A stretch of DNA of 64,000 nt, from IMG/VR virus record IMGVR_UViG_3300028800_000010, positions 2,637 through 66,636 of that record; one strand, 5' to 3'. The first letter of the stretch is position 1, and each line of letters starts with the position of its first letter. The position numbers and the translations under genes were made by a program. Of this stretch, positions 1-64,000 are shown in pieces. The stretch is from a virus. The notes beneath the pieces are model-generated. The model was given only the letters and a program-made list of their open reading frames with translations, was not told where the DNA came from and made no database searches.

Positions 1-227
1 AGATGGGAATTGCTTCAACAATCGCGGGGCTCGGTGCCACGGGCGCGTCTCTCGTGGCGAACATGCCTGTCCCCTGGTCGATCGGCGCCGGCATGGTCGC
101 GTCCGCGATTGCGCTGCTTGCCACGTTCCAGGCTTCACCGAACTCGAAGGGTCTGGTGATCTCGCTGCAGGACGAGGTCCCGGACAAGAAACTCGACTCC
201 AACATCACCACGATTGAGAGGAAATAA
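1..227 (+). CDS. 3' part of membrane protein, possible holin
   Basis: Two hydrophobic segments and a charged C-terminus, near the putative endolysin; probably 5'-truncated by the window. Confidence 0.4.
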   Translation, partial: MGIASTIAGLGATGASLVANMPVPWSIGAGMVASAIALLATFQASPNSKGLVISLQDEVPDKKLDSNITTIERK

Positions 228-231
228 CGCC

Positions 232-777
232 ATGCGTAAAATCGCAGTCTTCGCCCTTGCCGTCGCTCTGGTCGCTCTGCCTGCCGTCGTCGTCGCGCAG
301 ACCGCCACGCCGCCACCTTCGACTTCGAACGGCTTCTCCGGGGCTTCTGAAGCTGTCGCGCTTCACTACGCCGGCGAGTGGAGCCCGGCCACCGACGTGA
401 CGCAGAGCTTCGATTTTCTCGATTTCGGGAAGACCAAGACCAATCACATCTACCTCGAGGGTCATGAGCTGATCGCGCCCACACCCGGGTTCAACATCTA
501 CGCCGGCGGCCTCAAGTTCGAGCCCGACCTCTCGAGCCTGTTCAAGAAGACCAACGTCCAGGCGGGCAGCTTCTCGGCGTTCTTCAATGGGTCGGCCGGC
601 AACGGCGTGCCTTCAGCGGGCGGCTCGCATATCTCGTTTCTGCTGGGCGGCGGAGTGAAGTACAACGTCACCTCGAACCTGAGCTGGCAGTCGCTCCAGG
701 CGCAATACGGCCGCTTCGGGTCGAATCAGTTTGTGGTGATCTCGACCGGGTTGTCGTTCATTTTCGCCGGTAAGTAA
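232..777 (+). CDS. secreted protein, probable small outer-membrane beta-barrel (Lom/Ail-like role possible)
   Basis: Signal peptide ending VVA-Q; alternating beta-strand pattern; C-terminal STGLSFIF resembling a beta-signal. Confidence 0.55.
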   Translation: MRKIAVFALAVALVALPAVVVAQTATPPPSTSNGFSGASEAVALHYAGEWSPATDVTQSFDFLDFGKTKTNHIYLEGHELIAPTPGFNIYAGGLKFEPDLSSLFKKTNVQAGSFSAFFNGSAGNGVPSAGGSHISFLLGGGVKYNVTSNLSWQSLQAQYGRFGSNQFVVISTGLSFIFAGK

Positions 778-788
778 ACCACGGCAAA

Positions 789-805
789 TATGACGGGCTG
801 TCATA
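789..805. promoter_or_regulatory. operator copy 1 (TATGAC-GGGCT-GTCATA)
   Basis: Perfect 6-bp inverted repeat with 5-bp spacer, intergenic, upstream of endolysin; recurs at 4 other sites. Confidence 0.65.
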
Positions 806-917
806 GCGGCCCTCGTCGACCTTGTGTGCGTTGGGGAAGCGTGCACAAGCCGGCAGCCGGGCCCGCGGACTCTACCGACCTCCAGAGGGTGGGCCTGGGC
901 TGCCACAAAGGGAAAGC

Positions 918-1370
918 ATGACCATTCAAGATCAGGTTTTCATGGCGATCGCGGCATGGAAAGAGAACCGCGGCGGCCTCACGCCGGGCATGAAGAGCGT
1001 GATCAACGTGATCGTGAACCGGTCAACCCGGGACAAGGTGACGCCTTACACCGAAGCCACGCGCCGCCTGCAGTTCTCGTCGGTGACGGCCCCCGGCGAC
1101 CCGGAGCTGGTCATCTGGGCGCTTGACCAGGACCCGCAGTGGCTGAACGCGCTCTTTATGGCCCAGCAGGCCGCGGGCGGAATTCTTGAGGACATCACCA
1201 ACGGGTCGGTTGATTACTACGCACCAAAAGCCCTCACCGCAGACCGCATCGACCCCGTGCCCTACACCCTGCCCGATGGGACATCGGTGCCGTTCCCCAA
1301 GGGCTGGAATCGCACGAAGCTGGTCTTTGAAGTTGAAATCGCCGGCCAACTCTTCTTCCGGGAGAACTGA
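918..1370 (+). CDS. SleB/Hydrolase_2-like cell wall hydrolase (endolysin)
   Basis: AWKENRG (EARG-like), VINVIVNR, QFSS, DITNGSVDYY and terminal IAGQLFF motifs typical of Hydrolase_2. Confidence 0.7.
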   Translation: MTIQDQVFMAIAAWKENRGGLTPGMKSVINVIVNRSTRDKVTPYTEATRRLQFSSVTAPGDPELVIWALDQDPQWLNALFMAQQAAGGILEDITNGSVDYYAPKALTADRIDPVPYTLPDGTSVPFPKGWNRTKLVFEVEIAGQLFFREN

Positions 1371-1373
1371 CCA

Positions 1374-1562
1374 ATGGCAGGAGCGAAAGAACACTGGATG
1401 GCCGATGCCTTCAAGAAGGCCCACAAGGGGCGGCTCCATCGTGCGCTCGGGGTCGACGAGTCGAAGACCATCCCGGAAGACAAGATGCGCGCGGCGCTTC
1501 ACGGTCACAAGGGCCTCGCGGTCCAGCGGATGGCCCAGGCCGCGCATAACGCCAACAAGTAA
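1374..1562 (+). CDS. small basic phage protein
   Basis: 62 aa ORF, KGRLHRALGV motif, co-oriented and tightly packed. Confidence 0.65.
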   Translation: MAGAKEHWMADAFKKAHKGRLHRALGVDESKTIPEDKMRAALHGHKGLAVQRMAQAAHNANK

Positions 1563-1587
1563 CCAGCCCCCAGATTGGAGAACCACC

Positions 1588-2346
1588 ATGCATGAGGTCT
1601 ATACCGCAGTGAAGGGCGAGCTCGTCTCGGCCCAGCTGCCGCTCTATACGGGCGAGCGCCAGGTGCGCGCGGCCCTGATCGTCTCGGTTGGTCTCGGCCC
1701 CGTGGCCGGACAAACCCGGCTCGCCCTTGCCGGCGGCGCCCACGTCGACGTTTCGAAGAACTGGGTCCAGGCGAACCCGCCCGCGGTCGGCGCCTACTAC
1801 GTGCAGGATCCTCTCGCGCAAAGCCCGGAAGTCGTGGCCGCCGATACCTTCGAGGCTGCATTCGCGCTCGAAACTGGCGGAACGTTCACGGCCGGAGCGG
1901 CAGAGAATGCAGAGAATTCGGGAGCAGGCGAGCAGGCTGGGACCGGCCACATCGTCGACGACTTCGCGAAGCTCGACGAGCACCCGGGTTTCATCGAGTG
2001 GTTCAAGGAGCTCGCGAACGCCGAGCTGCTCGGCACGAAGCTTGCGAATCTCTTCCACCGCAACGTCTACGGCGAGGATGCCCCGACGGGAGGTCAGGCC
2101 CAGACCGTAACCGCCGCGGTGCCGGTGTCGCAGTACGAAGCCCAGATCGATCAGCTCACCCGCGAGCGCGATGGTGCAAGGGCGCGCATCACCGATCTCG
2201 AAGCGCAGTTGGCGGCAACGGCCAAGCCGGAAGTTATTCAGCCGAGCGCTGCCGATCTCGACAAGGTTGCTGAAGAACAGAAGGCTGCGAGCGATACGGC
2301 GGGCGGGGGCACCAGTGTCGAGACGGAACAAGCGCAACACGAGTAA
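1588..2346 (+). CDS. hypothetical protein with C-terminal coiled coil
   Basis: GGAG RBS before ATG 1588; acidic and coiled-coil C-terminus. Confidence 0.65.
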   Translation: MHEVYTAVKGELVSAQLPLYTGERQVRAALIVSVGLGPVAGQTRLALAGGAHVDVSKNWVQANPPAVGAYYVQDPLAQSPEVVAADTFEAAFALETGGTFTAGAAENAENSGAGEQAGTGHIVDDFAKLDEHPGFIEWFKELANAELLGTKLANLFHRNVYGEDAPTGGQAQTVTAAVPVSQYEAQIDQLTRERDGARARITDLEAQLAATAKPEVIQPSAADLDKVAEEQKAASDTAGGGTSVETEQAQHE

Positions 2347-2659
2347 CGGCGGCGCCCGGCTGCGGATCGTCTCCGCGGCCGAGCTGATGCTGATCCGCGA
2401 GCAGCTTGAGCAGGTGTCGCGCCCCGGCACGGACCCGCTCAAGCAGGCTGCGGTCCTTACGTGGGCGATGCAGTACCAGGGCGCCTACTTCCATACCCGC
2501 GGCGGCGGACTGCGCCGCGTGTTTCCAAAGGCCACCGAAATCGTGCTCTTTCAGGGCGTGCCCACGAGCGCGAGCGGCAAGGCTTTGCTTTCCGAGTTCA
2601 GAAGCAAGGGAGAAGAAGATGCCACAGGTCAACCCCAAGCGGACGCGCTACGCGATTAA
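2315..2659 (+). CDS. hypothetical protein
   Basis: GTG start overlapping the upstream gene; fills the operon gap. Confidence 0.45.
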   Translation: MSRRNKRNTSNGGARLRIVSAAELMLIREQLEQVSRPGTDPLKQAAVLTWAMQYQGAYFHTRGGGLRRVFPKATEIVLFQGVPTSASGKALLSEFRSKGEEDATGQPQADALRD

Positions 2660-3020
2660 CGGCTCAGGCGGTGCGGCGGTTGTCATCCGCCTGACCGTGT
2701 GGGCCAAGTATGTTTCGATCGACGAGGACACGACCGCGAACGCCGGCATCGCGCAAGGCCTGCAGGGTTACGCGCTCTCGCCCTTCGCGCAGTCGACCAA
2801 CATCCTCGACCACGCCGAAGCCTTGCCGAGCGGTGTCTCGCACTACGACTTCGGCGACCAGTTCCATATGCAGTCGGACACCACGACGCCGCTTGGCAAT
2901 CCAGGCTCAGCCGGCAACGTCGACGTGCCCGGCGGCCGGGCCACGCTCGGCACGCCTCTGGTTTCGCTTCAGTCGGCGTCCGTAACCGCAACCGCGGTCT
3001 TTGTGACGGAGTACGCCTAA
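2619..3020 (+). CDS. hypothetical, probable small virion protein
   Basis: RBS plus ATG; beta-rich Gly/Ser/Thr composition. Confidence 0.6.
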   Translation: MPQVNPKRTRYAINGSGGAAVVIRLTVWAKYVSIDEDTTANAGIAQGLQGYALSPFAQSTNILDHAEALPSGVSHYDFGDQFHMQSDTTTPLGNPGSAGNVDVPGGRATLGTPLVSLQSASVTATAVFVTEYA

Positions 3021-3337
3021 TGTTCGGCCTCGTAAAACGCGCGCGATTGCTCGATGCCGAAAGGCGCGTAGTCGATATCCGCCTGGTCGCCCTCAGGGCC
3101 GAGCGCGCGGGCGAAGAGCTGATGCGCGAGCTTGAAATCGAGAAGAAGCTGCGCGCCTCGGCAGAGGCCGAGCGCGACCGGCTGCAACTGATTCTGACCG
3201 CCCATCCGATCGAGCCTGCGGAACTGGCGCCCGCGAAGGCGCCCGAGCCCGAGCCGGCTGAACCTATCCGCGTGCTGACCGGTCTTGAAGTCGTCGCACG
3301 CGCAACGCTGCACCGCAACGCTCACCACAAGGGTTAA
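3020..3337 (+). CDS. hypothetical coiled-coil protein
   Basis: TAATG stop/start coupling. Confidence 0.55.
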   Translation: MFGLVKRARLLDAERRVVDIRLVALRAERAGEELMRELEIEKKLRASAEAERDRLQLILTAHPIEPAELAPAKAPEPEPAEPIRVLTGLEVVARATLHRNAHHKG

Positions 3338-3346
3338 CCGACACCT

Positions 3347-5929
3347 ATGCGCGCAGCTACCCCCATCTCGGCCTTCATGGCGCCCGGCCAGGCAATGGCC
3401 AACCCCGGTCCTCAGAACCCGCAGGAGGCGACGCGCGTGAAGCGCCCGTCGAGCCCCGGCCAGCCGATCGACTACTTCTCGACCTTCGGCGTCACGGACG
3501 AAGACAAGAACAAGCTGGTCTCGATCATTGCCGACCTGCGCTCGAACTGGATGCAGGACCGCATGGAGCGCATCCGCGTCTGGATGCTCAACGTGATGTT
3601 TGAGAAGGGCATTCAGTGGGTCGGCTGGGATCAGACCGCCAACTGCTGGTTCGACGCGCTTTCCGAGATGCGCAATAACGGCCTGGTCGAAGACGGCGAG
3701 TCGGTTGAGCTTGAGCGGTGGATGAACAACGTCACCCTGATGTTCAAGCAGATCTTCGTCGGCAACCTGACCCGCGCGCTGCCACATTCCGTCGTCCGCC
3801 CGCAGGATGCCGAAAAGCCCGACGATACGCAGACTGCCAAGGCTTCCCAAGACCTGATTCAGATCCTCGACCGCAAGAACCATGTGCGGAAGATGATTCG
3901 CACCATCTACGAGTACCTCTACACGTTCGGCTGCTACTTCCGCTACACCCGGCCCGTGCTCGATGGCGTCGAGAACGGCTACGACGAAGAGGCCATCTTC
4001 GACGACCTGGAGATCCAGATGCCGGCGCGGATGAAGTGCATGCAGTGCGGCCTGGAGACCGCCGCCGACAAGCTGCCCAACGACCAGGCGATGCCGTCAT
4101 GCCCCGGCTGCCAGACGCCCATGGGCCCCGAGAGCTACTACGCGGCCGGCGAAGGCAACCGGATGAGCCTGCAGCAGACTGGGGTGACCCGGATCCCGCG
4201 CGCCTCGGTCAAGCAGACCATCCACTCGCCGCTTGAGATCGACGTCGATCCCAATGTCAAGGAATGGTGGATGTCTGAGGTTCTCTCGTTTGACCGCGAG
4301 ATCGGCTTCGGCGAATCGCTCAAGCTCTTCCCTGCCTTCCGCGATCAGATCAAGCCCGGCGCCTCGGTTGGAACTACGCCCAACGCCGACTGGGAAAAGC
4401 TGATGCGCGTCCAGTTGAAGTCGGTCACCTCGGGCTATGCTTCCGACCTCGGTTTGTCCCGGCCGACCTACTCCGAGAACTGGGTAAACCCGACCGCCTT
4501 CTGGCAAAACGCAGATGCCGAATTTGCAGGCCGCATGGAGCAGATGTTCCCCGAAGGCGTCAAGGTCTCCTTCGTCGGCTCGACGGTCGTCGATATCCGC
4601 CCCGCATGCATGCGCCGCGAGTGGTCGAGCTGCCGGCTCTACGAGGCCTACGGTCCTTACTGCCCGTCGATTGCTGAAAGAGTCGTTCCCTTCAATCAGC
4701 GGTTCAACGCGACCATGCAGATGCTCGACGACTGGATGCAGCGCAGCTCGACGGGCCTGAACGTCGTCGCCGCCGAGCGCATCGACAAGCAGAAACTCGA
4801 CAAGCGTCCCCTGATTCCCGGCCACGTCTTCGAGATCCCGATGCGCATTGGCGGCGAGCGCGTGCCGATGTCGGAAGTCTTCGCGCACTTCGACCTGCCC
4901 ATGAACGAGGCGGCCTGGAACTACCCGCAGATGCTTTTGACCTTCTGTCAGCTGATTGCAGGCTTGCCGCCGCAGACCGCCGGAGTGGGAACCATGCCCG
5001 GCGTCGACACAGCCACCGGCCAGCAGCAGATGCTCGGCCAGGCGACCGAAGCGCTCCAGCCCTACTGGGAGAACGTCAAGGACGAGTGCGCGCAGGCAGC
5101 CTGGAACGCGATTATCTGCGCCAAGCGCCTGATGGAAGTGGGCGCCATGCAGAAGCTCCACCAGTCGGAAGAAGCCAAGGGCGCGGGCTGGCGCAACAAG
5201 ACCGTCACCTCGAACCAGATGCAGGGCGAGATCGAAGTGTTCTCCGATCAAGACCAGGGCCTGCCCGTGTCGCCCGACGAGTTGCGGAAGACCTTCACCA
5301 TGATGTTCAAGGAGCTCTCGAGTAACAACCCCGCCGCCCAGGAGTGGTTCAAGGTGCCGGCCAACCAGGACATGGTGCTTTCGACCATGATCCCCGGATC
5401 GGTCTCGCCCGTCGCCGCGCAGATCACCAAGACCCAGATGGATATTCAGATTCTGGTGTCGAAGCCCGCGCAGACCATCCTCGACCAGAATGGCAAGCCG
5501 GTGTCGAAGCTCCCGATCGAGCCGGACAAGAACGTCGAAGACTTCCCGACCGCGAAGGAATGTCTGCGCATGTACATGCTCGAAGAGTGCGACCTCCGGT
5601 TCTCGGACCCCGAGGCCTGGGACCGGCTCAATCAGTACGCCGACATGCTCGAGGATCTCGACTCGCAGATTGCTGCCGAGCGCGCGGAGCGGCAGATGAA
5701 AGTCAACCAGGCCGGCCAGCCGCCGGCGCCGCCTGCTGATCCCGGCCAGCAGGCCATCTTGCAGGAAGTCCAGTCGCTCGGCACGCAAATGCTTGCTCGG
5801 CTCGGCCAGCTCGCGATGCTCCCGCCGCTGCCCAAAGGCACGAGCGTAGCCGCGCAGGTCTCAGCCGCAAACGACGTCGCCAAAACCGCCACCGATATCG
5901 CCAAGATGGCAGCGGCCGGCAAAAAGTAG
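3347..5929 (+). CDS. portal protein (podovirus type) with zinc-ribbon insertion
   Basis: 860 aa, upstream of scaffold and capsid; helical, TATGQQQ portal-like motif; CMQC...CPGC insert. Confidence 0.75.
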   Translation: MRAATPISAFMAPGQAMANPGPQNPQEATRVKRPSSPGQPIDYFSTFGVTDEDKNKLVSIIADLRSNWMQDRMERIRVWMLNVMFEKGIQWVGWDQTANCWFDALSEMRNNGLVEDGESVELERWMNNVTLMFKQIFVGNLTRALPHSVVRPQDAEKPDDTQTAKASQDLIQILDRKNHVRKMIRTIYEYLYTFGCYFRYTRPVLDGVENGYDEEAIFDDLEIQMPARMKCMQCGLETAADKLPNDQAMPSCPGCQTPMGPESYYAAGEGNRMSLQQTGVTRIPRASVKQTIHSPLEIDVDPNVKEWWMSEVLSFDREIGFGESLKLFPAFRDQIKPGASVGTTPNADWEKLMRVQLKSVTSGYASDLGLSRPTYSENWVNPTAFWQNADAEFAGRMEQMFPEGVKVSFVGSTVVDIRPACMRREWSSCRLYEAYGPYCPSIAERVVPFNQRFNATMQMLDDWMQRSSTGLNVVAAERIDKQKLDKRPLIPGHVFEIPMRIGGERVPMSEVFAHFDLPMNEAAWNYPQMLLTFCQLIAGLPPQTAGVGTMPGVDTATGQQQMLGQATEALQPYWENVKDECAQAAWNAIICAKRLMEVGAMQKLHQSEEAKGAGWRNKTVTSNQMQGEIEVFSDQDQGLPVSPDELRKTFTMMFKELSSNNPAAQEWFKVPANQDMVLSTMIPGSVSPVAAQITKTQMDIQILVSKPAQTILDQNGKPVSKLPIEPDKNVEDFPTAKECLRMYMLEECDLRFSDPEAWDRLNQYADMLEDLDSQIAAERAERQMKVNQAGQPPAPPADPGQQAILQEVQSLGTQMLARLGQLAMLPPLPKGTSVAAQVSAANDVAKTATDIAKMAAAGKK

Positions 5930-5964
5930 TTACCACCCGTAACGCAAAAGGAGAGTAGCGCCCC

Positions 5965-7683
5965 ATGTTTCTCGACCTCGTAACGCCCCTCGCCGCCGCC
6001 GGAACAATGCCCGGTGGCGGAGCCCCGCCTGCAGCTCCCGCGGCCCCGGCCGCACCCGCAGCGCCTGCCCCTCCCCCAGCGCCAGCTCCGCCTGCACCGG
6101 CACCTCCCGCGCCATCTCCGGCGCCTGAAGCGCCCGCTGCACCCGCGGCTCCCGAAGCCCCGGCCGCTCCCCAAGGGCCGCCCAAGAACACCGATTTCCC
6201 GCAGACTGAAGAGGGCATCGAGCAGTTCATCGAAGCCAGCGAGAAGTGGAAGCAGGAGCACCCGGACGAGGCCGACAAGGCCGCCGAAGAGCAGCGCGCT
6301 GCGGACGCTGCCCGCCAGCCCGGTGCGCAACCGCCCGAGGAAGCACCGAAACCGCCTGAGGCGCCGAAGCCTCCGGAAGGCGCTCAACCGCCGGCAGCAG
6401 AGCAGGCAACGCCGAAGGCTCTCGATGAGCTGTTTAATTCAAAGCCCGCCCTCAAGGCAGCGTTCGATGCCGACCCCGAAGCCAAAGCCGTCCTGATGGA
6501 AACCGCGCGCGCCGCCGAAGCCGCGCGGCCCATTCTCGATTTGGTCCCGACCGTCGAAGAGGCGCGCTATGCGGTTGAAGGCGCCGGATGGTTGCTCAAT
6601 GTCGAGCACGGCTTCGCCATGGCCGCCGAGAATCCGGAAGCGGGCGAGCGGGCCTTTAACCAGCTCATCGATCGCTTCAAGTTGCGCGACGACAAGGGCC
6701 AGCCCGTCATGCAGGATGGCCAGCCGGTCATGGCCGAGAGCTTCGACTTTCTGACCCAGCGGCTGACCACGGGCGCGATCGCCGGCCAGGTCGGCGAGAC
6801 CAAGAAGCAGTTGAACGCCCTGAACGAGAAGCTCAAGGGCGTTTACCCGTCTGAGGCTGCGAAGGAAGCCGATCGCGCCGCCGCGGTCGATCTCGACTAT
6901 CGCATCAAGGCCTTCGAGTATGTCGCCGAAATGCTCAAACAAGAAGACCAGCTGCCCGAGCTGCCGGCCCTTCCCGAGGACGCAACCCAGGCCCAGCGCG
7001 AGTTTCAGGCGCGGCTTGAAAAGGAACGGAAGGAACTCGGCGACACGCGCACCCAAGGGAAGAAGGCCGAGAGGATCCAGGCGCGGCAGCGGCTCGAAAA
7101 CGAAGTCAACGGAGCCTTTGGTCAGGGCGTGGGCGACTACGTCGAAAACGAGATCAAGAGCCGGCGCGAGCGGGGCGAAGCGATTCCCGACTTCGTGCTC
7201 GAGCGCAAGTGGGTCAATCCTGCGACCAACCAGGAGACCAGCTATCCGGACTTCGCGGTCCGGATCATGAACCGGTTCACGGCCAAGATCAACGCGATTC
7301 CGACGGTCGCAAAAAAGCTGCGCGACCTCGAAATGCAGGGCGCCCCAGCCAAGCAAGCCAGGCTCGATTACTTTGCCGAGCTCAGGACGAAGTATCTGCC
7401 TTCGATCGTGAACGGGGAGTTCGACGAGATTTACCGGGGCATCAAGCAGATGTCCTCGCAGAGCCGGGAACGCCAGCAGGAGGTAGCCAAAGTCGCGCGC
7501 GTTGAGCCATCGACCGGCGGCACCTCGGCTCCAGCGGCCGGCGCAGCACTTTCGGGGGAGGCTCTCGAAGCCAAGGCTTTAGAGAATCTCCAGACTAACC
7601 CCGAGTTTCAAACCGCCGGGCGGGTCGACCGCATGGAAATGCTCATGGTGGAAAAGGAGCGTCTCCGCGGCGGAGGCAAGTAG
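5965..7683 (+). CDS. capsid scaffolding protein
   Basis: Pro/Ala-rich N-terminus, charged helical body, position between portal and MCP. Confidence 0.65.
   Translation: MFLDLVTPLAAAGTMPGGGAPPAAPAAPAAPAAPAPPPAPAPPAPAPPAPSPAPEAPAAPAAPEAPAAPQGPPKNTDFPQTEEGIEQFIEASEKWKQEHPDEADKAAEEQRAADAARQPGAQPPEEAPKPPEAPKPPEGAQPPAAEQATPKALDELFNSKPALKAAFDADPEAKAVLMETARAAEAARPILDLVPTVEEARYAVEGAGWLLNVEHGFAMAAENPEAGERAFNQLIDRFKLRDDKGQPVMQDGQPVMAESFDFLTQRLTTGAIAGQVGETKKQLNALNEKLKGVYPSEAAKEADRAAAVDLDYRIKAFEYVAEMLKQEDQLPELPALPEDATQAQREFQARLEKERKELGDTRTQGKKAERIQARQRLENEVNGAFGQGVGDYVENEIKSRRERGEAIPDFVLERKWVNPATNQETSYPDFAVRIMNRFTAKINAIPTVAKKLRDLEMQGAPAKQARLDYFAELRTKYLPSIVNGEFDEIYRGIKQMSSQSRERQQEVAKVARVEPSTGGTSAPAAGAALSGEALEAKALENLQTNPEFQTAGRVDRMEMLMVEKERLRGGGK
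6020..6180 (+). repeat. low-complexity PAA/APA coding repeats
   Basis: Encodes PAAPAAPAAP... in the scaffold N-terminus. Confidence 0.7.
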
Positions 7684-7788
7684 CTAGGTAGGGAATAGCC
7701 GGCGTGGCCCTCCATGGGCCCCGCCGCGACGTGAAGTAGCGCCCAAGGGCTGCCGGCAGGACTCGCGAGGCCGGCGGAGAAACCAACC

Positions 7789-9081
7789 ATGGCACCTCCC
7801 AACAATTCAACCGCGCAGGCTCAGATCGCCCTGATGATCCAGGTCATCGACGAGAACATCGAGACCGCGCAAAACCTCGACCAGGGCATCGACCGCCGCT
7901 TCCAGATGGCGACCGCCCGCGACATGGGCAAGGAGAAGTACCGTCACCCCATCGAATTCGACGTAGGTGGCCAGTTCGCCTTCTACGATCCGGACGGCGG
8001 CCCCTACATCCAGGGCAACGGCCCGGGTTACAACCAGTTCATCGTCGTGCCTGTAGCCGGCATCATGGGCGTCGCGAAGACCGAACTCCTGTCGCGCATT
8101 GAAGGCGCCGGCACGGATCGGCTCCTGATTGCGAAGCCCATCGCGCGCATGCTCGCGAAGATGAAGGACAAGTTTGCGCATACCAGGAACGCGCTCGCCC
8201 AGGGATACAACCAGGGCCTGCTCGGGACGGTCGACGCAAGCTACGCCGGCGGCACCGTGGTGCAGATGTCGAACGTGCCTTATGGCAATCGCCTGCTCGA
8301 CATCAATAACCAGTACCAGATCACCGACGCGAACTTCAACGTGCTCGGCGTGGTCACGATCCTCCAGAAGTCGCTCTCGACCGGCGGCGGCGTCGATACG
8401 ATCACCATCGACCAGCTTCCGATCGGCGGCATCGCCGCAGGCTACCAGTTCATCCCCATGAACGCGGCCTCCGGTGCTCCGCTCGGGCCTCAGGGTCTTC
8501 AGTACCTGATCTCGAACTCGCAGAACGGTGACAACTGCGGCATCGCGCGCACCATCCCCTACGTCCAGGCCCCGAGCGTCAACGCGAGCTCGACCCTGAA
8601 CCTCGGCATCATCACCGTCATGAACCAGCGGCAGAATCAGGCCCTCGGTTCCGACCAGGACGATCAGAAGCGCTTCTACTACACGCACTACGTGCAGCAG
8701 GCGACCGCTGATCTTCTGGGCTTCGCGAAGGTGATGCTGGTGTCGGACAACGGCAAGCAGAACCGGTTCGATATCGCGCCGGCGAAGAATCTGCCCTGGA
8801 TGATCGGCAACCAGGAAGTGCTCACCGACTCGATGGCCGGTGTCGACAAGCTCTACGACATCGCGCAGGGCCAGCTGAGGAAGGTGCGCTACCCCGGTTC
8901 GCAGAAGATGATCCCCGGCATCCTCGAGGGCATCTGGTGGCCGCGGTATCAGGGCGGCCAGGCGACGTCCGAGTCCGACGCTCTGTTCCAGGATGCGTAC
9001 AACTTCTACACCAAACTCCCCTGGGCGCACGTGTATGCCTACAACATCTACGTGAACCCCGTCATGGCGGCCGGCGTCTAA
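7789..9081 (+). CDS. major capsid protein
   Basis: 430 aa after scaffold, strong RBS, strongly biased codon usage, followed by a terminator. Confidence 0.75.
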   Translation: MAPPNNSTAQAQIALMIQVIDENIETAQNLDQGIDRRFQMATARDMGKEKYRHPIEFDVGGQFAFYDPDGGPYIQGNGPGYNQFIVVPVAGIMGVAKTELLSRIEGAGTDRLLIAKPIARMLAKMKDKFAHTRNALAQGYNQGLLGTVDASYAGGTVVQMSNVPYGNRLLDINNQYQITDANFNVLGVVTILQKSLSTGGGVDTITIDQLPIGGIAAGYQFIPMNAASGAPLGPQGLQYLISNSQNGDNCGIARTIPYVQAPSVNASSTLNLGIITVMNQRQNQALGSDQDDQKRFYYTHYVQQATADLLGFAKVMLVSDNGKQNRFDIAPAKNLPWMIGNQEVLTDSMAGVDKLYDIAQGQLRKVRYPGSQKMIPGILEGIWWPRYQGGQATSESDALFQDAYNFYTKLPWAHVYAYNIYVNPVMAAGV

Positions 9082-9102
9082 AAACGCCCCGCTTGAATCT
9101 GC

Positions 9103-9135
9103 CGCCCGGGTCATTTCTGACCCGGGCGTACTTTT
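9103..9135 (+). terminator. intrinsic terminator after MCP
   Basis: CGCCCGGGTCA-TTTC-TGACCCGGGCG hairpin followed by TACTTTT. Confidence 0.7.
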
Positions 9136-9183
9136 GTTCCCCGGTAACGACCCAAGAAACAAATTGGGAGGAGAGAAAGCCCC

Positions 9184-9702
9184 ATGAAGCGATTTGCCAT
9201 TCTGTTGATCTGTTCCCTGATCGTCGGCGTCGGCTGCCATGCGCAGGTACCCCCGGCGACGAGCCACGTTGTTGATCTCGTCTGGACGGCGCCGACCGCG
9301 AACTCGACCTGGACCGGCTGCACGACCTCGGCGCCCTGTACCTATGCCATCTATCGCGCACCCACTTCGGCGGGATCCTGTCCCGCTTCGACCAACTCTG
9401 GCTATGTCGAGGTGACAAACCCCGGCTCGCGCCCGAGTGGCACGACCTTCGTCGACACGACTGCCGGCGGCTTGACGGTCTGCTATATCGCCGAGACGGT
9501 GCAAGGCTCGTCGAATAGCGGCCCATCGAATACAACCGCCGCGATCACCGTGCCCGGAACTCCGACTGCCCCGGCGCTCGGCAATCCCACGGCCGCCGCG
9601 AACCAGGGACTTCCGCTGCCGATGGTCAGGCCGTTGCCTGAGGTCGCAAGCGCGAGCGCACCTGCCGAGATTCATCTGACGGCACGGGTTGTCGGCCGGT
9701 AA
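9184..9702 (+). CDS. secreted fibronectin type III-like protein
   Basis: Signal peptide ending CHA-Q; V-x-L-x-W, YAIYR, FVDT and SGPSN Fn3-like pattern; 4 Cys in mature part. Confidence 0.65.
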   Translation: MKRFAILLICSLIVGVGCHAQVPPATSHVVDLVWTAPTANSTWTGCTTSAPCTYAIYRAPTSAGSCPASTNSGYVEVTNPGSRPSGTTFVDTTAGGLTVCYIAETVQGSSNSGPSNTTAAITVPGTPTAPALGNPTAAANQGLPLPMVRPLPEVASASAPAEIHLTARVVGR

Positions 9703-10373
9703 TGTACGGGGACGACGCTGATCTGAAAACCCCGTGGCTGATCCGGACGATGCTGCGCGACTATGGCGGCGTGACTCCGACCGGTCTGCCCATGTGGCGG
9801 CTGGTCAGAGCCGGAGACTGCACGATTCTCTGCCAGGGCGTCATGCATCACTGGCCGAGAAAGGGAAGAGCCTCGCGGCCGGACCGGATCACTGCCGGCC
9901 GCATGCTCCAACCGCGGTATCGCGACATCCCCAAGGACAGCTGGATCCTGCAGAAATGGTTTCCGCCCAAGCTCTGGGGGTCCGCAATCCAGTGGAAAGA
10001 GCAGCGCGGCGAGGATATCGACACGCGCCTGTTCATCCAGGAGTTTCCAGAAAACGGCGACTACTTCATGCTCGCCGGCCCCTGGGCGACGATCGACGAG
10101 GCCGGGGACCTGAGGCACGCCATTCATCTCTATCTCACGCGCGAGATGAAGAAGCCCCGCGACGCCGAGCAGTACATCAGGCTCCTGATGAGCGAGGAAC
10201 ACGCGCGGCGGGAGAAGGACCTCGAGTCGCTCGCCCGCGAGATCGACCGGGCCGAAACGCAGATGCAGTTGACGCTCAAGACTGTTGGAAAAGACGCGCA
10301 GATGGTGCGCGACCGTATCGCCGCCGAGGCCGGCATTGAAGGCCACCTGGGCGCCAGTGAAGCCTGGGGCTAA
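9702..10373 (+). CDS. hypothetical protein
   Basis: TAATG coupling, 223 aa. Confidence 0.65.
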   Translation: MYGDDADLKTPWLIRTMLRDYGGVTPTGLPMWRLVRAGDCTILCQGVMHHWPRKGRASRPDRITAGRMLQPRYRDIPKDSWILQKWFPPKLWGSAIQWKEQRGEDIDTRLFIQEFPENGDYFMLAGPWATIDEAGDLRHAIHLYLTREMKKPRDAEQYIRLLMSEEHARREKDLESLAREIDRAETQMQLTLKTVGKDAQMVRDRIAAEAGIEGHLGASEAWG

Positions 10374-10410
10374 AACTAGCCCCTAACTATAGCCGAGGAG
10401 AACCGCCGCA

Positions 10411-11670
10411 ATGCCCGAAGTTCAGATCAGTGCCGAACAATCAGCGCCCGCAATGCCCACCCGCGACGACGTCGCGCGCAGCTGGGGAGAGGTATCCTCA
10501 GGCCGGTCCCCGGGCCGCTCCGCCAAGAAACGCCAGCAGCAGGTGCAGAACCTGGTCCGCCGCATGCAGGCCGAGACACGCAAGGAGTCCGACGGGAAGA
10601 TCATCGGGCCGCTCCGGCCCTGCACGGTCGTCAACTTCAACCCCGTCGAGCTCGTCGTCGAGGGCCAGCTCCGCATCACCGTGCCGAAGCCCGGCACGAC
10701 CTCGCACCATCAGATCAAAATGCCCTACCGCGGGCGCATGGTGCAGGGGCACTACTGCTATATCGCGAGCCCCATGGTCGGCGAGCGCAAGTCGGACAAG
10801 GAGCCAATCTACTACACGGTCGTGACCGGCCACGAAGTCGATTCCGTTCTACCGATCGACGTGCCCACGGTCAACGCCCGCGTCTTCTCGCCGCACTCGA
10901 TTGCCTGCGAGCTCTGGAGCCAGTACAACTCGCCGACCTTCAAGCTGATGGGCGGCATCCTGATGTTCGATCAGGGCCCGCATGTGCTCGCGGCGCAAAA
11001 CCTCGCCAAAACCGGCGATCGCATCTTCGTGCCCGAGCGGCTGCAGATGGAGGACGAAGGCCTCTACACCTATCAGCTGCGCGAGACGCTGCTCGACGAC
11101 GAGCTCGACAGGATTTTTGATACCCAGCGCCAGTACTGCGACGTGGTGATTCAGCAGGCGCACACCCTCTGGGCCGAGCAGGATGTGGCCTCGCGCAAGA
11201 TGGTCACCGACACCCACCGCGAGTGGGCGCGCTGGGCAAAAGCGATGGGCTATCTGGAGCAGCTGCCCGAGTGGGTGAACGCGAAGCTGATCTTGGGCGA
11301 CTCGATTGCCGAACTCCGCGTTTGCCGCTATTGCGGCACCCAGCAGAGCTCGGCCATCGTGTTCTTCTGCCCCAAGTGCAACGCGCCCTATGACCCCTAC
11401 AAAGCCTTCATGGCGGGCCTTCACGTGCCGCAGGGGTTCCTTGAAACGCTCGAGGGCGAGGAGCTCGAAGCCGTGCTGCGCACCATGCAGGAACGCAAAT
11501 CCCGCTTCGCGACGCTCGGACCGCAAGAGCCGCCTACACCGCCCGCAGCAATGGCGCCGGCTATCGGCACGGAGCCAAAGCCGAAAACTGAAGCCCAGAT
11601 CAAGCGGGAACAGGCCAAGGCCGCCAAGAATCAGCAGAGCGAAAAGCCCGCTGAGGGAGAAACGAAGTAA
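10411..11670 (+). CDS. hypothetical protein with C-terminal zinc ribbon
   Basis: GAGGAG RBS; CRYC...CPKC. Confidence 0.7.
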   Translation: MPEVQISAEQSAPAMPTRDDVARSWGEVSSGRSPGRSAKKRQQQVQNLVRRMQAETRKESDGKIIGPLRPCTVVNFNPVELVVEGQLRITVPKPGTTSHHQIKMPYRGRMVQGHYCYIASPMVGERKSDKEPIYYTVVTGHEVDSVLPIDVPTVNARVFSPHSIACELWSQYNSPTFKLMGGILMFDQGPHVLAAQNLAKTGDRIFVPERLQMEDEGLYTYQLRETLLDDELDRIFDTQRQYCDVVIQQAHTLWAEQDVASRKMVTDTHREWARWAKAMGYLEQLPEWVNAKLILGDSIAELRVCRYCGTQQSSAIVFFCPKCNAPYDPYKAFMAGLHVPQGFLETLEGEELEAVLRTMQERKSRFATLGPQEPPTPPAAMAPAIGTEPKPKTEAQIKREQAKAAKNQQSEKPAEGETK

Positions 11671-11673
11671 CCC

Positions 11674-12426
11674 ATGCGAACCGTTGCGGACGCGATCGGC
11701 TACATCCAGGCTCTGCTCGGAGACCCCAGGGGGACATGGGTCAAGCGCAACTACGTGTTGCCCCTGATGAATGTCTCCTGCGGGGATATCCTGCTCAACC
11801 TCAAAAACGGGTCGAGCATGAATCTGGCCGCGGTCGTTCCGATCCTCGGCGTCAAGGCCGGCACCTCGAGCCTTTACCCGTGGCAGGGCGCAACGCTTGC
11901 CGCGGGCGCCGATCCGAACAAAGCCAACCCCGTACCCGTGCTCGCCGGACTCACCGACCCCTTACAGGTGTATGTGAAGCCGGCCGGCTCGGGCGCGGAA
12001 AACTACGCGCGAATCCCCCAGCGCTCAACCTTGCCGCACATCAACCCCAACCTGAACACGACGAATGCTTTTAGTTCTTCGATGTGCTGGGCCTGGATCG
12101 GCAATCAGCTGGTCGTGACGCCGACCAACATCGATCTCGACATCGAAGTCACCGGCCGATTCTCCGCGGCGCCTTTGATCCGGGATGACCAGTTCATCCC
12201 CGGCGGCGAGGACCTCTGGATTCCGCTGGTCTTCGACACCGCATCGATTGTCGGCGTCGAGCGCTCGAATCCGCAGGTCCTCGAAGGCTACGCAACGCGC
12301 TCTCTGCGCTCGCAGGACAACCTGCTGGCCGACATCATCCGCCAGGGCCAGGGCGCCCCGGCACGTTTTCAAAAAGCTTCCCGCGACAGCGGGAACGGCT
12401 ACATCGCCTGGTTCTGGGGGCTGTAA
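11674..12426 (+). CDS. probable head-tail adaptor / tail tubular protein A-like
   Basis: Size, position and helical-beta-helical pattern typical of podovirus adaptors. Confidence 0.5.
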   Translation: MRTVADAIGYIQALLGDPRGTWVKRNYVLPLMNVSCGDILLNLKNGSSMNLAAVVPILGVKAGTSSLYPWQGATLAAGADPNKANPVPVLAGLTDPLQVYVKPAGSGAENYARIPQRSTLPHINPNLNTTNAFSSSMCWAWIGNQLVVTPTNIDLDIEVTGRFSAAPLIRDDQFIPGGEDLWIPLVFDTASIVGVERSNPQVLEGYATRSLRSQDNLLADIIRQGQGAPARFQKASRDSGNGYIAWFWGL

Positions 12427-12455
12427 CCGAATTCACTCCCAAGGAGAAAAGCAAA

Positions 12456-12896
12456 ATGGCACTCTCAGCACAAGTGGTCGGAGTGAGTCCGGCCTCGAAT
12501 CCCGACTCGGTCGATTTCTTTGTCGCGTTCTCGGGCAACTACGGCGTCAATGGCACAGGCGACGTCCTGAACCTCGCGCCCTACGATGCAGTCAACAATC
12601 CCACCGGCGCGAAGAACCCCCAAAACATCGCTCTGCCTGAGATGCCGGTCTTGCTCGAGCAGGCGCCCGCCGTGCTTTCTGAAGACATCGGCGGCTACTA
12701 CGTCAATCCGCATCCACTGCTGCCCGGCGCGGCTTCTGAAGGCGTGGCCAGCGGCCTGAACTTGAAGACGGGTCTCTTCCTGCGCCAGTACGCGCCAGGC
12801 GGTGGCGAGCTGGCAACCAACGCTGCGTATAACGGCGCGGTGACTGCAGCCGGGGCCGGCGTGATCGTCCGGATGGTCCTGCCCAAGGATCAGTAG
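12456..12896 (+). CDS. virion structural protein (hypothetical)
   Basis: AAGGAG RBS; Gly/Ala/Asn-rich beta composition. Confidence 0.6.
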   Translation: MALSAQVVGVSPASNPDSVDFFVAFSGNYGVNGTGDVLNLAPYDAVNNPTGAKNPQNIALPEMPVLLEQAPAVLSEDIGGYYVNPHPLLPGAASEGVASGLNLKTGLFLRQYAPGGGELATNAAYNGAVTAAGAGVIVRMVLPKDQ

Positions 12897-12897
12897 A

Positions 12898-13113
12898 ATG
12901 CCGGCGGCTTACCTGCGCGCTCCCGGGTACAACGGGGGCGCGCGGCCCATCTGCCGCAAAGCCGGATACGAATCGCGACGGCTGGCCCAGCGAGCGTTGA
13001 AGTCGCTGAATCTGCCGGGCATGGGCGGTCTGCGTATCTACAAATGCCCCATCTGCGTCGAGACGTGGCACCACGGCCACCCTCCACGGACACGCCAGGA
13101 AAGAAATCGATAG
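12898..13113 (+). CDS. small zinc-binding protein
   Basis: C..K..Y...YKCPIC..WH pattern common in phage small proteins. Confidence 0.55.
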   Translation: MPAAYLRAPGYNGGARPICRKAGYESRRLAQRALKSLNLPGMGGLRIYKCPICVETWHHGHPPRTRQERNR

Positions 13114-16100
13114 ATGCAATGGTTCGGCAAGCCGGTCAACTTCAACCGATTCCTCGGGCAAGTTGATCAAGATGACCCAACGAATACGCCCATCGGCCTC
13201 GCAGCTCTCTGCGAGAACACCGACTTCACGCGCGATTCGCCCGGAATCACCTCGGCCAATACGCGCGCCGGCGTGAACCTCGCCATGCAACTGGTCGGCC
13301 TCGATGGCCAGGCCGCCAAGGACCCGGCGACCGGCGGCATCTTCTTTCAGTACGAGCCCGAGCTTCCAACCGACGCAGCTCTGTTTCCTCCGGCCGGCTA
13401 CTTCTCGATGCCCATTCTGTTCGAAGGTGGAGGGTGCCTGCAGCGCGAGAATCCGGTCGGTACCGGACGCTGCCAGAGGCTTCCCGCGAGCGCTCTCTTC
13501 ACTCCGCCTGCCGGCGCGCACATGCTCGGCTGCTCGGCCGGGAACAAAGCCTTCGCGGCCTTCTCCGATTTGAAGACCCCTCTTTCGGGTGGCGCTTCGA
13601 TCGACCCCAAAGCCATCCTGACGAAGGCAGCCAATGCCGTCTCCCCGCTCGGCATGAAGCCCTTCGGCTGGCTATGGCAGCCGAACACGCCCGTGCTTGA
13701 GGGCGAGGTCTGCTGCCCGCCCACACCCTCGACCGGCAACGGCCACACCTACGTGGCCCAGAACGCGGGAACGACAGCAGGAGCCGTAGGAGCGTCGTAT
13801 TTTCCCCTGGGCGAAGGTGCAACGTTTGTAGACAACGGCATCACGTGGAAAGAGCAGACGATGGTGCTCGCAAACCGTCTGCCCGCACCTGCTGCACCCG
13901 TCCTGACGCGCGAGGCTGGCCTTGGCACCTTTGCGGCCGGGCTCGATGTCTATGTCGTCCTGACCCTCGTGAATCCGCAAGGCGAGACCGAAGCCAGCCT
14001 CGTGGCCATCCTTTCAAACACCGCGCTCAATGACGCGGTCCAGGTCGCGATTCCCGCGCTTGCCGCGATGGCCGGATGGATCCAGACGCTTGGGCCCCAG
14101 TACGTGCCCGAGGGCGCGAATGTCTACGTGGCCACGGTTGCCCATGGCGCTTCGGCCCCACCGCTCTCGGCGTACTTGAAATACGGCTCGATGGCCGCAC
14201 TTGGGTCGAATGTCCTGGTCACGACCGCAGGAACCGGCGCGGCGCCGCCCACGGGCTCGACGGCGCGCGTGGTGCCCGGGCAGCTTCCCACTCCGACCGA
14301 CACCCCCGAGATTCAGCGCGTGCCCGCAGGCGGGACTTTCCCGGCCGGCCGCGACGTCTACTTCCGCCAGACGTATAACAATGCAACGGGAGAGACCAAA
14401 CCCAGCCCGGCTTCAGTGATCGTGAACACCGTGCTCAACGATGCGGTGCAGGCGACGATCTCTGTCCCGGAAGACGATCAGGGTGTCGCCCTTTACGCGA
14501 TCGGCTCGGTTGGGTTGTATGAGGCCGATGTTCCGACCGGCACGCCGGCGCCGCCTCCGGAGGCCTTCAGCCTGGTGGGCTACTATCAGGCCGGTGCGAC
14601 ACCGACTGTCACCGACTCAGCTTCAGGCGCCAATCCCCCGACCTCGAACACCACGGGCCCGGGCGGGAACATCGAGCGCGATACCCCGACCGGAGGGCCG
14701 AACGGGACCCAAGGGTACCGCTACGCGAGTCTTCTCTTTGTCAACCAGAACGAAACCTTCTCCGGGTTCACGATCGCAAGCTGCGTACCCTACATCGTCG
14801 ACGAGGACGGCTGGGAGCTCGCCGTCTTTAACATCGCAACCGGTCCCGGCAATGTGGTCGCGCGTTGCGTGATCTTCACCGGAGCGGATTCATCCCAGGA
14901 CGGCCCCTACGACTGGATTGGCACCCTCAACCTGATCCTGCCGAGCGCCAACGTGGTCTATCCCGCGTCGACCCCGTCGGACGGCGTCGACCAGTCGGCA
15001 ACCTGCATCTTCGACAACGTCACGACCCAGGCCATCTTCAACTTCACCGACACGTTTCTTGAGAACGAAAACAACGCCGACGACCGCACCGATATCCTGC
15101 CGCCCTTCCAGGCCTGCCGGATTGACTATCTCAAGACCGTGAACTCGCTTGCTTACTCCGGAGTACTCGGCTCAACCGGCGGCGGACTGATCTCGATTCC
15201 CGGCGACTACGAGAGCGTTTACGCGGACCTCGGGACAATTCCGTTCCCGGCCGACGGCAAGAAGTGCTTTGGGTTCTCGGACGCCTATAAGAGCGTGATC
15301 TTCGCTTTGCGCGAGGACGGCGGCTACGCGATTCAGCCGAACTCGGGCGCCGCGGGCGGATGGACCCCGGTGCAGCGCTGGTCTGAAGTCGGTCCCTGCG
15401 GCTTTCGGGCCTGGGCGGCGATCGGCAAATTCATCTTCTTCGTGCATCGGTCAGGAGCTTACAAATACGACGAGAGCGACCCGGACATGATGTCGAAGGA
15501 GGTCCCGCGGCGCTGGGAAACGATCAACTGGGACGCGGCCGAGCAGATTGCGGTCACGATCGACGAGGACACGCACACGGTCCGGATCCACGCGCCCACG
15601 TACGATTCGAAGGTCAACAGCGAAGAATTCGTGCTGAGCTACCTCGAGGGCTGGCAGAACCCGACGCACTTTTCGACCTACTCGGGCAAGGAAATCTCGA
15701 TGGACGCGGCCAGGCGCTGGAGCTTCAATAACGTCGCCGCCAACTTCTCGATGCGCATGGACCGCCAGCTGCCTCCGGGCCCGGCGTTCTTGAATGGCCC
15801 GAACTGGGAGACTCTCTCGGGCGCCTCGGCCTACCGGAACTCGCAGTTGCTGTTCTTCTCTTCGGCCCCCGACGGCACGGTGCACGCGCGGACTCCGGGG
15901 GTCTATTCAGACAACGGCCGCGGCATTCCCTGGAAGTGGGAGTCGGTGTGCGCGGGCCTGATGCAGGCCGTGACCAAGCCCGAGGGGATCAATCTCAACG
16001 TATCGGGCGAAGGCCGCATCTACGCGAGCGTCATCGCGGCGCGCGTCCAGGATGACGACGACAAGGCCGGCGACTCCGATACCGAGGACTTCATTCTCCC

Positions 16101-16287
16101 GCTGGGCCTGGGCTACTTCGATCTCGTCACCTCACAGCGCAAGGGCATCACGCTCAAGTGCGAACCCGCGATCAACGAGTTCTGGCGCGTGCACTTTGAC
16201 AACGGCGCCGAGCCCGGAGCCAATGCTTCCCTGAAGCAGATGACCTTCTATCTGATTCCGTTCACCGCCGGAAGGGACTCAAGCTAA
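13114..16287 (+). CDS. tail nozzle / tail tubular protein B-like with inserted repeats
   Basis: 1057 aa beta-rich; internal duplicated module (GTFAAGLDVY...GET / GTFPAGRDVY...GET); propeller-like C-terminal half. Confidence 0.6.
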   Translation: MQWFGKPVNFNRFLGQVDQDDPTNTPIGLAALCENTDFTRDSPGITSANTRAGVNLAMQLVGLDGQAAKDPATGGIFFQYEPELPTDAALFPPAGYFSMPILFEGGGCLQRENPVGTGRCQRLPASALFTPPAGAHMLGCSAGNKAFAAFSDLKTPLSGGASIDPKAILTKAANAVSPLGMKPFGWLWQPNTPVLEGEVCCPPTPSTGNGHTYVAQNAGTTAGAVGASYFPLGEGATFVDNGITWKEQTMVLANRLPAPAAPVLTREAGLGTFAAGLDVYVVLTLVNPQGETEASLVAILSNTALNDAVQVAIPALAAMAGWIQTLGPQYVPEGANVYVATVAHGASAPPLSAYLKYGSMAALGSNVLVTTAGTGAAPPTGSTARVVPGQLPTPTDTPEIQRVPAGGTFPAGRDVYFRQTYNNATGETKPSPASVIVNTVLNDAVQATISVPEDDQGVALYAIGSVGLYEADVPTGTPAPPPEAFSLVGYYQAGATPTVTDSASGANPPTSNTTGPGGNIERDTPTGGPNGTQGYRYASLLFVNQNETFSGFTIASCVPYIVDEDGWELAVFNIATGPGNVVARCVIFTGADSSQDGPYDWIGTLNLILPSANVVYPASTPSDGVDQSATCIFDNVTTQAIFNFTDTFLENENNADDRTDILPPFQACRIDYLKTVNSLAYSGVLGSTGGGLISIPGDYESVYADLGTIPFPADGKKCFGFSDAYKSVIFALREDGGYAIQPNSGAAGGWTPVQRWSEVGPCGFRAWAAIGKFIFFVHRSGAYKYDESDPDMMSKEVPRRWETINWDAAEQIAVTIDEDTHTVRIHAPTYDSKVNSEEFVLSYLEGWQNPTHFSTYSGKEISMDAARRWSFNNVAANFSMRMDRQLPPGPAFLNGPNWETLSGASAYRNSQLLFFSSAPDGTVHARTPGVYSDNGRGIPWKWESVCAGLMQAVTKPEGINLNVSGEGRIYASVIAARVQDDDDKAGDSDTEDFILPLGLGYFDLVTSQRKGITLKCEPAINEFWRVHFDNGAEPGANASLKQMTFYLIPFTAGRDSS

Positions 16288-17382
16288 ATGGGAAACCTTG
16301 TCGGTACGAATCGATTTCAGGTGCTGGTCGAGTCCGTGTGTCGCTCGCTCGACCAGGGCAAGATGCCGCAGACCGAGGATTTTCGTCAACTGATGACGCA
16401 GATCCAGACCAACGTCGAGGCTGCATTGCCCGGCGGAAACTGGGTCGTGCCCGGCGGCACGAAGGCCACCGGCGCCAATTACCCGGCCGGCGTGGGCTTC
16501 GCGGTCACCGGCGCAAACGGCGCCTTCACATTGCAGGCAACGCCACCGACGACCCTCCAGGGCAAAACCGTCTGGTACGAGTTCAGCTATTGCGCGCTGC
16601 GCAGCTTCACCCAGTCGGTGACGACGCTGCCCTGGACCACCACGCCGAAGATGGTCGAGAACCTGCCCAATCAAAGCCTCTTCTGGCGCATGCGCGTTTC
16701 CTTCGATCAGACCAACTGGTCCCCGTATCAGCTGGCCAGCTCAAGCGCCATCACCTCGGGGCTGGTCTCGAGCTCGGCGACGTCCGACGCCGGCGCCTTC
16801 AATCAGACCAACTATGGCGTGGTGACCTCGGTCGCGGTCGGCTCGACGGCAGAGGTGCAGATTCAGGGCGCGAACGGGCCTTACACCTCGATGGTGGCGC
16901 AGAAGGGCCCCACCCAGTCTTCGCTTCCCGGGGCGACCATTGTGGGGGTTACGCCCGGCTCCGATCAGTTTGTCGGCTTCAACGGTTCGAAATACATCCT
17001 CAGGAGCACGCTCGCCGACCTGCTCTCTGACGATGCGGTGACGCCGATCGGCAAGGTCAGCGTGGTCGGAACCGGCGCACCGACCCTGCCGACGATTGTT
17101 CCCATCATCTCGGGCGGCCACATCATCGGCTACAACGTCACCTTCGGCGGCAATGGAGCGAGCGCGCCCTATAACTTGACCATCACCGACGGGCCCGGCT
17201 CGGGCGCGACCACCGGGCAGCAGACGATTGTTGCCGGCGTGCTGATTGCGGTCGCCCCTGGAAACCCGGGAGACAGCTACGACGGGTCGACGGTTGTCAC
17301 GCCCAGCGGCGGAATCTTTCCCGGCGTTGAGGGCGGGGGCACCGCGATCGGCGGCAACGGGGGGAGGCTGACAGCCGTATGA
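16288..17382 (+). CDS. tail fibre/spike-associated protein
   Basis: Gly/Thr-rich, follows the nozzle gene. Confidence 0.55.
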   Translation: MGNLVGTNRFQVLVESVCRSLDQGKMPQTEDFRQLMTQIQTNVEAALPGGNWVVPGGTKATGANYPAGVGFAVTGANGAFTLQATPPTTLQGKTVWYEFSYCALRSFTQSVTTLPWTTTPKMVENLPNQSLFWRMRVSFDQTNWSPYQLASSSAITSGLVSSSATSDAGAFNQTNYGVVTSVAVGSTAEVQIQGANGPYTSMVAQKGPTQSSLPGATIVGVTPGSDQFVGFNGSKYILRSTLADLLSDDAVTPIGKVSVVGTGAPTLPTIVPIISGGHIIGYNVTFGGNGASAPYNLTITDGPGSGATTGQQTIVAGVLIAVAPGNPGDSYDGSTVVTPSGGIFPGVEGGGTAIGGNGGRLTAV

Positions 17383-17543
17383 AGTGGCTCAGGCAGCTTT
17401 TTTGTAAACACAGCTTTCAGTTCGACCGGAACCTCTACGGCGACCAGATCCAGTACGCGGGCGGCGCGCGCTCCGTCTGGGTCTGCACCAAATGTGACAA
17501 GGTCGAATTTCGCTCGGAACTCCACTTCGAGGGATTCGTATGA
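17379..17543 (+). CDS. small zinc-ribbon protein (MKWLRQLFCKH...CTKC), below ORF-track cutoff
   Basis: ATGA coupling at both ends, 54 aa, CxH...CxxC. Confidence 0.6.
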   Translation: MKWLRQLFCKHSFQFDRNLYGDQIQYAGGARSVWVCTKCDKVEFRSELHFEGFV

Positions 17544-17734
17544 TCTCGCCCGGCCCGTGTCACTTCAGCTCGTCCTGCTGGCCGTTCACCTGTTCGGAGT
17601 ACCTCGAGGAAAAGCCCGCGGACTCTCTGATGATGGTGGTCCAGCAGTACCCGATCTTCGAGCACCCGCGCAAGCAGTTGTGCGAAACCTGCGGCAAAAA
17701 ATTCCTATTCTCCGAGGAGCAACAAGGGCAGTGA
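17540..17734 (+). CDS. small Cys-rich protein
   Basis: ATGA coupling; C...C...C...CETC. Confidence 0.55.
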   Translation: MISPGPCHFSSSCWPFTCSEYLEEKPADSLMMVVQQYPIFEHPRKQLCETCGKKFLFSEEQQGQ

Positions 17735-18660
17735 ATACCAATCTCTACATCGTTACCGCCATCTTCAATCCATTCAATTTCCGCTCCCGGTACCGGCTCT
17801 ATGAGGCTTTCAAAAAGCACATGGCCGACTCGGGAGTTGTGCTGTTTACGGTCGAAGCCGCCTTTGGCGATGCGCCCTTCCGCGTCACCGAGGCCGGCAA
17901 TCCCTTCAACCTGCAACTGCGCACCAATCAGATCCTCTGGCACAAGGAGCGGCTGATCAATCTCGCGATTCCGCGTCTTCTGCATGAGGTTCCCGACGCG
18001 CGCTTTCTCGGCTGGTACGACGCCGACATCACCTTCGCGCATCCCGAGTGGGCTGATCTCGTGCGTCACAAGCTGAGTCACCTTTTGGTCATTCAGCCGT
18101 TTGCGACCGCCGTCAACCTGAACTCGGCCGACGACTACATGTGGCACTGCCCGTCGTCGATGCGCTCTTTCATCGAAGGCCGCGGCTACCATCAGGAGCC
18201 GCCCCTGCCGGTGAGCTACACCTACAAGGGCCATCCGGGTCTCGCGTGGAACATTACCCGCGAGGCCTGGGAGAAGCTCGGCGGACTCTACGACCGCTGT
18301 GTCGCGGGCTCGGCCGACACCGTCATGTCGAACGCCTTCAAGGGTGACTTCACCGTGTACCTGCCTGGGTCGCCCTCTGAATCGATGAAGAATTCGATGC
18401 GCGGCTGGCAGGAAAAATGCGAGCGCCACGTGCGCGGAGCGATCGGGTTCGTCCCGGGCTGCGTACTGCACCACTGGCACGGGGCAAGCGAACAGCGCGG
18501 CTACGAGAAGCGCTGGGACATTCTCTCGTTTCACAAGTTCGATCCCCTGGTCGACCTGCGCACCGAGCCGAACGGCATGCTGCGCTGGGCCGGCACGAAG
18601 CCTCGGCTCGAAGATGACATCCGCCTTTCGCTCAGCGCGCGCAATGAGGATCAGGTGTGA
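17731..18660 (+). CDS. GT-A fold glycosyltransferase-like protein
   Basis: WHKERLIN, YDADITF (DxD), WEKLGG, GSAD and HHWHG motifs. Confidence 0.65.
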   Translation: MNTNLYIVTAIFNPFNFRSRYRLYEAFKKHMADSGVVLFTVEAAFGDAPFRVTEAGNPFNLQLRTNQILWHKERLINLAIPRLLHEVPDARFLGWYDADITFAHPEWADLVRHKLSHLLVIQPFATAVNLNSADDYMWHCPSSMRSFIEGRGYHQEPPLPVSYTYKGHPGLAWNITREAWEKLGGLYDRCVAGSADTVMSNAFKGDFTVYLPGSPSESMKNSMRGWQEKCERHVRGAIGFVPGCVLHHWHGASEQRGYEKRWDILSFHKFDPLVDLRTEPNGMLRWAGTKPRLEDDIRLSLSARNEDQV

Positions 18661-18821
18661 TCGAGGCGGTGCGCGGTCTGCTTGAGTCGCTCAAGCTGTT
18701 CCTGCTGTTGATGGCGGGCGCGTTTTTGCTGCTGGGCGGCCTGGGGATTGTCATGCTTTCGGCGTGGCTCGAGCTGAGGAAATGGAAGAGGAGCGGGAAT
18801 GGCGTGGGAAATCGAAAGTGA
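18657..18821 (+). CDS. small single-pass membrane protein
   Basis: GTGA coupling; long hydrophobic stretch followed by a basic tail. Confidence 0.5.
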   Translation: MIEAVRGLLESLKLFLLLMAGAFLLLGGLGIVMLSAWLELRKWKRSGNGVGNRK

Positions 18822-19098
18822 GCATCTGGATCTGGCGGAGATGGAGCACGTGACGGTCTTCGTCGAGCGCAACGTGACGACCCGCTCGGGCGAGCCGCAG
18901 CGGCATTTGCTGCAGATACGCCTCGGAGACCATCTCGATTTGACCGAGAAGGGCGAGATCGTCGACGCCGATGGAAAACCGTATGACCACCGGGCCAAGC
19001 AGCAGGAAGTCCTCGCCGAGCTTACGCGCCGGCACAAGAACGCGCGCCAGTTTGCGCAGCGGCACAACGTACGCATTCTGAAAGGGCGCGAGAAGTGA
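18799..19098 (+). CDS. hypothetical protein
   Basis: GAGGAG RBS. Confidence 0.6.
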   Translation: MAWEIESEHLDLAEMEHVTVFVERNVTTRSGEPQRHLLQIRLGDHLDLTEKGEIVDADGKPYDHRAKQQEVLAELTRRHKNARQFAQRHNVRILKGREK

Positions 19099-19544
19099 TT
19101 CTTTCTGAAGCAAACCAGGCCGCGATGCAGATGGTGCGACCGGCCGATGTGCCGGAGATTTGGGAGCTCGCGCGCCAGCAGAACGAGGCGGACGGGACCG
19201 ACATTCTGGTGCCGCGCATCTTTGGCGACGACGGGCAGCAGTTGAAATCGATTCCGCTCGCGCTCAAGCAGGTCGCGCGAGGCCGGATCGTGCAGGCACA
19301 CATTTTTGAGTGCCAGCCGGAGCTGATCACGGTCGGCATCAGCGCCCGCGGCACGGCGCTCTCGATGCGCCAGCTGCCGGCGGCGATGTGGTTTTTAGAG
19401 CAGATGGGATACCAGGGGTTTCACGCTCTGGCGCCGGTCGCGCGACTGGCCGCCTGGGAGCGGACCCTGGGGAAGCGCCTGAACCTGGTGCGCGATGATG
19501 CGCGGGTCGCCCACTACTACAGAGACTTTGCGAGGCTCAGATGA
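19095..19544 (+). CDS. GNAT-like / internal virion protein A-like protein
   Basis: VRPADVPEI N-terminus; position just before the ejection proteins as in many podoviruses. Confidence 0.45.
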   Translation: MILSEANQAAMQMVRPADVPEIWELARQQNEADGTDILVPRIFGDDGQQLKSIPLALKQVARGRIVQAHIFECQPELITVGISARGTALSMRQLPAAMWFLEQMGYQGFHALAPVARLAAWERTLGKRLNLVRDDARVAHYYRDFARLR

Positions 19545-20428
19545 GCGATCCTATCTCGATGTCGCTTCAAAGCCCATGGCTTGATTTCGACACCCGCAAA
19601 TCGCATCCACTTCTCATATTTGCGTTGCCCGCGAACCTCGGGGTTCGTTGCTCGATAGAGCCATTCGCCGATGGTAACGGCGTCGATGTGCGAGTAGTCG
19701 AGAGTGAAGATAGGCCGGCAGTTGGATGCTCTCTCGCGGCCTGCGAAAACAGCAGGCCCTTTCTCGCACCGACAAATGATGCGACGAGCCACCGGGCATT
19801 GGGCAAAAATCGCGCGTTCAAGAGCTTCGACAAACTCTCCGGCGATCGAGCTGAACATGAACTTCATCAGATGCGTCTGTCGGCCCCCGCACTGATACCA
19901 GCCCCCATCGCTATCGAGCAACCCGCGGACGAAGTGCCTAACCAGGGTCGCGTCGAGATCTGGCCACTTCAGTTGCGGCCCCTTGTTTTCATCCAACCCG
20001 AACTCGGAGCGGAGCAACTGGTTGAAACTCTTGCTGCAAACGACGAGCCTCTTGCACCCTTCAGCCTGATAAATCCGAGATCGCCCACCGATGATCTTTT
20101 GCGCTTTGAGAAGAATGTCTTCGTCGTGGTTGTCTCTTGTGATGGAGCAGACGCTGCCCCTCGCATCGATACTGCCATCGGCGAAGAGAAGACCCAGCAC
20201 CCACGCTCGCTCGGCGTTAAGCTTTCCCCACGCCGTGTGGTTTCGCCGCGCGTCGACCGCCGCTGCTTCTTTCCAGTTGCGCAGAATCCCGGCCTTGAGA
20301 GCCTGGTACCGAGCCGCGCTCTGACTGCAGCCGACCGTAACGCTGATTGTTCTAACCCCCATGCCACCGCGATAGAGATCGAGGATTGTCTGCCTCGTGT
20401 TCTGAGAAAGCAACATAGCCATGACCAA
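19517..20428 (-). mobile_element. free-standing LAGLIDADG homing endonuclease with N-terminal HTH, antisense to the virion operon
   Basis: AWVLGLLFADG and FVRGLLDSDG (two LAGLIDADG motifs); ILDLY..GMGVRTIS..GCS HTH. Confidence 0.85.
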
Positions 20429-20450
20429 AAGTGTACGTCACTTTAGGTCA
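20422..20450. promoter_or_regulatory. imperfect inverted repeat between divergent HEG and ejection-protein starts
   Basis: TGACCAAAAGTG-TACGT-CACTTTAGGTCA (12-bp arms, 1 mismatch). Confidence 0.55.
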
Positions 20451-20467
20451 TAGAAAAGAGGTGTGTT

Positions 20468-21484
20468 ATTACAAAATCTCAAAGCGCGCAAACGTTCAAT
20501 ACGGCATCGGGGCAGCAAGCGACCACGTCGGGTAATGCCCAGTCGAGCTACGCCGCCGCGCAAGGCGACATCGGCGACTATAAAACCGCTCTCTCGAAAT
20601 ATGCCGCAGAGAACCCCTACGTTCAAGGTGGGCAATATCAGACTGCGGCTAATCAGCAGCTCGCCGACACGGCCGCTGGTGGCGCTCAGCAAGCCCAGCA
20701 GGCGATTACCGGCTCGATGGTCAGGAGCGGGCTGAATCCGACCGCGGCCGTTGCTGCCGGCGAACAGGTGGCAGAAAAGAACGCCCAGACACAAATGGAC
20801 TCCGAGGCTAAAGCCAATCAGTCGCGGCTGCAGGGTCTGGCCGGCTACCAGGGCAACGTGCTCGACGCGAGCGCCAAGCCCGAGCAGATGGAGCAGGGCC
20901 TCACCCAGACAGAGATGGGCGGCGCCGATAGCGCATTGGGGACCGAGAACCAGGCGGCACAGACTCCAAGCTTCTGGCAGGAGCTCGGCCAGGGCGCGAT
21001 CAGCGGTGCAGGACAATTTGCCGCCAATAAGTGGTGCCCGGCTGAAGGGTCGCTCTACTTACTAGCAGACGGCCGCGAAACCCCGGTCGAACACCTCAAG
21101 GTCGGCGATGAGTTGATGGGAATTGACGGCGACGCTCAGAAGATCGAGTCCATCGAATCAGCACTTGCTCGGATCCTCCTAGTGCGTTCCGATCAGGGGC
21201 ACAAACTCCGCAATTCTTGGACACATGCGTATGCCCTGCCGGGCGGGGGCTTCACCGTTGCAGCGCGCTCGATGGGCAAAAAGCTCGTTGCCGACCGCGG
21301 TCCGGCTCGCGTGATCAGCGTCCAAGATGGCGGCGTAGCCCGTGTCTTCAATGTGATCACCGGTGGGTCGCACACGTACCGGGCCGATGGAGTCTGGGCC
21401 CTAGGCGTTGGCGAAGCTGAGCGCTACGTGAGTATGGATGAATGGCAGCGAATCGGTGATCAGCTCATGCAGGAGGTGGTCTAA
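20468..21484 (+). CDS. ejection/pilot protein with C-terminal Hint domain; probable ATT start
   Basis: Frame open from 20447; SD GAGGTG before ATT; Ala/Gln-rich pilot-like N-half; Hint from Cys 21035 (CPAEGS..., VEHLKVGD, WTH, VFNV..HTYRADG). Confidence 0.7.
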   Translation: MTKSQSAQTFNTASGQQATTSGNAQSSYAAAQGDIGDYKTALSKYAAENPYVQGGQYQTAANQQLADTAAGGAQQAQQAITGSMVRSGLNPTAAVAAGEQVAEKNAQTQMDSEAKANQSRLQGLAGYQGNVLDASAKPEQMEQGLTQTEMGGADSALGTENQAAQTPSFWQELGQGAISGAGQFAANKWCPAEGSLYLLADGRETPVEHLKVGDELMGIDGDAQKIESIESALARILLVRSDQGHKLRNSWTHAYALPGGGFTVAARSMGKKLVADRGPARVISVQDGGVARVFNVITGGSHTYRADGVWALGVGEAERYVSMDEWQRIGDQLMQEVV

Positions 21485-23133
21485 TGGCCGGCGACTGGAA
21501 TACACTTGGGGATCCTTCACAGTTTCAGGGCCTTCCTTTTCCGGCCTCACCGATCACCGCCTCGGGCGAGGACCCCGATGAGGTGCGCGAACGGCTTGCC
21601 GCCCAGGCGCAGATGGGCAACGGCCATGCGGGGAGCGTCGTGCCCGGAACCCCGACCGCCACGCCTGTACAGCAGGTACAGCCGAAGCTGCCAAACGTCG
21701 AGTCCCCGGGCTTCAATGCCGATACGGCACGCCAGTCGATGACCGGCCAGCTCGCCTCGGGCCGCGACCTGACCCGAACCGCCGACCAGATGCAGCCCGA
21801 CCCTCAAATTGCCGAACTCGAGCAGAAGAAGATGCAGGACGAGGCCGCGACGCCAAACGCGGCAAACTACAAGCCCGGCTTCGGCACGCGCCTGCTCCGT
21901 GGTTTGAAGGGCGCCGGTCTCGGACTCGCCGAAGGCGGCATCTTCGGGATGGGTGTGGGCGCGATCGACCCGGGCCTGGTTCGCGGTGGAACTTCGTACG
22001 GCGACCCGACGGACGCTTACGATGCGGCGCTCAACAAGAACAAGCAGCTGGTCGCCCAGGACACCGAATCCCTCTCGAATGCCCAGGCCAACTTCAAGCA
22101 GGCGCAGGAGCTGAGAGAAAAGCAGCTCGGCGGCTACAAGGACTCTGGCGAAGCCTTCAGGGGCGCCGGCACGACGGCGACCACTCAGGAGGAAAATGAG
22201 ACCAAAGGGGCCCAGCTTCCGATCGACCAGGAGAAAGCCGACACGGAGCGAGACAAGGCAAACAATGTTCCTGAGCCGAAAACGTACGAGGAGATGGTGC
22301 TGCGCGCCCAGACCGAGAAGGATCCACAAAAGCGCGCGCAATATTGGAAAGCTGCAACCGACATTCAGAAGGCTGAGGTGCGCAGATTCCAGGCCGGTGC
22401 TAACGCCAACGGTCCCGTCGACATCGGAAATACGAAGCTCAGTGGCGATGCGTACCTGCAAACTTTGCCGGCCGGCATGGGCCCAACCATCAAGGCGATC
22501 GCCGAGGGTCGCATGGCGCCCCCTTCGCCGGGCAACCGCAGCAAGCAGGCGCAGGCGCTGCTGAACGCATTGAACATCTATGCCCCCGGCTACGATGCCA
22601 CGAAATATCCGACCTACGCTGCTACGCGGAAGGAGTTCACAGAAGGCAAAATCGGGCAGTCGATCAACTCCTTCAACACGTCCCTGAATCACCTCGATCG
22701 GCTCGAACAGAACATCCCGGATAACGGATACTTCGAAACTCTCAATGCACTTCGTAACGCAGCCAGCCCCTCGGGATCGGAGCGGTCACAGAAGCTTGCG
22801 GCCTTCGACGCGGACGCCACTGCGGTCGCCAATGAGGTAAGCAAAGCCTACAAGGGCGGTGTGATCAGCGAGGGCGAATACAACCACATGAACAGCCTGC
22901 TCAGCCGAAGCGCTGCGCCCGCGAAGATGAAGGCCAACATCGCGGAATTCCGCGAACTGCTACAGGGAAAACTCGAGAATTTCCAGAAGCAGTGGGAATC
23001 TGGCATGCCTCCCGGCGCTGTCAGCCCGCTTCAGACGATCCAGGGCTCGGTAACGGGAACCGGGGGGGGCGGCGGCGGATCGAGCAGTGGGGCTGGTGAC
23101 GACTGGTTTAAGCAGCATCCGGAGGCCAACTAG
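21484..23133 (+). CDS. internal virion / DNA ejection protein
   Basis: GGAGG RBS; helical Ala/Gln-rich with a Gly-rich hydrophobic segment. Confidence 0.65.
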   Translation: MAGDWNTLGDPSQFQGLPFPASPITASGEDPDEVRERLAAQAQMGNGHAGSVVPGTPTATPVQQVQPKLPNVESPGFNADTARQSMTGQLASGRDLTRTADQMQPDPQIAELEQKKMQDEAATPNAANYKPGFGTRLLRGLKGAGLGLAEGGIFGMGVGAIDPGLVRGGTSYGDPTDAYDAALNKNKQLVAQDTESLSNAQANFKQAQELREKQLGGYKDSGEAFRGAGTTATTQEENETKGAQLPIDQEKADTERDKANNVPEPKTYEEMVLRAQTEKDPQKRAQYWKAATDIQKAEVRRFQAGANANGPVDIGNTKLSGDAYLQTLPAGMGPTIKAIAEGRMAPPSPGNRSKQAQALLNALNIYAPGYDATKYPTYAATRKEFTEGKIGQSINSFNTSLNHLDRLEQNIPDNGYFETLNALRNAASPSGSERSQKLAAFDADATAVANEVSKAYKGGVISEGEYNHMNSLLSRSAAPAKMKANIAEFRELLQGKLENFQKQWESGMPPGAVSPLQTIQGSVTGTGGGGGGSSSGAGDDWFKQHPEAN

Positions 23134-26106
23134 ATGGCTGGTCCAGCCAACGGCGTACCGATTCTAGCCCCTGATGGGAAGGTCTATATGGTGCCTCCCG
23201 AACAGGTTGCCGAGGCCCACCTGCACGGCGGAAAGACGGCGCTGCGCATCGCCGCACCCGGCGGAAGCCAGCACTGGGTCCCCGTCGATCAAGCCGAGGA
23301 GGCGCTGTCGCACGGAGGCACGGTTGTGCGACAGGATGGGCGGCCCTACGCCCCCGGACAGGCCCCGGTGATCGTCGGCCGCAATAGCGCAGGGCAGCCG
23401 ATGTGGGGCAATGCTCCGGACGCAAAGAAAGAGGGTTTTCTTGGTTCGGTGGGCAGCGCCCTAGAGGGAGCTGTAAAGGGCGTCGCAGGGATGCTCGATC
23501 CTCGGTCGAGCGAAGACGAAAAGCGACGCGGGTTAACGAGCCCTTATGATGCAGCGCTCGCGCCGATCGAGCGCCTGGTCACGCCGCAGGTGGCTGAAGG
23601 TGAACGGGCCGTGCAGGAGGGCCGTGCTGGCCACATCCCCGAGGCTATAGGTCACGGGCTCGCGGCGATCACGCCGATGGTCGGACCGTGGGCAGCTTCG
23701 ACCGGAGAGAAAGTAGGGACGCAGGTAGGCGAAGGAGATCTGGCCGGCGCCGCCGGCACGCTGGCCGGAAACGCAGTGGTGGCTGCCGCCCCTGAGGTCC
23801 TGCCAAGGGCCGCACGGGCTGGAATTGAGACTACTCGCGGACGCCTGCAGGAGATCATCAATCCCCGCAAAACACTCGATACCCCGGTTGCACCCGGCGA
23901 TCTCACCCCAAAAGAAAGGTGGGAAGCCGCCAACCGAATGGGTGTGAATCTGGATCGTGCCCAGGCAACCAACGCTCCCGTGCCGAAGATGGCGAAACGG
24001 ATCACTGAGCAAAGCCTGCTGGGTAACCGCGCATTCGAGGCAAACAACGCTGCCAACGTGGAAGCTCTGCACGCGCATGCTGCCAATGTGCTCGACGACG
24101 CTGCGCCGCATATGACGAGAGAGGACTTCGGAAATCACGCCAAAGCTAAGCTCACTGCGCACCGAGCCAAGTTAGCCGACGAGCCAGGGCAGCGGGCGCA
24201 GGCGGATGCCTTGCTTAACAGCGCCGACCCTCGCTCTATGAGCAGGGAAGAATTCGGCAATGCGGCGAGTGAGGCACTCGAAAATCACCGCCTGGCCACC
24301 GACGATAAGATCAACGGCCTTTATCACGACCTGGACGGGCGCCTCGGCGATCTCCACCCCGATATGAAGGGTGTCAAAGAGAAGGCGGGGGCCATCTACA
24401 GCCAGAACAAGCGGTTCTATGAGAATCACCCTGATCTGTTGAAAGGCGCGGACGCGCGCGCATGGGCGATCATCAAAGACTTTGCGGGCATCGACGACAA
24501 AGCCCCTCGCGGTTCCAGCTCGGCCGCAACGAAGGCACCGGTCGATACATGGGCCGACCTCCAGAGGGCGCGTAGTCATCTGCTCGACTTGACGCGCGGC
24601 CCAGATTTTCTGGGTGAGTTGTCGACGGGATGGATCAAGCAGATGACGGGCGCTATCGACGACGCCATGACCTCCGCCGAGAAGACGCCGGGGCTCAAAG
24701 CGAAAGATGTGCAGCAGTTCCGTCAGGCTAATTCTCTCTACAAGGGGTTGAAAGAAACTTATGACAACCCGCAAAGCCCGTTCTATTGGGCTTCGCGCCA
24801 AGAGGGTTTGAAGGTTGCCGACCGGCTGAACAGTCTCGGTCCGGAGGACGCGCGTAAGTTTCGCGAGGTCATGAATCAGGGAGATAGGCCGGATCTGGTT
24901 GGTCAGCAGCAGCGGCAGTTTATGCAACGGCTGCTCGATCCGGCGGGCAACGGAGCGGCCGATCTCGCCGGTCTCAAGGCCCGCTGGACGAAGCTGCCGA
25001 AGGAGCAGACAGAGAGCCTGCTTGAGCCTGCGCACATGAAGGGGCTCAATGATCTGGCGGAAAAGTCGGCGACCGAAACGCCCTACGATGCTGCTGGTTC
25101 GCGATTGGCCCAGGTGATCAATGCGCCGGATGGGACAGCCGCAAGTCGTGCGATGTTTACCGACAGTGGTGCTTTGCGCTTAACACCGGAAGAAGTCCGG
25201 CAGATGGAACAGGCCGACCCCACACTCCTGCCGCAACTCAGGCGCCAAGCTATGCATCGCCTGTTCGATCCCTCGGATAACGGCGCTACGGATCTCCGCA
25301 ACTTCAGCGCCCGCTGGAATCGCGCCCAGAAAGAGCCGCTCGCTGGAGTGCTGACCCCTGATCAGATGCAGGACCTTGACGATATGTCTAGCGTCGCGAG
25401 GACCGTAAACCTGCCCGCTAATCCGAGTGGTACCGCTGTAGTCTTACAGCCGGCTGAAGAGGGCGGCCGGCTGGTCCGCTCAGCAGTAGGGGCGTTGCCA
25501 GAGATGCTCGGCGCAGGCGCGGGTGCCGTTGCGGGTGGACCGATCGGTGCGGGGGTAGGCGCCGCTGCGGGTGCAGCTGCAGACACGGTTGGGAGGGGTG
25601 TTTTGGCCCGTCGATTGGTGAATCCGGAAGCGACTGCGGCCGCCATGGAACATACACTACCGGTCCCACTCGCCGCGGCTGTAAAGAAGGCTGCCGGTGA
25701 TGTTGATCTCGGCCGCGGAACCGCAGTGGCCAGCGGCGCGGAAGCCGGCAATCCCGATTCTGCTGAGCAACGATGGAAAGAGGTGAATGCCGGGCGGCCG
25801 CCTCAGCCTTCGCCCTCCGCGACGCCGGGCACTGTGCAGCCTGCGTTGCAGCTGAACCCTGCCGCTGGCGCGGCGGTGCCCGCCTCAGCCCCGAAACCCG
25901 CGCTCAAGGCGCCGGTTCCGCCGGCCATGAAGGATGCGGCTCGACTTTCAGTCGCGAACGATCAAATCAGTGACGCGCTCGCGAACCCGCCGGCCCCGCC
26001 ACAGCCTCCGGCACCCGATGGAGCCACGCACGAGGTTGTTGATGCTGATGGAAAGACGGTTCTCGGTCACATGGTGGACGGAGCTTATGTTCCGCTAACA
26101 CAATGA
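23134..26106 (+). CDS. large internal virion / DNA ejection protein
   Basis: 990 aa helical, GAGAGAVAGG membrane-like segment, internal duplications. Confidence 0.65.
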   Translation: MAGPANGVPILAPDGKVYMVPPEQVAEAHLHGGKTALRIAAPGGSQHWVPVDQAEEALSHGGTVVRQDGRPYAPGQAPVIVGRNSAGQPMWGNAPDAKKEGFLGSVGSALEGAVKGVAGMLDPRSSEDEKRRGLTSPYDAALAPIERLVTPQVAEGERAVQEGRAGHIPEAIGHGLAAITPMVGPWAASTGEKVGTQVGEGDLAGAAGTLAGNAVVAAAPEVLPRAARAGIETTRGRLQEIINPRKTLDTPVAPGDLTPKERWEAANRMGVNLDRAQATNAPVPKMAKRITEQSLLGNRAFEANNAANVEALHAHAANVLDDAAPHMTREDFGNHAKAKLTAHRAKLADEPGQRAQADALLNSADPRSMSREEFGNAASEALENHRLATDDKINGLYHDLDGRLGDLHPDMKGVKEKAGAIYSQNKRFYENHPDLLKGADARAWAIIKDFAGIDDKAPRGSSSAATKAPVDTWADLQRARSHLLDLTRGPDFLGELSTGWIKQMTGAIDDAMTSAEKTPGLKAKDVQQFRQANSLYKGLKETYDNPQSPFYWASRQEGLKVADRLNSLGPEDARKFREVMNQGDRPDLVGQQQRQFMQRLLDPAGNGAADLAGLKARWTKLPKEQTESLLEPAHMKGLNDLAEKSATETPYDAAGSRLAQVINAPDGTAASRAMFTDSGALRLTPEEVRQMEQADPTLLPQLRRQAMHRLFDPSDNGATDLRNFSARWNRAQKEPLAGVLTPDQMQDLDDMSSVARTVNLPANPSGTAVVLQPAEEGGRLVRSAVGALPEMLGAGAGAVAGGPIGAGVGAAAGAAADTVGRGVLARRLVNPEATAAAMEHTLPVPLAAAVKKAAGDVDLGRGTAVASGAEAGNPDSAEQRWKEVNAGRPPQPSPSATPGTVQPALQLNPAAGAAVPASAPKPALKAPVPPAMKDAARLSVANDQISDALANPPAPPQPPAPDGATHEVVDADGKTVLGHMVDGAYVPLTQ

Positions 26107-26117
26107 AAGTATTGCCC

Positions 26118-26903
26118 TTAGTTAAGCGACATCAGGGTATCAATCAAACGGCTCACATCTTTGTAGTCACGATTCGATGTTGAGCAAAATGAGCAGTCCG
26201 CGGTCGCTTCAATTGGCCCGGAAGTGCTTTGTCTCAGATATTGTGTGTTTGCTAGCAGGTTCCTTGTTTCTCCATTAAAAAGCATTCGGAGAACTGTTTC
26301 TGCACCATTGGAATAGTTCGTTGTAACCGTGATCTCAACGTAACAAATATCGGAGTCGTCACTGTGGTTCGCCGTAGCTATCTTTACATTGGGGGTGAGC
26401 AGCTCTTTCCTCGTGATGTCATCCACGTAGCTATCAGTCAGAGCTCTCTCAAGAGATGAACAGCTTGGCGCATTTTGCCGGTTGGCTTTTTTCGACGTAT
26501 CCAAGTCTAGGGAGGACCCTACAAGCTCATAGGAAGACTTGCGACCTCCGCGCGTTACTTGGTATTTCTTTCCATCGAAATACAAAGATACCTGCTCGCC
26601 AGGAACGGCTTTTTTCATCACATCGTTTCCGCTTGGCCTTAGGACGTAAACGTACTTTCCAGCCTCCACTGTGTACTGCCGTGTCTCGATATCACTGCAA
26701 CTACTGCTTACAGAGGAGACCTGAGAAGGCGGTTTTGAAGTATCCCAAGAGGGTGCATACGAAGGTGTCGCGGAACAAGCTGAGGCGTCGGAAACAGTTC
26801 GAAAACTTACCAACCGGCCCTTCTGCAAGTCTGTAGGTTGAGCTACCGCAGCAAGTCCGCAAATGAACAAAAAACACGTTGTAATGCGAGATTCAATCAT
26901 CAT
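26118..26903 (-). CDS. secreted moron protein (lower GC), possible superinfection exclusion
   Basis: Antisense insertion among ejection genes; signal peptide AVA-Q; 6 Cys in mature part. Confidence 0.6.
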   Translation of the reverse strand: MMIESRITTCFLFICGLAAVAQPTDLQKGRLVSFRTVSDASACSATPSYAPSWDTSKPPSQVSSVSSSCSDIETRQYTVEAGKYVYVLRPSGNDVMKKAVPGEQVSLYFDGKKYQVTRGGRKSSYELVGSSLDLDTSKKANRQNAPSCSSLERALTDSYVDDITRKELLTPNVKIATANHSDDSDICYVEITVTTNYSNGAETVLRMLFNGETRNLLANTQYLRQSTSGPIEATADCSFCSTSNRDYKDVSRLIDTLMSLN

Positions 26904-26955
26904 GAGCGAATGCCCTTTTCTGAGGCAGTCAGTCTAGCACCGGAAACCAAGCAGA

Positions 26956-29652
26956 ATGTCTACAACTTCCGTGTCACCGAGTTCGAAAGTACCCTTGCGG
27001 CCACCCGCTGGTGCCCTACTCCGGCCGCTCTCCCCGGCGGGCGGCCTGCCGCCGGGCGCATTGTTGCGGCCACTCGCTGGGCGCATAAGTCATAGATATG
27101 ACGAGGTGTCAGACGGCGAAAAAGCCAACGTAGTTCCACGTGGAACAGAAAGACAGCGTGCCGAGGAGTTTCCGCCTATCGGTGAAACCGAAGCCGAGAC
27201 CGGACGGCCCGTATTGCAGCAGTCTCCCCGGCCCGAGGTGAACCAGGCCGCGGCGACTGCCGAGCACCCGGCAATTCTCAAAAAACTCCGGGATCTCGTG
27301 TCCCCCATCCGGGGCGCGGTCTTGGCCGGCAACCGGGACGAGAAAGATGAAGACCGCCTCGAAGAGAAGATGGCCGCCGAAGACCAATCGCCGCGCACGG
27401 TGCGCGACTATTCGGGCTTCCGCATCGCTGTTGACTCGCCAGCCGCCCACGACGCTGTGGCTGATCGACTCCGGCAGCGCTTTGAGGTGCCGAACGAGCA
27501 GGATGAGTTTGAGACCGGCGACCCAGAAACCGGCTTCCACGGGCACACGCTCCAGGTGCGCGAACCCGGATCGCCGGTCTCGCACGAGGTGCAGGTGCTG
27601 CCGCGCGAAGTGGCCGAAGCGGCCGACGATCGCCATGCGCTTTATGAGAAGGCGCGCGAGGGAGACGCAGACGCCGCTGCCCAGTTGAAGCAGGCCAACG
27701 AAGCCGACTGGCAGAAGTTTCAAGCGCGCAACGCGCAGAACCCGGAAGGAGGCGCCAATGACCGACTAACCCAGACCGAGCAACCAACCAAAAAGGCAGC
27801 CGAGGGGGCCGAGCCGAAGTTCAAGTTCGGCTCCACTCAGGCCAGCATTCCCGAGGACTCGGACGCCGCCGCAGCGCTCAAAACCGCGCGCGAGAAGATT
27901 GCGCCCGAGGACCGTGCCGGCGATGTGAATGACGCCAAGGGCGGCCTGGTCGAAGATCCCCACGTCACGGTGCGCTACGGGATCAAGGGCGACGATGTTG
28001 AGGGGATCAAGAAGTTCCTCGAGTCGCAAGCTCCTTTCGAGGCGACGCTGGGCAAGACCGACAAGTTCCCGGCGAGCGAGCACTCCGACGGTGCCGCGCC
28101 CATCATTGCGCCGATCGATGCGCCCGAGATGCACCGCATCCAGGCGGAACTCGAGCAGCATGGCGAATTCGCGCCGTCGAGTTTCCCGGAATATAAACCC
28201 CACGCCACCCTCGGCTATGTGAAGCCTGAGGCCGCCGAGAAGTACGTCGGCATGGGCGATACCGAAGGCAAGAAGTTCACTGTCAACTCGATCGCCATCT
28301 CCGATCGCAATGGCAACCTGACGGAGGTCCCGCTCAAAAGCAAAAAGTCTGAAGGAAACTCTCAAGAATCTGATAGAACCTCTCAAACACGGAAAGCCCC
28401 GGTCCCACCGGACCGCAGGCCGAAGCCTGAGAAATGGAGCAAAGGCGACTGGTTCCTGGTCCGAGAGCAGGCCCGCGGCAACTATCGCGCGGGTGAAGTC
28501 ACCTATTTTAACGAAGGTGTCAATGGAGCCAAGCCTGGTGGACGGTCCCGCGTCGGCGAGACGAAGCTCGATGAGATCCCGCGCGGGGCGCTCCGCATCC
28601 TTGGCGCGGACAGAAAAATCAACCCCGTGACCGATCTGCCCGCGGAGGACGCCATCATCGAGCGGACCGGGAAGAAGCTGCCCGAACTCACTGCGCAACT
28701 GATCGAGAAGAATACAGAAGACGGCGTGACCACGCTCGCGACCGATGCAGCCAAGGGGATGTTCCCGGAATTCAAAGCTGATCCAGTGAAGAATGACCGG
28801 CTCGTCTGCGCTTCTGCCAAGGCGGTGCGTGATGCGGCTCTCGAGACGGTACTGGCCGCGCCCGTTGACCCGAAGCGGTCCGAGGTGCTCATTGGCACGG
28901 CATCGCCGGGCTCGGGAAAGACGGCCGGTCTGGTGGGCAGCGGAAACCTGCCGGGAGTAGGCATCAAAATCGAGGCTATCGCCGATGACTACAACGAATT
29001 CTCTAAGCTGATCCAGGACATCGTTGCTTCTGGCCGTAAGCCCGTGGTGCAGTGGGTTTACGTTGACGACCCCGCCAAGACGGTCCGCCGCATGTTCCTC
29101 CGGGCGGCTGGTCACGAGGGGAGGCCGGGCATCGGGCGGACGGTGCAGCTGAAGTACATGGCCGACGCCTATACTGCTATCCCCAGCGTTCTCGAACAGA
29201 TTCGAGAGCACTTCGGGAGCAAGGTTAAGATACTGGCCGTCGACAACTCGGGGCCTGCGGGTACTGCTAAGGTTACTTCAGATATCAACCCGATGCTTGC
29301 CGCCCTCCGCCAAAAGTCCTATAATCAAGTGTTCGAGGAGATGACCAATGAAACCCGCAAGCTCCAGTCTGAAGGGCACTTCGACAGCGACCGCGGAAAG
29401 GCCATCCTTGAAGCCGCCCAGACCAGTGACCCGCCCACAAGCGACGAAGCCCAAGGAGGATCCGCTGGTCGCGGAGCTTCAGGCGGGGTGGGATCGGGCC
29501 GCGGAAAAAATGAAGGACCCGAATTGGCAGGTTCCGTACTAAACAGAATTCCTACAAACGACAGCGCACGGCAAACGGCCGCTCCCAGGAGCGGCCGTTC
29601 TGTTGCGTTGGAAAATTTCAAGGAAGCGGCCCGGCGAAAGGGAGTGCGCTAG
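26956..29652 (+). CDS. polyvalent protein: RelA/SpoT-like NTase + 2H phosphoesterase (Acb1/57B-like) + zeta-toxin-like P-loop kinase
   Basis: RDYSGFRI...GFHG...HEVQ; PHVTVRYG...YKPHATLGY (two HxT motifs); SPGSGKT...R..GRTV. Confidence 0.75.
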   Translation: MSTTSVSPSSKVPLRPPAGALLRPLSPAGGLPPGALLRPLAGRISHRYDEVSDGEKANVVPRGTERQRAEEFPPIGETEAETGRPVLQQSPRPEVNQAAATAEHPAILKKLRDLVSPIRGAVLAGNRDEKDEDRLEEKMAAEDQSPRTVRDYSGFRIAVDSPAAHDAVADRLRQRFEVPNEQDEFETGDPETGFHGHTLQVREPGSPVSHEVQVLPREVAEAADDRHALYEKAREGDADAAAQLKQANEADWQKFQARNAQNPEGGANDRLTQTEQPTKKAAEGAEPKFKFGSTQASIPEDSDAAAALKTAREKIAPEDRAGDVNDAKGGLVEDPHVTVRYGIKGDDVEGIKKFLESQAPFEATLGKTDKFPASEHSDGAAPIIAPIDAPEMHRIQAELEQHGEFAPSSFPEYKPHATLGYVKPEAAEKYVGMGDTEGKKFTVNSIAISDRNGNLTEVPLKSKKSEGNSQESDRTSQTRKAPVPPDRRPKPEKWSKGDWFLVREQARGNYRAGEVTYFNEGVNGAKPGGRSRVGETKLDEIPRGALRILGADRKINPVTDLPAEDAIIERTGKKLPELTAQLIEKNTEDGVTTLATDAAKGMFPEFKADPVKNDRLVCASAKAVRDAALETVLAAPVDPKRSEVLIGTASPGSGKTAGLVGSGNLPGVGIKIEAIADDYNEFSKLIQDIVASGRKPVVQWVYVDDPAKTVRRMFLRAAGHEGRPGIGRTVQLKYMADAYTAIPSVLEQIREHFGSKVKILAVDNSGPAGTAKVTSDINPMLAALRQKSYNQVFEEMTNETRKLQSEGHFDSDRGKAILEAAQTSDPPTSDEAQGGSAGRGASGGVGSGRGKNEGPELAGSVLNRIPTNDSARQTAAPRSGRSVALENFKEAARRKGVR

Positions 29653-29852
29653 CGCCGCGCCTCTGGGCTTGCGCGCGGCGGCGTCATCGGTGAGTAGAGC
29701 GCCTTGAAGGCTGCGATGCTGGCTGCGCGAAGGGCTGTGGTGCGCTGGAAGTGGACGCCCTGGAGCCTTTCCCCCTGCTTGCCGGTACAGGGACGGCCGA
29801 CGCCGGCGCGGCAGAAGGGGCAGGCGATCTGATAGTTGCGACGGGGTCTCAT
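29649..29852 (-). CDS. phage zinc-finger protein
   Basis: CPFC.A..G.PC...H..R motif. Confidence 0.6.
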   Translation of the reverse strand: MRPRRNYQIACPFCRAGVGRPCTGKQGERLQGVHFQRTTALRAASIAAFKALYSPMTPPRASPEARR

Positions 29853-29856
29853 AGGG

Positions 29857-30156
29857 CTAGGCGGCCCGGCGGGCCTTCATAAACCAGACGGGAGCCTCGT
29901 CCTCAAGGAAATTCCTAACAGCGCGCCGAACCCACGTTTTTGGTGGCCAGCCCGTTTCGGCGGCGAGATCGGCGATGCGAAGGCGCTGGCTCCGGGTCAG
30001 GATGGCCAGTTCGATGTCGCCAAACGCGGGCATCGGTTTGAGGCTGTTGGTGAAGTTGTAGATTGCGGCGGCGACTTTGAGAGCGGCCCTGCGGTCACGA
30101 GCGGCCTTGTTGTTGCGGCGGTTGGATTTGCGGGTGGTACGCTTAACTGTAGCCAT
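29857..30156 (-). CDS. small basic protein, possibly ribbon-helix-helix
   Basis: GGAGG RBS; C-terminus (VRRAVRNFLEDEAPVW) resembles that of 51693-51878 (VDRAVKNMLETEAPVW). Confidence 0.55.
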   Translation of the reverse strand: MATVKRTTRKSNRRNNKAARDRRAALKVAAAIYNFTNSLKPMPAFGDIELAILTRSQRLRIADLAAETGWPPKTWVRRAVRNFLEDEAPVWFMKARRAA

Positions 30157-30237
30157 TTGGTTGCCCCTCCTAACAGGGCGGCTTCTTGGTTAGGGTTCCG
30201 TTCGGTGTTCAAGCACCGGGCGGAGCCCGTTTGAGTT

Positions 30238-30438
30238 TCAGGAGCGTTTGCGGTAGTTCTGCTCCTTGTAGGCCTTGACGAAATCGGCTTCTTCCTGGGA
30301 CCACAGCCGATGGCTGATCCCGCTGATTTTCAAGTTGTTCTCAGGCTCCGGAATCTCCTTGGCGTAAAGCCAGCGGAGCAAGGTCGATTTATTTACCCCG
30401 GCAGCCTCTGCAACTTGAGATGTGGAGTAAATCTTCAT
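30238..30438 (-). CDS. MerR-type HTH DNA-binding protein (Xis/BldC-like), probably leaderless
   Basis: YSTSQVAEAAGVNKSTLLRW...IPEP...HRLWS motif. Confidence 0.75.
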   Translation of the reverse strand: MKIYSTSQVAEAAGVNKSTLLRWLYAKEIPEPENNLKISGISHRLWSQEEADFVKAYKEQNYRKRS

Positions 30439-30445
30439 AAACATG

Positions 30446-30474
30446 ACTGTAGGCGTTAACAATGTATTTGTCAA
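30446..30474 (-). promoter_or_regulatory. sigma70 promoter
   Basis: TTGACA-17bp-TACAGT, 7 bp before ATG 30438. Confidence 0.7.
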
Positions 30475-30508
30475 GGTAATTATTGATTTTTGTTAATTTC
30501 TTCCGTGT

Positions 30509-30576
30509 AACTTAAGTTGCATCACATTGCACCAGGTTTCACCATGTTGGTTGCACCGTGTTGCAGCATGTAACGC
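30509..30576 (+). repeat. array 1 of 10-bp direct repeats (consensus TTGCACCATG)
   Basis: AACTTAAGTT palindrome, then TTGCATCACA, TTGCACCAGG, TTTCACCATG, (TTGG), TTGCACCGTG, TTGCAGCATG, TAACGC. Confidence 0.75.
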
Positions 30577-30801
30577 CCCGTGACGGGAGGACCGCGGCGC
30601 CGTGGCCCAGAAATGAGGATCAGTCAGACGGCCGCCTCCATCAGGGGTACCTTTCCGGGGAGGCGCCCAGCTTTGCAACGTTGACAGCGGGCCGCCCTTT
30701 ACGGGTTGCTGTGCGTAGCCGGGTCCCTTGCTGCGTGAGTGGGGCGGACTCTACCATTCCCAGACTATTCTTGAGCCGCGAGACCGTCTGACCAAACCTG
30801 C

Positions 30802-30845
30802 AACTTAAGTTACACCATGTTTCACAGTGTTGAACCGCGTAACGC
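30802..30845 (+). repeat. array 2 of 10-bp direct repeats
   Basis: AACTTAAGTT, then TTACACCATG, TTTCACAGTG, TTGAACCGCG, TAACGC. Confidence 0.75.
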
Positions 30846-30869
30846 GAGATTCGCCCGAGGTGCCCCGTA

Positions 30870-31553
30870 ATGCCCCCCAGGAAAGATGTGCCGCTCACCG
30901 TGCACGAGCAGCGCTTTGTCATTCACTACATTCGCGAAGGAGCCGCTCCCGAAGTCGCCTATATCGCCGAGCGCAAGGCGCGCTTGAAGAAGGGCGAGGG
31001 CGAGAAGATGCTCCGCCGGCGTCACGTGCAGGAAGAGATCCACCGCCGGAAGATTCTGGTCGAGTACGAGGAAAACCGCCTCATCGCGAAAGACAACGTC
31101 GCGACCGTCCAGCGCGACGACGAGCGCGACCTGGTGACGCTCCATAAGATCGAGTCGGCCCTCGACAAGGTCATCGCGCTCGACGCCGAAAAGCACGGGA
31201 CAACGGTCCTGAAGGCGATCGAGCTGGGGTTGATCTACACCGGATCGATTCGCGACGGCAACAAGGTCAAGCTCTCGACCATCGACCCGCTCGGCACGGA
31301 CAAAAACACGAAGCCCGACGACGGGGAGATGAAGCCGCGCGAGGACGGGTTCTATACCTCGATCTTCGCCAACATGAAGGCCGATGGCGCGGCGGCGCCG
31401 CCCGCCGAGCCGGTTGAGCCGGCCGAGCTGATGCCGGCCGAAGACCCGAAGCCCCTGCCGACGGTCCCCGTGGTCGCGGCCACGCCCCCGAAGCCCGCGC
31501 CCAAACCTGCTGCTAAGAAAGAAATCAAGCCGCCTCAGATCGAAATCACGTAG
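30870..31553 (+). CDS. terS: terminase small subunit
   Basis: LT..EQRFV..Y...AY...MLR...VQEEI pattern and KAIEL; upstream of TerL. Confidence 0.65.
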   Translation: MPPRKDVPLTVHEQRFVIHYIREGAAPEVAYIAERKARLKKGEGEKMLRRRHVQEEIHRRKILVEYEENRLIAKDNVATVQRDDERDLVTLHKIESALDKVIALDAEKHGTTVLKAIELGLIYTGSIRDGNKVKLSTIDPLGTDKNTKPDDGEMKPREDGFYTSIFANMKADGAAAPPAEPVEPAELMPAEDPKPLPTVPVVAATPPKPAPKPAAKKEIKPPQIEIT

Positions 31554-31587
31554 TCTTTGTACCATCTGTACCCCGAGGGAAGAACCC

Positions 31588-31860
31588 ATGTTGAAGGTAC
31601 TGAATCTGCGCAATGTGCCCGAAGAACTGATGCGCGAACTGAAGGCTGCGGCGGCTCTGGCTGATGAGCCGTTTCACCCGTTTTGTGTTGCCCTGATCAA
31701 AGCTGGCCTGCTGCACTGGCGCGTCTCCCAGCCAGGCTATCCGTTTATCCCGCTCGAAGACCACGTGGCGCCGACCTATGGCGGCATCCAGAGAACCGCA
31801 GCGCCTGAATCCCCCGCATCGCCCACCCCTGAACCGCCTCAAGAAATCGAAATCACCTAA
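31588..31860 (+). CDS. Arc/FitA-like ribbon-helix-helix protein
   Basis: LNLRNVPEELMRELKAAA. Confidence 0.6.
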   Translation: MLKVLNLRNVPEELMRELKAAAALADEPFHPFCVALIKAGLLHWRVSQPGYPFIPLEDHVAPTYGGIQRTAAPESPASPTPEPPQEIEIT

Positions 31861-31863
31861 CGC

Positions 31864-33636
31864 ATGTCCACGAAATCCGCAGTGACCGCGGCGGTCCTCT
31901 CCGCAGCGCTCACCGGCTGGCTCGCCGACGCGGCCCTGAAGGCCCACGTCGACTGGGGCGCCGAGTTTGCGCGCATGCGCGAGCTCGCTCCGCTGCCCTT
32001 CCCGCAGCTGCAGCCGCCTCCCTTCGATCTCCATCCCCCTGGTTGGGAGCCGATCTGGTGGCCGATCAATTCGGCCCAGCAGATGGCCATCAACTGCCGC
32101 GCCGAGCTGCTGCTCTTTGGCGGCCAGTCGGGCGGCGGCAAGACGTCGTTCCTCGCGGCCGATGCCATGCAGGAGTACAAGAATCCCTACCTGCGCTCCC
32201 TGATTCTCCGCACCACCAAGACAGAGATGGGCGAAATCTCGGATCAGATGCGGAAGATGTACGAGCCGCTCGGCGCCAAGTGGAAGCGGCCCAACAAGTT
32301 TGAAGACTACGCCTGGGTGTTCCCGAACGGCGGGTCAATCACCCCGGGCTACATCCGCAACGAGAAGGATCTCAACCGCTACCAGGGCAACCCGAAGTCG
32401 CACGTGGGTCTGGACGAGAGCGGCCAGCATCCGGAGAAGCTCATTCGCCGGCTGCTCGGCTGGCTCGCGGCACCCAGGCGCTCGGGCCTCTTTGTGCGCG
32501 CGCGCTTCGGATCGAACCCCGGCGGCCCCGGCCACGGCTGGCAGTCCTCGGTGTTCCTCCGAGGACGCTGCCCGGTGCACTACCCGGCCGATCATGCGGA
32601 TCTGAGCCCGAGCGAGACCAGCGCCTTCCCGGGGCGGGTCTACAAGGGCGCCCGCTGGCCGTCTGACGGCTCGCCGGTCTACAAGACCACCGCCTTCATT
32701 CCGGCCCGCCTGATCGACAACCCGCTCTATGACCGGGTGAAGCTTGAGTCCCTGCTCACCCAGACCGCAGATATCCGGGAACAGTTGCTTTGGGGCTGCT
32801 GGTGCAACGCCGAAGGCCTCTACTTCCCCTTCCTCCGCCCCGAGTATCAGGTGCCGTTCCAGACCATCGACCGCCAGTGGTGGTGGGGGCACTTCATCTC
32901 GATCGATTACGGCTACGGCAACTCGGCCGCGGCAGCCGGCCTCTACGCGATCGCGCCCTCGGGCGTCGTCTACAAGGTCGGGGAGCGCATCGAGAAGAAG
33001 ATGCAGTCCAAAGAGTTCGCGCGGCGTCTCGTGAAAGATGGGTTCCCGGAAACGCATAACCCGCGGCAGGGCCCCATGCAGGCCTGGACCCGGAAGCTGC
33101 GGCCCCGGGATCCGGAAGGGCCGCGCATCCTCTGGGCCATGTTCGACCCGGCCAACGATCAGCACACCGGCACCGGCAAATCGAACTATGAGCAGATGGG
33201 CGAAGTCTTTCACGAGGCCGGGATTCCGACGATGCTCGGCGCGCACGACCCGATGGGCAACGCCCAGAACCTTTACTCCGGCCTGGTCAACCGCGAGCTC
33301 GTGACGACGACCGCCTGCCCGTACACCTACAACACGCTGATTTCGCGCGTGGTCGACGATCGCAAGGCCGTGAAGAAGGAGAAGGGCAACCCCCAGGACG
33401 ATTGCTATGACGAGACATCGTATGCCTGGAACACGTACAAGCAGGAGAGCGTGAAGCCGGAGCTGGTGAGCCTGGAACAGGAGATCGACCAGATGCGCAA
33501 GGATGGGGTCGACGAGACCTCGATCGCGCGCTACAGCTGGCGCCGGCAGCAGGAAATCCGCGCCGCTGCGCAGCAGGCCGAACGGGGAATCGCGCTCACC
33601 GGGAAACGCATCGGCCGGCGGATCACCCGGCGTTAG
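31864..33636 (+). CDS. terL: terminase large subunit
   Basis: GGQSGGGKT Walker A, GLDE Walker B, SNPGGPGH, IDYG/DPA/DDCYD nuclease motifs. Confidence 0.9.
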   Translation: MSTKSAVTAAVLSAALTGWLADAALKAHVDWGAEFARMRELAPLPFPQLQPPPFDLHPPGWEPIWWPINSAQQMAINCRAELLLFGGQSGGGKTSFLAADAMQEYKNPYLRSLILRTTKTEMGEISDQMRKMYEPLGAKWKRPNKFEDYAWVFPNGGSITPGYIRNEKDLNRYQGNPKSHVGLDESGQHPEKLIRRLLGWLAAPRRSGLFVRARFGSNPGGPGHGWQSSVFLRGRCPVHYPADHADLSPSETSAFPGRVYKGARWPSDGSPVYKTTAFIPARLIDNPLYDRVKLESLLTQTADIREQLLWGCWCNAEGLYFPFLRPEYQVPFQTIDRQWWWGHFISIDYGYGNSAAAAGLYAIAPSGVVYKVGERIEKKMQSKEFARRLVKDGFPETHNPRQGPMQAWTRKLRPRDPEGPRILWAMFDPANDQHTGTGKSNYEQMGEVFHEAGIPTMLGAHDPMGNAQNLYSGLVNRELVTTTACPYTYNTLISRVVDDRKAVKKEKGNPQDDCYDETSYAWNTYKQESVKPELVSLEQEIDQMRKDGVDETSIARYSWRRQQEIRAAAQQAERGIALTGKRIGRRITRR

Positions 33637-33821
33637 GTCAGTTCTTCGAGATGTTGGGAGAGGGGCCAGCGTGGGTCGCGCGACGCATACGCCGGATGGT
33701 CCACATAGGCGGACTCGATCAGGGCTTCGATGTCCTTCTGGGGAGCCAGGGAGTCGAGCTCGTCCTTCGAGACGGCGCCGCGCCAGCCTTCGACCTGAAT
33801 GGGATATTGGGGATTCCGCAT
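33633..33821 (-). CDS. hypothetical protein
   Basis: GGAG RBS before ATG; AT-rich upstream region. Confidence 0.5.
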   Translation of the reverse strand: MRNPQYPIQVEGWRGAVSKDELDSLAPQKDIEALIESAYVDHPAYASRDPRWPLSQHLEELT

Positions 33822-33989
33822 GGTCGCTCCTACCGGTACGGCTGTACCGGATTCCATAAAGCGTATCATGATTTTCACAAAAATCAATGTAAGTATATTT
33901 ACGAGGGCCGGTCATGACCCGGCCCCCTGTTCAAGAAGCTTCTCTTCCGGTTCGGATATTCCTCCTTTTTCTAGGATTTAGCTGCAAAA

Positions 33990-34625
33990 CTACGCTTGTA
34001 CCTCGCGCAGCGCTTCCTCGCGCGCCTGGTTCAATTCCTGCATGGCGGCCTCGCTTCCGCCCCTGTCCGGATGGCATTCTTTAGCCCGATCTCGATAACA
34101 CTCTTCGATCAGAACGCGGGATGGGACGGGACGGCTCACACCCAGCACTATTCTCCAGGGTCGATGCGAGCCCGACGGCAACGCCGCGAAGCCGCGGAAG
34201 CTGCGCTCCTGCACCTGGGCGCCGCCGTGGCGCTCGATGGCGCGCAGGGCCTCGACGGCCGCCGCCACCGCACAGAGGTTATCGGCGACGGTCCGGTAGA
34301 TGTCGATCGCCATGCACTGCATGGGCGCCTCCTGGCTTTTGCGCCAGTAGACGGCGACGCCATGGTCCCGCGGCTCCGTCTGGTCGCTCCTGGGCAGCCC
34401 GTCGAGCCGGGTGGGGATATTGGTTGAAATCAGCACGTCGTCGCGCTTGACGCCCATCAGGGCGAGCTCAGAGAGGATCCGGTTGATCCCGTCGATCACG
34501 CTGACCCGCTTGCCGTAGCTTTTGAACTGGGCGCTCTTCATGCTGCCGTCGTCGCGCGTCCGCTTCCAGCCGTCCGGCCAGCAGAGCGGATATTGCGAGA
34601 GTTTGTATTTGCGGTCCTCGTCCAT
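33990..34625 (-). CDS. phage J-domain (DnaJ-like) protein
   Basis: YPLCWP.GW N-domain; C-terminal HPDRGGS...MQELNQA. Confidence 0.8.
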   Translation of the reverse strand: MDEDRKYKLSQYPLCWPDGWKRTRDDGSMKSAQFKSYGKRVSVIDGINRILSELALMGVKRDDVLISTNIPTRLDGLPRSDQTEPRDHGVAVYWRKSQEAPMQCMAIDIYRTVADNLCAVAAAVEALRAIERHGGAQVQERSFRGFAALPSGSHRPWRIVLGVSRPVPSRVLIEECYRDRAKECHPDRGGSEAAMQELNQAREEALREVQA

Positions 34626-34646
34626 CAGATTCTCCCTTTCAGAAAG

Positions 34647-35824
34647 CTACGGCTGTACACCTTGGAACAGAGGGCCTGGGTTCAGGCAGTGCGGCGAGAA
34701 CCAGACCCTTTCCTTCTTTGCGTTTGCCCGTCCCCTGGTCTGGCCAGATTGGTTTCCATATCCGCCGTTGGCCTTCCAGGCGACACATTCCCAACTGGCC
34801 GGCATCTCGTGCTCACCGTCGTAGCCGCAGAGCGCAATCCGCAACTCAGGGTTCTCTCCATTCTCGATGGCCCATATCCTCACGTCGTGGGCCACGTCGA
34901 AGCTTTCCTCGTTATAGACCGTTCCCCGATCGGCGGCGTAGGGCGGGTCGAGAAACACGGCGGTCGTTCCAATCGCAGTAGTCGGCGACGGTCCGAGGAT
35001 CCGCTTCCAGTCGCCACAGCAGACCCGGACTCGCCGCATGCGCTCAGCCAAAACGTTCATATAGGCCTCGAGGTCGCTTGCGTATTGGGCGAAGACGCCG
35101 CGCCCGGAAGCACCGCTGTCACCGCTGATATCCGGCAATTGCCCCCCCCCCCGACTCTGGCTTGCATGTCCGCTGCGGCTACGCCAAGGCCTCCTCGTTT
35201 AATCTGCGGTCGCTTCATAGGCAGTTTTTGCAGGCTCTCGCGGTGGACACCGCGAGAGCCACCCCTCCCCACTGCGGGCAGCTTCCGGTGGACTCCGTTC
35301 GAATTGAGGTTGGGCCTGGTCTTCCATAGCGTGCCGTTTATGGGAAGGTGTCTACTCACATCCGCGCGGTGCACTCCGCGCGGATGGCGTTCACAGGCAT
35401 GCCGGCCGCGCCACTCGGGCCGGGTGCACCATCCTGAGCCAATCCATTGTGAGATGCCCCAGACCCACCAGCCCGCGATCTTCGCGTCGTAGTAATCAGG
35501 ATCAGACTTCATCCGCTCCTGGAACGCGGCCTGATTCACGAGCCACAGATGACGAGCATGAAGATCCGCCTCGTTGACGGGCCAGTCGGCGTACTTCGTC
35601 ACTTCGGCCGGCGCGGCCTGGAGTGCCCGCCAAAAGTTCGCGAGATAGCAATCCTTGTCGTTCACAGTCTCATTCACTGGGTCATGAGGCCGCGCGAGTA
35701 AGACCGCGCCGGACCCGAAGAAGGGTTCCACGTAGTTGACCACGTCCCCGAAGCGCGGCCAGACGAAATCGGCAACTCGAGATTTTCCGCCGAACCAGGG
35801 GAACGGCGCCTTGAGCGTATTCAA
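34647..35824 (-). pseudogene. Dam/D12-class adenine methyltransferase, frameshifted at a G11 tract (phase-variable or sequencing error)
   Basis: PWFGGK, YVEPFFGSG and ETVND in the 5' ORF; FLDPPY in the 3' ORF; C11 at 35142-35152 shifts the frame. Confidence 0.85.
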
Positions 35825-36054
35825 AGATGCACCTCGCGGCCCCGGTCGTCACATCCTCTGGCAACGAAGTCGTCGAGCTTGTCACCCTTGTGCTGGCGGT
35901 GCCACTCGACGCGCGCGCGTACTGTGCGCAGCGGTTCAGACTTGGCGCCGCATTCGCACACGGCCGGCCTCGGCACATAGCGACCGTGCGGGCCGCCAAT
36001 CCGACCATGGGCAAGCGCGTGCCCGGCAACCTTGGCCTTGTACGGGTCACCCAT
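35821..36054 (-). CDS. small zinc-binding protein
   Basis: H...CECG...WH..H. Confidence 0.55.
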   Translation of the reverse strand: MGDPYKAKVAGHALAHGRIGGPHGRYVPRPAVCECGAKSEPLRTVRARVEWHRQHKGDKLDDFVARGCDDRGREVHL

Positions 36055-37018
36055 GGGCGACCCCCGGAAATTCGCGCACGCGCAGCTCATGCGGCCACTC
36101 GTGCCAGTCGCCGCCCTTCTTGTCGCGCTTCCGATGGCGCTCCCCATCCTGGATGATATGCGCGCCCAGCTGCTTCACGAAGCAGGCTACGCCGGCATCG
36201 CGGCATTGCTCGACAAGGCTCGCCGCCCACTCCGTCCGAAAGGGTCGCGACCCGGGGCCGCTCTCACCGCCTACGATGACCCAGTCGAGCTTCCGCCAGT
36301 CGCCATTGTCGGAGTAGCCCCGCAGAGCATTGATGTAGAGCGGCGCAGTCCCCGCGACTGCGTAATAGCCTTCGCGAGACGGGTTGAGGACGTGGCTCAA
36401 AACGATCTCATCGAGCAGGGGCTCGGCTGAGATGAACCGCACGGCCGCCGGCGTTTCCAGCAGAAGCGGAATGCGCTCATCAGCATACTTCTGGTTCTCG
36501 ACGCTCACCCCCAGCCAGACGTTCGGCAGGGGCAGGCCGGGCCACTCGGCGACCGGCTCCCCGGTCAGAGCCAGATGCCGTTTGCCGATGTGCTGGCCGA
36601 TGAAGGCGCCGCGCACGTCGAGGTGAGCGTACTTGAGGAAATAGTCGAGCATGCGCTCGGGCCGCTTGGTGAGGATCTGGAACGTGTGCTGCGGGCAGGC
36701 CGCCATGACCGCGAAAATCTCGTCAATCCACTCTTCGGCCACGTTCTCGTGAAACAGGTCGGACATCGAATTGACGAAGACGCGGCGCGGCGCCCGCCAG
36801 TGGAGCGGATCCTCAAGGTGATTGGTTGCGAAATCAACTTTGCCCGTCCATGCCGGATGCCCGTTGGCGATGTGCACGAGGCCTTCGTAAGCTCCCAGCG
36901 GGCCGCTCTGCCGGATGGCTTGGCGTTCGGCATAGCAGTTCATGCACCCCGGCGAAACCCGCGAACAGCCGCGCACCGGATTCCAGGTTTCGTCCGTCCA
37001 TTCGATATTCGTGCTCAT
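36047..37018 (-). CDS. phage Gp37/Gp68 (DUF5131) family protein
   Basis: IEWTDETWNP.GC...SPGC.NCYA, FVNSMSDLFH, LTKRPER, WVIVGGESG. Confidence 0.9.
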   Translation of the reverse strand: MSTNIEWTDETWNPVRGCSRVSPGCMNCYAERQAIRQSGPLGAYEGLVHIANGHPAWTGKVDFATNHLEDPLHWRAPRRVFVNSMSDLFHENVAEEWIDEIFAVMAACPQHTFQILTKRPERMLDYFLKYAHLDVRGAFIGQHIGKRHLALTGEPVAEWPGLPLPNVWLGVSVENQKYADERIPLLLETPAAVRFISAEPLLDEIVLSHVLNPSREGYYAVAGTAPLYINALRGYSDNGDWRKLDWVIVGGESGPGSRPFRTEWAASLVEQCRDAGVACFVKQLGAHIIQDGERHRKRDKKGGDWHEWPHELRVREFPGVAHG

Positions 37019-37032
37019 GAGTGACCTCTCCT

Positions 37033-37419
37033 CTACGCCGGCGCAAGCACCATCGGTGCGACGGTCTTCTTCGGGCCGCGCTTGCGGGCGGCCATGGTCT
37101 TGATGCGGTCGAGCAGCTCGGCGCGACTGATCGCAGCCCCGACCGCCGCATCGGCGCCTGAGCCGTAGAACTGAGCCCAAGGGCCTTCGGTGACGACGAC
37201 CAGGGGAACGTGCGGCAGAACTGCTTTGATGGCCGCGCACCAGGCCGGATCCGGGGGATCGTAGACGAGGACCAGGTCAACCGTCGCGAGGCTCTTTTCC
37301 GGTCCGCCCGGTGCGGCGGCGTCGAAGACGGCGTAGGCGTGGGTCAAAAGCACGAAGCGCGTCACCTCGCGGCGCTCCTCATTGGGGTCGATCAGGACTA
37401 TCACTTTCTTCGGTCGCAT
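37033..37419 (-). CDS. degenerate stand-alone response-regulator receiver
   Basis: VIVLID...GY-like...DLVL...VPLVVVT...GADA...ELLDRI fold pattern. Confidence 0.65.
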   Translation of the reverse strand: MRPKKVIVLIDPNEERREVTRFVLLTHAYAVFDAAAPGGPEKSLATVDLVLVYDPPDPAWCAAIKAVLPHVPLVVVTEGPWAQFYGSGADAAVGAAISRAELLDRIKTMAARKRGPKKTVAPMVLAPA

Positions 37420-37630
37420 GGGTCTCCTGTTGTGGGGATTCGTCGAGCGTCGATTGCTTGGGCTGGGCCGCGCGAATCAGCACGCGGATGGTGGGGTTCT
37501 GGCAGTCGTCGTGCAGGATGTAGCAGCCTTCGACGTGCCACTTGTCTTTCTGGCCAATGGGCCGCCGGCACGCGAAGCAGATGCGCTTCTGCGCGCCAAA
37601 CGGCCGATGGCAGGTGGGGCAGGTGTTCAC
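37379..37630 (-). CDS. small Cys/His-rich protein
   Basis: CPTC, CFAC, H..C. Confidence 0.5.
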   Translation of the reverse strand: MNTCPTCHRPFGAQKRICFACRRPIGQKDKWHVEGCYILHDDCQNPTIRVLIRAAQPKQSTLDESPQQETHATEESDSPDRPQ

Positions 37631-37908
37631 TTGGCCGCGAGTTCCTTCTCGGCGGCATTCGACTTGTCCGCCTCGGTTTCGAGGGTTCTGATCCGTTCGG
37701 CCACACCTTCCGCATGGCGAGCCGTGAGGGTGTCGGTACCGTAGGGCCTCAGAACCAACTTGTTCGGGCTGATGTCGACGACGGTGAAGTGCGTGTCCTT
37801 GATGGTCACTTTTTCACCGATGGCGAAGACCTTCCAGCCTTTTCCGAAGGCCTCTTTGACCGCGTCGTCGGTGTCCAACTGTTCAAAGCGATGTGTGTCT
37901 GGATTCAT
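37627..37908 (-). CDS. hypothetical protein
   Basis: Operon packing. Confidence 0.55.
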   Translation of the reverse strand: MNPDTHRFEQLDTDDAVKEAFGKGWKVFAIGEKVTIKDTHFTVVDISPNKLVLRPYGTDTLTARHAEGVAERIRTLETEADKSNAAEKELAAK

Positions 37909-37948
37909 GCCCACTTGACCTTCTAATCTGCGACCACTCCGTCGCCGG

Positions 37949-39280
37949 TTATAGGACGAGCTCCTCTTCCCGTTCACGGGTTTTGAGCAGGAGCACCTGG
38001 GCGGCGGCAATGGTCGGCTGCGGCCCCAGGGATTCGAGGAACTCATCCTCGTCGATCAGGGAATGACCAAGCGCCTTGGCGCGCCCGTAGAAGCGCAGGA
38101 TCTCCGGCTCTTTGGCGTAGTCGATGTGCCAGCGGCGATCGACCCGGCCGGGCCGGACAAGAGCGATGTCGAGGTTCTGCGGGTAGTTGGTGGTCATGAT
38201 GAGCAGACGCCCCTCAGAGGCCACGATCCCGTCGATCTGATTGAGCAGGTCACCCGGGGTCAGCCGGTCGCTTGCCGTGGGCGCCGGGGCTTGCACCTTG
38301 GCCTGCTGCTCTGATCCCGGCACCGTCCCCGCCGCATTGGCGCCCTCCGGCTGATTCATGCGCGCCACGGCGGCGGAGATACAGTCGATGTCCTCAATCA
38401 GCACGATCGAGCCAGGCCGGACTGAGTCGAGCAGGTTGGCCAGGTCTTCGCGCGAGCGGATGGCGGCGAGCGAAAGATAGTAGAGAGGCAGGCCGAGCTC
38501 GGTCGCGAGCACATGGACGAGCGTCGTCTTGCCCGTTCCCGGCGGCCCGTAGAACAGATACCCGCGGCGCCACGGAATGCCGAGCTCCTCGAACATGCGC
38601 TGGTTTTGAAGGAACTGGCGAGCGTCGTCGGCAATCTCTTCGAAGGTGCCGTGGGGCAGATAGATGGTGTCCGCGGTGCGCCGGCCGAGGGGCTTTGAAT
38701 TCCAGTAGCTGTAGCGGTGGTAGTAGTACTGCTGAATCGTCGGGTGCGAGGCCTCCCACGCCCGGCGCGCCTCTTCAAGGACCTCGAGCAGTAGGCTCCG
38801 GTCGCGGGTTCCCCAGATGGTCAGCTCGACGTGCCGGCGCGGTCCGAACAGGGAGCTGCGGTTTGAGTCCGGTGCCTGCGCTTCGTTCTTCTCGCCGCTG
38901 TCGAAGGCGAGGAAGTAGCGCTTCCAGAGGAAGGGATAGAAGCCATAGGCGGGCACGAGCTCATAGTCGCTCGTGGGGTACGCGGGGTCACACGGCCCGT
39001 CCAGGTTCGAGTGCTGCGTTTGTTTCCTGCGCAGTTGCAGGAGGGCAATGCGCCGTGCGGCGAGTTTGAGTTCGACCCAGTGCGAGAGCCAGAGAAACGC
39101 TTCGGCGTGGTCGGTCTCTTCGATCCGGACCGAGACGCGGACGCGCTGCGTAATCTGGCCGACGGTGTGACCATAGAGCCACGTCCAGAAGTTGCGGACC
39201 CAGCCGAGGGCAGCTCCGCCGATGACCAGAAGCCATACGGGGAACTGCCCCAAGCCCGGATTGGTGAGTGATGGAAGCAA
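37949..39280 (-). CDS. BCS1-like membrane-anchored AAA+ ATPase
   Basis: N-terminal TM; LVPAYG.Y.F.W BCS1_N-like; GIPWRRGYLFYGPPGTGKT, IEDID, TTN...RPGRVD. Confidence 0.85.
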   Translation of the reverse strand: MLPSLTNPGLGQFPVWLLVIGGAALGWVRNFWTWLYGHTVGQITQRVRVSVRIEETDHAEAFLWLSHWVELKLAARRIALLQLRRKQTQHSNLDGPCDPAYPTSDYELVPAYGFYPFLWKRYFLAFDSGEKNEAQAPDSNRSSLFGPRRHVELTIWGTRDRSLLLEVLEEARRAWEASHPTIQQYYYHRYSYWNSKPLGRRTADTIYLPHGTFEEIADDARQFLQNQRMFEELGIPWRRGYLFYGPPGTGKTTLVHVLATELGLPLYYLSLAAIRSREDLANLLDSVRPGSIVLIEDIDCISAAVARMNQPEGANAAGTVPGSEQQAKVQAPAPTASDRLTPGDLLNQIDGIVASEGRLLIMTTNYPQNLDIALVRPGRVDRRWHIDYAKEPEILRFYGRAKALGHSLIDEDEFLESLGPQPTIAAAQVLLLKTREREEELVL

Positions 39281-39289
39281 CGCGGTTCC

Positions 39290-40057
39290 TCAGGCGAGAA
39301 TCTGCCAGCCCTCGAGCTGACCAGCCAGATAAGACTTGATGGCCTGCATGTTTTCGCCCTGCCACTTGGTGCCGTCGACCGCATAGAGCGCGATCGCCGG
39401 GGTCTGGTCCTGTGTCTGGCGAAGCCGGATCAGGAACTCCCGCTCGACCGGTGCGGCTTCGTCGAACGTGGTCCGGGGGAGCAGCTTCACCCGGGGCTTC
39501 AGGTTGTGCTCGAGCGTCTTCACTTCGCCGGCCTTGATTTTTACCACCTGGTTGATCCCGTCGTCGGCCATGTTCACCTCCGAGCCGGCGGTGAGATTCG
39601 AGGCGAGCTTCAAGAGGTAGGCGCCGTCCGGGTCGTTGATGTGAAACGCGACCTGGAAGGCGATGATGAACTTCTGGGGATCGGTGTAGAACTGATCGAA
39701 AAGGAAAGCGTTGATCGGTTGATACTTCGCGACCAGCAGGGTGTCGCGTTTGCCGAAGTCGTCGCACATCGCGCTTTTGACGGCCACGGTGAGGTAGTCC
39801 TCGATGTGGATGATCTTGCCTTCGGTTTCGCCGAGCACGCCGCCCTTGATGGCGTCGATGAAGCCGGTGAGGGTCGAGACTTCGAGCTTCGCCGGCCGGA
39901 AGGGCTCAATCACGGCGCCGATCTTGCGGCCGTGTTCGGTGATGTCGATCTTGTGCTGGTAAGTCTTGTCGTTGGGGTAGGAGACACCTTCGATCAGTGG
40001 CTTGTCGACGGTGCGCAGGGTGAGATTCTGAACTTCCTGAAGAGCTTCTGCGATCAT
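39290..40057 (-). CDS. conserved phage protein
   Basis: STLTGF, DDGINQ.V, L.P..TF.E..P..REF..R motifs of a widespread phage family. Confidence 0.7.
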   Translation of the reverse strand: MIAEALQEVQNLTLRTVDKPLIEGVSYPNDKTYQHKIDITEHGRKIGAVIEPFRPAKLEVSTLTGFIDAIKGGVLGETEGKIIHIEDYLTVAVKSAMCDDFGKRDTLLVAKYQPINAFLFDQFYTDPQKFIIAFQVAFHINDPDGAYLLKLASNLTAGSEVNMADDGINQVVKIKAGEVKTLEHNLKPRVKLLPRTTFDEAAPVEREFLIRLRQTQDQTPAIALYAVDGTKWQGENMQAIKSYLAGQLEGWQILA

Positions 40058-40102
40058 GGTGGGTCTCTCTCTTTCGGGTTGAAGTCGAGGTTGCGCCTAT
40101 CC

Positions 40103-40474
40103 CTAGGCGTTCTCGCCGGCTTTGAAGTCGAGCAGGTTGTCGGCCTGTTTCGGAGCTTCAAAGAGCACATCCTGACGCGGATCCTGATCGAATGCGAGCA
40201 CGTGGTTATCGGTGTCCTTGCCGAGGAACACCTTGGACGCATGATCGTTGGCGCCAGCCAGAGTGGTTTTAGCCGAGGTCGTCACGTGGATGGTCCGCCG
40301 GTCCCCCTCTGGTTTGAACTTGAACGTGATGGTGATGGCCCGGCCCGATTCGGCCGGCGTGTCGGTATCGGCGATGTTCTGAACCACCTGGTTGAGGCAC
40401 TTCTCGAACAGCTCAAGCGCGGCACCGCGCGCGATCGAGCCAAGGTTAAGCGGGATCAGTTCCGGTCTGGGCAT
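40103..40474 (-). CDS. conserved phage protein, usual partner of the downstream gene
   Basis: GAA.E.F...V..NI.D.DT....R.IT pattern. Confidence 0.7.
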   Translation of the reverse strand: MPRPELIPLNLGSIARGAALELFEKCLNQVVQNIADTDTPAESGRAITITFKFKPEGDRRTIHVTTSAKTTLAGANDHASKVFLGKDTDNHVLAFDQDPRQDVLFEAPKQADNLLDFKAGENA

Positions 40475-40784
40475 GCTCGGGGTTCTCCGTCAGGGGTTGG
40501 GGCGGCCCGAAGGTCCGCAGTTGTTCGCCAATCTGGGCGATGTTCGGTGGAGCTTCGAGGATGCGATTCAGCCGCGCCTGCATGATGCTGGCGAGGATAT
40601 TGGCCCGCAACTGGGGCTCAATCTCGGTGATGATGGCCAGGGCAAGCTCGTCGGCGTCGGCCTGGTGAAGCAGGTGGTCGATGCCGTCAAGGGTGATGGT
40701 GTTCTCAAAGCCGAATTCCTGCGGCGCGTCCTCCGCGGGCTCGCGCTCCTTCCGCTTCGTGCGGTCGTACACGCCCCTCGGCAT
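40446..40784 (-). CDS. hypothetical protein
   Basis: MPRGVY.R start; operon packing. Confidence 0.55.
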   Translation of the reverse strand: MPRGVYDRTKRKEREPAEDAPQEFGFENTITLDGIDHLLHQADADELALAIITEIEPQLRANILASIMQARLNRILEAPPNIAQIGEQLRTFGPPQPLTENPEHAQTGTDPA

Positions 40785-40958
40785 CTAACGCAGCCCCGCA
40801 TAGACGACCAGCGCCCAGAGGCCGACCAGCAGGGCGGCGAGAACGGTGCAGTAGAGCCTCTCCCCGACCTTGCGCCACACGGGCACGAGGCGGTCGTGCT
40901 CGGACTGGTTGAACCGGGCGAGCATGGTGTCTTCGGGTCTGTGGAATCGGATTCTCAC
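40785..40958 (-). CDS. small membrane protein
   Basis: GTGA coupling; C-terminal TM. Confidence 0.45.
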   Translation of the reverse strand: MRIRFHRPEDTMLARFNQSEHDRLVPVWRKVGERLYCTVLAALLVGLWALVVYAGLR

Positions 40959-41143
40959 CCTTTGCCTCCCTTCGACTGGCTGTCGATCCACTGGTCGATC
41001 AGCGACTTCTTGAAGCGCCATCGATTGCCTAACTTGAAGCCGGGAAGCCTGCCTTCCGCGGCGTATTTATAGAGCGTGTCCGGCGAGATACCGAGATACT
41101 TCGCGCATTGATCGATGTTCATGATCTCGGCGTGTTCCGCCAC
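40955..41143 (-). CDS. excisionase-family HTH (HTH_17)
   Basis: IMNIDQCAKYLGIS..TLY....G.LPGFKLG..WRF....ID.W. Confidence 0.85.
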   Translation of the reverse strand: MAEHAEIMNIDQCAKYLGISPDTLYKYAAEGRLPGFKLGNRWRFKKSLIDQWIDSQSKGGKG

Positions 41144-41430
41144 TACGACGCTCTTTCCTGCTCAGCTTCCGGTTCGGCTTCGTTCTGGTTGCGCGGGAGG
41201 ATATCGACCGCCCGCATGTTGGTGCCTTTAGACCGGGGCGGCGCCGGCGTGAACTCGAGCAGCGACCCCTCAAACCAGTGCTCGGCCGGGACGGCAAACT
41301 TCGAAACGTAGTACTGCGGCGTGTTCGGCCCGGTCGAGAGAAACGCAAAGCCCTTGCCCGCATTGTGGAACTCGATGATCCGGCCGACCAGCCGGCCGCG
41401 CAGATAACCGCGAGAATTGCTACTAGCCAC
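41143..41430 (-). CDS. cold-shock domain protein
   Basis: GRIIEF...KGFAFL...YYV...EG..LEF...KG..AVDI. Confidence 0.7.
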   Translation of the reverse strand: MASSNSRGYLRGRLVGRIIEFHNAGKGFAFLSTGPNTPQYYVSKFAVPAEHWFEGSLLEFTPAPPRSKGTNMRAVDILPRNQNEAEPEAEQERAS

Positions 41431-43195
41431 GGGGACCTCCCGGAAGTTGCGGCAACTGGATGATGGGCGCGCCCTTGTTGGCGGCCGGGTCGAAGTAGAC
41501 CAGGCAGGAGCTCGTGAGCATGAGCGCGGCGATCGAGGCTGCCTTCTCAAGAGCCACGCGCACCACCTTGGCAGGGTCGACGATGCCGGCCTTGACGAGG
41601 TCCTCGAATTCGCCGGTTGCAGCGTTGAAGCCGAAGGGCGCAAGCCCCTGCCGTGTTCCCCCGGATGCGATCCAAAGATCGTTGATCTCAGCCGCGACCT
41701 GGTCCGGATCCTCGCCGGCGTTCGCGGCAATCAGGCGGAGCGGCGCGCGCATAGCCTCGGCGAGGATGCGGGCTCCGCGGGCGACTTCGGGGAACATCTC
41801 GGCCGCGGTCGATTCAAGCTGCCGCGCCAGAATGTAGAGGCACAGGCCCCCACCCGGAACGATGCCCTCGGCGACCGCGCACCGGACTGCGAGAACAGCA
41901 TCCTCGGCGGCATCGCGCAGGGCCTTCGCTTCCGATTCCGTCTGGGCGCCAACCTTGAGGACCGCCACCTGGCCGGCGAGCCGCGCCGCCCGCTCGAGCA
42001 TGTGCTCCCGGGTCATCGGGTCGGGATGCTCCTTCGACTGCTCGCGCAGGCCCTCGGCGAAGCGCTTGACGAGCTCCGGGTCATGCCGGTCGCCGGTGCA
42101 GCCCTCGAGGATGGTGCGGCGGTTCGAGATGACGACGCGCTTGGCGCTGCCAAGATTTTCGTTGGTCCAGGCGCCGCGCTTGTCGACGACCCAGCGGGAG
42201 AGTGTGTCGCCGCCGTCGAGCTTGAGCACGCGGCCCCCGGTGGCCATGGCCAGATCCTCAAGGACCCCGCGCTTCAGGTCCCCGTAGCCCGGCGCGCGCA
42301 CGATGCAGATTTGAAGATGCCTCTGCGCATGGTTGACCAGGAAGGACTGCGCGGCGTCGGAGCCGGCGAGAACGTCGTCGGCGACAATCAGCAGAGGCCT
42401 CGGGGTGCGCTCACGCTTGCTGCCCTCGAAGTTCAGGCCCGCGCAGTAGGTGAGCAGCGGCCCCGGATCGTGCAGCGTCGGGTTCTGCGCGACGCCTTGC
42501 GAGAGCTGCCGCTCGGTGATCAGGATGTAGGGATTCTCAAGCACAGCGAGACCGTGTTCGCGGTCGGTGATGAACTCGGGAAAGAGGAACCCGGAATCCA
42601 TCTGGAACCCCTCGCGGATCTCAACCGACATTTCGGGCTTGCTCGCGTCGTCGATCGTGAACAGGCCATCCCGGCCGACCTTCTTGATGGCTTCGAGGAT
42701 GAGTTGGCCAAAGGCCTGGTTCCCGTTGGTGGCGATGGTCGCGACCTGGGCAATCTGCTCGTCGGTCGGCTCCTGCGCCATGTGCCGGATGCCCACGGCG
42801 ACCAGCTGCACGGCAGCCTGGATAGCGCGCTGAAGCTGCACGGCACCGTCGCCCGCCTTGACGCGCTCTAAACCAGCCTTCAGGATGGCGTGCGAGAGGA
42901 CCGTGGCTGTAGTCGTGCCGTCGCCGGCTTCTTCGACCGTCGCCCGGGCCACGGCCTGGATCATCTTCACGGCGGAATTCAACACCGGGTCGGTGAGCTG
43001 GATGTTGCGCGCCACGGTGACGCCGTCCTTGGTGACCTGGGGAACGTCGCCGGCGCGATCGATGATGACGTTGCAGCCGCGCGGCCCGAGGGTTGACCCG
43101 ACGGCGAGCGCGATCTGTTCGACGCCCTCGAGCATCTGCTCGTGCAGGTTCTGCTCCTCGCGAAAGTTCGAAGCGTAAAGAAGTGCCTTACTCAT
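41423..43195 (-). CDS. groEL: chaperonin GroEL homologue
   Basis: TLGPRG, TKDGVTVA, AGDGTTTAT, APGYGD, VPGGG, GIVDPAKV. Confidence 0.95.
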   Translation of the reverse strand: MSKALLYASNFREEQNLHEQMLEGVEQIALAVGSTLGPRGCNVIIDRAGDVPQVTKDGVTVARNIQLTDPVLNSAVKMIQAVARATVEEAGDGTTTATVLSHAILKAGLERVKAGDGAVQLQRAIQAAVQLVAVGIRHMAQEPTDEQIAQVATIATNGNQAFGQLILEAIKKVGRDGLFTIDDASKPEMSVEIREGFQMDSGFLFPEFITDREHGLAVLENPYILITERQLSQGVAQNPTLHDPGPLLTYCAGLNFEGSKRERTPRPLLIVADDVLAGSDAAQSFLVNHAQRHLQICIVRAPGYGDLKRGVLEDLAMATGGRVLKLDGGDTLSRWVVDKRGAWTNENLGSAKRVVISNRRTILEGCTGDRHDPELVKRFAEGLREQSKEHPDPMTREHMLERAARLAGQVAVLKVGAQTESEAKALRDAAEDAVLAVRCAVAEGIVPGGGLCLYILARQLESTAAEMFPEVARGARILAEAMRAPLRLIAANAGEDPDQVAAEINDLWIASGGTRQGLAPFGFNAATGEFEDLVKAGIVDPAKVVRVALEKAASIAALMLTSSCLVYFDPAANKGAPIIQLPQLPGGPRG

Positions 43196-43673
43196 GGGGT
43201 GTGATTCGTCCTTCGTCGGTGGGGCAGTCAGTGCCCTGGTGTGCAACGCCGCAGCAGCAAACCTTAGGAGCATCTGCGGGGCCGTAGTTGATGTGGACCT
43301 CATCTTGGCGGACGATGAGATAGGCGCCTGGAGGGAAGCCGCGCGGGTCGATGATCTCCTTGCCGGCGTAGGACGGGAAGCTGATCAGGTCGCCGACCGA
43401 AACTTCGGGCGGGACGCGCACCCCGAACTCGGTCATCCGGCCGGGGCCCGCCATGCGCACGATGCCCTCGGTCGGCCGCTCGGCCTGCGAGCCGGGCCGG
43501 GCCATGCCGCGGACCATGTCGTCGACTTCAAGAGGCTCGACGAGGAGCCGGTCGGTGATGGCGGCGGGAAATGTTTTCGGCGCGCGTTGGAGACCGTCAA
43601 AGACTACGTCCGACAACTTTGCACTGTTTGCTGGCGGAAGGTCTTCAGAGTGCTTGTCCATGGGGTAGGGCAT
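43188..43673 (-). CDS. groES: co-chaperonin GroES homologue
   Basis: DRLLV...G.V..AGPG...VSVGD...YAG.EI...YLIVRQDEV; adjacent to groEL. Confidence 0.85.
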   Translation of the reverse strand: MPYPMDKHSEDLPPANSAKLSDVVFDGLQRAPKTFPAAITDRLLVEPLEVDDMVRGMARPGSQAERPTEGIVRMAGPGRMTEFGVRVPPEVSVGDLISFPSYAGKEIIDPRGFPPGAYLIVRQDEVHINYGPADAPKVCCCGVAHQGTDCPTDEGRITPHE

Positions 43674-43675
43674 GG

Positions 43676-44053
43676 CTACTTTTTGGCCTCCGGCGCCGGC
43701 TTCTTCTCCGCCGGTTTGGCGACGGGTACGGCGACCAGGCCGCCCGCCTGCGGGTTCCAGACGTAGCCGGGATGCTCGCGCTCGATCTGCTGGACGATCA
43801 TGCCGTACTGCTGCTGGAGTTCCTGCCTGCGCTGGGGCAGGCTCAGCTCTTCCTGCTGAAGCAGCGCCATGCGGAGCTGGATGTTCTCAAGCTTCGTACG
43901 CTCGAGCTCGGTAGGCTCGGCCGGGGCTGCGGGGGTGGCGGCGGCGGGAGGCGGTGTTGGGGGCTTCAGGGCCGGGGTCGGCTTCTGGCCGTGAGCGAGA
44001 CTCAAAAAGCAGAGGGCGAGGCCCATGAAAAGCAAAAACAAGCGTGAACGCAC
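43676..44053 (-). CDS. secreted coiled-coil protein
   Basis: Signal peptide ending AHG-Q. Confidence 0.55.
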   Translation of the reverse strand: MRSRLFLLFMGLALCFLSLAHGQKPTPALKPPTPPPAAATPAAPAEPTELERTKLENIQLRMALLQQEELSLPQRRQELQQQYGMIVQQIEREHPGYVWNPQAGGLVAVPVAKPAEKKPAPEAKK

Positions 44054-44289
44054 TAGCGGATCTCCTGTTCGATGAAGTCGATGCAGCTGCAGATGGGCAT
44101 GTTGCAGTGGCGGGTATGGCAGACGGTGGTGCGGGTGCGCTGGTCGGCCGGCCACATGTCTTCCTTGTGGTAGCCGTGCGGGACGTTGCCCTTGCAATGA
44201 TCGGAAGGCGGATGGTCGCAGCGCCGGCAGGGCTGATCGGGGGAGGACTTCGATTGCGTGTGGACAAGCTCGGGCGAGCAGGTAGCCAT
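44053..44289 (-). CDS. small Cys/His-rich protein
   Basis: C..C.H...H...C...C...C.C..F. Confidence 0.55.
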   Translation of the reverse strand: MATCSPELVHTQSKSSPDQPCRRCDHPPSDHCKGNVPHGYHKEDMWPADQRTRTTVCHTRHCNMPICSCIDFIEQEIR

Positions 44290-44373
44290 CAGAACACCTC
44301 TATCCTGCGGTCGAGCTCGTGAGGCGCCCAGGCAGGAGCAATCAGAAAAATGACAACGGGGAAAGTCAAACGG

Positions 44374-44411
44374 AGATTAAGAGACCGCGGGAAATATGTC
44401 AAGGTGTCATA
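44374..44411 (-). promoter_or_regulatory. sigma70 promoter of the chaperonin operon, overlapped by operator copy 2 (44395-44411)
   Basis: TTGACA-17bp-TAATCT; TATGTC-AAGGT-GTCATA covers the -35. Confidence 0.7.
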
Positions 44412-44929
44412 GCTGTTGAAAACGTGATGACCCGCGTTTCGCCCAATGCTGACAGGGCGAGTTCGTATTTAAGTTTTTGCGCGGCGACCCAACCGAGTCC
44501 CTGGAGCAGGACCGCACGATCGAGCCGGCGTTGATCGAGGTTGTCCGAGATGTCGGCGATTTTAACGAGCTTGGCGCGGGGGCGCCGCTCGATGCGCCCG
44601 AGGTACTCCGCGTAGGTTTCCTCACCTTTGCGGTGGGTGAGCGCATCGAGATCGGCGATGAACTCGGCATCGGCGTTGAATTCCATAGCCACGTCTGCAA
44701 GGGTCGCCGAGGTGTCTTCGACCACGTCGTGTAGGATCCCGAGGATCGCGGCGTCAACGTCTGGAAGCAGCCGCATGCCGACGCGCAAGGGATGCCAGAG
44801 GTACGGCTCGCCGCCGCGGTCGACCTGGCCGGCGTGGTTCACCGCGGCGTAGGCGATCGCCGCTTGCAGGGCCTTTTGCTGGATGCGCATCAGGTTGCGC
44901 GCGCTTTCAGAATTGCTGAGTGTTCCCAT
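44399..44929 (-). CDS. HD-domain protein, small alarmone hydrolase / Mesh1-like
   Basis: HAGQVDRGGEPY..HP.RV, LHDVVEDT, VKIAD..DN. Confidence 0.85.
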   Translation of the reverse strand: MGTLSNSESARNLMRIQQKALQAAIAYAAVNHAGQVDRGGEPYLWHPLRVGMRLLPDVDAAILGILHDVVEDTSATLADVAMEFNADAEFIADLDALTHRKGEETYAEYLGRIERRPRAKLVKIADISDNLDQRRLDRAVLLQGLGWVAAQKLKYELALSALGETRVITFSTAMTP

Positions 44930-44933
44930 TTAG

Positions 44934-45551
44934 TTAGACCTCCTCGATTCGAATCTTGTGAAACCAGAGCATCAGCTTCTTTTTGACCTTGTACACGTCG
45001 GTCCTCATGCCCTTGGCGTCCTCGACGTGCAGGACCCCGCGTTCGTCGTTGTAGACGAAGTCTGCCCGGTAAGAACAAGCTCGTTCGAGGAGCTTGACCT
45101 TGATCATCCCTTCGGCGGGTGGCGCGTATTGACCCTCCCAGGCTGGTGCGTATTGTGCGGGGATCAGCTCGTAGTCGACCTGTTCGCGAAGATTAGAGAT
45201 CAGCCCGGCGGCCTGGAGCGTCTGGAGGTACTGTGCTCGGCGTGTTTCTTTGTTCGAGGCGCGGCCGGTGCCCTTCTGGTTCGAGAACTTGTTCGGAGCG
45301 CAGGCCCGGCAGCGGGGATGCTTCTTCTTGAGTTGGCCCTTCGAGAACTGTGTCGCGGCGTCGAGCGAGTCGGCGCAGACCGAGCAGATCACCTTGAACC
45401 CCTCAGGCAGCGGTGGTGCCTTCGGTCGGAGTGGCTGAGCGACAACAGGCGCCACCGTGATCGGCGCCGCGAGCGCAGGACCGCAGTTCATCGTGCAGTA
45501 GCCGTCAACGCAGTCACCGCAAGGCTGGCTGCGCTTGCCGAAAAGCATCAA
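44934..45551 (-). CDS. DUF1064-family endonuclease with N-terminal Cys-rich extension
   Basis: S.KE..R...L..QV.YEL...YRADFVY...VEDAKG..T..YK.KKKL. Confidence 0.8.
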   Translation of the reverse strand: MMLFGKRSQPCGDCVDGYCTMNCGPALAAPITVAPVVAQPLRPKAPPLPEGFKVICSVCADSLDAATQFSKGQLKKKHPRCRACAPNKFSNQKGTGRASNKETRRAQYLQTLQAAGLISNLREQVDYELIPAQYAPAWEGQYAPPAEGMIKVKLLERACSYRADFVYNDERGVLHVEDAKGMRTDVYKVKKKLMLWFHKIRIEEV

Positions 45552-45757
45552 CGCTGGCTCCGGTCGATGTGCAGGCAGATCAGGCAGAACACCGCGATCC
45601 CGCCGCTCTTGATCGACGCAAAGGTTGCGCCGTGTGCGAATTCGATGGCCATCAGCACGAGCAGCACGAGAGCGAGGATAAAGAACGCGCTACGCCACAA
45701 AAAGCTAAAGAGCACCATAGAGTTTTTGCCTCCGTTTCTTCCAACTTCGTAATTCAA
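45548..45757 (-). CDS. small membrane protein
   Basis: Two hydrophobic segments. Confidence 0.4.
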   Translation of the reverse strand: MNYEVGRNGGKNSMVLFSFLWRSAFFILALVLLVLMAIEFAHGATFASIKSGGIAVFCLICLHIDRSQR

Positions 45758-45943
45758 ACCACGCGCGCAACCGTTCGAGCAGAGTGACCGGGCGGCGCCA
45801 CCAGACCCAGGTGTAGCCGCCGCATTCCGGACAGCAGTGCCCCTGAACCCAGATCCGAATCTCGCCCGGCTGGATGACGCGCCCGCAGGTGCAGATGCGC
45901 ACCAGGCGATGCGTGCCGGCGGGGAGCGGCTTCGGGTCTGGTC

Positions 45944-46390
45944 TCATGCCGGCTCCAACTTCGCGATGGTGTAGCCCTGGGCGCGCGCGCCGTGACCACC
46001 GCCGCGCACGACTTTCACAAGCTCGCCAGCCGGTCCGAGCGCCTTGCGCAGGTGGTGCATGACCACGGGCAGCATGTTCGACTTAGGCATCTCGTCCGGC
46101 CGCCAGAGGCTGCTCGAAAGCGCCTCGGGGGTAAGGACCTCGCCCTGGTGAAGCATCAGCTGCTCGAGCAGGGTGAAGGCCGTGGGCGTGAGCGCGACCG
46201 GCTCGTCAAAGCTCCACACTTCCCGGGTGATGCGGTTGAGGACGATCGTCTCGCCGTGGGCCTTGAGCGTCAGTCCCTGGATGAACCGATCCTGCGTCTC
46301 AGACAGCGCTTGCCACTTGTCAAGCTCTTGGGCGAGAGCGCGGTTCTCACGCACGAGGGCTGCGTAGCTCTTCTTTTTTGCTTTGGTCAC
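45944..46390 (-). CDS. OmpR/PhoB-type winged-helix DNA-binding protein without receiver domain
   Basis: LTPTAFTLL..LM...GEVL...L...LW...SN...V..HHLRKAL...VRG..GY. Confidence 0.8.
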   Translation of the reverse strand: MTKAKKKSYAALVRENRALAQELDKWQALSETQDRFIQGLTLKAHGETIVLNRITREVWSFDEPVALTPTAFTLLEQLMLHQGEVLTPEALSSSLWRPDEMPKSNMLPVVMHHLRKALGPAGELVKVVRGGGHGARAQGYTIAKLEPA

Positions 46391-46677
46391 TGGCTTACCT
46401 CGACGAGGGCGCGCATCTCTGCTGCGTCTTCCCGGCTGATGTGTTCTTTCGGCCCTCGCACGGCGAGCGCGGCAGGTAGAGTGAGCATGAACATGCTGTT
46501 GCCGCCCCACAGAGGCCCGGTGCGCTCGACCGCATCGCCCTGGGCAACCATCGCCTTCCACTCCGCGTAGTCGTCGCAACCCGGGCCGGTACAGAAGCGG
46601 TTGCGATAAGAGGTATTCCGTTTGTTTGGAAAGCCGAGAGCGTGGCGCGCCAACATGATCTGCTTTTCTGTCATCAC
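46387..46677 (-). CDS. conserved small phage protein, probably leaderless
   Basis: ARHALG...SYRN.F motif; promoter immediately upstream. Confidence 0.65.
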   Translation of the reverse strand: MMTEKQIMLARHALGFPNKRNTSYRNRFCTGPGCDDYAEWKAMVAQGDAVERTGPLWGGNSMFMLTLPAALAVRGPKEHISREDAAEMRALVEVSQ

Positions 46678-46683
46678 AGTATT

Positions 46684-46744
46684 AATCTAGATCAATTATT
46701 ACGAGGAAGCAATAACGAATTATCGATTATGACACCCTGTCATA
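46684..46744 (-). promoter_or_regulatory. promoter TTGCTT-17-TAGATT with upstream operator copy 3 (46728-46744)
   Basis: TATGAC-ACCCT-GTCATA; whole block is similar to 48689-48750. Confidence 0.7.
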
Positions 46745-46777
46745 TTCCGAGGTAACTGAGGGCGGCGGTGAGAGAGG

Positions 46778-47030
46778 TAAGAATGTATGTATATAAATAC
46801 CCGTAGTAGTCGTTCTCCGTGGAAAAGCAGGAAATCTTGGCCGTTTTGGTGGCCAGGCATAAGATATCGCGCGACTTAGATGCCGGAAAAGATGTCCACA
46901 TTCGAGGGCAGCGGAAAGTGGGAAACCCGGAACTCTGTGGAAAGTCGCCTGAATTACAGCCGCGATTTCCATCGTTTTTGACCGGTGTGGATAAAGCCAT
47001 GTGGAAAAGGGCGGTTTATGTGGAGAACGC
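46778..47030. other. putative oriC-like replication origin (DnaA boxes, DnaA-trios, AT-rich tract)
   Basis: TGTGGATAA at 46986-46994 (perfect box); near-matches at 47000, 47019, 46936 and 46818; TAGTAGTCG next to an AT-rich tract. Confidence 0.65.
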
Positions 47031-47078
47031 TCGGAAGGCTTTTCAAATCAGTCTCTACTTCTGAGCGGATTTGCACAT

Positions 47079-47654
47079 TTAGTCCCAGTAGGGTTCAGCC
47101 GCCTTGGTCGGCGTTTTGCCCTGGGCGCGCTCGAGATACTCGCGGTAATGGGCGGTCGAGGCGGCGATTGAGATCCCGTCCGAGGTGAAGCAGCGGGGAT
47201 TGAGTCCGAATGCGGCGTGGAGCTCGCGCGCCGCGGCCGTGCGCTTCTCCGGGGTGAGCAGCTTCTCGACTGAAGGCAGGAGAGCGATGTGGATCCAGCC
47301 CCAGGCGGTGCCCCGGCCGCCGGTGACCGAGTAACGGAAGCCCCGCTCGGCGAGCGCTCGCTTGATGCGGCCGATCACGACGTTCCGGTCCCACTCGTCA
47401 GCCTTGCGTGCGGCCCGGCACTTCTCGCGGAAGGCGCGCTCGGAGCGCAGCCCATCGAGCCAGCGGCGCATCACGGTTTCGATCTCCGACTGGGTGGTCT
47501 TGACGACGTGCACGTCGGGCCTGGTCTTGCGCCCGCGGTAGCCGATCGCGGCCGGCTGCCCCTTGTGGGTGTAGAGGTAGATGGTGCCGAGCCGGTCCTT
47601 GTCCATGATGACGACGGCGCCTGCGGGGCGGTAGCGGGGTCGGGGTTTCTTCAT
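47079..47654 (-). CDS. hypothetical protein
   Basis: SVTGGRGTAWGWI motif; operon packing. Confidence 0.6.
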   Translation of the reverse strand: MKKPRPRYRPAGAVVIMDKDRLGTIYLYTHKGQPAAIGYRGRKTRPDVHVVKTTQSEIETVMRRWLDGLRSERAFREKCRAARKADEWDRNVVIGRIKRALAERGFRYSVTGGRGTAWGWIHIALLPSVEKLLTPEKRTAAARELHAAFGLNPRCFTSDGISIAASTAHYREYLERAQGKTPTKAAEPYWD

Positions 47655-47736
47655 CGGTCTGCCTTTCTGCGCAGCGAGGAGATCAGGAGCGCCACGGCGA
47701 GGAAGCCAAAAAACCCGGTGGGGAATAGGATCGCGG

Positions 47737-48051
47737 TCATCGGGGACTCCCGTCTGCCTTGGCGATCGCCGCACGAGCTCTTTCGAAGGCTGTATCCATC
47801 GCACCTTCGGGGTCGTCGGCTCTGTAGTTGTTGGGATCATCGGCGTCTAAGTGTCCTTTGATGACGAGCAGAGCCTCGTACATCTCGGTTGCCGCCCTGA
47901 TCAGTTGGCGATTTGCTTCGGCCTTATCGGGATAGTCCCCGAAGTACATGGTCCCTTCGAGGGTAGCCTCGAGCACTGTGTAGTCGCCCTCGGCGTAGAG
48001 ACGATTGTTGTCCGACTCCCAAGTCCACGGTCCAAGGGTGAAGTTAGCCAA
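47737..48051 (-). CDS. hypothetical phage protein
   Basis: T.GPW...AN..LI.AA.EMYEAL...ARAAIAKA family pattern. Confidence 0.7.
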   Translation of the reverse strand: MANFTLGPWTWESDNNRLYAEGDYTVLEATLEGTMYFGDYPDKAEANRQLIRAATEMYEALLVIKGHLDADDPNNYRADDPEGAMDTAFERARAAIAKADGSPR

Positions 48052-48394
48052 TGGCGACCTCCTTCGCGTTGCGGGCGCGGACCTGAGCGCGCCAGTTAGC
48101 GCACCACTCGCCCTCAGGCTGGGGGACGTGGTCGAGCCACTCGACCGGGCAGCCGTAGTAGTGTGGCCCTACGCACTCTTCCATCTCTTTGTGGTACTTC
48201 CCGTCCCAGATCATCACGCCGATGAAGCGTTCTTTGGCGGCGCCGGTCGAGGTACGCACCTCATAGAGGAACCAATCCTCATTGCCGCTGCGGTGGGTCT
48301 TGATGGCGACCACCGTGAAACCGTTGACCGTCTCCCAGCGGCTCTGCCGGGCGACTACCCGTTCCCGGTTCCCGTCTCCACTTGTCCAGCCCAT
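48044..48394 (-). CDS. hypothetical protein
   Basis: MGW start, K.M.E..GP.YY.CP...WR..V motif; AGGAG RBS. Confidence 0.7.
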   Translation of the reverse strand: MGWTSGDGNRERVVARQSRWETVNGFTVVAIKTHRSGNEDWFLYEVRTSTGAAKERFIGVMIWDGKYHKEMEECVGPHYYGCPVEWLDHVPQPEGEWCANWRAQVRARNAKEVAIG

Positions 48395-48443
48395 TCGAGT
48401 CTCCTTTCTCGTTTAGAGGTGTGTGTAAAGCCCGTCGTGTGGC

Positions 48444-48638
48444 TCATCTGTTGACCCGCATGCGTTCAGTTTCGATCCATAGTTCTGTGCAGGTCGCCTC
48501 AAACCAAGTGATCGTGCCATCGGTGGCGTTCGTAGCGCTACGTTCTTTTTGCTCACGATAATCGGCGTCATCGAAGTAGCGAATTACCTGTTTGGCAAGC
48601 TCATAGATGCGCTCTTGCTGCTTATTTTGGAAGGTCAT
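48444..48638 (-). CDS. hypothetical protein
   Basis: First gene after the leftward promoter. Confidence 0.5.
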   Translation of the reverse strand: MTFQNKQQERIYELAKQVIRYFDDADYREQKERSATNATDGTITWFEATCTELWIETERMRVNR

Positions 48639-48688
48639 CTGTGCTTCTCTTTCTGTGCCGCTGCCATGCGGCTCCCTTAGAACTCTTT

Positions 48689-48750
48689 AATGTAGTGTAA
48701 TTATTGACAAAAAGCAATAACATATTCTAGAAATATGACACGTCGTCATA
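48689..48750. promoter_or_regulatory. divergent promoters with operator copy 4 (48734-48750)
   Basis: Leftward TTGCTT-17-TACATT; rightward TTGACA at 48704; AATATGAC-ACGTC-GTCATATT. Confidence 0.7.
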
Positions 48751-48787
48751 TTCCCGAAGTAACGAAACACATGGAGAGGTTCTCGAA

Positions 48788-50062
48788 ATGGCTGAAGGGC
48801 CGAGAGATGTGGAGGGGCGTGCTCGAGCCGCTATCCTTCTTGGGCGGAGGACGGCATTGGCGCGGCGCAGGTATCAGGCGGGGCAGCTGATCAAGGACGG
48901 CGATCGGTGGGTGGGCCGGTGGCGCGAGGACGTGCGCATGCCCGACGACACGGTCAAGCGCCTGCGCCGCTGGAAGGTGCTGGCCGCGGTTGAGACGACC
49001 ACCAAACGCATGGCCCAGCGGCTGCTCGACGAGCACCTGCGCGCCATCAATCGCGAGGACTACCGGCCGGAGTGGGTTGGCCTGTTCTCGGTTTTCGCCG
49101 ATCGCTGGGAGAAGACGGTCGCCGTCCAGCATAAGCCCAGCTCGCTCGCGAGCGAGAAGAGCGTCCTGAAAGTTCATCTCATCCCGGCCTGGGGCGACCG
49201 CCGGCTGCGCGAGATCACGACCGAGGAGCTGCAGGCATGGGTCGCGGCCGAGACGGGGCGCCTGGCGCCGAAGACCATTCGCAATGTGATGAAGACACTG
49301 AGTTCGATGTGGGCGACAGCCAAGGCCTGGAAGTACGTTGATCACGATCCGCTCGAGGGGCTGGTGCTGCCGCCGATCGTCAAGGGGCACGTCTACTACT
49401 TCACCGTCGACGAGGCCCGGCAGATCATCGAGCGCGCGCCGGCGAAGTGGCGGCTCTTCTTCCGGATCCTCGCTGAGACCGGCATGCGCCCGGGCGAGCT
49501 CGCCGGCTTGACGCGCGCCAACTGCGGCCTGCGCTCGATCGCCGTTACTCAGTCCGTGTGGGCGCGCAAGGTGCAGACCCCGAAGTCGAAGGCCGCGAGC
49601 CGCAAGTTCGCCATCAGCGAAGAGCTGGGCGAAGCGATTCAGACCTTCATCGCGCTCTCAAGCCCGAACGCCTACGACCTGGTGTTCGTCACCGACACGT
49701 GGAGGGTCCAGGCAAACGCCGCAGGGAAGAAGATGCGGCTCAACCAGCACGCGGGAGGCAAGCCCCTGTCGATGGATACGTTCCGCCAGCGTGTGCTCGA
49801 CCCGATCCTCGACGAGCTCGGGATCCGGGCGAAGGTGAAGGCGCTCGGGCTGCGCTGCGGAAACTACGCCTTCCGCCACTTGAACGCGACCCAGATGGAC
49901 CAGTGGGGAACGCCGCTCAAGACCCGGCAGAAGCGGCTCGGCCATTCCGATCCGTCGGTCACGCTCGAGCACTACACCGAGGCGCTCGACGCGGCCGACC
50001 TCGAGGTGGCTGACCGTTTTGGGGAATTGCTCAAACCCGGCCCAGGGGTGACTGTACAGTAG
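48788..50062 (+). CDS. int: tyrosine integrase 1 (adjacent to attP)
   Basis: TGMRPGE, TPKS, YAFRH, LGH, HY catalytic motifs; true start may lie slightly downstream. Confidence 0.9.
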   Translation: MAEGPRDVEGRARAAILLGRRTALARRRYQAGQLIKDGDRWVGRWREDVRMPDDTVKRLRRWKVLAAVETTTKRMAQRLLDEHLRAINREDYRPEWVGLFSVFADRWEKTVAVQHKPSSLASEKSVLKVHLIPAWGDRRLREITTEELQAWVAAETGRLAPKTIRNVMKTLSSMWATAKAWKYVDHDPLEGLVLPPIVKGHVYYFTVDEARQIIERAPAKWRLFFRILAETGMRPGELAGLTRANCGLRSIAVTQSVWARKVQTPKSKAASRKFAISEELGEAIQTFIALSSPNAYDLVFVTDTWRVQANAAGKKMRLNQHAGGKPLSMDTFRQRVLDPILDELGIRAKVKALGLRCGNYAFRHLNATQMDQWGTPLKTRQKRLGHSDPSVTLEHYTEALDAADLEVADRFGELLKPGPGVTVQ

Positions 50063-50071
50063 GAGGATCGT

Positions 50072-50497
50072 GTGATGGTTCGGAATCGTGCTGCTGCTGT
50101 GGCTCTAAACTTGCTGCTTCTGATGGTTTTCTCAGGGTCCGTCTATGCGTCAAAGCCCGACGCCAACTGGCAGACGGCGAAGCTTATCTCGTTCAATCAG
50201 CAGGACGTGACCGAGTCCGGCACGGCCCAGACAACGGGTACCCTGAACAGCGACGGCAGCTATTCGGCGCATACGGTCGCCCAGGACCGGGACTACGTCG
50301 ATTGCACCGTGGTGATCGACGACGGGAAGATGCTCTATTACGGCCAGGAGACGCTCCGGTTCGCCTGGTCGCACACGCCCCAGTTCACCGAAAATGAGAC
50401 GGTGAAGTACACGCTCAAGGGCGATCACCTCACCGTGATCGACGATGTGGGCAAGGAGATCAAGCTGAAGCTGGTCAAGCGCCGCATCAAAGAATGA
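50072..50497 (+). CDS. secreted protein (moron between int and attP)
   Basis: GGAGG RBS; signal peptide. Confidence 0.65.
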   Translation: MMVRNRAAAVALNLLLLMVFSGSVYASKPDANWQTAKLISFNQQDVTESGTAQTTGTLNSDGSYSAHTVAQDRDYVDCTVVIDDGKMLYYGQETLRFAWSHTPQFTENETVKYTLKGDHLTVIDDVGKEIKLKLVKRRIKE

Positions 50498-50502
50498 GGG
50501 TT

Positions 50503-50789
50503 TTGGACGGACATTGGACGGAAAATGACATTTTAAATTATGTAAGTTATTGATTTTATGGTTGCGGGGGCTGGATTTGAACCAGCGACCTTTGGGTTAT
50601 GAGCCCAACGCAATCCTAAGCTAACCATTTTGTTTTCAGATGTCAATTACAATTGACACACCACCATAAAGGGTTAAGTTTGGACGGCAGTTGGACAGAG
50701 CGAAGTCTAAACGGCTGAGTCGGTTCAAAATGCCACGGCACCTTTCTTCGGAACGCACTCCCGCCCATTCTGGACGGGAAGTTGGACGT
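50503..50789. mobile_element. attP region with arm-type repeats and IHF-like site
   Basis: TTGGACGG pairs at 50503/50514, 50680/50691 and 50770/50782; TAAGTTATTGATT IHF consensus match at ~50543-50555. Confidence 0.8.
50559..50610 (-). tRNA. 3' fragment of initiator tRNA-Met(CAT), the att core; not a complete tRNA
   Basis: Reverse complement TTGGGCTCATAACCCAAAGGTCGCTGGTTCAAATCCAGCCCCCGCAACCA: GGG/CCC anticodon stem, T-arm, CCA; 5' half absent. Confidence 0.9.
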
Positions 50790-50795
50790 GAAAGT

Positions 50796-51533
50796 TTAGC
50801 TGTCTTTTCCCTTCCCCGGCTCGTTGCGCGGGCGGCCCAGTTTGGGCATGAACCCGTCAGGAATAGGGGTCCTCTCGGCGCTCACGGTGCCGGAGATGGC
50901 GCGCAGCTGCATGACGTAGCCCACGCCCTTCTTGAGCCAGGCGCGCTGGTCGGCCGAGGAGTCGAGCTTCGCTTCGCGCAGGAGGCGCCTGGTGGTGATG
51001 ACGAAGACCCGGAGGGCGTCATCGTTGTCGAGTTGGAGCGATACCCGTTTGCGGCGCTTCGATCGCCGGCTGCGCAGCTCCTCAGAGACCTTGTTGCGCC
51101 ACGGGTCGAGGACCTTCTTGTCGGCCGACTTCGGCGCCGGCAGGGCTTTGAGGACCGGCACGAGCTCCTTCGGCTGGAGCGTGTTGTTCACGCCGGCGAG
51201 GCCTTCCTGGGCGAGGTAGAGGATGGCGGGCTCGGACGCCATGCCCCTGAGCTCTTTGTAGGAAGCGAGCCACCGGTAGGCTGTCCGTTCGCTTGACCCG
51301 AAGCAGGTCCGGACCCAGTTGGTGAAGGTCATGGACTTGCCTTCGAGAAATGCCTGGATCTGGGCCAGCTCGGCGCAGCAGAGAATGGCCTTCAACCCAC
51401 TTTCCCGGTAGTTGTTCAGGGCATTCGACGTGTGCTCCTGAAGCCACTCCCGGTCGTTTGCGGCGAGCGCGACCCACCCCGGTGTATGGGGGAGCTGCTC
51501 GACGAAGATTTCAATTTCCTTGCCTGTTGCCAT
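50796..51533 (-). CDS. DUF3102-like putative DNA-binding protein
   Basis: AAGGAG RBS; F..W....F..SERTAYRW HTH-like motif. Confidence 0.6.
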   Translation of the reverse strand: MATGKEIEIFVEQLPHTPGWVALAANDREWLQEHTSNALNNYRESGLKAILCCAELAQIQAFLEGKSMTFTNWVRTCFGSSERTAYRWLASYKELRGMASEPAILYLAQEGLAGVNNTLQPKELVPVLKALPAPKSADKKVLDPWRNKVSEELRSRRSKRRKRVSLQLDNDDALRVFVITTRRLLREAKLDSSADQRAWLKKGVGYVMQLRAISGTVSAERTPIPDGFMPKLGRPRNEPGKGKDS

Positions 51534-51692
51534 GGTGCTCCTTCGAAAGTTGTAATCCCAGAGGTGCTTACTATGATCTAACATAGTTTTCCACAAAAAT
51601 CCCACAAATCCGCGGTTTTGGAGAATTGACACAGGATCGTGTTGATTAGTAAATTATGTGGTATTTTGTAAATAACTCGGAGGGTATTAACC

Positions 51693-51878
51693 GTGACCGA
51701 ACGTCGAGTAAACGTAGGGATCCGCGAGTCGTACCACAAGCAGTTATTGGAGTTGGGGGAGGTCACGGGTCACAAGGTGACGGCCCTGGTCGACCGCGCC
51801 GTCAAGAACATGCTCGAAACGGAGGCCCCGGTGTGGCGCCGGGCCGCCAAGGAACTTGAGAAGAAACGCCGCAGCTAG
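51693..51878 (+). CDS. ribbon-helix-helix regulator, divergent from 50796-51533
   Basis: GGAGG RBS; beta-strand RVNVGI plus two helices. Confidence 0.6.
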   Translation: MTERRVNVGIRESYHKQLLELGEVTGHKVTALVDRAVKNMLETEAPVWRRAAKELEKKRRS

Positions 51879-51981
51879 GCTTCCCCGCCCCGCTCTCACA
51901 TTCAAACTTCCCCTACTCCAGGCCTCGGAGTTTCCCCGATACGGCCAGCCGAGAGCAGAACCCTGCCTAAGCCCCAAGCCA

Positions 51982-51998
51982 TCTGACACCTTGTCATA
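51982..51998. promoter_or_regulatory. operator copy 5 (TCTGAC-ACCTT-GTCATA)
   Basis: One mismatch to consensus; intergenic between convergent genes. Confidence 0.55.
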
Positions 51999-52000
51999 TT

Positions 52001-52540
52001 TCAGCAGTAGATGTTCGCGATGTGTTCGGCGAGCGCCGGCGGGATCGCGGCGCGCAGGTCCTTCTGTTTCGAGCCGTATGACTCTTTCTTTCGGAACCGC
52101 TCCGGCTGGAAGGGCGGCATAAGGATGGGGACCGCGTCACCCCAGAGATAGAACGGTCCGAAGTGCCAGCGGGCGGGTCCATGCCACTTCTGGGCGCTCT
52201 GGATATTCTCTAGCAGAAGAGGCGCTCCCGCCTCTTCTGCTAGACGCTCGCATTGATGCCAGAGTTCGAGGTTTGGTTCGGGCGGGTTCTTTGCGCGCGT
52301 CCACGGCATTGTGAACCGCGCGTATTCGTCGCATGGCGGAGATGCCAGCACGATGCGCGTGCGTCCTCGGAACTGCCGTCCGTCGACCTGACAGATGTCC
52401 TCGAGCCGATGGTCGACGCCGGCCGGTACTCGCGCATGCCGATAGAGGTCGAAGCCCACAACCCGGTACCCGCGTTCGAGCCAGGGAAGTGACCAGCTGC
52501 ACGTTCCGCAGCAGAGATCGAGGACGGTATCGGCGCTCAT
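52001..52540 (-). CDS. short C5-cytosine methyltransferase-like protein
   Basis: DLCCG (motif I-like), ASPPC (IV), EN (VI); no obvious TRD. Confidence 0.7.
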   Translation of the reverse strand: MSADTVLDLCCGTCSWSLPWLERGYRVVGFDLYRHARVPAGVDHRLEDICQVDGRQFRGRTRIVLASPPCDEYARFTMPWTRAKNPPEPNLELWHQCERLAEEAGAPLLLENIQSAQKWHGPARWHFGPFYLWGDAVPILMPPFQPERFRKKESYGSKQKDLRAAIPPALAEHIANIYC

Positions 52541-52671
52541 GAACCAAAATCATAACTCAATTATTTTCAATACGCGGGAATTTTCCATACCTAGACACAC
52601 CCGGTTATTGACACGGCGTGTTATATTTCCATTTGAATTTTCCCCGAAACAAATTGGTGTACACGGAGGGA

Positions 52672-52998
52672 ATGCCGATGACGACCACGGAAGCCGCCAG
52701 CCGCGCCATGGCCGAGGCGGTTCAAATCTGCCGCAGGGAAGGCCTTTCGTTCGATGACACGGTTGATCTCGCGCGCCACCACGGCATCGAGCTCGCCCTG
52801 CGCCAGAATCGCGAGAACCAGTGCAAGGCCGCAGCCGAGCTGCACATGCACAGGAACACGCTCGGCCGGCTGATGCAGCAGCTGGGCGTGCCCAAGCACA
52901 CGATGAGCAGGGGCCGCACGCGGAAACAAGCCGCGGCCGAGAAGCTCCAGTCAATTGACCAGTATCTGCACGGGCCGCAGAAGCAGGCGCAAGGATGA
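52672..52998 (+). CDS. Fis-family HTH protein
   Basis: IELAL..N..NQCKAA.EL.MHRNTL.R. Confidence 0.8.
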   Translation: MPMTTTEAASRAMAEAVQICRREGLSFDDTVDLARHHGIELALRQNRENQCKAAAELHMHRNTLGRLMQQLGVPKHTMSRGRTRKQAAAEKLQSIDQYLHGPQKQAQG

Positions 52999-53282
52999 AG
53001 ATCAAGCGTTGGGTTGATATCGATGCGCGCATTGGCGACGGGCGCACCGTCCGCCTGCAAGAAGAGATCGAGTTCGAAATCTCGGGCGCAGAGGCGATGA
53101 TGAGCGTTTTTGCCGATAGCGAAGGGCGGGAGGTGACCGAGCGGAATCTCAAGGCTCTGCTGAACAACTTCGCAGCGTTCATCAAAAACGTCCCCGACGC
53201 TGAAATCGCAAGGCTCTCGCCTGAGCTCCGGCTGATGGTCGTTGGTTTCCTCGAGGGAAGTGCGAAGAGGTTCCAGCCTTGA
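52995..53282 (+). CDS. hypothetical protein
   Basis: ATGA coupling. Confidence 0.55.
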   Translation: MKIKRWVDIDARIGDGRTVRLQEEIEFEISGAEAMMSVFADSEGREVTERNLKALLNNFAAFIKNVPDAEIARLSPELRLMVVGFLEGSAKRFQP

Positions 53283-53383
53283 AGCTGACCCGCAATCCCT
53301 GGGCGATCGCAGCCATTCTTTGGTGCCTGATTGGTATTGGGCTTTCCGCCTATGCGTTTTGGAGTGGGTGGGCGCATCTATGA
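53279..53383 (+). CDS. 34-aa membrane peptide (MKLTRNPWAIAAILWCLIGIGLSAYAFWSGWAHL)
   Basis: TTGA and ATGA coupling at both ends; hydrophobic. Confidence 0.45.
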   Translation: MKLTRNPWAIAAILWCLIGIGLSAYAFWSGWAHL

Positions 53384-54531
53384 AGCTGACCGAGAGCCGC
53401 GTCGCGAGCCTGCGCGCCAAGCGCAAGCGCTTTGCCGTCTCTGCCGGCGGAGGCCTCCAGTTGGTTGTGATGCCGAGCGGGCGGAAGTCCTGGATCTTCC
53501 GGTACCGGCTGGCCCGGCAGAACCGGAGCATCAAGCTCGGCACCTGGCCGGCGATGAAACTCGCAAAAGCTCGCGCCCTCGCGGCGACGGCAAAGGCTGA
53601 AGCCGAGGTCGGGATCGTCCCCTCGTTCAATGGCCTGCATCACATCCCCGTCACGGTGAAGGCCTTCGGCGAGCGCTGGCTCAAGGACGTCGTCGACAAG
53701 GTACGCAAGAACCCGCGGCCCGTCGAGCGGCAGCTTGAGCGCGCGGTCTATCCCGCCTTCGGCCGCTGGCCCATTCGTCGCGTGGGCGTCGAGCATGTGC
53801 GGAACCTGATCTTCGCGCTGCGCGATCGCGGGCTGCCCGAAGCCGCGGCTTCGCTTCGCCACACGCTGAAGCGGCTGTTTGATTACGCTGTGGCCTGCGA
53901 GGCGACCGAGGGCAACCCGGTGCGCGCGATTCCGCTCAAGTTTGTGACCGTGCACCGGGCGCGCAACCGGGCGCTGTCGGAGCGCGAGCTGAAGCAGTTT
54001 CTGCATCGGTTGCGCGATCCGAAGCTGAAGCACCTGGGCTGGGCTCTTGATCTGATGCTCCTGACGCTCTGCCGCAAGAGCGAGCTGCGGCTCGCGCGCT
54101 GGGAGCACATCGACTTCGACAAGCACATCTGGGAGATCCCGGCCGAGAACTCGAAGACCGGCGTGCCGCACATCGTTTACCTGAGCCACCAGGCCGAGGT
54201 CCTCTTCCGGTGTCTCAAAGGCGCCGCCGGTCGCGCCGAGTACGTGCTGCCGAAGCGCGATGCGATCAAGGTGCCGATCGACGCAGCCACGCTCAACAAG
54301 GCTGTAACTCGGGTGAAGTGGGGCATCCCGCACTGGGTACCCCATGACCTGCGGAGGACCGCGTCGACGCTCTTGAATGAGCAGGGCTACAACCGCGACG
54401 TGATCGAGAAGGCTTTGAACCACGGCATGGCTGGCGTGCGGGGAACCTACAACCGTGCCGAGTATCGCGAGGAGCGCACGCGCATGCTCGAGGCGTGGGC
54501 CGATTACCTGGAGGGACTGAAAGATGCGTGA
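53380..54531 (+). CDS. tyrosine integrase 2 (P4-like, arm-binding N-domain)
   Basis: GGGL.L.V.PSG.KSW.FRY; CRKSE, SKT, HDLRR, NH, YNR motifs. Confidence 0.9.
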   Translation: MKLTESRVASLRAKRKRFAVSAGGGLQLVVMPSGRKSWIFRYRLARQNRSIKLGTWPAMKLAKARALAATAKAEAEVGIVPSFNGLHHIPVTVKAFGERWLKDVVDKVRKNPRPVERQLERAVYPAFGRWPIRRVGVEHVRNLIFALRDRGLPEAAASLRHTLKRLFDYAVACEATEGNPVRAIPLKFVTVHRARNRALSERELKQFLHRLRDPKLKHLGWALDLMLLTLCRKSELRLARWEHIDFDKHIWEIPAENSKTGVPHIVYLSHQAEVLFRCLKGAAGRAEYVLPKRDAIKVPIDAATLNKAVTRVKWGIPHWVPHDLRRTASTLLNEQGYNRDVIEKALNHGMAGVRGTYNRAEYREERTRMLEAWADYLEGLKDA

Positions 54532-54949
54532 ACCGACAAGCGAGGCGATTCTGCAGTCTATTCCATGGCGATGCTTTCATTGCGACTTCATCACCATGGA
54601 CCGAGAGGCCGCAGCGGCCCATTTTGGAGATCGCGATGACGCCGAGGAATTCAAGCCGGTCTGTAAGTGGTGGGCTCGCATGGATGATCACGAGCGGTTG
54701 GAAACGTTGCAGGACACTCTTCGAGAGCTGAACAAAGGCGCCGAGGAGAACATGCGATTGCTCACTCGGATTGAAGGGTTGGAGCATCAGGTTCATTCGC
54801 AGCAGAGTGCGGTACAGGGCTATAAGCCGTTTCGCGAGTGCCGCTCCATTTACGACGTGTTCTGTCTCTACGACAGCATGGAAGGGCGGGCCCTGGCTGC
54901 TGAAGAAAGGCTCGCCGAGAGAGAGGACCGCACCAATGTGGGCACTTAG
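54524..54949 (+). CDS. zinc-finger/coiled-coil protein
   Basis: WRCFHC...A..HFG. Confidence 0.65.
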   Translation: MREPTSEAILQSIPWRCFHCDFITMDREAAAAHFGDRDDAEEFKPVCKWWARMDDHERLETLQDTLRELNKGAEENMRLLTRIEGLEHQVHSQQSAVQGYKPFRECRSIYDVFCLYDSMEGRALAAEERLAEREDRTNVGT

Positions 54950-55391
54950 TCTCTGGGAACCGCATGCGACGGCGATCGCCGCGGGGATCAAGAAATACGA
55001 GACGCGCGGCTGGAGCCTTGAAGCGCAGTACATCGGCGTGCCGATTGCGATTCACGGCTCGAAGAAGGAGTTCCGCGAGCGCGACGTGGGCTTCGAGTAC
55101 TTCAAGGAAGCGCGCGAGCGGCTGCGCGCGGCGGGCGTGCCCTTGAGCCGGCTGAGTTATGGCCGCGTGGTCTGCATCGTGACGTTCACGGCGAGCCTGC
55201 GCACGCACACCGTTCGGCAGGTAGAGAGGGATTTGTTCTGGGGCGACTTCCGCGATGTGGGCGACGACGGCCGGCAACGGTTCGCCTTCAAGATCGACGA
55301 CGTGCGCAACATCCCGTTTGAGCAGCGCCCGGCGATTGTCGGCCGGCAGAAGTTTTTTCAGGTGCCCAACGAGATTGGGCTGTGGGGGTAG
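54936..55391 (+). CDS. ASCH domain protein
   Basis: ALSL.EP.A..I..G.K.YETR.W...IAIH. Confidence 0.85.
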   Translation: MWALSLWEPHATAIAAGIKKYETRGWSLEAQYIGVPIAIHGSKKEFRERDVGFEYFKEARERLRAAGVPLSRLSYGRVVCIVTFTASLRTHTVRQVERDLFWGDFRDVGDDGRQRFAFKIDDVRNIPFEQRPAIVGRQKFFQVPNEIGLWG

Positions 55392-55393
55392 GG

Positions 55394-55933
55394 ATGGAAC
55401 ACGCAAAGGATTTTCCGGACAACCTTCTTCACATTCGTGCTCGCATCGAACAGGCGATGGGCACAGCCTGGATGGAAAGTCGAAGGATACTGACCACGGC
55501 CGCACTGTTCGATCAGTTCATTGAGGCTCCGAGGACGCGCGGCGGGCGGTGCTGGAATCTGGAGCTGCCAGCGCCCTCAACGAAGAAGTACTGGCTGAAC
55601 TACTCGGACCTGATTGCGGCCTTTGCCGCGGGCCTCCTGCGTTCGCATCGCTGGCGCCGCGGCGTGCGGCTATGCCCGTACTACGAAGAGCGCGTGAACT
55701 TGTTCGCCCAAGAGGTCATGGCGATATGGCCGCCGGCAATCAGTGCTGAAGTATCGCTGATCGAGGTCGAACTCGGCCACTTTAACGAATTCGTGGAACA
55801 CTTCTTGAAGACCCGCTGCCCCGACTGGGGATACGTGACAGGGCCGAACTTCGATCTCGACGGGACGAGGTTGGACGTCCTTCAGGAGCTGCGGCGCAAC
55901 ATCGAGCAATTCGAGGGAAAACCATGCCCATGA
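55394..55933 (+). CDS. hypothetical protein
   Basis: Operon packing. Confidence 0.55.
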   Translation: MEHAKDFPDNLLHIRARIEQAMGTAWMESRRILTTAALFDQFIEAPRTRGGRCWNLELPAPSTKKYWLNYSDLIAAFAAGLLRSHRWRRGVRLCPYYEERVNLFAQEVMAIWPPAISAEVSLIEVELGHFNEFVEHFLKTRCPDWGYVTGPNFDLDGTRLDVLQELRRNIEQFEGKPCP

Positions 55934-56175
55934 CACACACGCACACTTACGTGACGTTGGAAATCAGCGAAGCCGCTTACGAAGAGATTCGCGCGAAGTT
56001 GTTCGCGGCCGAATCGGATATAGGCTTTCTATCGCGAACTCGCAGAGGTGACAAAGGAACGGGGCCGATTGACATGAGCGGCATCGCGGTGATTCCTGCC
56101 GGGCCTCCACCGCCGACGAATGGGCCGGGGCCTGCAGAGCCGCCGAGACCTCCGCGTGATCGAGGGGTGCGCTGA
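55924..56175 (+). CDS. hypothetical phage protein
   Basis: THTY..LE.S.AAY.EI..KL pattern. Confidence 0.6.
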   Translation: MPMTHTHTYVTLEISEAAYEEIRAKLFAAESDIGFLSRTRRGDKGTGPIDMSGIAVIPAGPPPPTNGPGPAEPPRPPRDRGVR

Positions 56176-56357
56176 TGGCAAGACACGAAGTACAGTGGGT
56201 GAAGATCGGCGACAAGGAAATTCCGGCCTACAAGGTCATTTGCCTGGAGTGCAACAAGCTGCAACTGGCGACCGATTTCCGGACCGATGTGATGCCCTGG
56301 ATTGCGACCTGCCCGCTGGGTCACGTGTTTGAAGTCGATCCGCGCGAGGATGCCTGA
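56175..56357 (+). CDS. small zinc-ribbon protein
   Basis: CLEC...CPLGH; TGATG coupling. Confidence 0.55.
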   Translation: MARHEVQWVKIGDKEIPAYKVICLECNKLQLATDFRTDVMPWIATCPLGHVFEVDPREDA

Positions 56358-56755
56358 TGGCCGAGATCATCAAAACGTGGCCGAGCGTGGTCTCGGCGAA
56401 GACCACGGCGCAGATCTTCTCGCCGACCGCGCCGCCCTTCTCGCGCTACTACTTTTCGCTCGGGCGCGGCAAGCCGAAGCAGCCGATCGCGTGGATGTGG
56501 TTTACCTACGGCGGCCGGATCCTCGGGCGCATGGAGATCGAAGAGGTTGTTTGTAACGATGGCACGCTTCCGAAGCTCAGCCGGCTCGATGGCGGCGAAA
56601 GCGGGTGGCAGATTACGAAAGACGCATGGGTCGCCATCTGCGCGCCCCCTTGCCTGCGCATCAAGGAGCGTGTGTTTCATGAGAGTTTTCGCGGCTGGCG
56701 CTACTTCGATTTTGTTGCGTACTGCCAGAATCCGGCGTCGCGGCACAGGCTGTAA
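56357..56755 (+). CDS. hypothetical protein
   Basis: TGATG coupling; FRGWRY. Confidence 0.6.
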   Translation: MAEIIKTWPSVVSAKTTAQIFSPTAPPFSRYYFSLGRGKPKQPIAWMWFTYGGRILGRMEIEEVVCNDGTLPKLSRLDGGESGWQITKDAWVAICAPPCLRIKERVFHESFRGWRYFDFVAYCQNPASRHRL

Positions 56756-57240
56756 GTAGCGCTTCGAAGGGGTTTTGGTGAATAACCCGGTGTTTGATCA
56801 AGAGGGCCTCGACCAGATGAATCACACCCGGAAAGAACAGCGACTGCACGCTATGAAGTTAGCGCGAATTCAGGTTTTATGCTTGAGCGGGATTTGTACC
56901 CTTTGTACACAGGAAAATCACAGGGCGGGAAAAGGTTACTTGACTTTCGAATGACGTCGAAGTATTCGTATAGCGGGGGAAACCTGTGGGGGGAAGGGGG
57001 CTTTGAGTTCAAGCCTCTCTTCGAAGTAAGTCTGTTTTCCTTCTTTGATCCCAGGCTGGCCCGGCCAGCAACCCCGTTCTGCTGCCGTTTGCGCCCAGTG
57101 CGCGTGTACCGTTCGACAAGTTGGGGTAGCGCAGAAGCGGGGAACCAGGCCGAGGCGTGCCGGGTTCCAGTCGCGCCAGGGGTCGGCCAAAGTGGACCCT
57201 CAAAACGCCAATCGGAAGCCGTAGGCATCTCTTGAGCCAG

Positions 57241-57534
57241 GTGAAGAAGCAGAAGCCGCGGGTATGTGTGCTGGTCAAGCGCCAGGAGTATGAGCCGGTG
57301 CTTCCGGGCCGCGAGTGTGCGAGCCGCATGCACGGTCACATGACCTACGAGAAGGCCGACGAGCTGGTCGACCAGGGGTTAGCCGAATGGATCAAGATCG
57401 AAAAGATTTCGCGCTCGGGCAAGGTGACGCAGGCGCAGGTAAACGGGATTCGGCTGATTCCGCGGCGGAACTGGCGGGCGAAAGCCTCCCGGTACGCTGG
57501 CCGAAGTGTGAAGGTGATGCAGCTGGTGCATTGA
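57241..57534 (+). CDS. basic hypothetical protein (start uncertain)
   Basis: Phage-like codon usage; ADELV.QG.AEW. Confidence 0.5.
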   Translation: MKKQKPRVCVLVKRQEYEPVLPGRECASRMHGHMTYEKADELVDQGLAEWIKIEKISRSGKVTQAQVNGIRLIPRRNWRAKASRYAGRSVKVMQLVH

Positions 57535-57643
57535 GGGTGCGGGTCAGGGTGTTTGTGCAGATGCCGAGCGACCGCGGCCCCTGGATGACGCGCAGCAAAG
57601 GGCCGGTGTTTACGACGTCGTGGAGGGCACGCAAACTGTGACG

Positions 57644-57859
57644 ATGTACGGCATCCGCGCACCGAAGTTCTTCAATACCCGCAAGGGCCGGAATGCGGAT
57701 GTGATCGTGCGAGGCCGCGGCGTCGTTGGGATGAAGCTTTTGCCGGGGACGGGCAATATGGCCGATAGCCTGGTGTCGTGGAAGTGCCGGCAGCAGAAGC
57801 ACGGGGAATGCACGAAGCTGGGATGCCCTTGCCTATGCGGCCATCCGGAGAAGCAATGA
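57644..57859 (+). CDS. small Cys-rich protein
   Basis: C...H..C...C.C.C.H; ATGA coupling. Confidence 0.45.
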   Translation: MYGIRAPKFFNTRKGRNADVIVRGRGVVGMKLLPGTGNMADSLVSWKCRQQKHGECTKLGCPCLCGHPEKQ

Positions 57860-58275
57860 TCCAGATCGACAGCGCGAAAGTGAAGGGCGAGCCGGGTACC
57901 GGCTATGAGGCCTCGGACGGCAAGGGCCCATTCGCGTGTTCTAACTGCAACTACTTCCGTCCCGGCGACCAGATAGTGTACACAGGGCCCGGCGGTCAGG
58001 ATCCGCAGACGCCGAACATGGCCGAGAAGGGCATGGGCAGTTGCGGCCAGCAGACCATGGTGCAGGTATCGAAGCAGCCGAAGACGCCCGATGGCCGGGT
58101 CGAAGTCGATCCCGAGGGCTGCTGCGAATACGTCGAGCGCAAGGGCTCGGCCAAGAAGGACGCATTCAAGGCCGCGACCGATGCGCGGCAGAATTCAAAG
58201 GCGCCGTTCAATGGCGGAAGCAGCGCACCCGCCCCGGGGGCCGGCTCTGGTGGCTCTGCTCCCGGATCGTTCTGA
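57856..58275 (+). CDS. Cys-rich protein (HiPIP-like Cys spacing)
   Basis: Y...CSNC.YF...C...V.PEGCC.. Confidence 0.55.
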   Translation: MIQIDSAKVKGEPGTGYEASDGKGPFACSNCNYFRPGDQIVYTGPGGQDPQTPNMAEKGMGSCGQQTMVQVSKQPKTPDGRVEVDPEGCCEYVERKGSAKKDAFKAATDARQNSKAPFNGGSSAPAPGAGSGGSAPGSF

Positions 58276-58296
58276 CCTGGGATCGTTTCTGAAGAG

Positions 58297-58527
58297 GTGA
58301 CTATGGTCTTTGTCTACCTTTACCTGATTGCGGCGCTTGCGACGTTTGCCTGCTACGCACTTCCGCCCACCAAGTACGCGCAGTCGGTGCAGAAGAAGAT
58401 GTTTCACGTCTTCGCAGGGCGCCTCGTGTGGATGTGGTTTCTGATTGTGTTTTGCTCGATGCTCTGGCCGGTCGTGGTGTACTTCATCCTGTTCGATCCG
58501 GCAATCGGGCTCGAGAGTTACGAATAA
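58297..58527 (+). CDS. small two-TM membrane protein
   Basis: GAGG RBS; two hydrophobic helices. Confidence 0.55.
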   Translation: MTMVFVYLYLIAALATFACYALPPTKYAQSVQKKMFHVFAGRLVWMWFLIVFCSMLWPVVVYFILFDPAIGLESYE

Positions 58528-58529
58528 GT

Positions 58530-58605
58530 TTGCGGTCAGATGGTGGCCAGACGGCAAGGCTCACGGCGACTAGGATCGCCGCAGTCCCTGGGACACTGAC
58601 CGCAA
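58530..58605 (+). ncRNA. tRNA-like cloverleaf structured element (non-canonical)
   Basis: 10-bp closing stem TTGCGGTCAG/CTGACCGCAA enclosing three hairpins; no TTCG T-loop, no CCA. Confidence 0.35.
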
Positions 58606-58723
58606 TTCGATCTACATACAACCCACAATGACGCAGTGAAGCCGGCGGTCGCGAAACGATTTCCGGCGAGGCATGAGAAGGGCAGCCCTGACCGGCTGCC
58701 CTTAGCCTTTGAAGCGAAACAAT

Positions 58724-59014
58724 ATGACGAGCCGCCTCGAGCTCTACCACCATCCGCAAGCCGACGTGTACGAGTGCCTGGGATGCGGGCAGTATCTCGA
58801 GACCCCGCGCTGGGCGGTTTTAAAGAACGGCCAGCCGGCGGTAGTGATCAAGAACAACCAGGAGAATCGCCTGGTGTGGCTTGAGCTGATGGAGATGGAC
58901 CACGCCGCCTGTGGTCTGTTCAAGGATGCGCGTATGGCGGAGGAAGCGCGGCGTTTCCGGACGCCTAGGGTTCATCGTGGGAGCCATCGCTACCCGGCGC
59001 CGGCGGCGTCTTGA
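58724..59014 (+). CDS. zinc-binding hypothetical protein
   Basis: CLGC...H..C. Confidence 0.5.
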   Translation: MTSRLELYHHPQADVYECLGCGQYLETPRWAVLKNGQPAVVIKNNQENRLVWLELMEMDHAACGLFKDARMAEEARRFRTPRVHRGSHRYPAPAAS

Positions 59015-59069
59015 GCATAAGGAAGAGCTGAGAAACCGCGGCATTCAGCCGGCTCGGATTCACCGCGTC

Positions 59070-59423
59070 ATGGGCGTGCGCATCACGGCGATTCTGATGC
59101 CGGACTGGGCGCGGGCTCGAAGCATCGAGGGGCTGAGCGTTTCCGATTCCTTCGGCTGGTTCCGTCCGAGTGACGCGCGGTTTCTGATGCGCCTCGACCG
59201 GGAAGCCGGCGGGGAACCGCGAAGCGCCGAAGCCGAGTACCGGCGTTGCGAAGTATGTGGCCGGCCTCTGATCGGCGAGGCGGCCAGGATGCGCAGAGAG
59301 TTAGACGAGTCGTGCCGTACGGGCCGCCAGTTGCCGTGCGGCCAGGAATGCCTGGACGCAGCGCGAGACGGACGCTGGAGGGCCCCAGATGCCCAACGTC
59401 GAAGAGGGCGAACCGGCATTTAA
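59070..59423 (+). CDS. zinc-binding hypothetical protein
   Basis: CEVC...CGQEC. Confidence 0.5.
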   Translation: MGVRITAILMPDWARARSIEGLSVSDSFGWFRPSDARFLMRLDREAGGEPRSAEAEYRRCEVCGRPLIGEAARMRRELDESCRTGRQLPCGQECLDAARDGRWRAPDAQRRRGRTGI

Positions 59424-59598
59424 GCCGGGCGACCTGGTCGAGCATCGCACCGGGTTCTTTGAAGGCAAGGGAGAGGTTTTGAAGAACGTGCATACACGGC
59501 ATGGATGGTTTACGCAGGTGATTCACCGGGGAGCGGGCGGCGAGATGCTGATTACGCCGTGCACGCCCTCGAACCTCAAGAAGGAGCCTCGATGCTGA
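59389..59598 (+). CDS. small SH3/KOW-like protein
   Basis: GGAGG RBS; FKPGDLV.H...G.V. Confidence 0.55.
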   Translation: MPNVEEGEPAFKPGDLVEHRTGFFEGKGEVLKNVHTRHGWFTQVIHRGAGGEMLITPCTPSNLKKEPRC

Positions 59599-61190
59599 AG
59601 CGTTTACTGCTCGCGGCTCTATGCCTCATTCCGTTCCACGCCCTCGCTCAGTACACGGCGCCCTATGTGGGGCTGACCGGGACGCTCTCTTCCTCGAACG
59701 GCATGCCCGCCTCGGGCTACATCCTCACGCTGGTCCCCTCGCAGCCGATGTACGTGGGCGGGACTTCGATCGTGGTCTCGAATGCCAATTGCGGCACGGA
59801 CTCAAACGGCGCGATTGTGGGCACACCGAACCCGGTCGGCCCCGCAGTGCTCGCGGCGAACCCGGGAACCGGCACGCTGCCGCCCGCGAACTACTACGTC
59901 GTCATCACCTGGTACGACTCTTACAGCCATCAGACGCTGGCCTCTCCTGAACGCATGGTCCAGTTGACCTTGGCCGGCAACATCGCGGTATCGCCACCGG
60001 TCGCAGGCGCACCGCTGTCAGCCACGGGCATGAACGTTTATATCGGCACGAGCTCCGGCGCCGAGACCTATCAGGGGCACACCACGAACCCCGCTTCGAC
60101 CTACACGCAATCGATTCCGCTGGTCGCAGGCGCGGCGTTGCCGACGTTTAATAACACCGTCTGCATCACGGTCGCCAACGATGCCGCGTGGCCGATCGGC
60201 GGCTATCAGCTGAACTTCACGACGCAGGCCGGCAATAACGTGCCCGGCTACCCGCAGCAGGTCCAGTTCATCGGGCCGGGATCCGCCTTCAATCTCTCGA
60301 ATGGCCTTCCGCTCTGGAACGGCCGCGTGACCTTCCCGGTCCCGATCGTCACCCTGCCTTACAATCACAACGCGCAATCGATCTCAGGACCCCTGTCCTT
60401 TGTCGGGTACAACATCTACTCGATTGGTCATGTGGGCGTCGGCACTGCGTTGCCCGCCTGGGGCGTCGATGTTGAAGGCACGGGCGCTGCAGCGGCGATC
60501 AACGCGAATCAAGGGTATCTGGTCAACGGCAACGGTGGCACGGTGAATCAGGGCCTCTGCTCGGACGGGACCTATTTTGACCAGGCCTGCACGTTCGTTA
60601 CGACCCTGCCGACGCTTTACTACCAGACGGTGCTCGACGGGCCGCACGGAACCGATGCACTTGCGCAGACCAGTTATCTGGCCGCGGGCGCGGGCACGGG
60701 TCTCGACGCGACCAATCAGGCCGCGGGCGGCGGCGGCATCGTTGCGCGTACGCAGCTGAGCGTGCACACGCCGGCCTCGATCGGGACCTATCCGAACGTG
60801 GTGATGTCGGCGGGCTCAGAGACCTTGAACCGCTTCGCCTGCTGGGCCGGGCCCGGAGCGATCGTCGATTCGACAGCGCCTTGCGCAAGTTCAGGCGTCA
60901 ACCAGTGGGTGACGTTCACCTCCTGCGTGCCGCCGACCGATGGCGACAACCAGGTCTGCCAGGGTGGCCCGATAAGCTGGCCGGTGGCTTTTGCCGATTC
61001 GAGTTATCACCTCGACTCCTGCATGGTTGACGACTCGAGCACTTCCTCTGCTTCTCCGCCGCCGACTGCATTTGTGCAGACCCATGGGCAGAGCGCATCC
61101 GGTTTCAGTTACTCGCTGACCGCGGTCAAGGGATCTTCGGGGCCTTACCCCTATTCCTGGCCGGTCACCTGTCACGCATTTCACCCTTAG
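59592..61190 (+). CDS. signal-peptide-bearing tail fibre-like protein
   Basis: AAGGAG RBS; ALA-Q signal; GHVGVGTALP..GVDV.G fibre motif; C-terminal ISWPVAF...SGF tip-like domain; 10 Cys in mature part. Confidence 0.7.
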   Translation: MLKRLLLAALCLIPFHALAQYTAPYVGLTGTLSSSNGMPASGYILTLVPSQPMYVGGTSIVVSNANCGTDSNGAIVGTPNPVGPAVLAANPGTGTLPPANYYVVITWYDSYSHQTLASPERMVQLTLAGNIAVSPPVAGAPLSATGMNVYIGTSSGAETYQGHTTNPASTYTQSIPLVAGAALPTFNNTVCITVANDAAWPIGGYQLNFTTQAGNNVPGYPQQVQFIGPGSAFNLSNGLPLWNGRVTFPVPIVTLPYNHNAQSISGPLSFVGYNIYSIGHVGVGTALPAWGVDVEGTGAAAAINANQGYLVNGNGGTVNQGLCSDGTYFDQACTFVTTLPTLYYQTVLDGPHGTDALAQTSYLAAGAGTGLDATNQAAGGGGIVARTQLSVHTPASIGTYPNVVMSAGSETLNRFACWAGPGAIVDSTAPCASSGVNQWVTFTSCVPPTDGDNQVCQGGPISWPVAFADSSYHLDSCMVDDSSTSSASPPPTAFVQTHGQSASGFSYSLTAVKGSSGPYPYSWPVTCHAFHP

Positions 61191-61326
61191 AAGTTTCCGA
61201 GCGCCCGCGACCCCTACCCGCGGCGATGCGCGCCCGTTTCGCCCCATCCCGCCTGAGCCGGTGCTCGAGCGGCCGACAAACTTTCTAGCCGGCACGACTT
61301 CAGTTGTGCCATGAGGAGAAATCGCA

Positions 61327-62271
61327 ATGCGAAAGGCTCTTGCCCTTCTTGCGCTCCTGTTCGCGTCCGTCGCACCTCCGCTCGCAGTCGCCCAGGGCGC
61401 TCTGCCTCCGACCAGCGTGACGGCCGAACAGTTCAATCAGTGGAGTTTCCAATCGCAGGCGGCGAATTCCTACATCTTCGCCGGCACCAATTGCCAGGCA
61501 TATCCCCAGGTCAACGGGCTTCTGCCTTCCTTCTTCGTGTTCGGCCCGACGGCGAACCCCTATCCGGTGTTCATCCGCGACGCCAACCCCTCGAACTCCG
61601 AGATCGTGACGCCGTCCGCGACTTCAAACGTCGCCGGCGCCTGCGGCTTCTCGGCTTCGCCCGCGAACCAGCACATCAGCTTTACGGTGAGCTCGGGCAC
61701 GGCAGGGCTCCAGGAAGCGGTCGGCACGCTCGGGTCAACAGCGACTCCGGCAGTTCCCTGGTCGGTGATTCTCGATCGCACGTTCTATCAGCTCGTGGGC
61801 GGCCTGCCTTCGGGCTCGGTGCCGTCGATCATCGACAAGCTGAAAGGCTCGGTCAATGTCCAGCTTGTGGACGTGACGACCGCGCCTTACTCCTACTACG
61901 TCTATAACGGCACCAAGTACGTGCCGCGCGGCGGAGCTACCACTCCACCGACCTTGGCCGTCACAGGCGCCGGCGCCGGCACCGGACCGGCCTCGACCTC
62001 GATCACCGGATCCTCGATTGCGGGGACTGTAGCCTTCACCACAGGCACCACCCCGACAGCTTCGGCCGCGGTCTTCACCATGACCTATCCGACTGTCGCC
62101 AATGGCGGCCCGAGCTACGCGATCGCCTGCACCTTTACTTCGATTGGCGCGAATGCGTACACCACGGGCACGTCGGCGACCACCGGTACTCCTGAGGTTG
62201 TCACGTTCACCGCGAGCGCGACGGCGCTGACCGCGTCGACGGCGTACGTCTTCAACTACCACTGCAATTAA
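61327..62271 (+). CDS. signal-peptide-bearing structural-like protein
   Basis: GAGGAG RBS; AVA-Q signal; Thr/Gly-rich; 4 Cys; own terminator. Confidence 0.7.
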   Translation: MRKALALLALLFASVAPPLAVAQGALPPTSVTAEQFNQWSFQSQAANSYIFAGTNCQAYPQVNGLLPSFFVFGPTANPYPVFIRDANPSNSEIVTPSATSNVAGACGFSASPANQHISFTVSSGTAGLQEAVGTLGSTATPAVPWSVILDRTFYQLVGGLPSGSVPSIIDKLKGSVNVQLVDVTTAPYSYYVYNGTKYVPRGGATTPPTLAVTGAGAGTGPASTSITGSSIAGTVAFTTGTTPTASAAVFTMTYPTVANGGPSYAIACTFTSIGANAYTTGTSATTGTPEVVTFTASATALTASTAYVFNYHCN

Positions 62272-62293
62272 GCGACTTGTTGCACTGGCCTCC

Positions 62294-62325
62294 CCCTGCC
62301 GGCAACCCCGGCAGGGACTTTTTTT
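62294..62325 (+). terminator. intrinsic terminator
   Basis: CCCTGCCGG-CAACC-CCGGCAGGG followed by T7. Confidence 0.8.
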
Positions 62326-62343
62326 CAAGGAAATCAAGCTTTG

Positions 62344-63147
62344 ATGCGTAAGATCCTGCTCCTGTTTGCGCTCCTTTGGTCGCTCTGGCCCTCGCTCGGT
62401 CACGCGCAAGTGATCGGTGTGCAGCCGACGCCCATCGGGCTCTACGGGTGGAATTCGAATTCGAACTCCTTCGTCCAGACGCCGAACACCTACGCGCTGT
62501 TTCCGGCGCAATCGACGCCGCAGCCGTTTGCCTTCTATGGCTGGAACTCGACGCTCCACCAGTGGGTTCCCTGCGACACGGTGACGGTCTCCTGCCCCAT
62601 CAACGGTGTGGGCTTGAATGTTTCTTTCAGCGCGATCACGAGCGGGCAGAACAACCAGGCCGTGATGACGGTCGGCCCGGGCGCTTCGCTTGGCTATGTG
62701 ACGGGCGGCTCGATCAATGCTTCAGCGATTGCGGGCTGCCAGATAAGCGGGACGCCGGTCGCGGGCAACATCCTGGTGGCGACCTCTCCGACCGCGTGCG
62801 GGTGGCAGACGCAACCCTGGAGCTGCCAGACGGGCACGGGCGACGGCGTGAGCGCCATCGCAGCCCAGACGTATCCGCAGTACTTCTGCCTGAACGATAC
62901 GGGCAAGACGGTCACGATCACCTCGATCCGCTGCCTTACCGACAATAACGGGTCGAGTTCTCTGAGCGTCACCAATGGCGCCGGCACAAGCCTTTTGACC
63001 GGGCCGATCACCTGTTCGAACTCCTGGGCAGCGGGAACGCAGTCGGCGACGGTGACGCTTGCGGCCGGCGACTATGTAAAGTTCGCCTTTACATCCGACG
63101 GCGCCTCGCTTCAGTCGTCGTGGGAAGTGGGAGGGTGGCACCTGTGA
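62344..63147 (+). CDS. signal-peptide-bearing fibre-like protein
   Basis: GHA-Q signal; duplicated YGWNS motif; FSAITSG.N..M.VG.GASL fibre-like motif; 8 Cys. Confidence 0.7.
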   Translation: MRKILLLFALLWSLWPSLGHAQVIGVQPTPIGLYGWNSNSNSFVQTPNTYALFPAQSTPQPFAFYGWNSTLHQWVPCDTVTVSCPINGVGLNVSFSAITSGQNNQAVMTVGPGASLGYVTGGSINASAIAGCQISGTPVAGNILVATSPTACGWQTQPWSCQTGTGDGVSAIAAQTYPQYFCLNDTGKTVTITSIRCLTDNNGSSSLSVTNGAGTSLLTGPITCSNSWAAGTQSATVTLAAGDYVKFAFTSDGASLQSSWEVGGWHL

Positions 63148-63887
63148 AGACGCTCGCAGCCCTTCTCCTGCTTCTCGTGTTTCCGTCCTTCTCGGCCGCT
63201 CAGGTGATACTCGGCGCGCACCGGCAGTCGGTGTCCTGCGTGGCTCCGGCGATCACGACGCGCCTCGCGCCCTATAACCCGGCGAACACCTGCACCGGCG
63301 GGTGTACAAACGGGAACCCCATCGCCAATTTGGCTGACTTCGACGATGGGCGCTCGGCGCCGGACTCGCACGGGGCCGCTACCTATACGACCGGCGTCTT
63401 AAGCCAGCCGATCATGCGCTTCTCGAACACGGTCTCGGGATACGTGTATACGGTGACGCCCTTGGTCGGAACCTACTACGTCATCGCCAACACATCCTGC
63501 AGCTTTTGCACTTTGGGCGCCGGCAATAACGGCGATCAATCGCTGAATTGGCGCATCAATTCAGACACGATCCAGGTGAACTCGCAGGGGCAGGCTGTTC
63601 TGGTCACGACCTCGACCGGAGTCACGGGCGCGTGGCACCTGTTCATCCTCGAATACGATTCTTCGAACAACGTCACCGTCCGGATGTGCAACGGGGGATC
63701 CTGCTCGATCATCGGCAGCGGCAACGCAGGCTCGCATATCCCGGGAGCTGGCATGCTCTCGCTCGGCGCAATGGCGGGGCTTGATGCGTCGTTTCTGGGC
63801 GACATGGCCGAGTTTGGATACGACGTTTCGTCTTCCTATTCACCCACGGCGCTCGCCGCCTGGTCATGGTGCTGGTACCACGTATGA
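63144..63887 (+). CDS. signal-peptide-bearing LamG/ConA-like lectin
   Basis: SAA-Q signal; WHL...YD, FLGDMAEF.Y LamG-like motifs; 8 Cys. Confidence 0.65.
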   Translation: MKTLAALLLLLVFPSFSAAQVILGAHRQSVSCVAPAITTRLAPYNPANTCTGGCTNGNPIANLADFDDGRSAPDSHGAATYTTGVLSQPIMRFSNTVSGYVYTVTPLVGTYYVIANTSCSFCTLGAGNNGDQSLNWRINSDTIQVNSQGQAVLVTTSTGVTGAWHLFILEYDSSNNVTVRMCNGGSCSIIGSGNAGSHIPGAGMLSLGAMAGLDASFLGDMAEFGYDVSSSYSPTALAAWSWCWYHV

Positions 63888-63901
63888 GGAGAAATCAGCC
63901 G

Positions 63902-64000
63902 ATGAAACGATTCCTGCTGATGGCAGTACTTCTGGTGTTCGCCGGCTTCGGTCGTGGCGCGCTTGCACAGAACTACGGCGCCGAGATCTACGCGGCCGGC
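63902..64000 (+). CDS. 5' end of another signal-peptide protein
   Basis: GAGGAG RBS; MKRFLLMAVLLVFAGFGRGALA-Q. Confidence 0.65.
   Translation, partial: MKRFLLMAVLLVFAGFGRGALAQNYGAEIYAAG

Follow-up and report, generated by a model that had tools for sequence, protein, structure and literature searches.

One gene of a temperate phage, located upstream of the terminase genes, encodes a protein that appears to combine three different enzymes. This raises the questions of what chemistry these enzymes perform and whether the protein might be delivered into the host together with the phage DNA. The window (the whole stretch of DNA that was analyzed, 64,000 nucleotides) takes in the greater part of a temperate phage genome that is complete at 66.6 kb and includes an integrase, and relatives of this phage were mostly found in Acidobacteriota assemblies. 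A preliminary description of the locus had proposed an 898-aa ORF with RelA/SpoT-like, Acb1-like 2H phosphoesterase and zeta-like kinase domains at the end of an ejection module. The bounds and strand of this ORF, here designated P0001, were exact (Table 1), and all motifs quoted for it were present and could be located by residue number: DYSGFRI (aa 151-157), GFHGHT (193-198) and HEVQV (210-214) in the RelA/SpoT-like (Rel) domain, PHVTVRYG (335-342) and PHATLGY (415-421) in the 2H domain, and SPGSGKT (650-656) and GIGRTV (725-730) in the kinase.

Domain architecture of P0001

The order Rel, 2H, zeta-like kinase was borne out by Pfam, phmmer, profile searches and AlphaFold2 folds, and these domains are more than chance motifs. 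Two AlphaFold2 models, of aa 90-470 (pLDDT 89.2) and aa 466-830 (pLDDT 88.7), predicted three separately folded enzyme domains, each with its catalytic residues kept. NCBIfam gave no match for P0001 or for three of its neighbors.

In the public annotation this ORF is called as P0002 (812 aa), starting at residue 87 of P0001. We prefer the ATG at 26956 as the start, because the 86 residues upstream of that call are conserved in homologs. The N-terminal region contains a tandem xPxGALLR motif (27004-27069) and, immediately before the Rel domain, an ETGRPVLQ linker motif (27196-27219). Motifs of the LPPGAxLR type occurred in 17 of 166 proteins, only within the first 45 residues, and no other occurrence was found within the window. 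The middle domain was modeled as three strands, model residues 31-50 having pLDDT values above 90, and no separate structural match was obtained for aa 466-575. The second model took in only aa 826-830 of the C-terminal tail, and its last three residues had pLDDT below 50.

Table 1. Coordinates of P0001, its parts and neighboring features in the window
Feature	Position	Strand	Remarks
Whole ORF, polyvalent three-enzyme protein P0001	26956..29652	+	898 aa plus stop
N-terminal region, aa 1-95	26956..27240	+	kept in 13/32 homologs
RelA/SpoT-homolog (small-alarmone-synthetase-like) pyrophosphokinase domain, aa 96-270	27241..27765	+	
2H phosphoesterase domain, aa 285-465	27808..28350	+	HVT 336-338, HAT 416-418
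Small beta-rich middle domain and linker, aa 466-575	28351..28680	+	kept in a subset of homologs
Zeta-toxin-like P-loop kinase, ng_zeta1 subclass, aa 576-825	28681..29430	+	sequence and Foldseek matches
Gly/Ser/Arg-rich C-terminal tail, aa 826-898	29431..29649	+	kept in only 3/32 homologs
g255, g549, g990, candidate ejection (P22 gp7/gp20/gp16-like) proteins	20717..26106	+	synteny, Atlas leads
261-aa ORF between g990 and the P0001 gene	26118..26903	-	hydrophobic, signal-peptide-like N-terminus
Small regulators 3' of the P0001 gene: 67-aa zinc-finger, 99-aa ORF, 78-aa HTH	29649..30474	-	
Terminase small subunit (TerS)	30870-31553	+	Pfam Terminase_2, E 2.2e-5
Terminase large subunit (TerL)	31864-33636	+	phrog_979, E 2.9e-26

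Catalytic motifs and closest relatives of the three domains

The Rel domain matched Pfam RelA_SpoT (PF04607) with 17.6 bits (E 4.6e-3), below the curated cut-off of 27 bits, and all 8 matching homologs among the 9 scanned also stayed below it, the best reaching 26.0 bits. When a 22-sequence Rel profile was searched against PDB, most matches (20 of 23, best E 1.2e-4) were to GTP pyrophosphokinases of the RelA/SpoT-homolog (RSH) family or to small alarmone synthetases, and the AlphaFold2 model shows the RSH synthetase fold. Five residues (R127, K130, K138, D151 and E211) were invariant in all 22 Rel sequences; of these, D151 corresponds to D264 of B. subtilis Rel and E211 to E324, with residues counted from the profile alignment. 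The five represent the basic residues that RSH enzymes conserve, their Mg-binding Asp and their catalytic Glu. P0001 thus retains basic residues aligning with the ATP site, together with Asp151 and Glu211, and is divergent in the acceptor-site motif, which had already been described as a degenerate GYxxxH. This motif reads GFHGHT in P0001, with the aromatic residue retained and the His displaced by one position, and the site is deleted in 10 of the 22 aligned Rel relatives. RelQ and RelP small alarmone synthetases (PDB 5ded, 6ewz and 6fgk) share 13-20% identity with the domain, which differs from them in being fused into a multi-enzyme protein and in its degenerate acceptor site.

The kinase domain has its closest counterpart in the zeta_1 toxin of N. 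gonorrhoeae, which was detected by phmmer of P0001 against PDB (E 1.2e-5), by a 16-sequence kinase profile (E 1.3e-9) and by Foldseek with the kinase model (6eph, E 1.6e-14, TM 0.63, rmsd 3.1 over 280 columns). Further Foldseek matches were classical zeta (1gvn, E 6.8e-6), PezT (3.3e-3) and AvrRxo1 (1e-2). D597, within LATDAAK, and K655, which together with T656 lies within the Walker A sequence SPGSGKT, align to Asp56 and Lys115 of zeta_1 and were invariant in 17 of 17 sequences; in zeta_1 the aspartate is important for catalysis and the lysine is the catalytic one of the P-loop (PMC5923241). The fold, the Walker A Lys and an Asp located N-terminal to the P-loop, as in the ng_zeta1 subclass, were found in P0001. 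Identity to zeta_1 is nevertheless only 18%, and the P0001 kinase lacks the second domain of that toxin, because only ~280 of 394 residues align. Pfam Zeta_toxin (PF06414, cut-off 22.3 bits) gave no match to P0001 at E <= 1, and this cut-off was passed by 2 of 9 homologs (27.1 and 23.0 bits).

For the central domain, membership in the 2H superfamily is supported by two HxT/S motifs on a duplicated fold, and P0001 matched Pfam 2_5_RNA_ligase2 with 45.2 bits (E 1.3e-11, cut-off 27). The preliminary description had gone further and considered this domain Acb1-like. If it were an Acb1-type anti-CBASS nuclease, the domain would serve mainly to eliminate, upon injection, immune signals in the form of 3'-5' cyclic oligonucleotides. 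The 2H fold and the HxT/HxT tetrad, which is the catalytic arrangement of Acb1 (PMC9117128), are indeed common to P0001 and phage Acb1 (PDB 7t26, PF23474). In Foldseek searches with the 2H model, the first match was a penguinpox cGAMP phosphodiesterase (9bkq, E 6e-6), and Acb1 itself followed with E 1.7e-5; these values do not separate the 2H subfamilies, all of which gave E-values within a single order of magnitude. The Acb1 profile, however, scored only 19.4 bits on P0001 (E 9.1e-4), below its cut-off of 27 bits and far below 2_5_RNA_ligase2, and this cut-off was passed by one of 9 homologs scanned (P0007, 33.3 bits). In a search of BFVD, entries named Acb1 began at rank 25. Acb1 is also a free protein of ~150 aa, whereas the 2H domain of P0001 comprises ~180 aa within a larger protein. 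LigT/ThpR-type and CPDase-type enzymes (PDB 1iuh, 5h7e, 1vdx and 5ldi) were the closest 2H structures, and Acb1 scored lower than these. We consider an Acb1-type main function unlikely, even though degradation of defense nucleotides has been proposed for polyvalent 2H domains (PMC5512222). Pfam LigT_PEase had no match to P0001 at E <= 1, and in 2 of 9 homologs it matched weakly (19-21 bits, cut-off 23.3). One BFVD match carried the label "Putative structural protein [Gordonia phage GMA2]".

A P-loop kinase joined to a 2H cyclic phosphodiesterase is also the pairing found in the healing module of fungal and plant tRNA ligases. Together with the LigT/CPDase-type structural matches, this pairing could suggest an enzyme that repairs tRNA cut by host anticodon nucleases. 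Against it, searches of the complete phage genome for the RNA ligase partners PF09414 and RtcB gave 0 matches with positive controls for both, the kinase is of the zeta/UDP-sugar-kinase type and not of the polynucleotide-kinase type, and in some relatives a GGDEF domain stands in its place. In addition, passages of Iyer et al. (PMC5512222) describe polyvalent-type 2H domains as never associated with RNA ligases. An RNA-healing function is thus very improbable.

Homologs and gene neighborhood

Searches with P0001 detected 32 homologs at E <= 1e-3 and 3570 among 1.84 billion representatives, and 225 of 291 pattern-matched IMG/VR stretches encoded a relative; the family is large and viral. All three domains occurred together in 13 of 164 homologs. 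Among 81 ORFs of the 80 loci kept, 57 had 2H alone, 18 Rel-2H and 4 2H-Rel, and one each had Rel-2H-mid-zeta and 2H-zeta. The coupling of the first two domains was also seen from the other side, since 13 of 20 non-self matches to the Rel domain alone carried the 2H family. At the nucleotide level, megablast of positions 20000-32000 against 50,697 phage records gave no match, and tblastn of P0001 against phage records found two records, both matching in the 2H part only.

In related phages the 2H or Rel-2H cassette is part of giant ORFs, the longest of about 4,200 aa, and three such giant relatives, when scanned, contained ddrB-ParB, SNF2/ResIII/Helicase_C or GGDEF domains. These multi-enzyme ORFs occupy the slot directly after a g549-like gene and upstream of the terminase. 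A g549-like gene was present in 27 loci. In 17 of these the start of the 2H-bearing ORF lay no more than 40 nt from the end of that gene, and in 4 others another gene came between, with a short 2H-bearing form standing alone behind it, as in this window. The conserved order is g255-g549-(g990)-[2H protein]-...-TerL, with TerL found downstream of the 2H-bearing ORF in 15 of 80 loci; here TerS and TerL lie 1.2-2.2 kb downstream of the P0001 gene.

The synteny is indirect evidence that makes the proposed location at the end of an ejection module plausible, and the leads that connect the upstream genes to P22 gp20 and gp16 are weak. In the Atlas, g990 was nearest to the PF26808 Phage_P22_gp16 cluster (score 0.94) and the nearest named cluster of g549 was PF16928 Inj_translocase (0.90), scores that were reached by 4 to 10 in 100 shuffled proteins. 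Ten large neighbors, g255, g549 and g990 among them, matched no family in Pfam and PHROGs at E <= 1e-3, and 10 further ORFs searched yielded only TerL plus two matches at E ~ 0.007-0.009. With phmmer against PDB, g860 and g1057 had no matches and g419 had one at chance level (E 0.053). A 16-sequence g549 profile had only matches below significance (best E 0.011); the 60 listed were all N-termini of influenza hemagglutinin HA2, and we read them as reflecting composition and not homology.

The P0001 gene may have its own transcription, because an opposite-strand ORF precedes it and opposite-strand regulators follow. The preceding 261-aa ORF lies within a low-GC region (26001-28000), and neither a family match nor a relative in 80 viral loci was found for it. 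The regulators downstream include a phage zinc-finger (PF24623, E 1.2e-10) and HTH_17 (E 1.7e-4), and a hairpin is present among these genes at 30193-30228. A 132-aa plus-strand ORF (29836-30234) is probably spurious, because it overlaps opposite-strand genes that have family matches or protein-like sequence.

These accessory genes, which bracket P0001 in a temperate phage, bear on a different explanation, namely that the protein is not injected at all. It would then be a cytoplasmic toxin or superinfection-exclusion module, made from the prophage or during infection, whose RSH and zeta domains arrest the cell in a toxin-antitoxin or abortive style. That zeta_1 is the lytic toxin of a toxin-antitoxin pair (PMC5923241) fits this explanation, as do relatives located in long bacterial contigs, which are consistent with prophages; such prophage-like copies were located in assemblies of Acidobacteriaceae and Terriglobales. 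However, no antitoxin-like partner, such as an epsilon antitoxin, was recognized beside the P0001 gene, and neighboring ORFs had no match to antitoxin families, whose epsilon members are small and divergent and may escape such searches. The gene is also co-directional with the long upstream block and the terminase, and the cassette is part of a giant ORF abutting the g549-like gene in the 17 relatives noted above. Furthermore, only two short stand-alone zeta-like proteins were found, both on contigs under 3 kb (1.9 and 2.6 kb). We regard a toxin of this kind as distinctly unlikely.

P0001 is a compact member of the polyvalent class of Iyer, Burroughs, Anand, de Souza and Aravind (2017, PMC5512222), because its relatives embed the 2H or Rel-2H cassette in giant multi-domain ORFs beside the g549-like gene. 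The polyvalent framing of the preliminary description thus held: as in the proteins of Iyer et al., unrelated enzyme domains with disparate biochemistry, here three, are joined in a single polypeptide encoded in a late/packaging gene context, in this case with unannotated upstream genes. Iyer et al. count each of 2H, RelA/SpoT, GGDEF and zeta-like kinase among the polyvalent domains, and they also name the ddrB-like ParB seen in the giant relatives. There are differences as well. In the main text of that paper, RelA/SpoT is described only in Spirochaetes/epsilon-proteobacterial (pro)phages, non-pylori Helicobacter phages and MuF fusions, and the zeta-like kinase is mentioned solely for elements of Verrucomicrobium or Proteobacteria and, again, for MuF fusions; "Acidobacteria" is absent from this main text, and the exact triad may stand in the figures or supplement. 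No MuF or portal fusion was seen here. A literature search on the Rel/2H/ejection combination found no biochemical test of polyvalent nucleotide-directed domains, and the Tunturi virus paper makes no mention of RNA ligase, zeta, polyvalent or ejection.

Proposed role

With moderate confidence, we interpret P0001 as a polyvalent effector that the temperate phage packages and injects, and whose three enzymes act on host nucleotide chemistry. Injection of polyvalent proteins has been argued from genomic context (PMC5512222). P0001 would be packaged alongside the ejection proteins and enter the cell together with the DNA, and its enzymes would act in parallel on host nucleotides in the first minutes of infection. 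For the 2H domain, the predicted reaction is cleavage of second-messenger nucleotides or of phosphate linkages that are 2',3'-cyclic or 2'-5'. The Rel domain may pyrophosphorylate a 3'-OH acceptor; because RelQ and RelP are its nearest relatives by fold, (p)ppGpp-like synthesis is the default guess. The kinase could phosphorylate a hydroxyl of a UDP-sugar or another nucleotide-sugar. The net effect of these activities would be host takeover or counter-defense.

A more specific possibility, which we consider quite improbable, is that Rel and 2H are not separate weapons but work as a coupled pair that makes and breaks a nucleotide modified at the ribose 2' or 3' position. This nucleotide would be an alarmone produced by the phage or else a host immune signal that has been edited. 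The third slot, filled by a zeta-type kinase or GGDEF, would then swap chemistry, and throughout a large lineage of Acidobacteriota phages the third ejection protein would carry this cassette as its standard cargo.

The 2017 prediction for polyvalent proteins was that they serve as injected multi-enzyme weapons. With 898 aa, a model of about 89 pLDDT and three active sites predicted to be intact, P0001 is a small and well-modeled example that, unlike its relatives of 2,000-4,000 aa, could be expressed domain by domain. The recurrent Rel-2H cassette is now defined in a soil-phage lineage whose structural genes are otherwise unrecognizable, where it has a fixed position beside candidate ejection genes. 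Counter-defense, known from expressed early proteins, would extend to pre-packaged enzymes if the 2H domain breaks down immune messengers or the Rel domain makes an alarmone at injection.

Open reading frame and gene start

The viral record is 66,636 bp long, carries direct terminal repeats and has an estimated completeness of 100%; the window spans its bases 2637-66636. The ORF for the target protein, P0001, is open across 898 codons, and every motif quoted in the preliminary description was found in it, at the positions checked. Long antisense ORFs overlap the gene; homology backs the + frame only. In an index of 5.8 billion proteins, 32 homologues of P0001 were detected, and a profile built from 16 of these, run against 1.84 billion representatives, matched 3570 proteins at E <= 1e-3, of which 476 reached E <= 1e-30. 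The public gene call (P0002, 812 aa) begins at residue 87 of the 898-aa ORF (26956-27216 region). As the first 86 residues are conserved among homologues, the upstream ATG is favoured as the start. Window G+C is ~0.62 and falls to 0.571 at 26001-28000.

Two kinds of short motif were also observed. A tandem xPxGALLR motif, with copies ~15 residues apart, occupies the extreme N-terminus. This regular expression matched 17 of 166 proteins, always inside the first 45 residues, and nowhere else in the window; the 17 proteins are 448-1,135 aa long except one of 2,860 aa, and none of the matches was inside giant forms. The motif might serve in targeting or docking. An E-x-T-G-R-x-V-L-Q type motif immediately precedes the Rel domain and occurs in 25 of 166 proteins, including short and giant relatives, and similar G-S-V-L-x strings turn up close to domain borders as well as in the C-terminal tail (e.g. 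AGSVLN); both may be linkers or processing sites.

Features of the target gene and the surrounding genome (window positions unless residues are given)
Feature	Position	Strand	Remarks
Ten largest upstream co-directional genes	3347-26106		261-1,057 aa
g255	20447-21484		candidate ejection-protein gene
g549	21484-23133		candidate ejection-protein gene
261-aa ORF	26118-26903	-	signal-peptide-like hydrophobic start; upstream of target; in lowest-GC 2-kb window
P0001 gene	26956-29652	+	898 aa
Tandem xPxGALLR motif	27004-27069		
E-x-T-G-R-x-V-L-Q type motif	27196-27219		
RelA/SpoT-like domain	aa 96-270		
2H domain	aa 285-465		
Small beta-rich domain	aa 466-575		directly N-terminal to zeta-like kinase
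Zeta-like kinase domain	aa 576-825		
AGSVLN	29527-29544		C-terminal tail
Three small genes	29649-30474	-	between target and terS
Phage zinc-finger protein	within 29649-30474	-	PF24623, E 1.2e-10
HTH_17/MerR-like protein	within 29649-30474	-	
132-aa ORF	29836-30234	+	overlaps opposite-strand genes; probably spurious
Hairpin	30193-30228		16-bp stem
TerS	30870-31553		downstream of target; E 2.2e-5
TerL	31864-33636		downstream of target; phrog_979, E 2.9e-26
Integrase			other genome arm; E 7.2e-13
GroEL-like chaperonin and BCS1-like AAA ATPase			other genome arm

Three predicted enzymatic domains

Profiles and Foldseek confirmed the preliminary observation of a single ORF with RelA/SpoT-like, 2H and zeta-like domains. 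The RelA/SpoT domain of P0001 scored 17.6 bits in Pfam (E 4.6e-3), under the cut-off of 27, which was never exceeded in the eight of nine scanned homologues with a match (up to 26.0 bits, E 1.2e-5). When a Rel-domain profile was compared with PDB, 20 of 23 matches were RelA/SpoT-family enzymes (best E 1.2e-4), the other three being a cytochrome c (E ~0.03). R127, K130, K138, D151, E211 and Y230 are invariant in a 22-sequence alignment, and the PDB alignment of the profile places D151 and E211 opposite D264 and E324 of B. subtilis Rel, its Mg-binding and catalytic residues. The aromatic-His acceptor motif is GFHGHT in P0001 and is deleted in 10 of the 22 relatives; thus, the Rel acceptor is not readable from sequence.

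The 2H domain matched Pfam 2_5_RNA_ligase2 (E 1.3e-11), PHROG 755 "RNA ligase" (E 4.3e-7) and, under that family's cut-off, Pfam Acb1 (E 9.1e-4, 19.4 bits). Both HxT motifs were effectively invariant among domain-bearing alignment rows. Foldseek cannot separate the 2H subfamilies: penguinpox cGAMP phosphodiesterase, TT0787, plant CPDase, Usb1, LigT and Acb1 were all found at E 6e-6 to 1.7e-5. In BFVD, a viral structure library, top entries were generic "2'-5' RNA ligase superfamily" or "cyclic phosphodiesterase" proteins, and Acb1-named entries appeared from rank 25. These matches, the HxT conservation and the structural ranks together argue for a bona fide 2H domain of its own clade, a predicted 2H enzyme that is slightly closer to the LigT/CPDase group than to Acb1. 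The specifically Acb1-type reading originally proposed is disfavoured by the scores and rather unlikely.

The zeta-like domain matched the N. gonorrhoeae zeta_1 toxin (phmmer E 1.2e-5; profile E 1.3e-9). A structure model of aa 466-830 (17 alignment rows, pLDDT 88.7, pTM 0.86) gave 6eph as its Foldseek match (E 1.6e-14, TM 0.63, rmsd 3.1 over 280 columns), followed by classical zeta (6.8e-6), PezT (3.3e-3) and AvrRxo1 (1e-2). According to the zeta_1 study, this toxin phosphorylates UDP-MurNAc, UDP-GlcNAc and UDP-glucose at the 4'-OH, mutation of P-loop Lys115 abolishes toxicity and Asp56 is catalytically important (PMC5923241). K655 and D597 of P0001 align with these two residues (phmmer alignment) and are conserved without exception across the 17 sequences aligned, the Asp likewise being N-terminal to the P-loop.

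Genomic position

Ahead of the target gene lie 23 kb of co-directional genes. At E <= 1e-3, neither Pfam nor PHROGs recognised any of the ten largest, and three large upstream genes compared with PDB sequences produced no usable match; current profile libraries do not recognise the structural genes of this phage lineage. Related loci share the gene order g1057-g364-g149-g255-g549 upstream of their 2H gene, with g1057 present in 31 of 80 loci and g549, by iterated search, in 27 of 80. In 17 of these 27, the 2H-bearing ORF starts <=40 nt from the end of the g549-like gene, and in 20 of the 27 it spans 1,500 aa or more. Four g549-bearing loci have an extra intervening gene and a short 2H protein, the layout also seen in the window, where g990 intervenes; in one locus (L012), a g990 homologue accompanies a Rel-2H protein of 712 aa. 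In Atlas, a protein language-model neighbour map, g990 was nearest a cluster with PF26808 Phage_P22_gp16 (score 0.94), and the nearest named cluster of g549 was PF16928 Inj_translocase (0.90); these placements are leads only. The order and rough sizes of the upstream genes presumably match those of P22 gp7, gp20 and gp16. Taken together, synteny, abutting ORFs and Atlas leads suggest, as the best reading, that the 2H protein is cargo of the putative third ejection protein, encoded in this phage by a separate gene.

The proposed placement at the end of an ejection module gained from the conserved g549-adjacent synteny and the Atlas leads, but opposite-strand genes bracket the target, which counts against ejection cargo. 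A toxin or exclusion protein that is not injected is a rather improbable alternative. The upstream bracketing ORF (261 aa) matched no family, was without relatives among the 80 viral loci, and looks like an accessory gene inserted between g990 and the target.

Two further observations concern the upstream genes. Homologues of g255 (L002-L074) align from ~residue 85 of their own sequences, so g255 probably starts upstream of its first ATG at 20717. In the g549 family, a glycine-rich segment (profile positions 180-266) weakly matched the fusion-peptide region at the influenza HA2 N-terminus; the best E was 0.011, and all 60 matches listed were HA2. This likeness is probably compositional, yet fits a membrane-inserting ejection protein.

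Relatives and the polyvalent class

A search of IMG/VR for the pair of 2H motifs yielded 291 stretches, 225 of them coding for a relative; the 80 loci retained have 2H-bearing ORFs of 345 to ~4,200 aa. Among 81 ORFs, 57 had 2H alone, 18 Rel-2H, four 2H-Rel, one Rel-2H-mid-zeta and one 2H-zeta. When the Rel domain was searched by itself, the 2H family was present in 13 of the 20 non-self matches. All three domains co-occurred in 13 of 164 database homologues, others having GGDEF in the kinase's place, and a Pfam scan of three giant relatives detected additional GGDEF, SNF2/ResIII/Helicase_C or ddrB-ParB domains. Single ORFs of 3,500-4,200 aa occupy the target's position in L002, L009, L017, L033, L068, L077 and other loci; they carry Rel, 2H, GGDEF, SNF2 helicase or ddrB-ParB domains, with the bulk of their length lacking annotation. 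Several top BFVD 2H entries sit in proteins of ~900-1,300 aa labelled DdrB-like, ART-PolyVal-like, capsid morphogenesis or structural. One BFVD entry, A0A0K0N719 of Gordonia phage GMA2 (883 aa, "Putative structural protein"), aligns with the Rel-2H model over 427 columns (E 1.7e-8) and may tie the family to a cultured phage with a virion-associated relative. Among phage records searched by tblastn, the sole cultured-phage match was the 2H part of a Tunturiibacter phage Tunturi_5 protein. Species-representative genomes hold 14 related loci, 10 of them in Acidobacteriota assemblies, with two of these 10 on contigs > 600 kb.

The family fits the "polyvalent proteins" described by Iyer et al. (2017), whose main text lists 2H, RelA/SpoT, GGDEF and zeta-like kinase domains, assigns RelA/SpoT and zeta domains to other lineages, and does not mention Acidobacteria (PMC5512222). 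There, polyvalent 2H domains are proposed as RNases or degraders of defence nucleotides and are described as never linked to RNA ligases. An RNA-healing role for the kinase and 2H domains is very unlikely: Rnl2-type and RtcB ligases are absent from the phage genome, the kinase is zeta-type, and GGDEF replaces it in relatives.

Overall, the initial interpretation is partly supported. P0001 is a new, compact member of an already known polyvalent class, and it matters mainly for its experimental tractability and for defining a Rel-2H cassette that recurs in a little-known lineage of phages.
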